Below, piece after piece: positions 1 to 64,000 of a DNA stretch of 64,000 nucleotides. A program made the translations under genes and the position numbers. A model generated the notes under the pieces. That model was not told the DNA's origin and searched no databases. It saw only the letters and a list, made by a program, of their open reading frames with translations. The DNA comes from Rhina ancylostomus (lineage: Eukaryota): positions 32,880,700 to 32,944,699 of the forward strand of contig JARFYF010000022.1 in the NCBI GenBank assembly GCA_030265395.1, in the 5' to 3' direction. How positions within the stretch are numbered: the first letter of the stretch is position 1; the number at the start of each line of letters is the position of its first letter.

Positions 1-1879
1 ATGAAGGCATAAACCAGTAGACAAGCGTATTATTGTTTTGGACCTTTCTCCTATTAGCTGTTTAACTGTCTATCACCAATTATCACTGGATGTGACTGGA
101 GTGCAGAGATTGAATCTAATCCTCAGGTGTTGGGTTGCATAACTCTTCTATAGCAAGTTCTAAATCATATCCAGATACCTATTACTTTAATATTTATTCT
201 TAAAGCAGTGGTATAACTAGAAATTATATTGTGTAGCACACTGGTTATGTGCATTATATGATAGAGTTTCTTCCATAAGCTTATTGGTAACAGGAATCCT
301 GGGCTTGTCAAAGCAGCAAGTTTAGTATTTTGCTTCATGTCCTCCATGCTTATAACATACTAGAGCTTGGCTGGGCATTCATTGTTAGATGCAATAGGGT
401 GCCATGCATGTCTGGATGCCAGTCTTCCCCCCCCCCCCCCCCATAGGCCTGTGAATGCTTTGGACATGCACGGCCAGTTCATTTGTGCATGAAGCCTTGG
501 GAAATAGAGTCATCCTTTTGCACAGCCAGCATTCACGTATTTGTTCCACCCAACAATTTACCTCAGCTCCAATTTAAAATGAGCTTCTCACTGCACTATG
601 GTGACTGCTCACTGGCAATTTTCCACTCCAGCAAATCTAAGGCCCTTGCTTGCGTATTTCTGCTTATTTGTAGCAAATTGATCTATTCTCATTCCTTAAA
701 AAAAAGATGGCAGTTAAAATACATTATTATTTGCATTTAACATGATTAAACTGTAGTTCTTTTTTTTAAGTGACAACAAACTGCTTAAAGCATCTGATGA
801 ATTGTGAAACAGGATGTTGTGAGGATTCATTCTGTCACATTACAATTTTAGTGTAGGCTTACAAACAGGATATGACATCTTTTCACCCCACATCATACAG
901 AGGTATGCATGCAGAACTTTGTACAAACGCTATGCTGTGTAGTATGCCCCGAGCAAAAAGCAAAAGAGATCCCCTCATTGAAGGCTTCCAGGCTTCAATT
1001 AGAAATATTAACTCTGATATGTGTGGGGAGGTAGTGGTGGATGCAGTAACAGCAGAGAAGTGTGGAAATCAGAGGACATGCAGGCCTGATGATACTTACC
1101 ACGTCCTCTATTTCATCTGCTAATTATATTTCCTACTGGACCATTGCCAAATTTCCAGGCTTGTCACCTGCCATGGAAATAAATAAAGAGCATCAAGACA
1201 TCTTTGATGTGAACAGCCCCTGACAGTCAGATTAGAATGATGGAATGGGAAGTGGGTGTCAAACGGTCAGGAACTATCAGGGTTTACAACGGGGTTTGGT
1301 GGAGCCTCAGTATTTGTCTATCACAGTGGCTTGAAGTTGGGTAATATTAGGATTGGCAGAGACAAAGTTGGAGAAGGGGCCTCAAGGGATGGCAGTTGTC
1401 AGCAGAGCCTGTGATCAGCAATAGGGAGGCCGAGGATTTGCTTGAACGAACAGGAGGACCCATAAGAAGTGTTTGTGGAGGGGTTTAATATCAAACCCAT
1501 TATCTCAATGCACACGTCAAGGGTTCTGGGCCTTTGCATTTCAACTTCAATATAGAGGAGGCAAGTCATTCAGTTGCCTCCCTTTTCTCATAGTGTGGGG
1601 GAAAAGGGAAAAGGAAAGTGCTCCTATGGACTTGGTGGAGTGGAGACATAGAAGGTGGAAACTGATTTCTGGTAGAAGGAAGGAGGGGAGGTAAAGAACC
1701 ATTAAATAGAGCATCCAAGATTTCGTGAGTCCAGCAGTCACTGATCCGAGCATTTTATACACCCTAATGTAGTTAGAAATATTTTTGTATTATTTATGTA
1801 CATGATGGGCTTTTTTTTTCTTAGCTGCTATGTCATAATAAGTTTAGTTATGTGTTGTACTTGTTGAGAATCATTATTC

Positions 1880-1933
1880 TTTAAGATATCTTTATTAGTC
1901 ACATGTACATCGAAGCACAGTGAAATGCATCTT
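1880..1933 (-). mobile_element. 3' tail of the same SINE family, running into the N-gap
   Basis: Reverse complement closely matches 10176-10230. Confidence 0.8.
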
Positions 1934-2918
1934 NNNNNNNNNNNNNNNNNNNNNNNNNNNNNNNNNNNNNNNNNNNNNNNNNNNNNNNNNNNNNNNNNNN
2001 NNNNNNNNNNNNNNNNNNNNNNNNNNNNNNNNNNNNNNNNNNNNNNNNNNNNNNNNNNNNNNNNNNNNNNNNNNNNNNNNNNNNNNNNNNNNNNNNNNNN
2101 NNNNNNNNNNNNNNNNNNNNNNNNNNNNNNNNNNNNNNNNNNNNNNNNNNNNNNNNNNNNNNNNNNNNNNNNNNNNNNNNNNNNNNNNNNNNNNNNNNNN
2201 NNNNNNNNNNNNNNNNNNNNNNNNNNNNNNNNNNNNNNNNNNNNNNNNNNNNNNNNNNNNNNNNNNNNNNNNNNNNNNNNNNNNNNNNNNNNNNNNNNNN
2301 NNNNNNNNNNNNNNNNNNNNNNNNNNNNNNNNNNNNNNNNNNNNNNNNNNNNNNNNNNNNNNNNNNNNNNNNNNNNNNNNNNNNNNNNNNNNNNNNNNNN
2401 NNNNNNNNNNNNNNNNNNNNNNNNNNNNNNNNNNNNNNNNNNNNNNNNNNNNNNNNNNNNNNNNNNNNNNNNNNNNNNNNNNNNNNNNNNNNNNNNNNNN
2501 NNNNNNNNNNNNNNNNNNNNNNNNNNNNNNNNNNNNNNNNNNNNNNNNNNNNNNNNNNNNNNNNNNNNNNNNNNNNNNNNNNNNNNNNNNNNNNNNNNNN
2601 NNNNNNNNNNNNNNNNNNNNNNNNNNNNNNNNNNNNNNNNNNNNNNNNNNNNNNNNNNNNNNNNNNNNNNNNNNNNNNNNNNNNNNNNNNNNNNNNNNNN
2701 NNNNNNNNNNNNNNNNNNNNNNNNNNNNNNNNNNNNNNNNNNNNNNNNNNNNNNNNNNNNNNNNNNNNNNNNNNNNNNNNNNNNNNNNNNNNNNNNNNNN
2801 NNNNNNNNNNNNNNNNNNNNNNNNNNNNNNNNNNNNNNNNNNNNNNNNNNNNNNNNNNNNNNNNNNNNNNNNNNNNNNNNNNNNNNNNNNNNNCTATCGC
2901 CTGTGTCTGTAATTTCAG

Positions 2919-2960
2919 AAAGAGTTTGACGAGGGGATGACATCAGAAACAACTTGCTTG
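2919..2960 (+). CDS. LSP1: Probable LSP1 internal coding exon (KEFDEGMTSETTCL), phase 0/0
   Basis: Acceptor gtctgtaatttcAG and strong donor TTG|gtgagt. The 42 nt are open and join in frame to the 4533 exon. Protein similarity not recognised, so the call rests on splice signals and phase. Confidence 0.55.
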
Positions 2961-4532
2961 GTGAGTCAATCGAATGCACAGTTAAAACCAAATGAGCCAC
3001 CTTAACTTGTTCCACGTTATATCAGTTGATACTAATTGATACCATCTAAAGAAATCTCATATTCAGTCATCAGGTCAATTAATTTGTTGGATTGTAGTCA
3101 TTTTGTAAGTACAACATACCACCCAGTCTTTGAGTGGATTCATTATCCAAGGCTGACTGTGCTCATTTATATCTTCTATCTGTGCAGTGGGTTCAATTGT
3201 ATTACCACTTCCATTATTCTGGTTCAGATCAGCTAATGGAAAGAACCAGAGGTGAACATAGACCAGAGATCAAACCTGAGGCATTTCTGGTTTTGTGACT
3301 AAGCTAAACTGAACCAGAAGGAGCAACGTGTAATGGGTCATCTCAGACATGAAGGAGTAGCCTCTTGCATCCATTCTTTGGTCATTTAATGATGCAAATA
3401 TTTGTGGAACCATTTCCACAATTTAAAATATCTTCCCCTCCCTTAATTTGCTTCCTCTGTCTGCAATGACGTGTCCCAGGGCAATATTGCCACCTCTTGA
3501 TAAAAGCTGAATTCCCATGTGACCTGGCACAGTTTGCAGACTTCAGATTGCTTCTTCCAATACAATTGATTATCCTCTATTTTAATGTCCACATTTCATC
3601 TCTGGAGTGAATCTTTTCAATCTCTTCATGCATTAAATTTCACTTTTTTAATGTCTGCAAATGTCCTGCAACATGTGTGCCAGTGGCAGCACTAATTTTA
3701 ATTCCTGCACCATCCTACGGGCTGTGCTGGAGATTTTAAGTTTTGGGCTCCATCAGCCTCCCAGCAAACCTAGCAGACTGAGTCTTATCATGACAAATGC
3801 AAACCATTAAAGTTACTTAAAATATTTATTTTGTTGTAAAATCCTGCAGCTATCAATGATTTCTGCTAATGTTGTTCCAGTTGAGCCATTATGAGAATTG
3901 GGAGACATTAATGACCCTCATTATTGGGAAATGAGGATTGGTATCAGTGAATATGGAATTAGTGAAGGACCATCACCAACAGATTCAATTCCCCGATACT
4001 GACTGAATTGGTAACTTATTTATTCCTTCATCTGAAGATAACTGCTTTCATGCCTTGAACTCAGATATTGCATACAGAGATAGAAGAATTAAATGTACTT
4101 TTAAAAAAAAATGGAGCCTCTGCCTTTTTTTAAATGAGCATAACCACTAATGTTTGTTCCTGTTTGGGAGCTGTCATTATGCTTTCCATCTGAGGAAAAA
4201 CTTCCACATACAGTGTATAGGACAGCTGGCCTCTCCAGAAATACATTCGACTGGAGAGCCTTCAGCTGCTATAGATATAATTCCTCTGCAGTAATTTTGC
4301 TGTTTTGGAAGAGGTTTATCACCTCCCTGATGATTAAGTCCTGTGTCTTTTCCCTCTTGTGTCTTTTTTTTGAGGGACATGGCTGAATTAGGCCAGAGGA
4401 GTGCCCATGGTAACAGAAAGTGAGTAATCTGTTTCCCAGGATGAAAAGCCTTGGCTCAAGTCAAAATTGGCCAGAAAACCTGTGTTGCCATGAAACAATG
4501 AGACTAATCCCTGCTATGTTTCTGATTTCCAG

Positions 4533-4576
4533 ATCAGTGAAAGAACGGAATCCTTGAACCGCTCACTTAAGAAGAG
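4533..4576 (+). CDS. LSP1: LSP1 coding exon (ISERTESLNRSLKK-S), phase 0/2
   Basis: tttctgatttccAG acceptor and GAG|gtaaga donor. Matches human LSP1 LIDRTESLNRSIEKS as recalled. Confidence 0.93.
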
Positions 4577-4936
4577 GTAAGAACACTTTGAGCAGTAGCA
4601 CTGTTGCTGTGATCAGCCCTTGAATTGTCTCTTCACTCTCACCGAGCTTCAGGTCCCTCAGTTTCCCTTTGGATGCTCCTCCCTCTTTGGTTAGTCCACC
4701 AGAATGCAGCCTACATGATGGAGCTTTTGAGGCTGCTACGTGTGCCAGAAGCCCAGGATCCAACTCTGCTGGGGCCTGGTTGCCCCACTGGGCAAATTCT
4801 TCCAGCACTTTGATTTACTGTATGCTCAGCTTCTGTGATTTCAAAATCTAGGCGCTTTCAAATCAAAATCTGGACACTGGTTGTCAGATGCTCTAAGCTA
4901 TCTCCATAGTGGACCATCCCACCATGTTAATCCATG

Positions 4937-5292
4937 GAACATAGGACATTACAGCACAGTACAGGCCCTTCGGCCCACAATGTTGTGTCGATATTTTATC
5001 CTGCTCTGAGATCTATCTAACCCTTTCCTCTTACGTACCCCTCCATTTCTCTATCATTCATGTGGCTATCTAGGAGTCTCTTAAGTGTCCCTAATGTATC
5101 TGCCTCCACCACCTCTGCTGGCAGTGTGTTCCATGCACCCACCACTCTCTGTAAAAAAAAAATTTTGCTTCTGACATCTCCCCCTATACCTTCCTCCAAT
5201 CACCTTAAAATTATGACCCCTCATGTGAGTCATTTTCGCCCTGGGAAAAAGCCTTTGACTGTCTGCTCGAACTATGCCTTTTATCATCTTGC
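4937..5292 (-). mobile_element. CR1 LINE 3' end (ORF2 C-terminus and UTR)
   Basis: Translates as FFLQRVVGAWNTLPAEVVEADTLGTLKRLLD, the typical CR1 ORF2 end; ggcccttcggcccac tail. Confidence 0.9.
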
Positions 5293-5457
5293 AATCTAAG
5301 CAGCCTCTTGCCATTTTCATCTGGGGCCTTCAAAGTGGTCGCATGAGGACCATAAAANNNNNNNNNNNNNNNNNNNNNNNNNNNNNNNNNNNNNNNNNNN
5401 NNNNNNNNNNNNNNNNNNNNNNNNNNNNNNNNNNNNNNNNNNNNNNNNNNNNNNNNN

Positions 5458-5534
5458 TAGATCTTAGAGCAGGGTAAAATGTCAGCACAACATTGTGGGC
5501 TGAAGGGCCTGTACTGTGCTGTAATGTTCTATGT
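5458..5534 (+). mobile_element. CR1 3' tail, inverted relative to 4939-5015
   Basis: Near-identical reverse complement of 4939-5015. Confidence 0.85.
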
Positions 5535-5704
5535 CAGGATTCATTGGTTGCAGGATGCATATCTTCTGATCGAGTCTTGTAGCCACAGTATCAATAATAC
5601 AGTTTCAAGGTTGAAGTGCACTTTCAGCAACAGTGAAGTGAACTTGTCAGACCCATTAAGAATTGTGTTGGGGTACAGTTTGGAGGGGAAGGATGTCAAT
5701 TCTT

Positions 5705-6110
5705 ACACTCAATCACAAGGTTCAGGGTGTAAGTCATTTCAGTAAGTGCTGAGGAGTTATTGAGCGATACTCAACACCCAACCAGACTGACCTTCCCTTG
5801 CCATAGTGAAGAAGCACTCCATTTGTTGGAAACACTGTCCTTTAGTTGAGATATTGAACTGAGGCCCCATATGCGCTATCTGCTGGATGAAAAAATACCT
5901 GGCAACGACACAATGAAGACCAAAGGTATGGTTCTTCCATTGCACTGGCCAATATTCTTCTAGTCATTTTGATATTGTCATTCAAAAATCCTGCTGTCCA
6001 TAATTTAGCACTCATTTTTACTATAATTCAACCAATGCCTACTTTTCAGAAAGTATTTAATTGCTGAAAAGTGCTTTGGGATGTTCTGAAGTTGTGAAAA
6101 GTGCCTTTTC
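5705..6110 (+). mobile_element. DeuSINE (SacSINE1/AmnSINE1-like) decayed copy
   Basis: gagatattgaactgaggcccc...ctggccaatatt...gtgctttgggatgttctgaagttgtgaaaagtgc resembles the Deu domain and tail. Fragments also occur near 6995-7120, 12040-12100, 56050-56220 and 59040-59160. Confidence 0.6.
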
Positions 6111-8149
6111 ATACCAAGCTGGTTCTCTTCTGTACCAGCCTTGCTAAATCCAGAGAGTTTATCTTAATGTTACTGTTGCCAATCAGAATTTACACCAAGA
6201 AACTTTGGCATCATTTAAATTCCAAACCAACGGTACTGACATCCTGCAGGAAATCAGTTTCAAATGTTACATTTTCGATCAGTTAATCATTCAGCTGTAA
6301 CATAGAGCTAGCTTATCTCGTCAACTTAAGCGAGACCTGGGTCTGTCTGTAGGGATTCAGTCAATCAGTCTCTGCTGGAATTAGTATATTTCTTGCATTC
6401 AGTTTGCTCTTATAGCCTCACGTTATCTGTTGTCTCTGTGGCTTATCTCTGTTAATTCTCTCTGGTTGTTCAGTGAAGACTGATAATGATGTCACCTGTT
6501 TACTTATCTGATTGCCCAGTAACCCATTCTTTCCCACTTCCCTGCTGTTCCTTAACATTAGTCAGCTCTGCATCCCAAGCCTTTAGCATGAGGTCACCAT
6601 ATGTGAGCAAAATGGCATGAGCCAAAGATTCCTCAGGGAGAAGGTAATTCCATTTGCAATTCTCCACCACACTACTTCATTCATACCAAAAGACATTCTT
6701 GCTATTGAAATTCACTGCAGGACACCTGCAGGAGCTTGCGATCAGGTTACCTCATCCGTCTCTTAATGGGGTTCCAACAAAGTGTTTAATAGCTAAGGAA
6801 TTGTCTTCAAGTGCTCATCTTTCAAATAGCAACAAATAAACAGATGACATCAGGTTCCACTCCTGAGGACGGACATCTTCCATAAGATTGCTTCAAGGTT
6901 GAATGTTGCGAGAAGAAAGTGCATTATCAGCTTAGCCATTTCCTGTGTAGTCACATTTGTACCTATTCCAGGTTTTTCTCTTCTGTTTTAAGACTGGTGA
7001 CCTGGCTAATAATTAGCTCTCAACCAACAGTGTGAAAACGGATGATCATTTCTTCCATTGTTTCTTGTGGGACTTAGCTGCCATGATATGTACATTGCAA
7101 CAGTGACTACACTTCAAAATTATTAACACACAAACACATAGAGCAGGAGAAGGCCACCTGGTCTCTCAAGCATGCTGCACTGTTCAATAAGATCATAGGT
7201 GACCTGATTATAACCTCAAGCCGACATTCCCACCTACCTGCTAACCTTTCACCCCTTTTACATCCCTGGCCATAAAACATTTCTGGAGGTCATCAAATAG
7301 ACACTGTAGATGCCCTAACATTACTTTTAGTTTGGAAAAAATCTATTCACACCATGAGTCACTGAAAGTCTCCACAGGTGGCATCCCTTATGTTGAAGCG
7401 GGTCTTTGAAGCGGGTTCAGTGGTGGCAGCATTGCTATAAGATAGCCTTCGTGTTCACCCAGTCTTTATGTTCACTTCATCTCACTTCGTAAAATCGGTT
7501 GGAATAAGGAATTATTAAATTGGGAATATTTTTCCTCAACCTGACTAGAACTCGGTTCCAAGTGGAAAGAATGAATCTGATGATCATGATGATTTTATAT
7601 AAATAAGTGAAGAGTGGTCAGGAGGAAAATGTTAACGGTAACAACACTTCGAACACAAATAGTCAGAAATTGTTCTTCGCTGCTGAAACTAGATTGCACC
7701 ATTTGGCATGCTAAGACATTGTTGCATTTGGCCTCAATGCCAAACTTGGTGCCCCTCAGTCAGTCAAAAGAATTAGTCAAAAGCTAGGTGTTTTATAGCC
7801 GGAAGAAAACTCTAAAATGAGACCTATGTGGTTCCTGAAGGGGCCACCTTCAATTTGCAGCAGCTTCTGATACCTTGCTGTGCAGTAATCAGCCCTTAAA
7901 GGGGCACTTTCCATGGCAGCTAGACAGGAGTAGCAAACAGTTCAGAGCACCAAATTGCTGCCAAATAATCCAATTCAACCAAGAAAGAAACAAAAAATGT
8001 ACCAGTGGAACAATAAAACGAAAGGACATGATAGAGTTTATAGCTTAGTTATTATACATATTTATGCAGCATTAGCAACAAACTGATTGAAATGCGTGCA
8101 CAAATTCAGTGAAATGGTAAACATTTCTCAGACAAGCTTGCCAGCCAAT

Positions 8150-9930
8150 CAAAACTGGGGAAAAAAACATATTGTTACATGAGCTACAGGAATATAAGGG
8201 CCAATGGTAGCAGGGAAGAATTTATAATAAAGGACTAAATCACTTTATGACTAGTGAGGACATGATGAGAGATAAATAGGCACTGGAGACTTGGATTGAA
8301 TTAAGTAATAGTAAAGGATGTAAGACTGAAGAGAGAATTGTATGCAGGTCTGGGAAGTAGCTGCTATAAAGTGATACAGTGCATAAATATAGATTAAGCA
8401 TGTGGCAAAGGCAGAGTGGTGTTAATGCAGGTGTTTAACTTTCATATTATTCCAGTAGACTGGGATAAGCAAACCAGTTCATGCCTGAACAGCAGTGAAC
8501 TTTTTGAGGGTGTCCAGGATAGCTTTCCGTGATAGTGTGTTTCAGAACCAACAATGGGATTAAGCCACTTTATACCTAATAATAACTATGAGACAGATTT
8601 AACTTTTTAGCAGCAACATTGTATGCGTGGATTCAGTGCAATGTTTGGAAGGGAGAAGTACGAAACAAGTACTATTATTGCAAATGTAGGTATGTCTGAC
8701 TTCCATGCAATGAGATGGACACTATCCATGGTAAACTGGGCAAATCAATGGGTAAAAGGGAAATGGATCAGTGGAAGATGCTAAAAAATGAATTAAAGTG
8801 AGGGACAACCAATTTGCTTCCTTGAGGGACAAGAGCTATACATGCCAGAAAAAAAGCCATGGATTACCAGAAAAGTAGGGGCAGCCTAAAATTAAAAGAC
8901 AAGGAAGAATCTACAAACTGGCATGTGTCCTGGTTGGGAGAAATTCAAAGAACAATAAAGCATGACAAAACAAATTATGGCTGCAAATGCAGTATGAAAA
9001 GAAACTTGCAAAACAGACTAAAGACCAATGGAAAAAAAACATGGTGATTATATTACGAACAAGAGCCCATGAACCCCCTTCACCAATAACAGTGACACTA
9101 ATCAGGAAAATAAGGAAATGCAAACATGTTGAATACTTTATCACAGAACTCACAATAGAGGAAGAGAAAGGAAGATTGGATATCCCAAAGAAATTAACAC
9201 CAAATTGGTGATGGACTAGCCAAAATTAATATAAGCAAATTAAGGATCATGAAGAAAATAATGGCATTAACTGAAACAAATCCCCATGACTAAATGATTT
9301 AATCCCAGGGTATTAGAGGAAGCAGCTGAAAACATTGGCAATGCCCTGACTATAAGCTTCCAAACTTTATTTCCTTTTTGAAACAATCCTTTCGCTTGGA
9401 TAATGTTATGTTACTCTACTGTCACAGGGAAATCAAGGAATTGTAGACAGTTACTTTCAGGAACATGCCAGAATGTGAACACTTTGAAAATTTTCTGCTG
9501 ATCTGAGACATTGGCATGATTTTTGAAGGGATATAGATTCTGCCTGATAAACCTGATTGAATTGTTTGAAAGCTAATTAAAACAGGGGACATGGTTACAT
9601 CTATGGAACTGAACAGATGCATAAATGCAGAAAATACTGAGCAGGTTAGGCAGCATGTGTGGAGAGAAAAACAAAGCCAGCATTTGATTTTGTTGACCTT
9701 TCATCAGAACTGTCTCTGGATATTATTTATATGGAGTTTTAGAAGACACTGGGTTAAGTTTCTCACAAGAGACTGTTAGCAAAATGTAAACGGTATAAGT
9801 ATGTTATGTTGAAAAGGCATGTAAAAGTTAAACTAGATATGCAAAAAATGTAGCAAAGAAGTTCAATGTAGGCAAATCTGAAGACGTCAATTTGTTCCTG
9901 AAAAAGATAGTAGATAATATGTTCAAAATG
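8150..9930 (+). mobile_element. Highly decayed CR1 ORF2 remnant (endonuclease/RT region)
   Basis: Purine-rich decayed coding-like sequence with CR1 hallmarks (ttaactttc...gactggga, cccagggtattagaggaagcagctga, atggagttttagaagacact); boundaries approximate. Confidence 0.5.
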
Positions 9931-9936
9931 TGTTAG

Positions 9937-10235
9937 GGCAGGCACGGTAGTGTAGCGGTTAGCACAATGCTTTACAGCGTCAGCGACCCGGGTTCAATTC
10001 CAGCCACTGTCTGTAAGGAGTTTGTACGTTCTCCCCGTGTCTGCATGGGTTTCCTCCAGATGCTCCGGTTTCCTCCCACATTCCAAAAGACGTACGGGTT
10101 AGGAAGTTGTGGGTGTGCTATGTTGGCACCGGAAGCATGGCGACACTTGCGGGCTGCCCCCAGAACACTACACAAAAGATGCATTTCACTGTGTGTTTCG
10201 ATGTACATGTGACCATTAAGATACCTTATCTTATC
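9937..10235 (+). mobile_element. Apparently young, full-length tRNA-derived V-SINE
   Basis: A box TAGTGTAGCGG, B box GGTTCAATTCC (9991), V-domain gtttgtacgttctccccgtgtctgc...ccggtttcctcccaca, (TTATC)n tail; CpGs retained. Confidence 0.88.
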
Positions 10236-11503
10236 CCTGTCTCTACAGATGGTGTCTAACAGCACTCTGCCTGTGCTCTCTCTCTGACCTTCCTACTCAA
10301 TGAAGTAACCTCCTCCCCTGCCTCCTCAGCAGACATCCCACTGTCCCATTAGTATCTTCTGATGGAGAAAGAGCTAAATCATCAGATTAATTTAATACTA
10401 TCACTGTGACAGGGCTAATGACGTGCATCTATTTTGAAACTTCTCTTGTTAATTCTATGTAACCATTTTTTCTTCCCAACTGCTGCAGTAACAGTGTTAT
10501 CCTTTTCAACGCACCATGTGGTGATCAGTCCTTTGATATCTTCTTGTTCATCTACCCTGCCACATTCCATCCCTTGCCTCTCTTTCTATGTCCTTTATTG
10601 TCCATCACCCCCTACCGTACTGAGGCTCTGCACTGTGTACCCCTTTGTCATTAGTGACTTCTGTCATTATCCGCACTCTCTCTCCTCTCAGTGCCCTTCC
10701 CTGCTGTCCTTCAAAAAGGGAAATGCTTCTACACATATTCATGGCTGAAACTTCAGCTTCTCCATGCTGAAAACGTTCTGTGGTCTTGATCTCCGGCATG
10801 ACACAGCCAACCACTTCCTTTTATACCTAACCATCTGAAACTCCCTGTTAATCACACTTTGTTCTGTTTTCTTTGAAGAAGTATTTCTCCTTTAATTCCC
10901 ACTTGAACAGCCCTTGATCCTCTCTGAACCATGATCTTCTGCTGTTGCTTGTTTATCCCCCAAACTCCAACTATGATGTCTTTGTCCCTACCTAAGTTTT
11001 CACCATTACCCACCCCATTGTAGTTGTTACCCCAGCACAGCCTCCTATTTCACTCTTACAAGTTCAAGGGAAAAAACCTGATCCAACTGGAATCGAATTG
11101 GCTTCATTGCCCATCATTAAATTTGGCTTCACCACACTAATGTCTACCAAACCTTAATCTGCAGAACTTTTCATATTCCCCACTGATACTGGAAAACACT
11201 GACTTCTGACCCTTTTGTCTGCTTCTGTTTGAGCTCAATTCCTCTCACCTCCAGTCTCGCCTTTAACAGGATGCAAGAAAATCAGGTTTAATTTCTTACT
11301 TGGAACAAGTTGTTTATTGAGTTGCTGCTTCTGCTAACCACATCCATTCATTGATGAAGTAATGGGTCTGTGTTTTAATAAACCAAGAAGTTGACAGTTG
11401 GGAAGTTTGGTTCCCCTTCTGATGTTTCTATATGATTGTGTAATCTTGTTAAACTGCTTTTTTTATGACATTTTAGTTTTAAAAAATTCTTTTTGAATTA
11501 CAG

Positions 11504-11585
11504 TAACAGTGTTAAGAAGACCCAGCCCATAACTAACATATCAAAGATTGATGAAAGATTGGAGCAGTATACCAATGCCATTGAG
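11504..11585 (+). CDS. LSP1: LSP1 coding exon (S-NSVKKTQPITNISKIDERLEQYTNAIE), phase 2/0
   Basis: ttacAG acceptor and GAG|gtaatt donor; 82 nt restores the frame. Matches LSP1 SNSVKKSQPDLPISKIDQWLEQYTQAIE and the caldesmon SKIDSRLEQYT motif. Confidence 0.95.
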
Positions 11586-12573
11586 GTAATTTGATTTATT
11601 CTACACCTGCACTCAAGTATTGATTTTTCTCCACAGATTTTATCCCTTTGAAAATTAAATCATTGTAAAAATCGTAGTTAGATGTACACCTTGCTGTTTA
11701 TTATGTGTTAATATTAATTGTTTTATTCTTTTTATAAGTCACTTTGTCATTGATCTTTCCAACCAGCAGAATAGCCTGGTGGAATGTTTTGTCTCTTCTG
11801 GTGTTACTAATGTGATCCAAGGTTGCTAGCCCAGTAATCTCTCTGTTAATAATTTATCCTGATTTGAAACAGCCATTCATTCAGCCTTGAACTAATACAT
11901 TACTGCATCCCAACCCATACCACACATATCCTGCTACAAGGCCTCAGCATTCACTATTGTGAGTGGATACACTTTGAAAACAAATCATTGGAAATGGTTA
12001 GAGAAAGCTAAGCAGGATGTCCAAGCCCTCCTTGACCTCAGCACTTCCCAAAGTGTTTTACAGATAACGTAGTACATTTGAAGTGTAGTTGGTGTTGCAG
12101 TGTGGGATGGGAAGGAATTACTAATGTAACTTTCTCATGGAAAATGAGACAGCTGTTTCTGAATTACTAGTAAACTAATTACAATGTCTTTCATTTCTCT
12201 TTTTCAAATGTGTAGCATTTTTATGTAATGTGTAACATTGATGTGCAATGTCAAATTGTAACAAAAGGGATGTGTAACATTTCATGTGCACTGTTTTAGG
12301 TATTAATTTTTGCCCCACCCTTAGTCATTAATGACTATTGTTGGGTATGCCATAAAATCACCAGTTGCCCAGGTTCTAATCCACAAGGCCTTTGCCTCTA
12401 TTTGGACCTAGACAGTGAGTGTTAGCAGTGTTGTCTGTTTGAGTCATCAGTGTGGTACATTCATGCTGAAGTCTTATGCCAGCAAATTGTTGCCTGTTTA
12501 TCCGTAGTTATTAATTTTGCTCTCTGTGTTTCTGTTTTGCTTTCTCTTTTCTCTCTTTCTCACACACACACAG

Positions 12574-12705
12574 AGCACAACAAAGTCACTGCGGCACACG
12601 TCATTGGACATCCCAAACCTATCAGAGGATGTGGCCACCATGAAGAGCCTATGGGAGACAGGCGATGCTGCCAGTAGCACAGCTACCAGAGGGACACCGT
12701 GTAAG
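12574..12705 (+). CDS. LSP1: LSP1 coding exon (STTKSLRHTSLDIPNLSEDVATMKSLWETGDAASSTATRGTPCK), phase 0/0
   Basis: Long pyrimidine tract plus (CA)n before cAG; AAG|gtaagg donor. Matches LSP1 RQASIELP...KSRWETG...TPSCK. Confidence 0.93.
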
Positions 12706-14155
12706 GTAAGGAATTATTTTTACCACCTATGTGCTACTTTAGACCATTATCCATAAATGCACACTGATCCACTTGGCTTGACATCTATAGCTGAATGAAC
12801 TGGAAACCCAATCGCTCCTACGGGACTCATAAGAGTCTTCCAGTTTAATGTTGAAAATCCAAGGCTTTGTCAGCTGTCACATCCTGTAGCTGCGCACAGC
12901 ATCACAACTTGACAACCCAAGTGGATTTCTTTTCAAGAAACATCACAGAAAGTTACTGAGAGTGGAAATGGCAAATCTGCCAGAACATGGGAAATGGGTG
13001 TTCAGCGGAGACCAATATCCAGATTTTAAAAAGTTACTTCATCACCAGAAGTAGGGGAAATAAATCTTCAGCATGTCACGGCAATCTGTCCAGCTGTTTG
13101 CACGGCAGCCAAGGAATAATAGCAATCACTCTTAAACTTTAAGTGCATTGTTAGAAAGCAAACGTCAGGCTATTTATCATCAATCAACACTCTGAGTGTT
13201 CTTGTCTTTGATAAATGAAAGCTGATGGTGTCCACAGATTTTCCAAACCAAGGAAGGTAAAGCATATTGAGGGTGTGCTGAGACTCGAGGGGGGCGTGAG
13301 GGTCTGGAATCTTTTGATTATCATTTATTCCATTTGATATTCATACCAATCCAGCAAGCAACTGATTAATATTTAAAAATAAAATAGTGGTAATTTTGAT
13401 AAAGGGGTCAGTTTAACATGAGGTAAAATGAGGAAGTTGGTGATTCCTTGCCAAAATAAATATATTGGTTAAAGAAAAATCTGCAGAGTCTAAAACTAAA
13501 AACAGAGCAGGTCGGGAGCAATAATGGAGCACTAATTTTGGCCCATAGGAAGAGTGCATTCCTCAAACAGAGCGTTCCCATTCACAACATATCAGGCTAC
13601 TTAAGCCATCAGTTCCCGCATGCAGTGACATCTGGACAACACTTGGGATTGAGTTAATAAATAGCAATTAATGTCCTCACTAAACAGGTTCTAGTTGATG
13701 ATCATAGCTAACAAGGGAGGGTATAATCAATTCTCCCTGACACGGAATGGCAATGTCTTTTCAGAATCTCACTCCCTATACGCTAAAATCAGGAATTGGA
13801 GGAGATATCATTGAGGAGAAACTCAGTTGAGCAATCCACATAAAATGTGGTGGTGATAAGAGTAGGTTAAGGGTTGGATGTTATGCAGCAAGTGACTCCC
13901 TGGAGTCTTTTCTCCATCCAAAAGATACAATTTAATGGAATACTCTACGGCCCCAATGACACTCAAATGATTCAGGACAAAGCAGCCCACTGAATTGGTA
14001 CTCCATTTATAACCTTAAATATACTCTCCTACTATGGCAGTGGCAGCAGTGTGTAGCCTCCATAAAATGCACTGCAGCAATTTCCCATGGCTTCTTTGAC
14101 AGCATAATCAATAGAAGCAAGAGTCAGCTATTTGGCATCCAAACCTTGCTACACT

Positions 14156-14382
14156 GAACATAGAACTTAGTAAATACAGCACAGGAACAGGCCCTTGGCC
14201 CCAGGTCCGTGTTGGCCATGATGCCAATTTAAACTGGTCTCCCTATCTCTACAAGTGGTTTACCTCCCTCTATCCCCTGCCTGTTCATGTGCCTGTCTAA
14301 ATGCCTCTTAAATGTTTCTATCATATCTGCTTCCACCACCTTCCCTGGCAGTGTATTCTGGGCACCAACTCAAAAAAAAATA
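14156..14382 (-). mobile_element. CR1 3' fragment
   Basis: acagcacaggaacaggcccttggccc...ctaaatgcctcttaaatg...ccaccaccttccctggcag. Confidence 0.8.
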
Positions 14383-16323
14383 NNNNNNNNNNNNNNNNCA
14401 GTGGGTCAGGCAGCATCTGTGGAGGGAAATGAAAAGTCAATATTTCGGGCTGAGACCTTTCAACTGGACTGAGAGAGAGCGGAGATCGCTCACCTCTTTA
14501 TCCTGGCTGTCTCACCAACCCCCTGTCTTCCATCCTATCCCCATATCACTTGATTCCCCTAATGTTCAGAAGTCTATCAACCATTGTTATGAATGCAAAC
14601 AAGAACAGCCTCCATAACCCTCTGTGGCAGCAAATTGCAAATATTCACCAGCCTCAGAATGAAGACATTTCTCCTCATCCCAGTCCTAAATGGCCTTTCC
14701 CCTAATTTGAGACTGTAATTCCTGGTTCTGGACTCCATAGTCAGGGAAGCATTCTGCCCGCATTTATCCTGACGAGCCCTCCAAGTATTTTGTATTTCTC
14801 AATGTTATCACCTCTCATTCTTCTCAACAAGCAAATTGAAGCAAAGTCTAATCAATCTGTCCTCCCATCACAAGGACCTGTCTGATGAACCTTCTCTGCA
14901 CTCCCTATATAGCAAATATAACCTGCTTTAGGTAAGGAGACCAAAAGTGAACATGTCCAGGTGTCATCACAATTGTCCAGAGTGTCATGGATGGCAGAAG
15001 CATAGGACTGGTGCCACTTGCAAGTTCCCTCCATGTCACATGCTATCCTCACTTGAACACATTGTCATTCCTGCTTCAATCTGATGGAAATGCCTTTGGA
15101 AACGAGGTCTGTGCTTGGGCAGAAGTAATTGAATGACAATAGACATGAGGATGCAGCACACAAGGGAATGGGAATGGGTCTAGAGGAGATGTAAATGAGG
15201 ATAGCTAAAACAGTGTCTGAATCCAACTGAGTGTACCTCACCATCTCCATCTGCCTGTTAGTACACAAAAACTCCAGACTTGTATAAATCCAGTGTTATG
15301 CGCCTGCTGAGAGAGAAATCTGGAATGACACAGCTCTGCACAGCAACAGAACCTTGTACAATGTGTTCATGTGAGGGGACCAGAATGAGTCCCACCCATG
15401 AAACAGCCAAGAATGTCTTTGACAGCTGAAGGCCCTTGATGCTCACATTAAAAACCTTAATAAAAATCAATAGAATAATTACTTAAGTTTAATTAAACTT
15501 AATTAAAAATGAAATCAAATTAGTTGACTACGTCACGTTTTCTGCAGGACTCCAGCAGGGTTTAATTGTAGGACACATCTCGTAAATAGTGAGTCAAATG
15601 TGGTCAGCAAGTCCAGGCCTCCAGCATTTGCATGCAAGTCCTTAATTTTGCAGCACCACAAGGTTAATTACTGGCAATTCCACGTGGATGCTTCCTGACT
15701 TATTGAATATTTACAGTACTTTATGTTCTCATTACAAATTTCCAGCATCCGTAGCATTTTGCTTTCACATAAATTTGAATTGTTGTCATTGTCACCCAGA
15801 AACAAAAGTGCATTTTTATTTCTTTGAAANNNNNNNNNNNNNNNNNNNNNNNNNNNNNNNNNNNNNNNNNNNNNNNNNNNNNNNNNNNNNNNNNNNNNNN
15901 NNNNNNNNNNNNNNNNNNNNNNNNNNNNNNNNNNNNNNNNNNNNNNNNNNNNNNNNNNNNNNNNNNNNNNNNNNNNNNNNNNNNNNNNNNNNNNNNNNNN
16001 NNNNNNNNNNNNNNNNNNNNNNNNNNNNNNNNNNNNNNNNNNNNNNNNNNNNNNNNNNNNNNNNNNNNNNNNNNNNNNNNNNNNNNNNNCTGACTTGTTG
16101 TCATCTCCAAACATGTGATCAACTTATCTCAACCACAGCATGATTGAAAGTCAAGAAATGCTTGTTCGAAATAACAAAGCATTAAGATAACCCAATTCCT
16201 GCTCTTTGAAATCCAAGACAGATGTTTGCAAATGACTGGTTTCGTACTTGGCTGAAGATCATCCCTTAATGTTTCAGTAATGAGATGTTTTCTCTTTCCC
16301 CCAATATATCTATCTTTATCCAG

Positions 16324-16422
16324 GATACTGATGGACTGAAAATAGGTGTCTGTGACCTCATCAATCAGTGGGTTAGCAAGAACCCAGAGTCCAGTGTCAA
16401 GTCCAGTCCCTCCAAGCCTGTA
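16324..16422 (+). CDS. LSP1: LSP1 caldesmon-like coding exon (DTDGLKIGVCDLINQWVSKNPESSVKSSPSKPV), phase 0/0
   Basis: ctttatccAG acceptor and GTA|gtaagt donor; 99 nt in frame. Resembles caldesmon ETAGLKVGVSSRINEWLTKTPDGNKSPAPKPS. Confidence 0.88.
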
Positions 16423-19400
16423 GTAAGTAAAACTTTCCACCCTCCCCAATCTGTAGTTAACTTATCATTTCACTAGTAAATGTTTATCATAAAATACATT
16501 ACTGCAAGGTGACAGTTTCTCTTATGCATCACATTTTTGTACTGACACTATTCTCAAGAGATTCAGGCACATTTAAGTAGGAATGAATGTTAATAAGTGT
16601 GTGATATTGTAGCTCGTACAACACAAACTGATATTTTCATTTGCCCCAAATCATAAGCATGATTAAAACTTAAACATCAAAAACAGTTGAAGATTGATTG
16701 GTTTAACTTTTTAACTTGCATTACTTTAATATTAATATTAACCTATTTCATTCAAAGTTTTACTGCAACATTAAAATAATGCTGAAGGGAAAATCTAGGC
16801 AATTAATCAGGTCCAACAAACTTGTTGGTTATTAGTGTTTTTGGTATTTTGGGAATAGGATACCAACCATTGTTTCCAATTAGAAATGGAATTAGAAACA
16901 TCTTCACGTCAATCTCTAGTCAGCACAGAGACTACAATTAGATTCAGATGGCTCCTGCTGGAATGTACTTGAACATGGATGTCAGACAATCCTTGCAGTC
17001 AGACAATGTGTTGCATTCAGTGTCTTGGCTCATGCATGAAGCAGGCCCATCTGGTGAGGGTTGCAGAGAATGTCCTACATATGCAAAGACATGCCTCACC
17101 CTGGGTTAGTGTCTGTAGGAGAGGAGCAGAAAATATTGAGAAGGAAAAAAATTGCAAGTTGTATGACCTTTCAGAGAATTTGTGAGCCTAGAAGAAAGTC
17201 TTTTTTGCCTCAGTTTTTCCACAGAATTGTGAAAATTCCACAGAATTTCCACAAAAAGTGAACTTTGCTGTGCTAACTACACAGGTGTGATTGAATGGAA
17301 GGCATTGGGAGGGGGTGTGATTTGTTGTTGTTAAAAATAACCATAGAATCTTGAGATCATCATCCAGAAATCTTATGAGTCATACCAACAGTTTCCCTTA
17401 ATGTATCCCAGTAATTTAAAAAAATAATTCCAGCAAAGTCCACCATTACCTCAAGGATTTTGCTTAGATTGTAGATTACAGACTCTACATAGACGACAGA
17501 GAAAATGGAACATATGTTGTAAATTCTGAATTACATAGTTGAATTGTGTTTTAGTCAAAGGATTCAGAGATAGACTACATCATGAAAATGCTGCAAATGG
17601 ATAGCAAGTCTGGCAGCATTCAAGCCACAGAAAAAACAGGTTAACATAATAGGCATTAAATACATAGTCTTCATTATTTACCTGTCTTCTCCTTTACACA
17701 TTGATTCCAGTAATTTTTGTCTGTTTTTTTCAGATTTCCACCTAGTGAACTCCATGTCTAAATGATATTCAGGGCTGAGCTAAAGGCTGGAATTTTATTG
17801 AGGGATGAATAGTTAAACGTGTGTAAGAGTTGAGGTGGCAGGGGGTGGGCTCCATTTCAGTGCATCAATTTATCTGTTTTTAGAGTTTTTCATTAACTGT
17901 TGTTAACAACTACAGGGTGAGCTGTGTGACTTGAACCATAATCCAATGTGTCAAGTTTTGGTTTATCAGTAGGGCAGGTGAGTTAGAAGGTTCTGGGATC
18001 GAGCTACTGACCAAGACTTGTTCTTTCCATGTAGGCTGTCAGCCCAGTGTAGAACTGAGGGGGAATGGGTTTTTGCTGAGATGTAGCCAAGGTTCTGCCC
18101 CTTCAGTTATCCAGTCTTCCTGGACCAGTGCTATGTTTAAAAAAAAAGTTAATTGATCAATTTACTGTGTATGGACACTGCTGATGAAGAGAGAATATTG
18201 AATTTGATGATGAGTAACAGTCACAACACCTGAATTCCAGATCTCTTTTAGACACGAATCTTATTCATTCCATGGAAAAAGGAAGCAATTTTCAGCCCAT
18301 GTTAGTTGCCTTAAGTCTATTGAGCAAAAAACATTGTTTTTCACCTTGTATGTATTCATTCTTTTTCTTCTCTTCAGGCTCTCTCCAAATCTTGGATTTG
18401 CTTTGCCTCTGACTAACTCCTCTTCTTCTGCATCTTCTGTACCTTTTCTTAAATCCTCCTGTACACTGGCTTCTCAGAAGGTAATTTTTCTGTGGACTTT
18501 TAACTAACTGCAAGGCGTGTTGAAAGGTGGCCAGTTTGGCATGTGTGACGAATGTAATAGCAGAGACATGGCTGTACTGGAGCTGAGTGTGCATTCCTTT
18601 CTATTCATTAGGGTTTCCTGGGGTTTTTGTTGCGAAATACCCTGAGGATATTCTATTCAACATCATTGCAGGTCCTTTTTCAGTCTTAAGAACAAATTCT
18701 TTTGGGATTTTCTAGGTCATTTTGTAGATGTTTCTAAGTGAAACCCCCGTGGGTTGTGATCTCCAGTGATGTTTCACATTATCAGACAGAGAAGTTACTG
18801 TGGGAGTGAGAGCAGTGATTTCTGTGCACAATATCTTCTTTGTAGCAAGGACAAGGAAAAGACCCAGATAGCACTGTTTTCCCTCATTTTCCCATCCAAG
18901 AGGCATTCTCTGTGTGTGAACAGTTTCAATTAATGTGTGTTCATCACACCCGAGGTCCATCCTGTCCTCAACTGGCATTCTTTTATGGATACTTCAACTA
19001 GTTGCTAGTCTCCAGCTATTCCACCACACTTCCTTCGCAGCTCAAAGTAATGCATCTTGCTGTTGCACCCATGTCAGTGTCTTTACCGATTTACAATGAT
19101 TGGATTCTGGACTTTTGTTGTAATTTGCCAATGGCATTCTGTCTCTGGGTGCATCTCTGGCACTGAATCCAGCTGTGCTCGCCTCTTGTGCTGGTTAAGG
19201 GAATCCTAAGGCATTATGACACCATTGCCACTCCACTCCCCCCCCCCCACCCCCCCCATCTGCCTAGCACCACCCTCACCTGGATCCACTTATCACCTGT
19301 CAGCTCTTGCTCCACCCCTTCCCTCCACCTTTTAATTATGGCCACCTCCCCACTATCTTTCAGCCCAGATGAAGGGTCTTGATCCAAAGGGTCGACTGTC

Positions 19401-21919
19401 CATTTCCCTCAAAAGATGCTGCCTGACCTGCTGAGTTCCTCCACCTCTTTGTGTGTTATCCTAAGTGATTGTAGTACTGGCATTAGATTTGAGTAAAATA
19501 TATGCTTGGTCTTAAGTCCACAATCATTCAGTTCAAAGTAGCTGTTTGTTTGCATGCCTACATGTACTTTGCCAGCTTTATTATTCAAGGATTACTGAAG
19601 CTCTTTGAAAATATAGCAACTGATAAATTATTTCCGACATTGCTGATCGTAAGTGGGGCTGTTCTTGCATCACTGTTTAAGCAACATTCAATTTCAGTTT
19701 ATGGGGAACAGAAATGTGCAGAAATGAGTTTAACTGCAGAAACAATCTGTAATTTTACATGTTATACACCTTGTATTATGTGGTAAATTATAAATGTTAT
19801 AAAAGACCTTTTAAAGTTATTTGAGGCACCTTTGGTTATTTTTGGGAGCTGCTGAAAAATTTGTAAATTTTCAGACTCTGTCCCCATTCTGTGACTGGGA
19901 GGTGGTCTGGGCTGGTGGGTAATCTCCATGAATGTTGTTCTTCAGTATACCACAATGAGGTGGTTAAGAAGCACCCACAGTGACTCTTGTGACTCTTTCA
20001 CTTTCCAGTGCGGGACATTACCTGGAAAGTGTTTAGCCTCTTCATGCCTTCCTACCCCAACAGCACATCTGAGACCAGGGACCATTCTTTACCATTCCAT
20101 TTGCCCTTCCAAATGGACATTAGAAAGACCACAGGTAACCAAAGTACTGACCCAAGGCCAAGTTATCACCCAGCTTAAGCTTTTGATGAACTTCAGCTGG
20201 AGTTGTTTTGATCTGGAGAAATTGGGTGAGGCCATGAATGGGAATGTTGATGTTGCCTCAGTTTGATATGTCCAGTGAATTCTTCAGATTCCGTTGTTGG
20301 CCACCCTAATATCAGCCAACACAAATTACATCTACGGACCTCTGATCTATTGCCTTAGCTTTCGTAAACTTGGCACAAGTGACTGATCACATTCCAGGTT
20401 AAATTCATCAGTATTTCTGGGTCTTTGGGAAGGCCTTCTAAGTTAACCTTTGTGCATATAACACTAATAAATACCAGTGTTGTTCACAGCTAATTGGGCG
20501 ATTCACACAATAAATAAAAACAGCCTGAAAGAAAACACTTGCCCACAGTACATTTTTAAATTATACTTGACTTTAGTGCTTGCGACATAAATTCTTTTGC
20601 ATAGTTTTAGGAATTTCTTGAAAGAATTTAATCTGAAGCCTGATCTCTAAGCACAATTACATTCCATGTGTACGGGTTGTGCGTTTTTCCAAATTTTTTT
20701 CAAGCCTTCCATGTGAATTGGCATCCATTCACATGGAGATCATTAGACATGTGCAGTGACAACAAATTGTGTGTGGTGATGATGTAAGCCTTTTTCAATC
20801 GAGGATTGCTGCTGGAGGGGAGTGCGACTGCACAGAACAAGCATAGACACATTGCAATATGCAAGTTTAACATACCATTATATTGTGCTGAGAAACGGAG
20901 GCACTTTCTTTCTGGTAGACCTGCTTTCAAGTGTATTAATGGAATTGCAAGAAGATACCAACCTTGAGTATGTTTAAGCAAAGTTTGTTTTTGGTTTTGT
21001 TCAAAAGCAATTTCACAGGACAAAGGTAGATTTTGGATTCACTGATATCCACACAAGCCTGAGCAGAAACTTGAGTCTCTTCTTGAAACCCATACAAGAT
21101 TTGCTGATGGCAACCAAAATGCAAACTTTTGGCCTGGTGCTCTATTGTTTTAAGGCAAATTACAATACCCAGCCATAGTGCTTTGGGATCTAAAGCAGGC
21201 AGCTGGATGATATTTCCTTCACCTAGCCCCTATTGTATTAAATAAAAAGAAAGCTGTGTTGCTTTCATATGAGGAGACAGGAAATATATTCACTTTCTCC
21301 TTAAAGCCAAAGAAATGCCACTTCATTCCCTCAGCAGGACTTCAATTCAGTGGTCTAGAAATTAAGAAATTCAGCACCGTCTGAAAATCTATTTTTTCTT
21401 CTCCTGGAGGTATGCGATGAGGATTCCTTCCAGGTTAAATTGAGCCGCTCTGAAAATTCAATTGGGAAGTCCTAGTTGCAAATCACCCTCATGCATCCAA
21501 TGTGATTTCCATATCCGATGCACATGGATTGATGGTGTTCCCCTTCCCACACTTCTATTTGGGCATTTCCCAGGAAATGAAGTGTACATTGCTCTGCAGA
21601 TTTGGCCAGGATTCCTCTCAGTTAAGTCCCATTGTCCACCCTTCTGCTCCATAAGGCCCCCAGCTCTTTCCAAGATATCAACTTCCCACACACTGATCTT
21701 ACCCCAGGATCCCTGACTGAGGCCCCAATTCCTCCACACCAGCCAAATGAGCCAGTGTTCCCTTACACAGCTTCCTGAAGCATCAATGAAGTAACAGAAA
21801 TACCTCAGGAAATTTCGAATGTTTGGGGCAGTGAAGGCTCAAGATTGAAGGAAGGTGGGAGTTCTTCGCCACCCTCACACACTCTCATTTGCTTTGAATT
21901 TCCAATGATGTTTATCAAA

Positions 21920-22272
21920 GGGTGGCACAGTGGTGCATCTAGTACACTTGTTGCTGCACACTGCCAGTGACCCACATTCAGTTCTGACCTCTGGTACTGT
22001 CTATGTGGAGTTTGCTCATCCTCGGTGTCACTGATTGGGTTTTCTTTGGATGCTCCAGTTTCCTCGCAGGTCCCAAAAATGTGTGGGTTGGTAGGTTAAT
22101 CATCCATTGAAAATTGCCCCTAGTGTGTCAGTGACAGAATCTGGGGTAAGCTGATGGGAATGTGGGGGGAATAAAATTAACCTAGCGTAGGATTAGTATA
22201 AAGATGCATGCTCAATGGTCAGTGTGGACCCAGTAGGCTGAAGCACGTGTTTCCGTGCTTAACTCCCTATCA
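21920..22272 (+). mobile_element. Older V-SINE (HE1-like) with CR1-type tail
   Basis: ggtggcacagtgg head, gtggagtttgc V-domain, aaattgcccctagtgtgt, tail ggctgaagcacgtgtttccgtgct. Confidence 0.75.
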
Positions 22273-24316
22273 CTAAAGCTTAGTTAAACCTTGCAAATAG
22301 TTTATTCACAACTTTTAAATTGAAGTTATAATGCTGTTTCATGCCAATACAGGGCCTTACAGAATAATGTCAAGGTTTATTGTGTTCATGTCTGGACAGT
22401 TCCACCCCCACAATCCTTCACTTTGCTCAGTTCCAGGGGATATTCAGTTACCCAGGTTCAGTTTGTATAACTGTATTTTAAAATTCTCAGGTGCACATCT
22501 AAAATGCTTCAGGTTTTTGTTGTGCTTTTGCAATGTAAATCCCTCCTAATGTGGAACTCTTTGAACGTCTCTAAACAAAGCTTTAACCTTTCACTTGAAT
22601 GAGTTTCTAGCCCACCAGTATTGTGTGGTGATGTTTCTTCCCATGGCCACGAGGAGGCCACAACAGGAGACGAAGGACACCCCAGCCAGCCCTTACCACC
22701 TGGATGTAGTGAGGATGTCGCANNNNNNNNNNNNNNNNNNNNNNNNNNNNNNNNNNNACGGACGGGGGTAGCTGATTGGGGGGGGGGGGGCGCAAGTATA
22801 TGTCTTGGGACTCTACTGCCAATTTGCTGTGTCAGTCTACAAAATGGAACGTAAAGTAGAGAAAAATCTGTTCCATTATGTTCTCTGAGTTGAAGGCTTT
22901 TGTGGCTGCTTGTTGATACAGTGAAGTCCCTCCTACAGATGCTTGCTGGAGACCTATGTAATTAATGCACAGTTCAACAAGAAGTACCTAATGCTAAAAA
23001 TAGTGATATTGAAGTGTTCCAACTGGGATATTGTTTTTATATGTTGTAAAACGTCTGTTGTAGTTTTATTTTTATAAAATGTGTTCACTGGTCAGCCTTG
23101 GTATGGATCGTAGACTGCTCAGTGCAGGTCACAATTCCCTGATCCATGGATCTGTGTCCTGAAGCTGCAGTTGGTCCTGGTACTGGATCAGGACCACGGA
23201 TGTCAGCAGGGCTCATCCATGGTGCCCCCAACCCGGATCCATGCTTGGGATATTCCCTGGGAGACCCACCCCTGTATGCTCCCATACCCCCATACAGTTT
23301 GTTCAATCAAACTGTCTTCCCCTCCACCCTATTTGATCTCGTCTCCATGGCAATGGGAATTGTGCCTATCAAGCAAATGGCAGTGCGTGCAAAACACTTT
23401 TTCTTTCCGTAAACCTTTGCATTGGCACATCATGTGCTTCAGGCGAAGGCACACTTAGCTTTTTTATGATGCATTATTTTTGTCACGTGGTGCCCGAGGG
23501 CATATAAATAAATGATAAGTCAGACACAGACATGACATCACAGATCTTTGAGACTCCTAGTGTTTCCTGCCAGCATTAATCATGTCAACACAGAGACAAA
23601 TAAACAGATTATCTAAAGTACACAAGTCAATTCAAGAGTAATATAGAAATTTTCTCTCCAACCCACGTGGTGACTAAAGACAAATTCTGGAGATCAGAGT
23701 ATTTATGAGGTCCAAACTCTGTATGTTCTGAAATCCAAATGTTCTGTAGGTAACAGAGTCCAGGGGCAAAACATTATGAAATCAGAATTAAAGTTGGGTT
23801 GATCTGGTCCTTCCGAACTCCTTTTTAAAATAATGATTTTAGTGGATTGGCAAACTGATATTTTACCTGGAGCAATCTCTTCCTTGTGAGACCCACATGC
23901 CAGCAGCAGCTCCCATCAGCCCTCGTATGGTTCTGAGAGAGAGGGAGCTTAAGGGTTAAAGTGAGGGAGTCTGTGGGAGGATAAGAGGAGATGAGAAAGT
24001 AGTGTGTAAGTGGAGGAGAATACTCCAAGTGAAAGGGTTCAGGGGCAGCAGATGTGAGAGGTCATGGAGGATGGGCAAATGGGGATGGGAAGCAAGGAGG
24101 GAACCATTGGCCAAGGGTGTGTGTGTGTGTCTCAGAGAAAGAGAGAGAAAAACAGACAGAGGGAAAGAGTAAGTGTACCAATAAACACTAGTGAGTGATG
24201 GGTGAATTTAGTAGTTCTCACATTGAAAGATTTTTGTCAATGTGCCCTTTACTGAAAAACAGTGAAGAACACTGATCTAAAGACTGGATTCACTGCAAAC
24301 CTAATGAGTGCAGGTG

Positions 24317-24408
24317 TCCCTGTCTGTCTGTCCCTGTCTGTCTGTCCCTGTCTGTCTGTCTGTTTCTCTCTGTGTCTGTCTGTCTCTCTGTGTCTGTCTG
24401 TCTCTCTC
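24317..24408. repeat. (CTGT)n/(CT)n compound microsatellite
   Basis: Directly visible. Confidence 0.9.
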
Positions 24409-24699
24409 CCAAAAGAAAAGTGAGAATGTAGCATTATACAATTAAAATGCAATGTTTTGCTTTCAAAATCAAACCTACAACATAATTTTTAGATTTGGAA
24501 GACTCAGTGACCTGAGTCAAAAAACTGAGGTTCATTGAAAATCAGCCTCTTGAGACAGTACATGAATACAAAATCTGATTCTTTTCACAGAGGAAGGAGA
24601 TCAGTAATTTATTGTTCCTTTGTGTTATTCAAGCTGGAAATATTCCCACGTAAAATAACCCCACACAGAGTGAGAGCATGGCTTGAGGCTGTAAGGCAA

Positions 24700-24718
24700 T
24701 AGCACCCTCTTCTGGTCA
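24700..24718 (-). promoter_or_regulatory. CTCF-like motif TGACCAGAAGAGGGTGCTA
   Basis: Close match to the CCAGNAGAGGGCGC core; CCGGAAG and ATTGG follow within 50 bp. Confidence 0.5.
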
Positions 24719-25802
24719 CATGTACTGGTTGCACATAGGACAACCGGAAGGTGTTCTTTCATTGGCTGCACTTCAAGGCAGAGAGAAAATTAGTGTTTAG
24801 CAGCTTGCCAGAATAAAGAATTTCTTGTTCCAACAAATGCATCAGAATAGCTTTGGGATCTGAGGTTAATGGTTTCCTGTGGCATTCCAGGACATTACCT
24901 GTGTGGGCGCTGAGTTTTGGAAATATAACTTGCTTATAATGTAAAAATGAAGACCTGGTCCCAAAGAGAACAGGATGATATTCCAACATAACTTATCTCC
25001 ACCAGTGCTACCCAAATCAGAGCAGTTGTATGATCATTGTTTACATATTGGAAACAACTTGCTGAAGCTCTGGAGGGAAAAAATCATCGTATCTGAAGTG
25101 TGCTGGATAAATCCAAGTCATTTTTGTTTTCTTTTGTTACTCAGCTTCAAAAACTGAAATCTGAAGAGTTAAAGAGTCCACTTTATTTAGACTGAACAAT
25201 CTCCATGGTGCAGACTGAGTTTTATCGATATGTTATTTCAGCATGCTCTAAAATAAAGTTTTAACTGCTATGTTATTTGGCATTGCTTTAAGTGTTGGAA
25301 TAATTCATGACACAAGTCTTGTAAAATATTTTATACAATCTGAATGCATGAATGTTTGAGAATATATTGGATCTATCATCAGTTAAGACCAATTACATTG
25401 GCTTGAATTTTTATGCACTGACTTAAGTTATTTTGCTTCAAGATAACATATCTGAAACAAAATATTAGTTTAAAGCATTGAATTGCCATTATATGTTCTG
25501 TGAATCCAGAACCTGGGCCAATTAGCAGGCAATTTTTAACTACTGCTCCTTTAGTTGAAGAGTTTATTTGGCAAAATAGTTATTTGAGTATTTTGTTGTA
25601 CTCTAGAAAAAGCAGTACTTTGTCACCAAAGTGTTGTCATGGCCCATTGTATTATTTTATGTGCAAAGTAAATCAGACTTTATTAAAGATCGTATTGATA
25701 CCTGTCATATCCGTAATATTTCCATCAGAAGGTTAAGCACATCCAACGAAGTCATGGGTTTCAGGTTGTTACAATTAATGTTGTATCATTGTACTTCTAT
25801 AG

Positions 25803-25895
25803 GAAATTAAGGCAGGGGATGTGAGGAGCAAAAAGAATATTTGGGAAAACAAGAGTGATTCCCATTCTTTCACCAAACTACCAAATGCTGGAAAG
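25803..25895 (+). CDS. LSP1: LSP1 coding exon (EIKAGDVRSKKNIWENKSDSHSFTKLPNAGK), phase 0/0
   Basis: cttctatAG acceptor and AAG|gtgagt donor. Matches LSP1 DIVAGDMSKKSLWEQK and caldesmon DLRPGDVSSKRNLWEK. Confidence 0.93.
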
Positions 25896-26009
25896 GTGAG
25901 TAAACTAGCTGTTATCTCATTGTCAGGAAGACTTTAGAAACAAAAACAAACATAGTGTGAGAGCACTTCATATAGGTTACAGTAGTCGTTAAGTGACAAG
26001 CAGACAAGT

Positions 26010-26300
26010 ACTGGGCCACTGATCCAGATGTGAATTTGAATAATCAGCTATGGATTTTAAATTCAAGTAACTGAATAAAATGTGGAATTCTAAAACAAAG
26101 CTATGCTCTGTAATGGAATTGCTGAAGCATCACCAAAACCCATCTGGTTCACTTTAACCCCAAGGAAAGGAAATCTGGCATCCTGATCCATTCTAGAACA
26201 TGCGTGACTCTAAACTCATCAATATGGTTGATTGTTAACTATAGTTTCAGTTCAGGGCAAATAGGGGTAGACAACATATACATCAAGTGAATAAATAAGA
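26010..26300 (+). mobile_element. Ancient SINE-like repeat, second copy at about 56370-56730
   Basis: Both copies share tttaaattcaagtaa, ggaaatctgg..tcct, catcaat.tggtt; family not named. Confidence 0.5.
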
Positions 26301-27282
26301 AAGAACAGAATTTTCAATCTTTTGTAATCCTCAGTTGTCAATTTCCCCACCACACCAACCTCTCAATGTTTGTATTCAAACAGGTGCTCCTATCCCATAA
26401 AACTGAATAGTGTTGTGGTAGCTGAACTACCTGATAATTGGCATGCCATGGAAACTTGTGTTCATTCTTCTGAATGTCCAGGGAAATCCTAGTTAATTTT
26501 CACAGGACTGGAGCATGAATTGGACTCTTGGTTTCTCTTAATTGAGGAAGAAAGTCATATTTATTCTGGAGATATAATATTATTTTAATGCAATTCTGAT
26601 TTAGTGTGATAAAGATACACATGCTCAATATCTAGTGGTGCATTTAAAGTACCTTCGGACACAACCCAGGGATGAGCTGCTGAACTTTCAGCTTCTGTTT
26701 CAGGCAGGTCCAAAAATGGATTGTAATCTTGAGTTGCATTTTCTTCAATTGGTTTACCCCCCAAAGGCAGAATTTTTCTTCTGTTAAATGTACAAATTAA
26801 AAGAGTTGAAGGCTCCTTTTGAGTGGAAGTAACTGCTACAAATACATTTTTGATGCAGCTCCAGGGTTTTGTAGATTTTTTTACATTCTCAATGCCACCT
26901 TTGTCTATGTCTCATGACTTGTAAACTATTATCCCTTAACTGATGCCAACAGCAAGTGCACAAACAAATAGCATCTGCATAGCTGTGCCGAGATCCACAA
27001 TTAATGCAATAGTTCATTGCAAAACCACTGAAACTTACACTAGCTTACTGCCTTGACGTAATTTCCCAAATTACACCAAATTCTAATAAAGTGGAAATTG
27101 TACAGTAAAATGTAATAATTTTAGCCATAGCAAGTTTTATAATCTTGGTCACAAAGCTGTTATTATTGAGAAAAAAATTATTCTGAAACTATTTTAATGT
27201 GATCAGCTAAGCCAATTTCATCATATTTCCTTCTACAATATGCAGCACAAGATAAATAATTCTGTTGTTTGCTTTATTTTAG

Positions 27283-27387
27283 AATCACCCCTCAAGTGCA
27301 AGGTACAAGTTTGTGACGACTGGTCACGGCAAATATGAGAAAGTCCCCATTACTGATGATGAGCACGGTACCAATGGAAATAGTTAA
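27283..27387 (+). CDS. LSP1: LSP1 last coding exon (NHPSSARYKFVTTGHGKYEKVPITDDEHGTNGNS*)
   Basis: tttattttAG acceptor; TAA at 27385-27387. RYKFVxTGHGKYEKV is the LSP1 C-terminal signature. Confidence 0.96.
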   Translation, partial: NHPSSARYKFVTTGHGKYEKVPITDDEHGTNGNS

Positions 27388-28005
27388 TCAAGTGAGTTCA
27401 ATCCTTTTTGATGTCAACAAGCAAAGTGCACGTTGGGTTTGAGTAGGCCATCAATAAAATTAACTTGCCATTGGGTTGAAATGCTGACAATGGGGCTCAT
27501 TGTCGAACTAATGTCCACCAGTGCCTGACCCACAGTTGCAGCCTGTGGCACAGGAGTAATTGGCAGTCCTACCGACTGAGTTCACCTGGCCAATCCCACA
27601 GTGTGCACTCCTCCATTTTCCATTTGCCACCATGTTGGGAAGGTAATTTCACATGCTGATGATATCACTTCATTTGCTTTCCATTGATTGATGTAGAAAT
27701 CCTAGACATCGCCCTTACTCGGCTGTGTACTGCTTTTGGATAGGGCGTGTCCTCTACGCCAAAGAAATTTCACAGCTGAAGCAACACTTGGCTTTCTATC
27801 TCAATCCTCTGAGAGGAAACTGGAATTTGAACAATTTAAAAAGATGAATAAACAGGATTAGGGCTAGTTTCTGCCTTGATTTAATTGTTTGCCCCAAATG
27901 CTTCTGCTGCCTTGGCTGGTATTTTGGGCAAACAGTTGTATAGTAATGTTCACCAAAGTTCTTTTCCCTCCCTCTCCCCCAACCCCACCTCTTGCTCTAC
28001 AATAG

Positions 28006-29680
28006 GAATCTCAGGTTGAGTCAGAGATCCTGGGAAAGTCTGCAGTCTCACTCGGTCACGGACTGCTTGCTGCTCAGCCATCAGGTTGCACCATATAAGC
28101 TCAGTGGAACTGGATTGCTGAATTGAGGGGAGCTGCCTGTTGAGTCAAAGGCTAGGAGATCCCACGGCCCTGCAGCAGGACAAGAAACTGGCTTTGTCAA
28201 TGTACAGGCAGTTAGAAGATGGCTGTTTCAATAATCAGCAAGTCACTCCACTGGTCTGGCCACCTTCTAAATGGAAAGGAAGATAAACCCTGCCATTTAC
28301 TCCAGTATCTGTTCATTGACTGGTCAGGCAGCCACGTTGGTTATCATGGATTTGGAGTTGTGAGCAGCTTGGTGGAGCCCTGGTTCTTCTCTGTCCACAA
28401 CTGGTCTGAACTAGTTTTAATACAGCTGCCATATTACCTGTTTGTTTTGGATTTGACCTGAATGTTTAACACAACAGGATGTTTTAAAGTCTAGAATGCA
28501 TTAGAAATACAGTGCATGTGATTTGAATCTATATAAAGTTATATTGGGAAAACTAAATTGGGCATGAATTTGCTCAAATTGAATTTGGATAAATAGTCTC
28601 CCTATCTTCGTATATCTGTTTAGTGTTTCAGCTTCTTGCCAATTCCTAGGTTGAGCAATTTAAATCCTTTTAAAATGCTGCAGATCTGAGCCATAAAACA
28701 GAAAATACTGGTGAAACCTGACTGACTTGAAATATTAACTGTGATTCCCTCTCCACAGATGAGGCCTGACTCCCTGGATGTTTCCACCCTTTTTGATTTT
28801 AATATTTTCAAAAAGTCATCGGGACGTTTAGCCTTCTGCTAATACTAACATTGATTAATTATTTTGATGCAAACACTTTTAATTTAGTGTAACCTGAAAC
28901 TGACTGTGAACTCTGGTTTGCCGGTCATGGTCACTACCTGGACACTGGTCCCAAATTCATAATGGTAATATTGTGATGCTCAAGAACATCTCCAAATTCT
29001 TCAGTCCAAGGCTTGGTGACACTTAATTGGCTTCAAGGATTTAGACTGGAGAAGATGTAATGGTCTTCTGTTCACAAATGTCTTTTCATCTGATTTATAA
29101 GTATGTCTGATCTATTACTTATGATAGGTCTTGTGGTCCAGCATTATTGTTGCACAGGCATCAGTTATTTGATATGAAAAGTTATCTAGTTTTGAAGTTT
29201 ATGATTAACTTAGTATTACCCAGCCAGAACGCCAGCTAGTCCAGTGGTGTACGGTTACCTCTAGGGAAACTGTCCAAATTAAGAGTCATGGTGGAACAGA
29301 TCCATCTGTCTTTAGTTTGTCAAAGTTATCAAAAGAAATGTGCACTGTGGATTTATAGTGATTCATCGAGGAATGTTTGTACAGATTAGCCAATTCAACA
29401 GTCTGACACGTACCAATGGCATTAGCAAAGATGACAGGTCTGAGACTTGTGTGTTATATGGTACTCAGCCCTATGTATAGATTGGTGCTATCGGGAGCAT
29501 ATTTCTTCCTCGCCTAATTATAGGATTGTGCTGGTCAAAGCAACATTTTAAAACCGTCGGTTCCTGTTGCTCCTCTTCCAGTCTTCTGATTTCTGTGATT
29601 AAAATCCAGAACTGCTGAATGATTTCAGATTTGGTTTTGTCATTTTGTAGATATTAAATAGGAAGAATGGATAATCAAAG
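28006..29680 (+). other. LSP1: Probable LSP1 terminal 3'UTR exon (end uncertain)
   Basis: Donor CAA|gtgagt 4 nt after the stop (27392) and a long pyrimidine tract with tAG at 27955-28005. Candidate ATTAAA at 29653 is followed by a T/GT-rich tract. Confidence 0.45.
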
Positions 29681-31199
29681 CTGATTCATTTGTTTTATTT
29701 TTGTGTTGATCTCAATTCAGCTTTTGGATGGTCTTCAATGGCTTGTCAAGTGGACAACCAAGAAAAAGCTGTTTCTACCTTTTTTTCTGTGCCCAGCTGA
29801 CTGCCCTTGCATATCTGAGTGACTTCCAGGATGGTCTCTTTCAAATCTCCCTCCTTTTGGCTTGATCTCATTTGAGAGTGTTGCTTGAAGTTCTTTGGAG
29901 AAGGACTTTCTGCAACAGACATTTTCACAATTGTTTTGATTCACCACTACACAAGAGATCAAGTTGAATTCTCAATCCACTCTGCTGTATTAGTGGCACT
30001 TCTATGACTACTGGTTAACTTGTAGATGCATTTCCCATTCTCCTTCTCAACAATAGATCCTTCTGTTCAGCTCATGTATCCAGCTGAGCAGAAAATTAGA
30101 AAGGGTGAGAACATGAGCAGAAGTAGACCATAAAGGCCCATCTATCCCCATCTTGACCATGCTGACTGAGAATCCAAAGCCCATTGGAATGAAGAATTTC
30201 AAAGCCTCATTAAACCGTGGGGTGAAGGAATTTCTCCTCTCAATCTATTTGGTCAATCTCCACTGTTGAGACAATGATGCCTGCTTCTAGACTCTCCAGC
30301 AAAGGGGAGCAGCCTCTCAGCACTTACTCCATCAAGATCTCTTAGAATGTGAAATATTTCTGTGAAGTTGCCTCATCTAAACTCCAGAGCCATCCCAGAA
30401 ATCAGCCTTCAATGAGTCACCTTCAAGACGCAGGTATTTTTTTGTAATGCAAGCACTGCACCCTCAGTGCAATCACTTCACAGCTACATGGTATCCGTCA
30501 GCCCTGCCTACTTGTGCTCACCTGATGTGAATTGCTAGGCAAGAACCCAATCAACTAAGGCCCACCTGTGAGAATGTCTGCCTGGACACTCCTGTGGGTC
30601 CTGTGAATGTGCACCCTCAGAAGTAACGTGATCTTCTGAGGAATTATCTTCATGTCTTGTATCACTTTCTGTACGAGTGAAGTCCCTAAAAGACTAAAGA
30701 AAAGATTATGATTTAGTTTTGGCAAAGTGACAATCTTGACAATTGCTGCCTCTCTCTTCATTCTTGTCATACTTCAGTCAGTGATGAAATTACAGTCAGT
30801 TTATGTTTGGCAGAGTTATTTGCAATTTCACTGCGAGCAGTCTTTGGCTATGGGAGATGCCACTTAGTTCCAGCAGTTCCCCTGTACACCTAAGAGCTTC
30901 CACTTTAACAGCACATCACCATCCTTAATTCTCTAACGAGGGCTGAGAAAACACATCTGTGAAGTATTCACAGGGTGCAAGGGATCAGATGAAGGTAACA
31001 ATGAGACACATGCCCCATTTTATGTAAGAATAGTGAGTATTAGGGTGGATGACTAAATGAGGATTTGATGACTGCTATTGTATGCTGAGTGGAGGGAGGA
31101 AATTATATGATGGGGAGGACGAAGTGTAATGCAAGGAGAAAAGGATGCTTACATAGGAAGATGTAGTTGAACCAGAAGATATGTTTACTTTTCCTGACC

Positions 31200-31253
31200 T
31201 GGTTAGGTCATTAAACCACTTTCCATGGTTAGGTTATTAAACTACTTCCCATT
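31200..31253. repeat. Imperfect 26-bp tandem duplication (tggttaggtcattaaaccactttcca)
   Basis: Directly visible. Confidence 0.8.
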
Positions 31254-32382
31254 TCTCAGTATTCAGGGAGATTTCCTGGATTCCTAAAGAACTCAGTGCA
31301 TATCAGTGAATAGGGTAATTGTCCATTACCTGAATTTATTCAGGTCCACGCAAGTTCTTCTGTAGTTCATCCTTTTGCAGTCCAGTGTTGGCAGTTCAGT
31401 ACCTCCGTCCCAGAAAGGAGTTTGTTCAGTAGATCTGTGATCAAGTTTATATTCTAGGTGTGGTTCTCTAATGACTGCCTTCTCCATGCTTCCGTTGTGG
31501 TAGGACGTGTATCTGGCAGTTTTGGAGCCATTTCCCAAGTGAGCCAACTAGATTTGATACAGGCAGCCTTGTTATTTTTTTGCGCAGGAGTGGAGATGAA
31601 TTCATCTCAAATTTGTCATGTTCATCAGAAGCAGTGATATTTAAGGAATATTGGGGCAACTACTGATAGAAAACATGGTCAGGTAAATGTGGCAATGGAT
31701 AAATGTTCTGGAATTTGGGGATCAGGAAGTACTTGGGTAGTACGTTCCTTCAGGGGATTAAATAAGTGAACTCCATGGACCAAAGAGATCGTACTCTTGT
31801 GGAAGGAGTGAGCATGAGGTATTTTTTCCTTGTTCCATTCTTTTGTTTTATTGTAGCAGGTGTGTGTGTGTTTGCTCTGTCTGTGTAGTGATACTGGAAT
31901 TATGTTTGGGAAACTTTCCACTATTCAGTGTTTCCAAACCTGTGTTGACTGTGATTTTTCTGAACATGTTCAAGCTACTGTTTCTCATGGGTGGAAACAA
32001 GGTACAAGTTCATTATGGAGACCCTCAGCTTGCCCCATTTACCTGTCCCACACTCCAGCTGGAATTTCCTGGGCCAGCGATATATTTCAAATAGGCTTCC
32101 TTTTGGATGCTAGCCTCTTATCTGTAAGTTATCTTAGGCAGTGGGAGGAATAGCAGCACATTTTGCTAATTCCTCCAGAGCTACTGAGATAGTGACCTCC
32201 AAAGTAATTGAAGAGCAATCTCTAATCATTCCAAAGAATCAAATTTTGAGGGCTCACACAGGTGTGTTGGGGAAGGGTACAGGAAAAGTCCAGTCAGTTG
32301 TATGCCAAGAACATATTAAATCTCCTTGTTCAGCATGGTTAAGGTGAATGACAATCAAAACAAAACACAACTCTGGATGGTG

Positions 32383-32563
32383 GAAATCTGAAATAAAAAC
32401 AGGTGGTGCAGGAAATGCTCTGCAGGTCAGACAGCACCTGTGTGAAGTGAGAGTTAACTCTTCAGTTCTGATGAAAGGTCTTTGACCTGAAATGCTCAAT
32501 CTTTTTCTCTTTCTACAGATGCTGTCTGATCTGAGTGTTCCCATATTTTCTGTTTTTGTTTCT
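32383..32563. mobile_element. Palindromic Penelope-derived non-autonomous element with a hammerhead-like core
   Basis: About 65-bp inverted arms (gcaggtcagacagcacctgtg / acagatgctgtctgatctgag) flank CTGATGA-aaggtc-ttt-gacct-GAAA. Confidence 0.7.
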
Positions 32564-32944
32564 GGTTAATTTGAAGACACTGAGGATTAATGTGAAGTGT
32601 TCTATTCCCATTGTTTGTGTCTAACTACAAAAGATTTACTCACCTTTGGATGGAATATACAGCCAGATCTCTTATGGGAGCAAATTATGGCAGTAAAATG
32701 AAATATCGGGAGACCAGCTTAGAACCAGTGGAATGACTCACTGGCTGTCTACCTCTAAACATCTCTGAATGTATAGAATAGAGGAGGAAAATCTGCTGCA
32801 GGAAAGTACTTAAAAACATGTTACCCCATGTTGTTGCTTCTTTGCATTTGAAAATACAAATTTATGGTGTTTAATATATAAATGAGCCACGCGGGAGTGA
32901 ATTAATGACTAAAAACTTGGGCAGCATCTGTTGGCCGTGATTAG

Positions 32945-33016
32945 AGAACAGGAAGTGCCACTTCCCACCTTCTTCAGAACTTCCTGTTTCACTTCGAAAG
33001 CTGTTTCAGTGATAAA
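32945..33016. promoter_or_regulatory. ETS / IRF-ETS composite / GATA motif cluster
   Basis: CAGGAAGT at 32949; ACTTCCTGTTTCACTTC at 32979-32995 (reverse strand GAAGTGAAACAGGAAGT); TGATAA at 33010. Confidence 0.35.
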
Positions 33017-34368
33017 CATGCACTGGACCAGAGAATTTGTGAATTGAAAGCCCAAGTTATAAAAGTAACTTCTATCATTTATATGATTTATATTGTAGAA
33101 GTATTTACCGAGTTAACATTCTGTTTTTATGTTGTCCAAGTTTAGCCCAACTACCAAGAATATTTTCTGATCAGTGGAAAACCAGCTGGTGGCTGATTTA
33201 CAGTGGGGTTTTATTTCTGTATGCTCTAAATTGGGCAGCCCAACCAATACTTAAATGGATATCCCTGAGCTGTTTCTCTTAAAAAGAAATCGCACAATGG
33301 CTTGATGCAAAGAGACATGTAGCTTGTTTACTTGACACACTCAAATACAATTTATTTTTCATTAGAGCAGCCTGGTAGCAGTTCCAAGAATGATGACACA
33401 CCATGTGCTTTTGGTTTTATTGCCCCCTTCCTGTCTTGGTCTTGTGATTTATGTCCCATTGTATTTTTGGTATATTTTCTGCCTGGCTCCTATTATTCTG
33501 GTAATCTTTAGAAGGTAGAGAATGCATTGGATTATGGAACTTCAATGATGTTAGCATGCAGGAAGGTAATGTGGTGAAGTATATAGTGTTATGTGGTGAG
33601 GAGAAGGATGTAATAGAGGTGTCTAATAAGGGGTGGAGGTGTGTATTCATTTTGGAAAGTGTACTGGAAGAGTGGTCCCTTGAAATGTACAGAATGAAGG
33701 AGAATGTCTCAACTCTGTTGCAGCTTTGAAGGATTGTACATCTAAAGTCTGATGATAATTAAAACCTGGAGACATTTCTAGCTAGGACACCAGATGGAAC
33801 ACATTGCTTTGCCTTTGAAGTGAATAAACAGCAATCCCCAAGTCATAGTAAATGCTTGCATCCACGGATGCTGAGATTGAGAGGTGATTTTCAAGTGAAC
33901 ACCATGTGGAGATGAAGCTCAGCACTGGTGCTATCCTGCTCAATTACCAGCAAATGCTTCATGCTGTTGAGGAAATTGTGCTGCCCTCCACCTGGGAAGG
34001 GGAAGGGTTTGGGGGAGGGAGGGGGGAACATGTGATGAATTGAGGAAGGTAATGAAGCATTATTTAACCAATCAGTTCATTAATATTACCTACCAGTCAG
34101 TAATCCATCAAAAAAATAATTACAGATCTAGGACAGGATGCCCCACCTAGTTCACCAGTTTTTCTCAACTGGGATAGATCAGTGGGATCCCCTGCCTGTC
34201 CTCTGGCATGTTCAAAGCAACGTGTCGTACAGGTGGTCTAATGATTATATTTTGAAGAATTAATTTTTGCGGTGAAACAGCAGAATGGAATGAGGTGGGG
34301 CCAAGTACGTTGTTTAAATGTTGTCTTCAGTTGGCTTATTGGTAGCGTGACTGTTACTGATCACATCC

Positions 34369-35081
34369 TAGAGTCATAGAGCTTATACAGCATGAAAGCA
34401 GGCCCTTCAGCCCAACCCATTGGTGCCAATCAAGTTGCCTAACTGAACCAGTATTACTTGCCTGTGCTGACTCACATCCCTCTGAACCTTTCCTTTCCAC
34501 GTACCTGTCCCAATGTCTTTTAAATGTTGTAATTATACCTGCCGCTACAACTTCCCCTGGCAAATTGTTCCATATACCCACCACTCTCTCTGTGAAACAT
34601 TTTCCCCTCAGATTCCTTTGAAATTTTTCCCCACTCACTTTTGCCTTTGCCCTCTAGTTTCAGACTCTTCTACCCTGAGGGAAAGACTGTGACCAATCAC
34701 CTTATCTATGCCCTTCATGATTTTATAATCCTCTATATGGTCACCCCTCAGCCTCCTACACTCCTGGGTAGAAAAGTCCCAGCCTATCTAGCCTATATTT
34801 ATAACCTAAGTCCTCCAGTCCCCGTAATATCCTCATAAATCTTTTTATTTCTCACCCTCTCTAGTTTAATAACATCCTTCCTACAGCAGGGCAGCCAGAA
34901 ATGTCAGCAGTACACCAAATGTGGCCTTACCAACATCTTGTACAGCCATTACATGACATCGCAACTCCTGTACTCAATATCCTGGCCAATGAAAGCAAGC
35001 GTCCCAAACTCTTTCACTACCCTGTCTACCTGTGTCACACTTTGAAGGAATTATCTGCTTGTACCCCTAGGTCTCTCTGTT
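34369..35081 (-). mobile_element. CR1 LINE 3' fragment
   Basis: Minus ORF LRGKCFTERVVGIWNNLPGEVV...FKRHWDRY plus upstream ORF2 remnants. Confidence 0.88.
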
Positions 35082-36973
35082 AATTGACTAAATGAGAACT
35101 AATACAATTCTCAACTGAGTCAGTGGTAGATGGCCAAAATTAGATTTTTAAGAAATTAAGGCTTAGGAGGCGGGGCTGGCTATTGGTTAGCAATGTTCAT
35201 CCTTCTGATACTTTCCAGTGACCACTGCCAGAAACTGTGAAGCTGTAGGCATCACAGAAGGACGAGATAAGATCCCAAGCTGAAGTTCACAAACCTGAGC
35301 CTGGTTGCTTATTGGGTTCCTTCATCAAGTCCCCCAGCTTTGCTCTGACCCATTTGTTTACTCGAGTTAGCAAGCTACTTACCAGTACTCACAGGTTTCT
35401 GCGCAGTTCATCCAGCTAGTGAAGATGGACAGGATTGGTCCATTCACCACTTATCCAGGTGAACGTTGAAAATTGCTCCACTGTGTTACAGGAGTAAACT
35501 TCCAAATATGTATTAAATTTATTTGTGCATTTCATTTATCCTATGGGATAACCAGGAATCCAGAGGCTTTTTGATATAACTGAGAAGTTTCTATCCATTA
35601 GGATCCAGATATGACTGGGAGTGAGGGGCAAGGAAATAATGTACCAGAAAGTACAGGTAGTATTATAAAAGGCAAGAAGCAAAGAATTTGGTGTAGGTAT
35701 TATCAAAATTATCATTTTATGTTCAGGTTTTTGTTACTATGAAACTAGAGCCATTATCATTAACAATGTCTCTTGAATATTAATTCAAAAACTTACATTA
35801 GTGGCTTCTATTGGTGCGGTCACTAATCTGTCAGGCTTCACATCAGAAATGAATAGGAAAACTGAGTGCAAAATTTGGGTGAAAAATAAGAAATGCTGGA
35901 ATTACAAAGAACAGTCGGCACCTGAAAAGTTGGCTTTGTAATTTGATTGACGTCCTTAATGAAAAGAAATGGTTTTATCTGATGCAAATGCTGCATCCAA
36001 AATAATAGCTTTTCACAAGCTGAGCTGTTGCATATTTCCATCCATTTGTTTTTAGTCTCTTCCCTGCATACACCTTCCATACATTAGTGTGAACTCACCT
36101 AAGAAGTTTTAACTTTGGTGCTGATCTGGCAAACTTTGAGGCCATTTGTAGTAGTTTGATCTTTTGGAGACAATAAAAAAAATGACTGGTGTTGGATTGT
36201 CCCTCTGTTATGTACCTCCCTCAATTTTATTGCTAAGGACCTCAACAAAAAGGACAATAGGGAAAAGTATTTAAAGGGCTGTTGATCCAACATCCCCTAC
36301 TTTACTTTGCACTTGATAGAAGAGTAAATAATGCTGCATAAGAGCAGTTTAAGGAAAAGAAATTGGAGTGTAAGACGTTCCACGTGCTGAAGACATAAAC
36401 AGTTAGAATTATGTAAGGTGTGCACTCGGTTACATTTAACCTACTATACTGTCCCAGAGATATCCCTTGGTGTCAGTGCACATTCAGAAAATCCAAATGT
36501 CTCATTCCTGAGATACATGAATAGGTTTTATGTGCTTATTGTAAATATATTTTGTCAGTGCTCATATGATAAGCAGTCATGTGCTTTGGTGTAGTACCAG
36601 CAGTTTATAAGGATTTGTAGTATGGCAATTTTTGTCCAGCTACAGATTTTTAAAAAATCACACTAAATTCATTTAGTGTTAACTTGTGAAAATTCAGAAC
36701 CCTTATTCATTTGAATTGACATAAGGAAAAAAAAATTAGCTGGTCTCAACAGCACTGATACTGGAAAGGGTAGCATCTGTACTGCATCTGATGTAGACCT
36801 TGTTCTGCAGTGCTTATCATATTTAACAAAGACTCTTTAGCTCATTCAGCTTCATCACACCAGGTCTTGCTTCTACTGTCCAGCTTTTACGTCATGGTTT
36901 ACCTATGTGCCAGGTGCCAGTGTTTCAGAAGGTTAAAATACATCCACACACACTCGTGGAACCATTAATGCTA

Positions 36974-37050
36974 TCCCCAGAACACTCTAAGCAAAAAACA
37001 TGCATTTCACTGTGTGCTTCGATATACATGTGACTAATAAAGATATCTAA
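36974..37050 (+). mobile_element. 5'-truncated copy of the same SINE tail
   Basis: ccccagaacact...atgcatttcactgtgtgcttcgatatacatgtgactaataaagatatct matches 10157-10230. Confidence 0.8.
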
Positions 37051-37101
37051 TGGAGCAAGTTAAACATAACTCACAAGAACAGAATCTGGTTGCAATTATT
37101 T

Positions 37102-37151
37102 TTTATTACATTTAGTAACATGTTGTTATGTGTATAAGAATTTAATTTATT
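37102..37151 (-). terminator. Candidate PRR33 polyadenylation signals (two AATAAA)
   Basis: tttatt at 37102-37107 and 37146-37151 on +, about 120-165 nt after the stop. Confidence 0.45.
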
Positions 37152-37268
37152 TAAAAAAAATCTAATCCATACTGGCAGCATTTCTGTAACTCTAATTTGT
37201 TTGTATTTCCAGAGTAAAGGGTATATTCTGGATGTTGGTTGACCACTTTGTTTTGTTACTTTGCGTAT

Positions 37269-39098
37269 TTAGGCTGCTGCTTTTGTTTGCCAACCTTTTG
37301 CAGTTCGATTGAAGTCCTTAAGTTCTTCATCATCAATAGCTTTGCGATGCAACCCTGATTCAATCAATGTGCTACTAATCCTCTTCAATGGACCTTGAGC
37401 TGCTTCTTTTAACTTTCTGGCATCAAATCGAGGCCTAAAAAGTAGAAGAGGCAGACGACAACCAAACCATGTTTTCTGTTGTGTTTGTCCGGATTTCTCC
37501 AAACCTGGTTCCTGTTGGTCTGGTCTGCTTGCCTCTGTCAAATGCTCTTTCCATGCAAACATTTGATACAGCATCGCATCCCACATCTTATTNNNNNNNN
37601 NNNNNNNNNNNNNNNGAGACCCTTGTTTCCCGTCTTCTGCCTTCCTTTGATTCTGCTTTTGTAATTCTGACTCTGACAGTTCTGGCTGTGGTTCTGGCTC
37701 CGGAAATTTTGGTGGCTCTTCTTCCACCACCATATGTTTCTTGAGACGAGTCCAACCACTTATCTTGCTTCTTGGAGGTTTAATCCTGTCAGCAGATTTC
37801 AGTTGAGGTGCTGCTTTTGGAAATGATTTCACTTCTTCATGGTTAGTTGTTTTAGCAACAGAGTTAGATGGCCTGGGTTCAGTTTCTACTTTGTCTTTCT
37901 CTATGGTAGTCATCACTATATGGTGGATTTCCACATTGGTACCAGCAGTGCCAAATGTAAGAGCATCGTTTTGCATGGCTGAGACATCACAAGCCTTTCT
38001 TGTGAAGTTCTCTTGAGGCACATCGTGTGTAAAGGTCTTTTTGCTTGGAATTTCAAAGTTTGGAGTCTCCCACCTCGGAGGCTCGTAGGTGGGAGTCTTT
38101 GTCCTTGGAGGCTCGTAGGTGGGCGTCTCTGTCCTCGGAGGCTCGTAGGTGGGCGTCTTCATCCTCGGAGGCTCGTAGGTGGGCGTCTTCGTCCTCGGAG
38201 GCTCGTAGGTGGGAGTCTCTGTCCTCGGAGGCTCGTAGGTGGGCGTCTACGTCCTCGGAGGCTCGTAGGTGGGCGTCTTCGTCCTCGGAGGCTCGTAGGT
38301 GGGCGTCTTCGTCCTCGGAGGCTCNNNNNNNNNNNNNNNNNNNNNNNNNNNNNNNNNNNNNNNNNNNNNNNNNNNNNNNNNNNNNNNNNNNNNNNNNNNN
38401 NNNNNNNNNNNNNNNNNNNNNNNNNNNNNNNNNNNNNNNNNNNNNNNNNNNNNNNNNNNNNNNNNNNNNNNNNNNNNNNNNNNAGATTCAACTTTGGAAA
38501 TGTTTGCACTGGTAACCTCTGTGCCAGGCTGTGTATGAAAGCTTGGGGAAAATCGCGGTGGTATTGCAAGCATTGGCGATTGTGGTTTTTTGCTACTCGG
38601 TTGAACCGTTGAAATGAAGAACGTCTTTACAGGAACCATGGGCTGCAGTAGTTGACCAGGGACCTGGTTCTGAGGTTCAGCTGGTATCTGCGGTCCACTT
38701 ATCTGTGTCTTAGGGAGAATCTCTATTTTGCCCTTGTAAAATGTTTTACGAATAGGAAATAGACTTACGCCATGCGTTGGGGTTACTGTTGTCGGATATT
38801 TTCTGAGAGGCAGCAAAGGAGCTGTTAGGGATTGAGGAGATCGAGTCCGGCATTCACACTGCTCTGGATCAGGACTAGCCTCGCTAACAGGAGACAGGCA
38901 AGCCCGGAAGGGTTTAGATGGGTACGAGTGGGGCTTATCTGATCCATCCTCGGGTTGTAACGATATTTCTGCAACTTGCCGTTTTGCAATCCGCTTCAAG
39001 ATTTTTTGTAACCTCGCATTGTCTTTGTTGGGCTTTGGTGCCAGAGGTGGAGGTGGCGTGGGCCGCGGAGAAACACAGTGGTGCATGGCCATTAACAT
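37269..39098 (-). CDS. PRR33: Proline-rich protein 33; single coding exon with two N-gaps, an internal 10-aa repeat and one in-frame TAG at 38247-38249
   Basis: The N-terminus [22 protein letters not shown] and C-terminal blocks [18 protein letters not shown] and [16 protein letters not shown] match recalled PRR33 motifs. ORFs 38247-39155 and 37269-38162 share one frame. A minus-strand acceptor (ttgtgtttcAG, 39108-39109) lies 9 nt before the ATG. Position and strand match human LSP1-PRR33. Confidence 0.88.
38062..38324 (-). repeat. 30-bp coding minisatellite (unit gtcctcggaggctcgtaggtgggcgtcttc), 8 full units plus a partial one, running into the N-gap
   Basis: Directly visible period of 30; encodes TPTYEPPRT(K/E). 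Confidence 0.97.
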
Positions 39099-39357
39099 TT
39101 TAATTCCCTGAAACACAATGAAAGAAAACTTAATTCCATTGTGATTTGATATCACACACTGCCAATTCAGTTGAGTATCTCAGAAGAAGAATCTCATGCT
39201 GGATCCTTTCCTGTGGTCTAATTAACAGGACAGACTCGAGGCTGAATGGCCAGTCCTGTTGTGTGTTGGCTACGGCAGAGACGTCTGCACTTCTCAACAC
39301 ATAAGGCAATGAAGTGCTGATCATTCTAATTGTACACATCCACAACATCATGGGTAA

Positions 39358-39990
39358 GATAAGAACATGAGGAGTAGAACCTGGGAGAGGCCCTTTCAGT
39401 TCCTCACACCTACTATGTAACCTCAGTGCCACTCTCCTGTACCTAGCCCATTCCCTTGATTCCCTTAATATCCAAAAATTGTTTTGATTTCTGTCTGGAA
39501 TTTACTCAATGACTGTGCTTCCACAGCCCATTTAGTTAGAGAATTCCAGAGCCACACTACCCTCCTGATGAAGAAATTTTTTATCTCAGCTCTGCATGGC
39601 CTTACTTTAAGAATGTGATCCTGGTTCTGGACACCCCAGCCAGGGGAAGCATCAACCCTGCCAAGTTCCAGAAAAGTGAAATTACCTCTTATTAAACTAA
39701 GAGAAAAGAAGCCCTATCACAGGACAAACCCCCATCCCAGCAACCAATCAGATGAATATTTGTTGCTTTCCCTCTATTGCAAATAAATTCCTCTTTATTT
39801 TTTATAGAGACCAAACACATACACAACGTTCCAGGTTCAGTCTCACCAAGGCCATTTACAACTTTGGGAGGATATCTTTATTCTTGCATTTGAATCCCCA
39901 TGCAATAAAGACCAGTATACTATTTGAATTTCTACTTGCCTACTGTAGCTGCACATTAACTTTCAGAGATTGTTGTACTGAACACCAACA
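39358..39990 (-). mobile_element. Older CR1 3' fragment
   Basis: (ataaga) tail, gagaattccaga...gaagaaattt, ccaggttcagtctcaccaaggcc. Confidence 0.7.
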
Positions 39991-40889
39991 TGTTTCAATC
40001 TTATATGATTTTTAAAAAAAACTGCATTTCTTTTTTCCACCAAGGTGGATGTAATCCCTTTTTTCTTATTATATTCCAGCTGCTATATCATCAANNNNNN
40101 NNNNNNNNNNNNNNNNNNNNNNNNNNNNNNNNNNNNNNNNNNNNNNNNNNNNNNNNNNNNNNNNNNNNNNNNNNNNNNNNNNNNNNNNNNNNNNNNNNNN
40201 NNNNNNNNNNNNNNNNNNNNNNNNNNNNNNNNNNNNNNNNNNNNNNNNNNNNNNNNNNNNNNNNNNNNNNNNNNNNNNNNNNNNNNNNNNNNNNNNNNNN
40301 NNNNNNNNNNNNNNNNNNNNNNNNNNNNNNNNNNNNNNNNNNNNNNNNNNNNNNNNNNNNNNNNNNNNNNNNNNNNNNNNNNNNNNNNNNNNNNNNNNNN
40401 NNNNNNNNNNNNNNNNNNNNNNNNNNNNNNNNNNNNNNGTCATACAGTGTGAGGGAGGGGAAAGGGCTGTGACTGATTAGCCCTAATTTACTGTTGACTG
40501 ATCATTGCATTCCATTAACTATGGCAAAGGAAGAGTCCACACTCCAATTATTCTGCTGCAATGGCAAGTTTTGTCATTATCAGGTTAATGAGAAGTACAA
40601 AATTGTTAGAAGAACAGGGTGGGAGATTTGGAATGTGCTATAGAATCGGGCATGGGCTGAATGGTCTCACTGTATACTGCAAATGACTGTGATTCCATTT
40701 TGGTTGTTAGTGGCCATGTTTTTACAGCACTATCGGTAATTTGTGTGACAAAATACTGCCTGGGCTGAAGCCGAAAATGTTAGTGAAGGAAAGGGTCTGC
40801 ACTTTGGGTGTATGCGTACTTTGTAACTGTAAATTACAACAGAGCAAACATAAAGCTCAAATACACCAAGTAACTCCTGAAAGGGAAGG

Positions 40890-41150
40890 GGCTTGAAATG
40901 ATGCAGCTCCTTAACCAACACTGGAGTCCTAACAGCACTGGAGAAACCAAACACAAATTGGGTGACTGCTTTCTGGAGAACCTGAGTGTAGTCTGCAAGC
41001 ATGACTCTGAACTCTTTGTTACTGCCACTTTAATTCTCCATCCCACTCCCATGCTGGCCCTTCAGCTTGTGGTTATGGCAGTGCTATAACAAGGCCTAAT
41101 TGAAACATGAGGAACAGTTCCTCATCTTCCATTCTGCCAGTTTGATCATT
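40890..41150 (+). mobile_element. Penelope-like element GIY-YIG endonuclease remnant
   Basis: Translates as GETKHKLGDCFLENL...(H)FN and LKHEEQFLIF, compared with PLE GETKRRLGDRFAEH...HFN...LEEQHLIF. A PLE-type terminal sequence follows the gap at 41950-42065. Confidence 0.7.
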
Positions 41151-42811
41151 CACATGCTGGTTCCTGCCATTGTTGCAGATGNNNNNNNNNNNNNNNNNNN
41201 NNNNNNNNNNNNNNNNNNNNNNNNNNNNNNNNNNNNNNNNNNNNNNNNNNNNNNNNNNNNNNNNNNNNNNNNNNNNNNNNNNNNNNNNNNNNNNNNNNNN
41301 NNNNNNNNNNNNNNNNNNNNNNNNNNNNNNNNNNNNNNNNNNNNNNNNNNNNNNNNNNNNNNNNNNNNNNNNNNNNNNNNNNNNNNNNNNNNNNNNNNNN
41401 NNNNNNNNNNNNNNNNNNNNNNNNNNNNNNNNNNNNNNNNNNNNNNNNNNNNNNNNNNNNNNNNNNNNNNNNNNNNNNNNNNNNNNNNNNNNNNNNNNNN
41501 NNNNNNNNNNNNNNNNNNNNNNNNNNNNNNNNNNNNNNNNNNNNNNNNNNNNNNNNNNNNNNNNNNNNNNNNNNNNNNNNNNNNNNNNNNNNNNNNNNNN
41601 NNNNNNNNNNNNNNNNNNNNNNNNNNNNNNNNNNNNNNNNNNNNNNNNNNNNNNNNNNNNNNNNNNNNNNNNNNNNNNNNNNNNNNNNNNNNNNNNNNNN
41701 NNNNNNNNNNNNNNNNNNNNNNNNNNNNNNNNNNNNNNNNNNNNNNNNNNNNNNNNNNNNNNNNNNNNNNNNNNNNNNNNNNNNNNNNNNNNNNNNNNNN
41801 NNNNNNNNNNNNNNNNNNNNNNNNNNNNNNNNNNNNNNNNNNNNNNNNNNNNNNNNNNNNNNNNNNNNNNNNNNNNNNNNNNNNNNNNNNNNNNNNNNNN
41901 NNNNNNNNNNNNNNNNNNNNNNNNNCCTTCTTTGCACTTTTTTTTTCTCTTTTCCATTTCTGACGAAGAGTCTTCAATTTGAACTGTTAACTTTGTTTCT
42001 CTTTCCACAGATGCTGCCTGACCTGCTGAGTGTTTACAGCATTTTCTGTTTTTATTTTAGATTTTCATCAGCTGAAATTGATTGATTTTCACTTATAGAG
42101 ACCCCCTCCTTGCAGTGTGTAGTGGTTGACAGTTTCTGAGCCAACTCTTTACAGCATGACAACTGCCCGTTGATTTAATTCGCACCACAAGCAGTGCGTG
42201 TAAGGTTAGATGTCAGCAGGAAGGATCATTACTTCTATCCTTCTGCCAGCGTCTCATAATTTAGAGGGCTAATCCAGGCCATTATGCAGAGTCAGCCATT
42301 CTTGTCCCCTCCTTACTTCACTCCAGAGTTCAACTAGTATAAGATAGCTACACAACGCTCCCCAGAAAAAGAACAGGGTAATGTGCAAGTCAGCAGCATG
42401 CAATGCAACTAACTTTAATAGATAGAAGTTACAGTAGCTTACTGTTTATGGGAATGGTGAAGTGTTTCTTGATGAGAATTCTGCTAGAAGTTAATGCTCC
42501 CAATGTTCAGTACCTTTCGTAGAATATCGATCCTATTTGGGATGGAACACAACTATGTGCTGAGAAAGTGATTACAGTTGAATAATTTGATAATGAAAAA
42601 TAACCCCTTATCCTCTGTTGGTTTGGCGTAGTGTTCAAGGAAGAAAGTATTTTTTTTGCTGAACTTTAATATATCATTGGGCCTTGGCTGGTATTCCAAG
42701 CATTAGGCAAGATTTCAGGGTCATGAAGAGGATGCAAAAGAAACTTCCCATTATAGTACAGTGAATAAAATACATCAGTTAGGTGGCAAAATTAAAGCAG
42801 ATAGAATTTGG

Positions 42812-43098
42812 TCAACACAATGGCACATCCAATGGAGTGCTTCCTCACAACTCCAGTGACCCTCCACTCCTGACCATCAGTGCCGTCTATGTGGTGTTTG
42901 AGTGTTCTCCCTGTTACTACGCGGTATCCTCTGAGTGCTCGGGTTTCCTTCCCACACTGAAAACACGTGCCACTGTAAATTGTCCCTAATGTGTGGGTGA
43001 GTGGTAGAATCTGGAAGTTAGTGGTGAGAATAAAGTGGCATTCATGTTAAAGGTTGTGGATGGTTGATAAGACACATGTTTCCAGGCTGTGTGACTGA
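42812..43098 (+). mobile_element. Degraded V-SINE
   Basis: V-domain remnant gtgttctccctg...gggtttccttcccaca and tgtaaattgtccctaatgtgt. Confidence 0.65.
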
Positions 43099-45529
43099 GA
43101 ATTGTTCAGTTTATATGGAGAGNNNNNNNNNNAGAGATGTTTTGGTATGAGAGACGAGATGCAGTAAGCAAAGGATACAGGTTTAAAACGATTATCAAAA
43201 GACCTAGAGAGTGTTGAGGGGAATTTTAACGCATCGTCTGTAAATGTGCTAAAATCAGATTCAACAATAACTTTGAAAAATGATTACATACGTGAAATGG
43301 AAAACTTTGCAGGGCTGTAGGTTAGGAATAGATGGGCCTTATGGAAAGCTCATCAAACAGAAGATGTTTATTGTAGAACAAGATCTCAAAAATCTGAGAT
43401 GAATGACCAGTTAATTTCTTCTGAGCTGCATTAGTTGAAGAATTCAACAGCTTGTCTGTCACACACACCAGGGCAGTAGGTGGTGTTCTTTGGAGGCTGG
43501 AGTTACAGTACATAAATGGAACATGCTTTATTTTTGCATGTGGAATATTATATCCAACTTAGGAGTGCCATCACTGAGATTTTGATTCCAAAGCAAAACA
43601 ATGTTTTAGTGCTTGGCACAAGTATCACACAAAACTGAATCGAAAATAGTCATAATTCAAAACATGTACAATATACAATAATTTCCCTTTCTTTCGTTCT
43701 CAGCTGCAGTTGAAGATTACAGTAAGAATATTGAAGAACTGGAGCCAACAAATGGACCAAGAGCAGTTGAGCTTACTAATTTTATATATTAATTTTTGTA
43801 CCTATAAACTTGTTATTGTCACTTATATCATCATTATGTCTTTCACCACTGATTCTGCATTAGTTTAGAGAGCATATGTATCTGAAGAATAGAAACCATT
43901 CACTGAAAGGTGGTGTGAAGATGCATATCTAACATGGGGCAAAATAGCCCTGGTTCAAGGACCACATCTTATTCCATTTCCACTATCCTGCTGATCGTTA
44001 GATAGTTGAGAAGATCCATTTATTGCTCCAGTCTCTGCTGTAGACAGTAGAAATAACATACATACACACACACAAACACACACAACACGCTTTTCCAAGA
44101 GAGCTCCTATGTTGTTCATTCTTTTCCAATGTTATATTTTAAAAATGTCTGTGGAACAAAACCTTTTTATCCTGAATTTGTGCTGTTGTTATAAGGTAAC
44201 GGATCTAAGCCATTGTTGTATCTCCTTGGAAATGGCGTCACCATTGAGCCCAAGTCCATTTTAATCTTATGATGTTAGATTGTATACTTAGTATTGACAC
44301 AGTTTGCCTCGGATGAATGCTGTACTTGCACTAGCATGTCCATTAAAAACTGCTCACTTCCTTTGGTCCTCAGCATTGTTTGCAAAACCTCATTTACAAT
44401 AGATATCATTTGTCAATAATCTGGAATATGCTTCAATCCACATAATCTTTAGACAACTTGATTAATGAATTTGTTGTTAACACTCTCCCATTCCCATTTG
44501 ATATAGTTTTAAACAACTTGAGGATCTACATTGCTGTATGCACAGCTATGAAGCTTTTGCTTGGAATGGTGAGAGTATTTGAAATTGGATGACGTATTGA
44601 CTAATGTAATTCTAAGAAAGATCTTGCAATTACCAGCATCAGAAGAGGAACAGCTGACCAGTATTGATTAGCACTCCAGAGGTTCCAAATGGGTTGCTGG
44701 TTATTTAGAAAACATAGGAATACATTGTGGATATGGCAAATCTGGCAAATAAAACATTGCTGGACTATTGTGATAGAGCAATATGTGCATGTGATGTGCA
44801 AGTAAAAAAAATTGTTCTAAATTCCTAAGTCATTTATCTGGTTCTCTTCTACATTTCTGATCATATTAATGAAACTGTCTGCTGTTAATAATCACTATTC
44901 TTTCAATGTTAAAATGTGCTGTGTTTCAATAAATAGCATACTACAATTATTACTCAATTTTGCCACAGCTTTCATCAGGCAAATGGTTTTGCTTTTGCAA
45001 TAACGTATATATGTTGTGCAATTTTGTGAAATTGCTTAAATTACACAGCATATCATAACTTTCAGCTCAATGTGTAAATAGAACAAAGTTACTGCCACAA
45101 TTAGAATCAAATTGCTTTATATTGGATCTTTATATTCAACTACTGTACCTAGAAATCTATTCCATATATTTATTACTCTCTTTGAAAAGAGCCTCCTGAT
45201 ATCTGTTAAATCTGCCTTTCACTAATTTGAACCTCTACTACATTGTCCAACCACGTTCAACTTGAACAGTTGTTCCAGATTTAACCAATATATCTAGGAT
45301 CAAAACATATNNNNNNNNNNNNNNNNNNNNNNNNNNNNNNNNNNNNNNNNNNNNNNNNNNNNNNNNNNNNNNNNNNNNNNNNNNNNNNNNNNNNNNNNNN
45401 NNNNNNNNNNNNNNNNNNNNNNNNNNNNNNNNNNNNNNNNNNNNNNNNNNNTATACAATGAGTGGTAAATGTTGAGCCAACCTTCCCAAGTCATGTTTAA
45501 CAACTGCCAACCTTTTTATTCCTTTATAT

Positions 45530-45800
45530 AGAGCAGCACAGTGAGGCTGCAGCTATTGCACCTGTCTAATAACTCCAGAGACTCAGGTTCAATTCTGACC
45601 TCAAGTGCAATTTGAGTGGAGTTAGCTCGTTCTCCCTGTGACCATGTGGTATTCCTCCAGACATCCTGATTTCCTCCCACATCCCAATTACCCCTCATGT
45701 AGGTAGGCAGTCGGAGAATCATTGGAGTGGAATTGATAGAATTGCTCTGAGACCAGGATAGACTCAGTGGGCTAAATGGCTTCCTTCCATATCATATGGA
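45530..45800 (+). mobile_element. Degraded V-SINE
   Basis: gcagcacagtg head, ggttcaattc B box, gttctccctgtgacc...tttcctcccacatccc. Confidence 0.7.
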
Positions 45801-48402
45801 AATGTGATAAATTTAAGTGCTGTATGCTGAAGTTTGAATGACGTAGTAAGTACTGTAGATGGGAGCAGAAAGTTGTGAACGTGCATTGATTGATTGAATG
45901 AGTGTGATAAATGAAGTTCACTAGGAAAGTGTGAGGTTGTCCATATTAGACACAAATGGGAGTGAACAGAGTATTTTTCTAAATAGTAAAAGACACAGAA
46001 TTCTGAGGGAGTAGAGAGAGATAAGGGTTCAAGCACCAAAATCACAAAAAAAAATTACAATGGGCTTTTAAATTTTCTCATAATGTTAAACTTTATCTCA
46101 AGGATACTGGACTACAATTGTAAAATACTGCTTAAATACAATCATTTCTGGGTCCAGGAAGCCTTGAATGCTTAATTGGCTTTGATATATATTGGAGAGG
46201 GTGAGGGTAAAACTCTGGTTCATTACCTGGTTTAAATGTGTTAAATTATAAGAAAAGGCTTGCATGCTTTGGATATCGAAGATTACAACATAATTGAGAT
46301 GCTTGAGATCAGATAGATGAGATGAAGAGAAACACTGGGAAAGTCTAGGACCACGGGTTATACCCTTAAGTCAAAGCTTGATGTGCCAGGGATGAGTAGG
46401 AAACTGTTAACTATGCACTTAAAATCAGAACACTCTTCAAAAGCCTAATGTAATCAAGTCAAGTGGGAAGCTTAAAATCTAAAATAGATTTGGTCATGAT
46501 GTTACAGGACATGGAGCAAAAACGAGTAAATGAAGATGAAGTAAAAATCACCCATCAGCTAATCAACCATTGGAACCTTTTCAAGGGACTGAGTGGCTTT
46601 CCTTTGTTCCTTTCAGTTCTAAATTATAGCCATAGTATAACTCCACCTCAGTGGAGGAAGGAGTTGTGCACTCTGTGTGCCAACAATTTGTTCATGCCAT
46701 TTTCAGACCAGATTTAGGGCACATCCTGAGGGCCTACCAGAGGTCTGAAGCTTGTTCAAAATCGCCCTAGCCATCAAGAACAGTGATACGCTGCAGCCAA
46801 TGGTGCAGCTTCCAAAGGCAGCTTATTGGTCACTACCGGGCTGGAGCTACAAGTAATAGTCCCATTGCCTCCCTGCTCCACATAAGATTTTGGCCATATC
46901 CTTTAGTTATACCATCATACCACAGGCAACATCAGTGCATTCAGTAAGGTGGGGGCAGGGAAACACACTGCTTTGAAAAACACATTCTGGAGGCTTTGCT
47001 TTAACATTTAATTGCAACAGTATTCTGTTTAATGTGAAAGTGAGCTTGTTTTGTATACTACTGTCATGAACAAAAGTAAGATATCTGTTTGAGAAGGAAA
47101 TTGGATTTATTGTAGCAATTGATGGTTTTATTAAATGTAATGTTTGGCCTAATGTGATGTTGTCCTTTCTTTCATTTGCTATGAACATATTTCACTTTGC
47201 ATAGAATGGAACGTAACATGCATTCATAATACAGCTCCCCACAGTATCTCCCAATTGCATATAGAGAACCAAAGAAATTATTCTAATAGGGGAGGTTAGC
47301 CTCACCCTGGAAATGTTCTCAAAAATGTTTAAAAGCAGCTAAACTTCAGTGAGGTTGCTTGTCTAGTCCAGACTGGTTTGGAAAAGAAATGTAATAACTC
47401 CACTACCTAGTAATATATTTAGCCCCTGATATTTGAGTGACATCTTATGGACTTGCTATCCTATTCGATTTGAACAGCAGGCAAGACACTTTAGCATTGT
47501 GCTGAAGCTTTTTTTCATTCCTTAGTTAACACTTGGTAGTTCATTAGCAGGATTGCATGCTTACTGAGGTTACTCCTATTGGTCGGAGAAATTTACGGGA
47601 CATTTTAGCCCACTTTGCCCCTGGCTCTTTAAAAGAATCCTTGTGACTCTAGTTTTGGCTCATAACCTCAAACTCATTCTCAGGTATTTGTAACACCCTT
47701 TGCATTTCCCCAATTCTGGATCTTTAGTGACGCTCTGAAAATTGACAGCTCTTCTGCATCCAAATTTCAAGAATGAATGTGGTAAATGAGTATCAGCAAA
47801 CTGCTGTAATGTGGAAAATGTTCTTACCTCACCGGGTCCACTGCCAAGAAAGCATCCACTTTCCTGGGGTGGATATGGAGGGCCTGTCTCACTCCTGGGT
47901 CAAGCAGTGAGGTCCAGACAATAACTGGGCTCTGGGCAGCAAGATGTAGAGGCCTTGCCTGTAAAGTGCCTCCAATAGTCTCCAGAAGAAGGCAGAGTCA
48001 GTGAAGGAGATCTAACAGCTCTGAACATTGTGAAGAATCTCCATGATTTTAAAAAAATATTTCTGATATTCAAATATTTAAAATATAAAACAGAAAAAAT
48101 AAAGTTTTTAAAGTGTGTTAGTTACATATATACATTTATAATGAAAAGTATTAAGCCAAACAAAACCTCTTTTCTCTTCTAATCCACGGGTCTGGAATTC
48201 CTACTGAAATCAATGGGGTCTTAGTTCTGAGTGGTAATTTTCCCAGCATAGTACTGGACAATCCGAGTAAAGCTGGGCACCACCATTGGACTCCACATGG
48301 GGTAGAGGCCGAGCACAGTGATGGAAGTGGCACCATCTATCATTCAGTAAATCCCAAACTGTCACAGTTGAAAGCATATGCTACCATTAAATGATTGAGC
48401 AC

Positions 48403-48571
48403 ATAGAGGCATTTAAAGGGTTCTTAGATAGGCACAAGAATGTGCAGAGAATGGAGGGATAGAGGCATTGTATTGGCAGAAGGGATTAGTTTAGTTAGCC
48501 ATTTAATTACTAGTTTAATTAGTTCGGCATAACTTCATGGACTTAAGGGCCTGTGTCGTACTGTTCTATGT
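48403..48571 (+). mobile_element. CR1 3' tail
   Basis: gcatttaaagggttcttagataggcac...aagggcctgtgtcgtactgttctatg. Confidence 0.78.
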
Positions 48572-50772
48572 AAGTGCTGGCAGAAGGCAGAGGAATCATA
48601 TCCAATGTGATTCACATTTTTATTTGACCTAAACATTGGCACTTTCAAGTGGCACAGCCATTGTCAATGGAAAGGGGGAATCTGGATATATTTATCACCA
48701 ACTCTTGGTGATAGAACTCATGAGGTCTATAATTAACACAACATAGAAATGGAATTGCCCTTCTGTTCTTGAGCATTTTGTACACATCACAAAAAGAAGG
48801 AATATCAATCTAAACAATAAAACGGTAACTAATGAGATTTAACATGAAGGCACTAAGTGTCATCGTCCTTTCCACTGCAGCTTGCAGGCTACGGATGGAG
48901 CTCTATTAGTGAATTCTATGGAAACACAAAAGCACCATTTCTGTTATCCAATAAAAAGGTAAGAGTCTGTTCTGGGGAAATAAATGGTGACGGGTGCCCA
49001 AGTTATGGATTTGTGCTACAGTGTATTCTTTCTTTATATGAATATTCTGGTCCTGTACTGATAAAGCTGGATTGCCATGAACTTGCCTGGAATAACAAGG
49101 GTCAACTCTTCTGGCTGGTGTACTGTGCTGAGGAGGACTCTTTATATTCCCAAAACCCAATATCAGCATCAATCACTTCCAGCACAGGAAAATCTCCCGT
49201 CTACCCGACAGTAGAATTCACTCATTGCACCTAGAATGAGACTCCCTATAGGTATGTCTTTTCTTATCTTCTACTGTCTGAGATATTTAAGTGCCATTGC
49301 CATGTCAGTGCTGTGCTGTAGACTATTTTGAGTGTTGCACATCCTTATGTGCAGAATTCAAACTGAATATGCTGCCTTCTGTCTGGAAAATGAGTAGCTT
49401 TTACACCTCCATCGACTAACATGTATGCTGTGTTTTTAATAAAAAGCCATGAATTATATTTAAATTGATGCTCTATTGACCATATGTATTATGCTGGATT
49501 TAATCCATTTACATTTCCTGTGCTGATTAAATACATTATAGTAATACAATCTTGTATTTTGTTACAACCTCCATGAGGATGTATTGCTGCTATGTTAAGA
49601 AATACTTACAACTTTTCAGCCTTTCCAAAGATAACCATGCATGTTTTTTCTTACCATTTGATTAGACTATTTTATAAATGTTATGGCGATGTACTCCCAT
49701 TTGCCATTGGTAACTTCTGAACACAGAGGAAGTCTCTATCATTCAGTGGGAATCATGATGCACCAAGTCATGCCTAAAAGTAAAGATGGAATTAATTATA
49801 CTTGCATAATTCACAGGCATACCCTTAAAATGCCTCAAAGATAAAGAACGTTTGCAGCAAATTTAATAGTTTTTTAAGAAGTTTGCTGATGTTGGAAATC
49901 TGAAACTACAAAAGAAAATGCAGAAAATATTCCGCAGGTTAGGTAGCATATATGGAAAGAGAAATAGAGTAAATCTTTCAGGTCAAAAACCCTTTGTCAA
50001 AACTGGGAAATAGAAGATACACATTGCTGACATAGAGTTTGACTAACCAGTGTAAAGAATAATGCAGGAATCATGAAAAAGAGATGCAGATTTGAGATGG
50101 GACTTCAAGTATAGTGTTGGGCTTAAAAAATATTTTAACTTTTGATTAAACTTGAATTGCATCTAACCCAGAGTCCCTGATCTTAATATTTGCATGCAAT
50201 CTATTCCCCAGTGCTAATGTCCCATGCCATACTAGGTCAAAAATTCAATTGTTTTAGAGAAAAAAGGGATTTTCCAATGTTAATTACATACATATTAATG
50301 CAGTCATACTAAATCCATCTACCATTTTAATAAAAGTTAAGTCTATTCAAATATCTAAAAGGGAGTTTACTATCAAAAAAATTCAGTTTTAAGATACTGA
50401 GAATCTGATGACTATCCAGAGAGTTTTATAACTGTTTTATGGCTATTATCTGTCTGTTATATTGAGATTACATCACTACACTGCAGCACATTAAAGCATT
50501 ACAAGAGGCTATCCAAAAAATACAAGGTATTGATCGTATTAATTGCATTTGGTAACCACAAATTAGTTTTAAAAAAATCATGCTGAAAATGCTAAGCAAG
50601 ACGAGCAGCATGTGTGGAGGGAGAAACAGAGTTAACTTTTCATATTGATGACCTTTCTTCACAATTCCAATGGATGGATATCAACCCAAAATGTTAATTC
50701 TGATTCTCTCTCCACAAATTCTGCCAGATCTACTGAATATTTTCAGCATTGTTGGCCCTGGGTGAGGGCACT

Positions 50773-50810
50773 GATCCTACCAGTGGATTTCTTATCCTAC
50801 CAGTGGATTT
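50773..50810. repeat. Tandem duplication of atcctaccagtggattt (period 20)
   Basis: Directly visible. Confidence 0.85.
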
Positions 50811-51449
50811 GGAGAACTTTGCCATGGCAGAGTTCATGGTACCCTCCCAGTGCTTTGAGGTGCCAACTGAAAGTTGGCCATTTCTGCAAACTGTACAGAA
50901 GGGCAGGATCACTGTGAACAATAGACCCCAAGCCTTCTGCTGAGGTTTAATGTATCTATCTTCAGACGGCCTTTTCCTCAGACTGTCAAAGGCTGTGCTG
51001 GTAGACTGAAGGGGACGATGGATTTCATCATCAATGTCTGTCTTCAGTGGCGGCTCCCAAAATTGGGAAGTGATTCACATTTTCCAGGTTCCGATTATGG
51101 GCTTTCATGGCTATGGACAGCATTGTGCAGCACGAGAAGGTTGGTTATGTGCTGCACTATATGTCTAGTGCATCAGTAAAGGAGTTGATGATGACTTCAG
51201 CCTCTAGACATGCACATAGTCAAGTGTGGTCTACCACCCCCAGTTGGTATGGCCTTGGTTCAGGACTGGAGGCAACATAAGTTGAACAGTTTCTCATTTG
51301 TTCCGTAGATTAGCTCCTATCATGGGAAGCTTGTTGAAGGTGATGTGAAGCACTGAAAGGAGAAGAATTGATAAAGTGTTGGGGTGATGGTGCAGCATTG
51401 CATGTCTAGGGGAAGAGGGAATTTTTCCATTTGGCTCTGGAATTGGGCT

Positions 51450-52700
51450 GAAACAGCTGCCCTAGGAAAATGAATACCAAGGCCTGTCTATGAGGCTTTA
51501 AGTGAAATAATTGCGGGGAGGGTTCTGGTGAGGGAAAATTTAGAAACTTAGAGATAGGAAAAGGATAGCATCAAAATGGGTAGGTAGTAACCAGAGTCTC
51601 TGATGGAATATTCTCCCAATTAGAATCAGAGCAGGGGAAATAGTAACAGGACAAAATTACAGGGTCTTCATCTGAATATACACAATATTTGTAACAAAAT
51701 AGACAAATTATGGCAGAACTGGAAACAAATGGGTGTAGTAGTCATTCAAGGAAGGGTTGCAATGATGATGAATCCCTGATAAAAGAGAATGGGATTAAGG
51801 GAGAAGTGAGTAAGCATCATGGCACCGAAAATGAAGAGCTAGAATAAGTTTGGGAAAAGCTAAGAAACAGAAAGGGGCAGAAGTCATCGGTACGAGCTGT
51901 CTATAATTCACCATACAGTTTTACTTTCTAATATAAATCATGAAGTTAGCAGTGTCTGTAACAAGGGCTAGAAAATAATTATTGGGTACCTTAATCTACA
52001 CATAGACTGGCAATCCAAATTAGCAGTAGCAGTGTCAAGGAGGGAATTCACTCTGTATAAGATGGTTTTCTAAATCAGAAGCTAATGAGGGAACAGGCCA
52101 TTTTACCTGAAGCATTGTGCAGTGAGAAAGGGCCTTTAGGGGCAAATGATTATAATTTGATAGAATTTTAAAGGAAGACTGAAAGTGATTTATTCAATCT
52201 GAAGCTAGGGTCCTAAACTTTAAAAAAGCAAACTACAAAGGAATAAGGCATCGGTTGCCAATAGTAGATGGGGAAACTATATTTTAAAAAGTATGATGAT
52301 AAAAGAGTAATGGTTAACATTTAAAGAATTAGTACATAGTTAAAAGCAAACACATGCCTTTTAAGGCACAAACTCATGGAGAAGGGACCAGCTCTGGTTA
52401 ATAAGGCTGGATAGAGATAGCATTAGATCAAAAGAAAAGGTGTATAATGTTGCTGGCCAATACAGTAAACCTGAGGATTGGGAAATTTCCAGAATTTAGC
52501 AAAGATAAACCAAGTAGTTGATAATGGAAGGGGTAAGTAGAATATGAGTAACATTAAACACATTTTAAAAACATTAATAGACGTGAAAAGAAGAAGATTA
52601 GTAAAAGTTAATGTGGATTCCTTACAGACTGAAACAGGAGAAATTATGTTGGAGGATAAGATAAAGGCAAAGAAATTAAATAATTATTTTGTCATCTGGC
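51450..52700 (+). mobile_element. Highly decayed CR1 ORF1/ORF2 remnant
   Basis: ttaatctacacatagactgg, gaacaggccatttta, KRRRLVKVNVDSLQTETGEIML...LNNYF; boundaries approximate. Confidence 0.55.
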
Positions 52701-55700
52701 TTGAGGGTTTGGATACACTTTATATCTGGCCCTTTTGCTTTACAGCAGCCATTTGAATGAGGTCACCGAACTGGATTAAGGGGTAAGTGCACCTAAATGG
52801 ATTGTTTATTTTCCTTTATTTTACTGAATACTAATGTTTTAATTAATTCATAGTAATTAAAAATAATAAATGTTATTCTTTTAATTATTAGAATTATTTT
52901 AAACATTTCAAACCATTTTTTAAATGTCTGTGATTATCTTCAAGAGCAGCGAATTGTATAAAGGTCAGTGGGACAAACCTGTGGCAGGACCTCAGGATCT
53001 GCCACCTGAAGCCCTTGTCATCACTTGCAGAGCAGTTCACTTCCTGGGATGGCTGAGACAGTGACACCCGGAGCTTACTTTGGCCCACGGGGCAGCGTAA
53101 AGTTAATGTAGCCTTGGGGACAGTGCAGAGAGTGAGTGTGAGGCATAGGCCGGATCAAGTATGATCCAATCCATCAGACAAGTTAAATCTTGTTCATTTC
53201 AATGTACATGTGTAGCAGCACGGTAAGAGTAAATTAATCCCAGTTAGTTGCTCTGACACTGAAAACTAACTACAGTAAGTGTGGAGTTTCATTCTTTAAG
53301 GCTTTTATTGTTGTGAGAGATTTAAGAATGTAAAACCTCTTCATTTGCTTCTTTTTCTCCATCCTAATACAATTATTCCCACCTCTTTATTCTCTACCTG
53401 ATGAACCATTGAATTCCCCCAGTCTGATTTACACTGCCTTCCCAGCCCTTACACTATTACTTTCACAGTGATTTATTCTGATTGGTTAAGGAAATGTATA
53501 ATTGTTTGTCCTGTTCACTCAGGTTCCAGATTCTTAGTTTTCCTCACCTCAACATCACCAACCTCCACTTTCAATAACATGGCATGTATTCATAAATAAA
53601 GAACACTTAAAACACGCAAGACTAACTTATGGTAGACACTGTCAAATGCCCTAGCTCTGCAACATGTTATCCCATTAATGCTGTTTCTCTCTTCACAGAT
53701 GCTGCTTGATCTGCTGAGTGTTTGCAACATTTTCTATTTTTGTTTCTGAGTACAAGGCTTCTGTTTCTTTCTCAGATAGCAACTGCTAGTAACTAATTCC
53801 TCCTTGAATGAAATCAAGCATTCCCAAATTATCAGTTTAACGAAAAAGGAAAATAAAGACCAGCTAAGTTTAGCCCAGTTGAAATAAATTCTTTCCTTGC
53901 CCTGTTGAAAGTTCCTTGACCTAATTATAGAAGAAGCAAAGTCCTGCTGCTATCTGACACTGTCACCTGTTGTCAGCTTTTCATGACACTGGGTTCAAGA
54001 CTGTCACAAATTCACCTCTTTGTTTCAATCACTTTTTTCTTCTGTGATAGAAAAATTAAGAATTATTACCAAATGCACAATGGTTTCAGAGCAACCAACA
54101 AATGCACAAGGGTCATATTTGATTAAATGATTGAGGAAGAAACATAATTTTTATTTGAACAGGTCTCAAACACTGAATTTAGATTAAATGTGGAAAAAAT
54201 CTTGCCTATGTTTGTGGCCGCCTTCCTTAAATTAGTTCAGATTTTAATGTAATATTGTTCTTTTTCTTTCCCCTTATATTTTCTGGACAAGATTTGATTT
54301 CATTAAGTACACTGAATTGCATCAGGATGCCTGAACTAAAAAAATATTAGATTTATGAATATTAAACAAAGGCCTTTATCTTCTACAAGGTTAGCATTTC
54401 ATTCTTTCACCTTGGGGCTAAAATCTAGTTCAGAATGATAGAAGAAAATCATTCCATCTGTCAGTTACAAGTTTCCTGGCAATCCCTTTAGAAGATGAAG
54501 CATAAAATGGAAAAATGACCCTTGGTCAAATCCATTGCTCTATGGACATATAAAATTCATTCTGTCACAAGCTTTATGCAACACATTCAAGGCAAAGAGA
54601 AAAGATCCTACAACACTACACCTTGTTCCTGCAAAGGTATGTTTCTTCAACCTCAAGAATAATTATCTAATATTACGTACACTTCACAACCAGTTGTTTT
54701 CCTTTACCTGATAATTCATTGATCCCATATATTTCAATCAAATATTTCAATCTATTCCCTCACACACCTGTAGGTCTCTATCACATTTATCACTAAATAT
54801 TTATACTTCATTTAAAAATATTACTTAATGCAATATTAATAGCTTTAGTTGGAGCATTATTCTACTTAAACTTCTACTTTCTTCAGAGTTTAAATTTAGT
54901 ATACTCATTTTTTTTTCTAATTCCTGTAGATTAATTCAATGTTGTACAACCAAAAGTTCCATTCCCATTCAATGGGTGCTCTTGGAGCTGTGGTGAAAAA
55001 GGCTTGGGTTCAGAGCTGACAACCCCCCTGGATAATAACCAAATACTCTGCCAAATCGGGTTCACACATGAAGTACACCCACTTAAACAATGTACTAAAG
55101 AGTGACCATAGATTACACAGTGCTACCAACTGCAGCTATCAACAGCATATTTGTGGGAAGTGATGCAGAAAAATGACTAGAGAGAAAAAAAATCAAAAAG
55201 GAACACTTGTTCCTTGAATTCTAGCTTCATTTTAACCTGACATTTCTGATCTTTGGCCAGAGAGCATGGAAAGGGTGACAAGGTTGGAAGACCATTATGG
55301 GGTTTGCTCCATTCTTAGCTAGGGTGAGTTCTGTGCGCTTGCCTCTCCATTGTGATACAGTCAGGCCTAGGTGACCTTGAAGATGGAATCTGAAGTGTTC
55401 ATCGTTTTACCTGGTGCCTTCCAAAACCTTTTGACATCACGAGGCATAAAGTTTGTTATCAAAATCTCTCATAAAGTTGTATGCTATGACCTTATTTTAT
55501 GTTAATTCAGTTTTATATTTAATGATATCAGTGGTACCTCCCAATTTTGAGGTGGAAGTAATATGTGATTTTCTTCATTAGTGATACCAGACATCATATT
55601 CTATGGTTTACTTATCTAGGCAAAAAGATTATCTCAGTTTATTTCTTTTTTTAACTTCATCTGGTGTGAAATGTGTCACAGGTCAGCAACTATAAATGTG

Positions 55701-57393
55701 GCACTGAAAATCAGAATGATATTCTATACTGCATACTGAATGTGAATTGGCTAAACCTTACAAAAAAACCTTTCAGTGGTAATTGAGAGAATGTCAAAAA
55801 TAAGGAAACTTATTCACGTAAAAGTAGATTAATTTGTTCACTGAATCACCACAATTTGTCATTAAAACAAACAGTAAAAATAGGATTAGGAGACAACTTG
55901 GATATATTTCTTGAAAGAATAGAACAATAAGTGGGGCCAAGCTTTGAGTCTACTGATATGAAATAGTAATTGTAATCTTTTAAACCTGGGCAAAAATCAT
56001 GGTTCTAAACTCCGAATAAATGACTTTCATTTATGTTAAACCATATGATATCTCAAAGTACTTCACATCCAGCAAATTAATGGAGAATATTGTTATACAG
56101 CCAAACAGGGTAGCCATTTCTGCACAGTGATATCCCACCACAAGCAATAAAATAACTGCTAGTAAAATAAAGAGGATTATAAATTTAAAAAGGAATGCCT
56201 TTTGGCCAAATATAGCCATGTCAGCAATGTTAAAGAGCTGTCCGATTATTATCATTTTAGGGTCTTTCATTATTGCTCAGTGTTCTGTTTCATTCAGCTC
56301 CCTTTTGAAAGTTGCTTATGAACCTGCTTCCACCATCCTTTAGAGTACTGCCTTCAATTTAGATACAATAGCAGAGTGGTTAAGTTACTGGACTAGCATC
56401 TCAGAGACCTGGGACTATTGATCCCGACATATGAGTTTGAATCACACAGCAGCTGGACAGTTTAAATTCAAGTAATGAAATGATGATGGAACTGGAAAAA
56501 AAGTTGAGCATCAATGGTGGTAATCATGGAGCAACAGATTGACACAAAAACTTAATTGATTGTGGGAGGGAAATCTGGTGTCCTTATCTAATGTGGCCTA
56601 AATATGGCTCAAGAGCCATCAATGTGGTTAATTTTTAATGTCCTTCTGAAATAGCCTAGCAAGCTACTCTGTTCAGTGGTCATTCAGAGATGGCCATCAA
56701 ACACCAGCCATAAATCCCATGAAGAGATTGACCAAAAAAACTCTTGACCAAATGTTGGGTTCCTGAAGTAAAAACATGGCATAAGATGTGATATTTCATG
56801 TGTACATATTTATCAAAAAAAGATGAAGGAAACATACCTAAAATATCATAAACTGTTTTCCATTTACAGAAGAAAACCTTCCTCTGGCACATCTGCAGAA
56901 TATTCTGATTCTATTTTTGTGATATTGCTTGAAGGAGGAATGCTGCTCGGAACTATCAATCCTTCTTCAACAACTACAAGGGGTTTTGAATATTTATTGG
57001 CATTATGGAAACAGACAGAGTATCAGTGCAATGCCTCATCTGATAAATGGCAACCCTGCCCATGCAACAGCCCCTCAATACAGCATTGAAGAGCCAGTTT
57101 GTGCTTGGACTCCCATCCTGGAGAAGGACTTAAACCTTCAAACTTCAACAAAGCTGAGGTAAAACTCGAGAAGCAAACTTTTATTTGCTTTAAGTACACT
57201 AGATAATTGCAAGCAATACATTCAACAATAATATGTTATTGAATAAGACTGCATTCTTTAATTTGTTTCCATGTTTTACAGGGTCATTCAGAAACTATTT
57301 ATAACGGGTAATTAATAGGAATAAACCCAGTGAGTATCTCACCTTATCCCTGTTCATTGTAAATTGAGCATTATTATAAGAGGACTGCCTTCT

Positions 57394-57657
57394 TAGTCAT
57401 TGAGTCATACAGCATGGAAACAGGCCCTTCGGCACAACTCATTCATGCCAACTGTGTTGCCCAGTGAGCTGGTACCATCTGCCCATGTTTGGCCCATTGC
57501 CCTCTAAACCTCTCCTATCCATATACGTATCTAGACGGCTATTAAATGTTGCTAATGTGCTTGCCTCTGGCAGGTCATTCCAAATATGCACCACTCTTTC
57601 AGTGAAGAAGCTGCCCCTGTTGTCCATTTTAAATCTCTCACCTCTGATCTTAAACCT
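57394..57657 (-). mobile_element. CR1 3' fragment
   Basis: Minus ORF FFTERVVHIWNDLPE...FNSRLDTYMD. Confidence 0.85.
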
Positions 57658-57699
57658 TCATGGTAAAATATATTGCATTCCATTGTGAAAGAATATCAA

Positions 57700-57872
57700 A
57701 AAACTGAAAATACTGTTAATATGAAATAAAAATAGAAGTCAGCAGGTCAGGAAGCATCTGTGGAAAACAAAACGGTTAACATTTCAGGTCCCAGATGAGG
57801 AACGTTAACTGTCTTTCAACAGATGCTGCCTGACCAACTGAGCCTTTGTGGTGTTTTCTGTTCTTATTTGCA
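57700..57872. mobile_element. Palindromic Penelope-derived element
   Basis: cagcaggtcaggaagcatctgtgg...gttaac...gttaac...acagatgctgcctgacc. Related copies lie near 9615-9712, 14399-14475, 19240-19455, 28690-28800, 41950-42065, 49885-50010, 50580-50750 and 53680-53750. Confidence 0.7.
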
Positions 57873-59944
57873 TTTCATTGTATTAAGTTTGGAAATAAAA
57901 CTGTTTAATGAAATCTGCACAATGCTGTTGTTTTGCCCTGTTACTAGACAGGGCTGTGGCACGCAGAAAACAAAAATTAATTGAAAATATCCCCTGAGAT
58001 GAAATAGTTGCAGAATTTGTGTGAGAATCTCACCATAATGGCACACGGTGGACCTTGGGTCTATGAAGTAAACAAACAGGCTGTGATAACCTCTTACAAA
58101 TTTTCCTTTAAGCATAGTGGAGCATCTTCTGAGAAAAACATAACTCTAATATACAAGCAAAAATACTGGGGAAACTGAGGAGAATGGTACAATGTGTCAG
58201 AGCATGAGCTCCAAGGTTTTCACTGGCTGCACGTCAGGCCTTAGTGGAGGAAGTACAATGTAGGGGAAATATACAAAAACAGAGGGCAGGGATGGCTTTT
58301 AATTGCATGGTGAGAAGGCAGTGGGAGCAGATGTCTGGGGAGGCGAATGGCTGGAGTGCAGCCTCAAAGAGCATGAAGCAGAGCTACAAAAAGTTTAATT
58401 ACCTTATTGGAAAGTTCAAGGTCAGGGAATGCATCTTGAAATGCCATAATGATGTAAGGATCTTCAGATGAGCTGATCTGGGTAACAGCCAAGTTAAGCA
58501 ACCTGGGAAGGTCTAAGTTCAATCCTCTGCATGTGTTGAGTTAACTAATCGCTTGTCGCGACACTGATACTTCAGTTAGCCTCACTGTCCTTGTCTAGAG
58601 ACAAAAGTTGTCGGGGTTTCCACTCTGACAGTTGTTCATGACCATTGCTGAAAGGGTTGGGCTCAATGCTGAGCCTCCAGTTGCCAAAGGAGGTGCCAGC
58701 AATCACTGATAATGGTCACACTCAGTGATGGCTACTTTACTAAGGTTTGGGAAGATCAAAATCAGCATAAATTGTACTGAAACTTGCCTGAAATTTACTG
58801 AGATTTTCCAACTATGTAGAAGTCCTAGATAAATGTGTAAAAAGAGTCCATGCGAATTTTTCACCAAGGTTACGCAAATGAATAGGCCGAACCCTCAAAG
58901 AAATTTGTTTGGTAGCATTCTTGCAAATTAATTAGTTCATGGGTTTAAGCCCTAGTCCATAAACAAGAACAAAATCTCTGTTTACATGGATGGAGGCATC
59001 AACTGAGATTGAAGTTGAATGTGGTGAGCAGTAGAATTCTCCTAAGCATCCTGACAAATATTCACCACTCAAATGCATTTCCAACAGTGACCATACTTCA
59101 GAGGTATTAGAATGGCCAAGAAGTCTTTTGTGACTTCCTGAGGACATGAAAAGCACTTGAAGATCACATTCTTTCTTCTTTCCATTTGGTTTTAATAGAA
59201 CTTTTCAATAGTTCTACAGTTAAGGTGAGATTAATCAATGCCAATTGGCATAGACTCAGAATTACCTTGGTACATGTTCACAGAATATGTTGGCTCGGTT
59301 TCTTTGACAAAATATGTTAATATTTTTCCAGTTTTCTCATTTTCTCTGATACTGATTTCATGTTGGGCTCTCATGGTACAAATGATAGAATCTCAGCCAT
59401 CTGCCCCTCCCTCATGCATGAGCCTACCAGCCAGATGTAAAGAGAAGACAGCCTAATCCATTCCTGTCCACAATAGATTTAGCAACTCAGAACATTTTCA
59501 AACTTTTTAATGGGCAATTTTGCACATAGTAAAAAAAATTCTACACAAGGTATGTGAAAATTTACGACAATCACACGAATCACTCATTAATAACATTTTC
59601 CATCAGTCAGGGTGCTTACCTAACATTCACAACCTTGCCCTAGTCTCATACATGGCTCAATTCATCACACATCCATCATTCAGTTTTTTGGTCCGTAGGA
59701 GAGATAAGGATTATGGTGCACAGACAGCAGATTTAAGGCTAAACTCTAATCAGCCATGGTCTTATTGAATGGCAGAATAGGCATATGGCCTCCTCCTATT
59801 CCTATTTTTTTTCATTCCTATTTGAAAGGAATTATGTTGGTCGTGACATTGTCAAGGGCCTGCTGCTGCTGTTGTTCAAGGGTTGGATAGGTGTTAAGTT
59901 TGGAAGTTTGTTGAGCTGCTGTGATGCACTTTCCAAATAGCCCA

Positions 59945-60120
59945 CAGTGGACATTTTTAAGGCAGAGGTTGGCAGGTTTTTGATAAACACGGGCGTGAAA
60001 GGCGACCAGGGATAGACAGGAATGCAGAGTTGAGGTTACAATCAGGTCACTTGTAATTTTATTAAATAGAGGAGTGGGTAAAGAGCCAAGTAGCCTATTC
60101 CTGCTCCTAATGTGCATGTT
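59945..60120 (+). mobile_element. CR1 3' tail
   Basis: tttaaggcagaggttggcaggtttttg...gcctattcctgctcctaat. Confidence 0.7.
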
Positions 60121-62919
60121 TATGTGAATCCATGGTGCACTTCTGGTGAAGAGATTGAATGCTTAGGGTAGCAGATGCTTAGGGTGCCGAGAGGTTGTCA
60201 GTCATGTTGACTGCTTTATCCCAAATGGTGTTGAGCTGCACTCCTATCTTTGAACTCATGTCCTTGGCCCTCATCCTCATTGAAAATGGAATTGAATTTT
60301 TCCTGTCCCTTGTTTAGTTGTCCACTGGAAATCATGACAGGCTGCAGCTAATAACTGAACTTAGAATTGACCCATTAATTGTGGGATTACTTAGCAATCA
60401 CTTTAGTGTACTGCTTCTGCTTTAAAGGCATGCAATCCTGTCTTGCTCTTCATGTATTTGGCACCTCATTTTTAAGCATGCTTGGTGGCAGCTTCTGGCA
60501 TCCTCTGTTATAGTCCTCATTGAGCCATAGCTTCACCCCTGGTTTAATCTGTGTGCCCTATATGCCAGCATGTTACCGATTTTACCATTTACAAATTCCA
60601 AGACAATTTGGGGATTTTTAGCATCTTTTCTAAGGGTAAATTGTGATAAATATATTAAATACACTTTCATGGTGAATCACACAGAACACCATATTGGTGA
60701 AGGCATTGGAGCACTTGGGGTCAATGTCGCCAGATCTATGCAAAGTAGGCAGATTTTGATATGAATGAATTGTCAGGATCATCCAATGCATACAGCATAG
60801 TTGCTGCGTGTTTGTGGCTGTGGTTCTACAAATCATTTGATTTGTTCAATTGTTGCAAACAGGAAGAATCTTCAAAAAGTGCTGAAGGACTTTTTATGAT
60901 TTCAAGGCCTCTAGAAAAACCACTTGTTCCTGTACATAGTTGTACACTTCCCTTGGAAGAAAATATGATTGGGGGAATGAGCAAGGGCATACAGAGCGGG
61001 ACAAGAAAAGAAAGGGAATGGATCTTAGCAGGAGGCCATATCTACCTTGGGTATTCATGGATCAATTCTTCTATCTGAACTTCAGTATGAAACAGAGTTT
61101 AAAGGCACGTTCCCTAAACTTCAGCCACAATGCACCTCCCCTTTTAGTTTGAGGAAGGGCGATGGAATTGAGTCTGGCTGTCTGTAAGCAGTGGGAGTAA
61201 TACCAGCCTTTTATAATTTTGTGCCCCTCCTTTTGAGGTGTACAACCACTCAATAGCTCAGTTAGATTGGTCAAATGTTATAATGGATCCAGATGATCCT
61301 CACAACTTTGCAAGCACTATCCAATTTAGGCCCCAATACCCCAAATTTCCTTTGTACAATTGAAAATGAGAACATTGTCACTTATTCATCACAGACCTGT
61401 TAGATACCCCCATCGATGTTAGTTACAATCATCTGTTCAGACTTCTACCTGTGTGACCTAATTGGAACTAGTCTGTATTTAAAGAGTATGCTTCATTGTC
61501 ACAATGCAGAAATAAACTTGTATTCTTATTTGTGATCTATCAATATCATTAAGACTGGCTGGATTTCAAATTCCACATGGAATTGTAATAAATTTCAGTC
61601 CAAGCAACTCAAAGTTTTTAATATGCATTTGTACATATCAAAAAGAAGTTACACGAAATAAGATGTGATTGGAAATCTATGGGAGACATTATAGAATATT
61701 ACCTGTAACATCCTGTTGATTTATTGTGCAATTTGTGCACTGACACTTCAGAATTAATGTCTACCTCTTGTTAAAATATTGTGGTTCTAAATCTTACTGT
61801 TTTAATATTTCATTAATCAATTACTAAGGTAAAAGCATAAGATTTTAAATATTGAAAATTATATGAGTGTGGCACTTTCAAATCAAATAATATTTCCAAT
61901 GTACAATAACAAATTTGTTGGCCACTTGTAAATTAGTCTCATTTACATCTGTTGGATTTTAGTACTATTCTGTTAACAGGCCTGCTATCCCTTAGTTTTG
62001 ACTTTATGCACACCTACTTAGTCTTACATGATGAATTACATAACATCGTCACGTTAAAACTCCCTTGGGCATTATCTTTCTCCGCTCCCAATTCCTAGCT
62101 TTCTTTTGGTTTGGCTAACAAGGCTAAAGTAAACGGCATTTACCTGCAGCGTTTCAGTGAGAGTTTAAGGTGCTTGCTGCAGCTTGCAGATCCCGGTTAG
62201 TTCGCTCTGTGAGATTTGCAGCTTAGACCCTCAGGCTGGAGATTGCAGAGCTCATCTTCTACAAGCCTATACCCTCCCGTAGCTGGAAGGGATGTTAACC
62301 TAGGCTCAGAAATAAAAATCCCTTGTGATGTTTAGTACTTGGGCATTTACTAAAGCTCTGTTACAGGGATGGTATGCCGTCTCCCTGGTTCAGGGCGTGT
62401 TTCCTTTACCCCCCATCAGTTTTGTAACATTGCCCAGAGACAGCGAGTTTCTTTTAACTCTGCTGCAGGAAGGGAGGCTCCTATTGGTCTGGGGTCTGAA
62501 ATGAAGGCTGTCACCGCTTGTGTATGCGGGGTGGGAGGTGAGCGCAGGGAGGATGTTTGCTGGGGGTGGGGCTGCTCATGTGATGGGGAAGGGATCGTGC
62601 TGGTGGAGGGGTGAACTTTTGTGTGAGGGTGCCCTGGTCGATGGGGCAAGAGGGAGGCGTGGGTGTGTGGATGGTCCAGGGAGGGGATGAATTTGTTTGT
62701 CTCTCGGTGTGTGTTAGTTCGAGTTTCAACCACACCCAATGATCTCGTACACATTTAATCAGATCCCTGTGAAATTGTCAAGGAGTTGAACGAGGTCGCC
62801 ATGAATCCCCTGTGCCTTGTGCTGAAACCAGATACGTTATCATTAGAGTTGACCATTTTGAGGGTAAACTCCGCCAAAGGGAAGTTCCCTTCCGCTGTGT
62901 ATTTTTTTACGTGTGGAGA

Positions 62920-63080
62920 GATATAGAATTATCGAGCTGGAACAGCAGAGGAAGAGGCCATTCGGCCCACGCCGCCTCTATGCCAGGCCAGTTGTCCTAA
63001 AGTCAGAGTCGCAGAGCTGTAGTTTGTCCCTTTCCCTGTAACCCTGCACTTTCTCCCCGATTCAAATCCCCTTTGAAAGT
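62920..63080 (-). mobile_element. CR1-type 3' tail fragment
   Basis: cagaggaagaggccattcggccc...ccctgtaaccctgca. Confidence 0.6.
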
Positions 63081-63639
63081 CCCCGGCGTCAGATAAATCC
63101 AGCTGTTAATACACAGTCATTAGGGGTTTGTTGCAAGATTCTTTGAAAAATGACAGTTTGACAATCTGTGCGGCTAAATCCCACGTGTTCGCGTTCATTT
63201 CTAAGCGCGACTCATTCAAACCCACGACTTTAGTACTTCGAGAAACCAGAAATGAAACTGACGTGATCAACCAAACACCAGGTTGTGTTGAAAGTAAAGT
63301 GATTTCTTGGTTAAACAGTTGAGAACCGGAGCAGTTTGTTAACTCCCACCCAAAAGGGTTAAAAGGCTCATACACACACACGCATGCAGTTAAAGGAAAA
63401 GTTCCAAGCTGCAAATAGGAAACAAAGCGACAAAACTTGCTGAAGGGACACACAGCAGACCAGTCAGCCTCTGCAGAGAAACTTTTGATCTAAGATAATT
63501 CAGGGAAATGTTGTGGTCGCCGTTAACATTTCCTCAGTTTGTCTCTTTCGTCTCCAGCAGAAATTACTGCGTGCTGAGGTCCCACAAACAACTCCCAACC
63601 TGTCCCTGTCCCGCATACCCTGTGCACTTCGTTGAACTG

Positions 63640-63761
63640 CTAAATTTAGAGAACCCTTTTCTCCCCCTTCTCTCTCCTTCCCAGTGTTCTCCGGGAGGAT
63701 GGGACCAATCCGGGTTCCCCGCGGATCGGGTTTCACTATAAGATCAGGGCATATTCAGCTG
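63640..63761 (+). promoter_or_regulatory. Muscle-type core promoter: MEF2 (63640-63649), CCAAT (63705), TATAAGA (63737), E-box CAGCTG (63756)
   Basis: CTAAATTTAG fits YTA(W)4TAR; spacing is canonical; lies in a locally CpG-rich region. Confidence 0.6.
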
Positions 63762-63766
63762 GTGGG

Positions 63767-63824
63767 GTGCAGCAGATCCGACCGCTTGTCAAAGCCACCG
63801 GGGATCTCCCTTCCATCCTTAGCG
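63767..63824 (+). other. TNNT3: Probable non-coding first exon, likely of fast skeletal troponin T (start approximate)
   Basis: Begins about 30 nt after the TATA box, has no ATG and ends at GCG|gtaaga. Identity is inferred only from synteny and from TNNT3 having a non-coding exon 1. Confidence 0.45.
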
Positions 63825-64000
63825 GTAAGATCCACAACGGCCTCTTCCCTTTCTCCATAGGAGCTTTCTTAAGATCACGGCCAATCTTTTAAAAAAAATG
63901 AATCGAGAAGGTTTGATGTTGAATTGCAATGTGATATTAACAAACCACGTTGGTATAAGCGTGTGGGCATTTGTTTTCTGATGACCAGTGATGGATGTTG

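Follow-up and report, generated by a model that had tools for sequence, protein, structure and literature searches.

The window, the whole 64,000-nucleotide stretch of the Rhina ancylostomus genome analyzed here, carries seven exons of LSP1 on its forward strand. These are a 42-nt exon encoding KEFDEGMTSETTCL (2919..2960), which is missing from some relatives' isoforms (e.g., P0009); an exon encoding ISERTESLNRSLKK (4533..4576); an exon with the conserved SKIDERLEQY helix (11504..11585); the site-A exon (12574..12705, phase 0), which carries the first of three repeated motifs, VATMKSLWE, and ends in TPCK; the site-B exon (16324..16422); the site-B′ exon (25803..25895, phase 0), which starts with EIKAGDV and carries the third motif, VRSKKNIWE; and the last coding exon (27283..27391), with the tail RYKFVTTGHGKYEK and a stop codon at 27385-27387. 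The rest of the 5′ exons are found as far as ~44 kb ahead of the window, and the gene extends over >70 kb in total. Positions 50 to 482 of the Pfam Caldesmon model (PF02029) are matched along it, and two of its exons singly exceed the curated 50-bit cut-off of that model (70.6 and 56.8 bits). Upstream of site A, an Arg-His-Thr-Ser stretch (12586-12612) aligns with mammalian RQ(P/A)SIELP, which we take to be the MK2 phosphorylation site; R-x-x-S is kept and the hydrophobic residue is off by one. The N-terminus, encoded ahead of the window, comes in two alternative versions in chondrichthyan LSP1 models (P0010 and P0057 versus P0003); one of them is nearly identical to the MDDFERRRELRRQKREE start of CALD1, and this suggests that alternative first exons, too, are older than the LSP1/CALD1 duplication.

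The site-B exon is 99 nt long, in phase 0/0, and encodes 33 residues free of stops, in which a V-x-D-L-I-x-x-W helix (16348-16371) is followed by a Ser/Pro-rich linker with a Ser-Pro. It is bordered by a pyrimidine-rich acceptor with a terminal CAG and by a GTAAGT donor, and it matches positions 452-482 of PF02029 with an E value of 5.9e-9 (35.7 bits). In an alignment of 71 exon-bearing LSP1 sequences, V532, I536, and W539 of the helix are among 16 invariant columns, so the exon is no chance reading. An in-frame CAG 45 nt inside the exon (16366..16368) could act as an internal acceptor; its use would remove the first 15 residues, and with them most of the helix (compare the Rhinoraja X2 model P0011, 686 versus 701 aa). 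A DNA contig of run X2 spans positions 16090-17665 with 0 differing letters, an agreement that is not independent because X2 is possibly the source sample. Contig pieces of run X1 span intron-exon borders and thus say nothing on splicing, and the site-B exon is without X1 cover. The reverse strand, too, is open across the exon, but this frame lacked support and was set aside. The 99-nt phase-0 exon is real, and it lies where the first-pass annotation had placed it, between TPCK and EIKAGDV, with both flanking exons and the tail exon in phase 0; the combination of the LSP1 tail with three Trp motifs, pointed out in the same annotation, was also found in the ray gene.

Beyond LSP1, the reverse strand carries a DUF4643 (PF15485) gene at 37272..38246, which we take to be PRR33, and a troponin T gene follows 23 kb beyond the window, its best exon matching TNNT3 at 90%, versus 79% at the CALD1 locus. 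The PRR33-type gene (37272-39179, minus strand) contains an internal tandem repeat of ~10 residues at ~38030-38320 and is interrupted by two assembly gaps. On the other side, troponin I is located ~160 kb upstream of the first matched exon of LSP1. This order (troponin I, LSP1, DUF4643, troponin T) fits the TNNI2-LSP1-PRR33-TNNT3 cluster described as locus II, in a report that also notes the LSP1-CALD1 paralogy (PMC9825255). A caldesmon profile search of the genome returned two loci, the one in the window (contig C22) and one on contig C51, where a separate caldesmon gene is flanked by a different pair of troponin I and T genes; CALD1 has likewise been described between troponin I and T genes, in a TNNI4/5-BPGM-CALD1-TNNT4 cluster (PMC9825255).

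In a tree of 25 C-terminal segments, built with the site-B exon left out and with the ray represented by sawfish, skate, horn shark, and chimaera rows, the 17 LSP1 rows stood apart from 5 CALD1-type rows with support of 97/99, and five amniote rows formed one clade (97/92). The cyclostome and LAD1 rows took no resolved place, and support for the LSP1 node falls to 82/58 when they are counted. The ray gene also carries the C-terminal RYKFV..GHGKYEK tail, which, together with the site-A and site-B′ motifs, it has in common with its mammalian orthologue (UniProt P33241), a leukocyte F-actin-binding phosphoprotein; CALD1 rows lack this tail. Synteny, tree, and tail thus agree that the gene is LSP1, as it had originally been called, and rule out CALD1. 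The automatic names say otherwise: RefSeq uses 'non-muscle caldesmon' for the sawfish protein to which the exon adjoining the site-B exon is 98% identical, and most orthologues from sharks, rays, and fish go under this name or under 'caldesmon, smooth muscle'; those from skates are called LSP1 or lsp1a. Given the separate CALD1 locus on C51, the name 'non-muscle caldesmon' on LSP1 orthologues is misleading, and it sets a trap for anyone who collects the many fish orthologues by name.

The CALD1 gene on C51 has a corresponding site-B exon (33005951-33006046) of 96 nt, in phase 0/0 and with a GTAAGT donor. The introns around the exon interrupt LSP1 and CALD1 at the same codons and in the same phases, and the two exons further agree in position, in length (33 codons in LSP1 versus 32), in an L-K-V/I-G-V..I-N-Q-W core, and in a downstream Ser-Pro. 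A site-B segment is also present in frog LAD1 and in caldesmon-like proteins of lamprey and hagfish. Taken together with the Pfam match, gene structure and homology mark the exon as a homologue of caldesmon site B and as ancestral, handed down from the common ancestor of LSP1 and caldesmon, in line with the original proposal. Its presence in CALD1, LAD1, and cyclostomes rules out a shark-specific or newly gained exon.

LAD1 (ladinin-1) belongs to the sister troponin cluster, and the frog protein has look-alikes of sites A, B, and B′; it differs in being only 23% identical to sawfish LSP1, in having the caldesmon-type Ser-Arg in site B, and in lacking the LSP1 tail. With the frog query LAD1 was not matched in the ray genome, a result that is uninformative given that query. 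In the cyclostome proteins P0306 and P0187 (lampreys) and P0421 (hagfish), a caldesmon-type site B is combined with the LSP1 tail RYKFIITGHGKYEK, and P0306 has a CALD1-type N-terminus as well; the supposedly 'LSP1-specific' tail may thus be an ancestral feature that has decayed in CALD1.

Among the matches listed, named LSP1-type models contain the exon in 4/4 cyclostome, 42/45 chondrichthyan (all 19 species), 112/113 ray-finned, 3/3 lungfish, and 14/14 amphibian rows, and lack it in both coelacanth rows (0/2), all four squamate rows (0/4), and all mammal rows (0/76, including monotremes). These counts refer to protein models rather than genomes, with rows representing isoforms and not independent events, and they omit 22 assembly-only rows (5 with the exon) and most unnamed representatives. 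Because the relatives were gathered with exon-bearing queries, as the best 120 of 678 and the best 120 of 153 matches, the inclusion counts are inflated; by the same token, an exon-carrying amniote isoform among the candidates would rank high, and none did. Within the best 120 of 153 matches, bit scores were 93-276 for fish and amphibians and at most 81 for all others. The truncated tuatara row and the partial warbler row are uninformative, and birds, turtles, and crocodilians had no informative named row. A loss specific to mammals is ruled out, since the squamate rows lack the exon too. The simplest history would be a single loss at the amniote stem, with the coelacanth representing either a separate loss or an annotation gap.

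The expectation that other non-mammals would have the exon was thus borne out in nearly all fish and amphibian models listed, and so was the statement that human LSP1 runs directly into DIVAGD: in every named mammal row the site-A exon continues straight into DIVAGD, with no equivalent segment between them. What had been described as an exon retained and a motif set restored is, however, retention only: the exon is family-wide and annotated in RefSeq, and nothing rare has been restored. The three Trp motifs are present in the ray gene, but they are not conserved across LSP1, and mammals already keep two of the three; among the matches listed, the site-A Trp is replaced by Phe in 103/113 ray-finned, 3/3 lungfish, and 6/14 amphibian rows. 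In axolotl, the LSP1 models P0162 and P0304 keep a shortened site-B exon with Phe for Trp and are missing the site-B′ exon, the opposite of the amniote arrangement.

The first-pass annotation had also seen in the exon a skippable switch. In such a scenario, the exon would be a regulated cassette whose tissue-specific skipping turns a caldesmon-like into a mammal-like isoform, the skipped form having become fixed in amniotes. The exon does preserve the frame, and its donor has the weakest consensus match (6/9) of the seven window exons, but the intronic part of that donor is a perfect GTAAGT. Annotated models of Leucoraja (X2) and Amblyraja (X4) skip the exon entirely, and Rhinoraja X2 has the 15-residue internal-acceptor form; the exon is also missing from some fish-like representatives, and a CALD1 model of Callorhinchus (X3, P0420) skips the homologous exon, so that its junction there resembles that of amniote LSP1. 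These skipped forms are, however, automatic predictions, and among the matches listed the 42 of 45 chondrichthyan models that include the exon come from all 19 species, 16 of which have no skip. In the skate cluster, for which 15 of 26 members were listed, all 10 listed assembly-only rows have the whole 591-aa frame, site-B exon included, on contigs of 2.3-2.7 kb; full frames on contigs of this size from a gene of >70 kb indicate that the contigs are likely spliced transcripts. With 10/10 such contigs including it, the exon is probably spliced in. Skipping looks minor and the exon mostly constitutive; the proposed switch retains two skips and one internal acceptor in 45 models, all from skates, and we consider a regulated cassette improbable.

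The site-B exon is not the only part in which LSP1 proteins differ. Shark and ray LSP1 comprises ~600 residues, compared to a median of 364 in mammal rows, and keeps both the site-B exon and the central charged helix of caldesmon, both of which are lacking in the mammal and squamate rows among the matches listed. Using a profile of this helix built from 3 CALD1-type rows, with a threshold of at least 30 bits, we detected it, among the matches listed, in 45/45 chondrichthyan, 75/113 ray-finned, 3/3 lungfish, and 1/1 coelacanth rows and in 0/14 amphibian, 0/2 squamate, and 0/76 mammal rows. From the match in length and the distribution of the helix, shark and ray LSP1 seems to be built like l-caldesmon, with a stepwise shortening of the protein in tetrapods; the first-pass annotation had not noted this caldesmon length. 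AlphaFold2, run with the 71-row alignment, predicted long single helices and a disordered C-terminus (mean pLDDT, 62; pTM, 0.26); for the sawfish orthologue it gave each Trp exon one short helix of low confidence (499-505, 532-540, and 567-575; pLDDT ∼50), and the three are joined by disordered linkers.

At the residue level, site B of the ray LSP1 has departed from caldesmon. Asp-Leu stands in place of caldesmon's Ser/Gly-Arg, so that the PAK site is lost, Asn-Pro replaces Thr-Pro at Trp+4, and the Ser-Pro is found at Trp+12 rather than Trp+10. Among the matches listed, the PAK position is Asp in 41/42 chondrichthyan, 93/112 ray-finned, and 11/14 amphibian LSP1 rows, and the residue after it (P4) is Leu in 42/42, 100/112, and 11/14, respectively. 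P4 is Arg in 18/19 CALD1-like rows, in LAD1, and in lungfish LSP1, and Arg or Lys in cyclostomes; within the matches listed, 8/112 ray-finned LSP1 rows also have Arg at P4, and lungfish (3/3) have the caldesmon-type Gly-Arg.

These residues bring the exon close to the short linear F-actin motif SFM, VxxLxxxFE, of which site A of human LSP1, CALD1, and LAD1 are listed as examples (PMC13364712), and to Lifeact, whose actin-facing patch consists of V3, L6, I7, F10, and I13 and whose binding is abolished by L6K (PMC7717565). The exon has Val at P1, Leu at P4, Ile at P5, and an aromatic residue at P8 in common with SFM and Lifeact (PMC13364712 and PMC7717565). The ray exon matches four of the five actin-facing positions given for Lifeact, with Trp for Phe; among the matches listed, Val at P1, Leu at P4, and Trp at P8 occur in 42/42 exon-bearing chondrichthyan rows, and 75/112 ray-finned rows reproduce all six residues of Lifeact 2-7. 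This fit to SFM and Lifeact had escaped the first-pass annotation. The closest human SFMs among the rows listed in PMC13364712 are those of FGD4 (VSDLISRFE) and DENND1C (VADLKKCFE). At P9, LSP1 exons have Val or Gly and not Glu: the Val of the ray exon is outside the SFM preference for an acidic or amide residue, with E, D, Q, or N in 64 of 65 SFM rows and Val in 0/65 in the first part of the published table, where Trp at P8 is found in 7/65 rows (PMC13364712). The exon may thus be at best SFM-like in its working and is not classed as a member of the motif. Since human LSP1 has no site-B exon, the human SFM screen could not show this repeat, and since the exon derives from caldesmon site B, a resemblance to yeast Lifeact would have arisen by convergence. 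The same part of the table contains some SFM candidates with Arg at P4 (PMC13364712), so the change from Arg to Leu need not alter actin binding. A PDB search with the exon, in a set without chains shorter than 20 residues such as Lifeact, gave only a chance match (E = 0.32). A predicted complex of the sawfish exon peptide with the genome's actin, given as two pieces, scored 0.03 against a mark of 0.34, in a run without alignments and with peptides outside the tested range of the tool, a result that counts neither for nor against binding.

The same residues bear on a second explanation, which follows the earlier suggestion of calmodulin control. Were the exon a working caldesmon site B, Ca2+/calmodulin would bind its Trp helix together with site A and free LSP1 from actin, making fish and amphibian LSP1 a second caldesmon under calcium control. 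Several features are consistent with this: the Trp equivalent to the calmodulin-binding W494 is invariant in the 71 aligned sequences, the site-B helix is amphipathic (hydrophobic moment of 0.56 versus 0.31 in the other two repeats), the central charged helix of caldesmon is kept throughout the chondrichthyan rows, and actin and calmodulin sites overlap at caldesmon site A (PMC13364712). In caldesmon, the calmodulin-binding Trps are W461 and W494, PAK acts on S459 and S489, and ERK/Cdk1 sites include T498 and S504 (PMC3172261); phosphorylation by PAK lowers calmodulin binding ∼10-fold and also lowers affinity for actin-tropomyosin (reviewed in PMC7930484). The second PAK site, S489, lies 5 residues ahead of W494, and LSP1 has Asp at the equivalent position. 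With this Asp and the lost Arg, the 22-residue segment has become acidic, with a mean net charge of −2.0 in LSP1 versus +0.1 in CALD1-like rows. Calmodulin targets, by contrast, are typically basic. The site-A Trp, the other calmodulin anchor, is moreover Phe in most bony fish. Human LSP1, which has no such exon, coprecipitates calmodulin, possibly through myosins (PMC5802837), an association for which the exon is therefore dispensable. Considering the Asp at the PAK site and the loss of the Arg, calmodulin control through the exon appears doubtful, and we regard a calcium-switched LSP1 of this kind as rather unlikely.

Our preferred explanation, which we hold with moderate confidence from sequence comparison, is that the site-B exon of shark and ray LSP1 is ancestral, usually spliced in, and the middle one of three repeated exons, likely forms an F-actin-binding helix of the Lifeact-groove type, and provided a predicted third grip that was lost in amniotes. 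Each of the three Trp/Phe repeats would fold into a short helix upon binding and, once bound, would bury its Val, Leu, Ile, and Trp in actin's hydrophobic groove, and three such repeats on flexible linkers could confer higher avidity or cross-link filaments. Calmodulin binding at the site-B repeat would be weaker than in caldesmon, as predicted from the replacement of the PAK-site Ser by Asp and of Arg by Leu. The Asp mimic might, however, also weaken actin binding, given that PAK phosphorylation lowers the affinity of caldesmon for actin-tropomyosin, and this speaks against an actin grip, as do the Val at P9, the Arg tolerated at P4 in some SFM candidates, the caldesmon-type residues kept in lungfish, and the low confidence of the predicted helices. 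A proline-directed kinase that phosphorylates the linker Ser-Pro would loosen the grip, as at the ERK sites of caldesmon. Among the matches listed, all 42 exon-bearing chondrichthyan rows have the Ser-Pro at Trp+12, and a distal Ser/Thr-Pro is present in 42/42 chondrichthyan, 57/110 ray-finned, 11/14 amphibian, and 0/3 lungfish rows. The ERK-type site singled out in the first-pass annotation therefore exists in the ray but is patchy outside sharks and rays, which makes kinase control plausible and lineage dependent.

More tentatively, non-amniote LSP1 might be considered a second caldesmon, in which site B, at first a helix regulated by calmodulin and PAK, was rewired in jawed vertebrates, by convergence on the yeast sequence, into a constitutive Lifeact-like grip on F-actin, and which tetrapods then dismantled, the central helix going first and the exon following at the amniote stem (and apparently also in the coelacanth). 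Fish, frog, and mammal LSP1 would then differ in mechanism. We see this wider account as possible, though not the likelier outcome.

The homology between caldesmon and the basic C-terminal half of LSP1 has been known since 1992 (PMC2289610), the two proteins share one Pfam family, and the exon is already contained in the automatic annotations of well over 100 proteins. A literature search, outside whose scope most older subscription papers fell, found no paper on the site-B exon, its loss in amniotes, the stepwise shortening, or the likeness to Lifeact. What is new is thus comparative: judging from the sequences, mammalian LSP1 is a reduced form, and the exon that it lost encodes a Lifeact-like predicted helix with a fixed acidic residue at the PAK site of caldesmon. 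This is a refinement of a known family by comparison and no new system.

In the literature that we found, all LSP1 biochemistry was done with the mouse or human protein, i.e., with the reduced form. If our reading is true, zebrafish and Xenopus lsp1 would be no simple stand-ins for human LSP1, and their functions might overlap with those of caldesmon; several lsp1b transcript variants have been described in zebrafish embryos (bioRxiv 10.1101/2024.09.08.611790). The SFM class would also gain a vertebrate peptide nearly identical to Lifeact, beyond the reach of a human-only screen. At site B, actin binding could be told apart from calmodulin binding by a comparison that the three-exon repeat provides naturally, between the Ser-Arg of caldesmon and the Asp-Leu of LSP1 and between forms that have the exon and forms that lack it.

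The ray genome also contains two conventional actin genes (L032 on contig C29654 and L033 on contig C118) in which residues 42-375 are encoded by a single exon, L033 having one coding intron, and at least six further intronless actin-like frames on other contigs.
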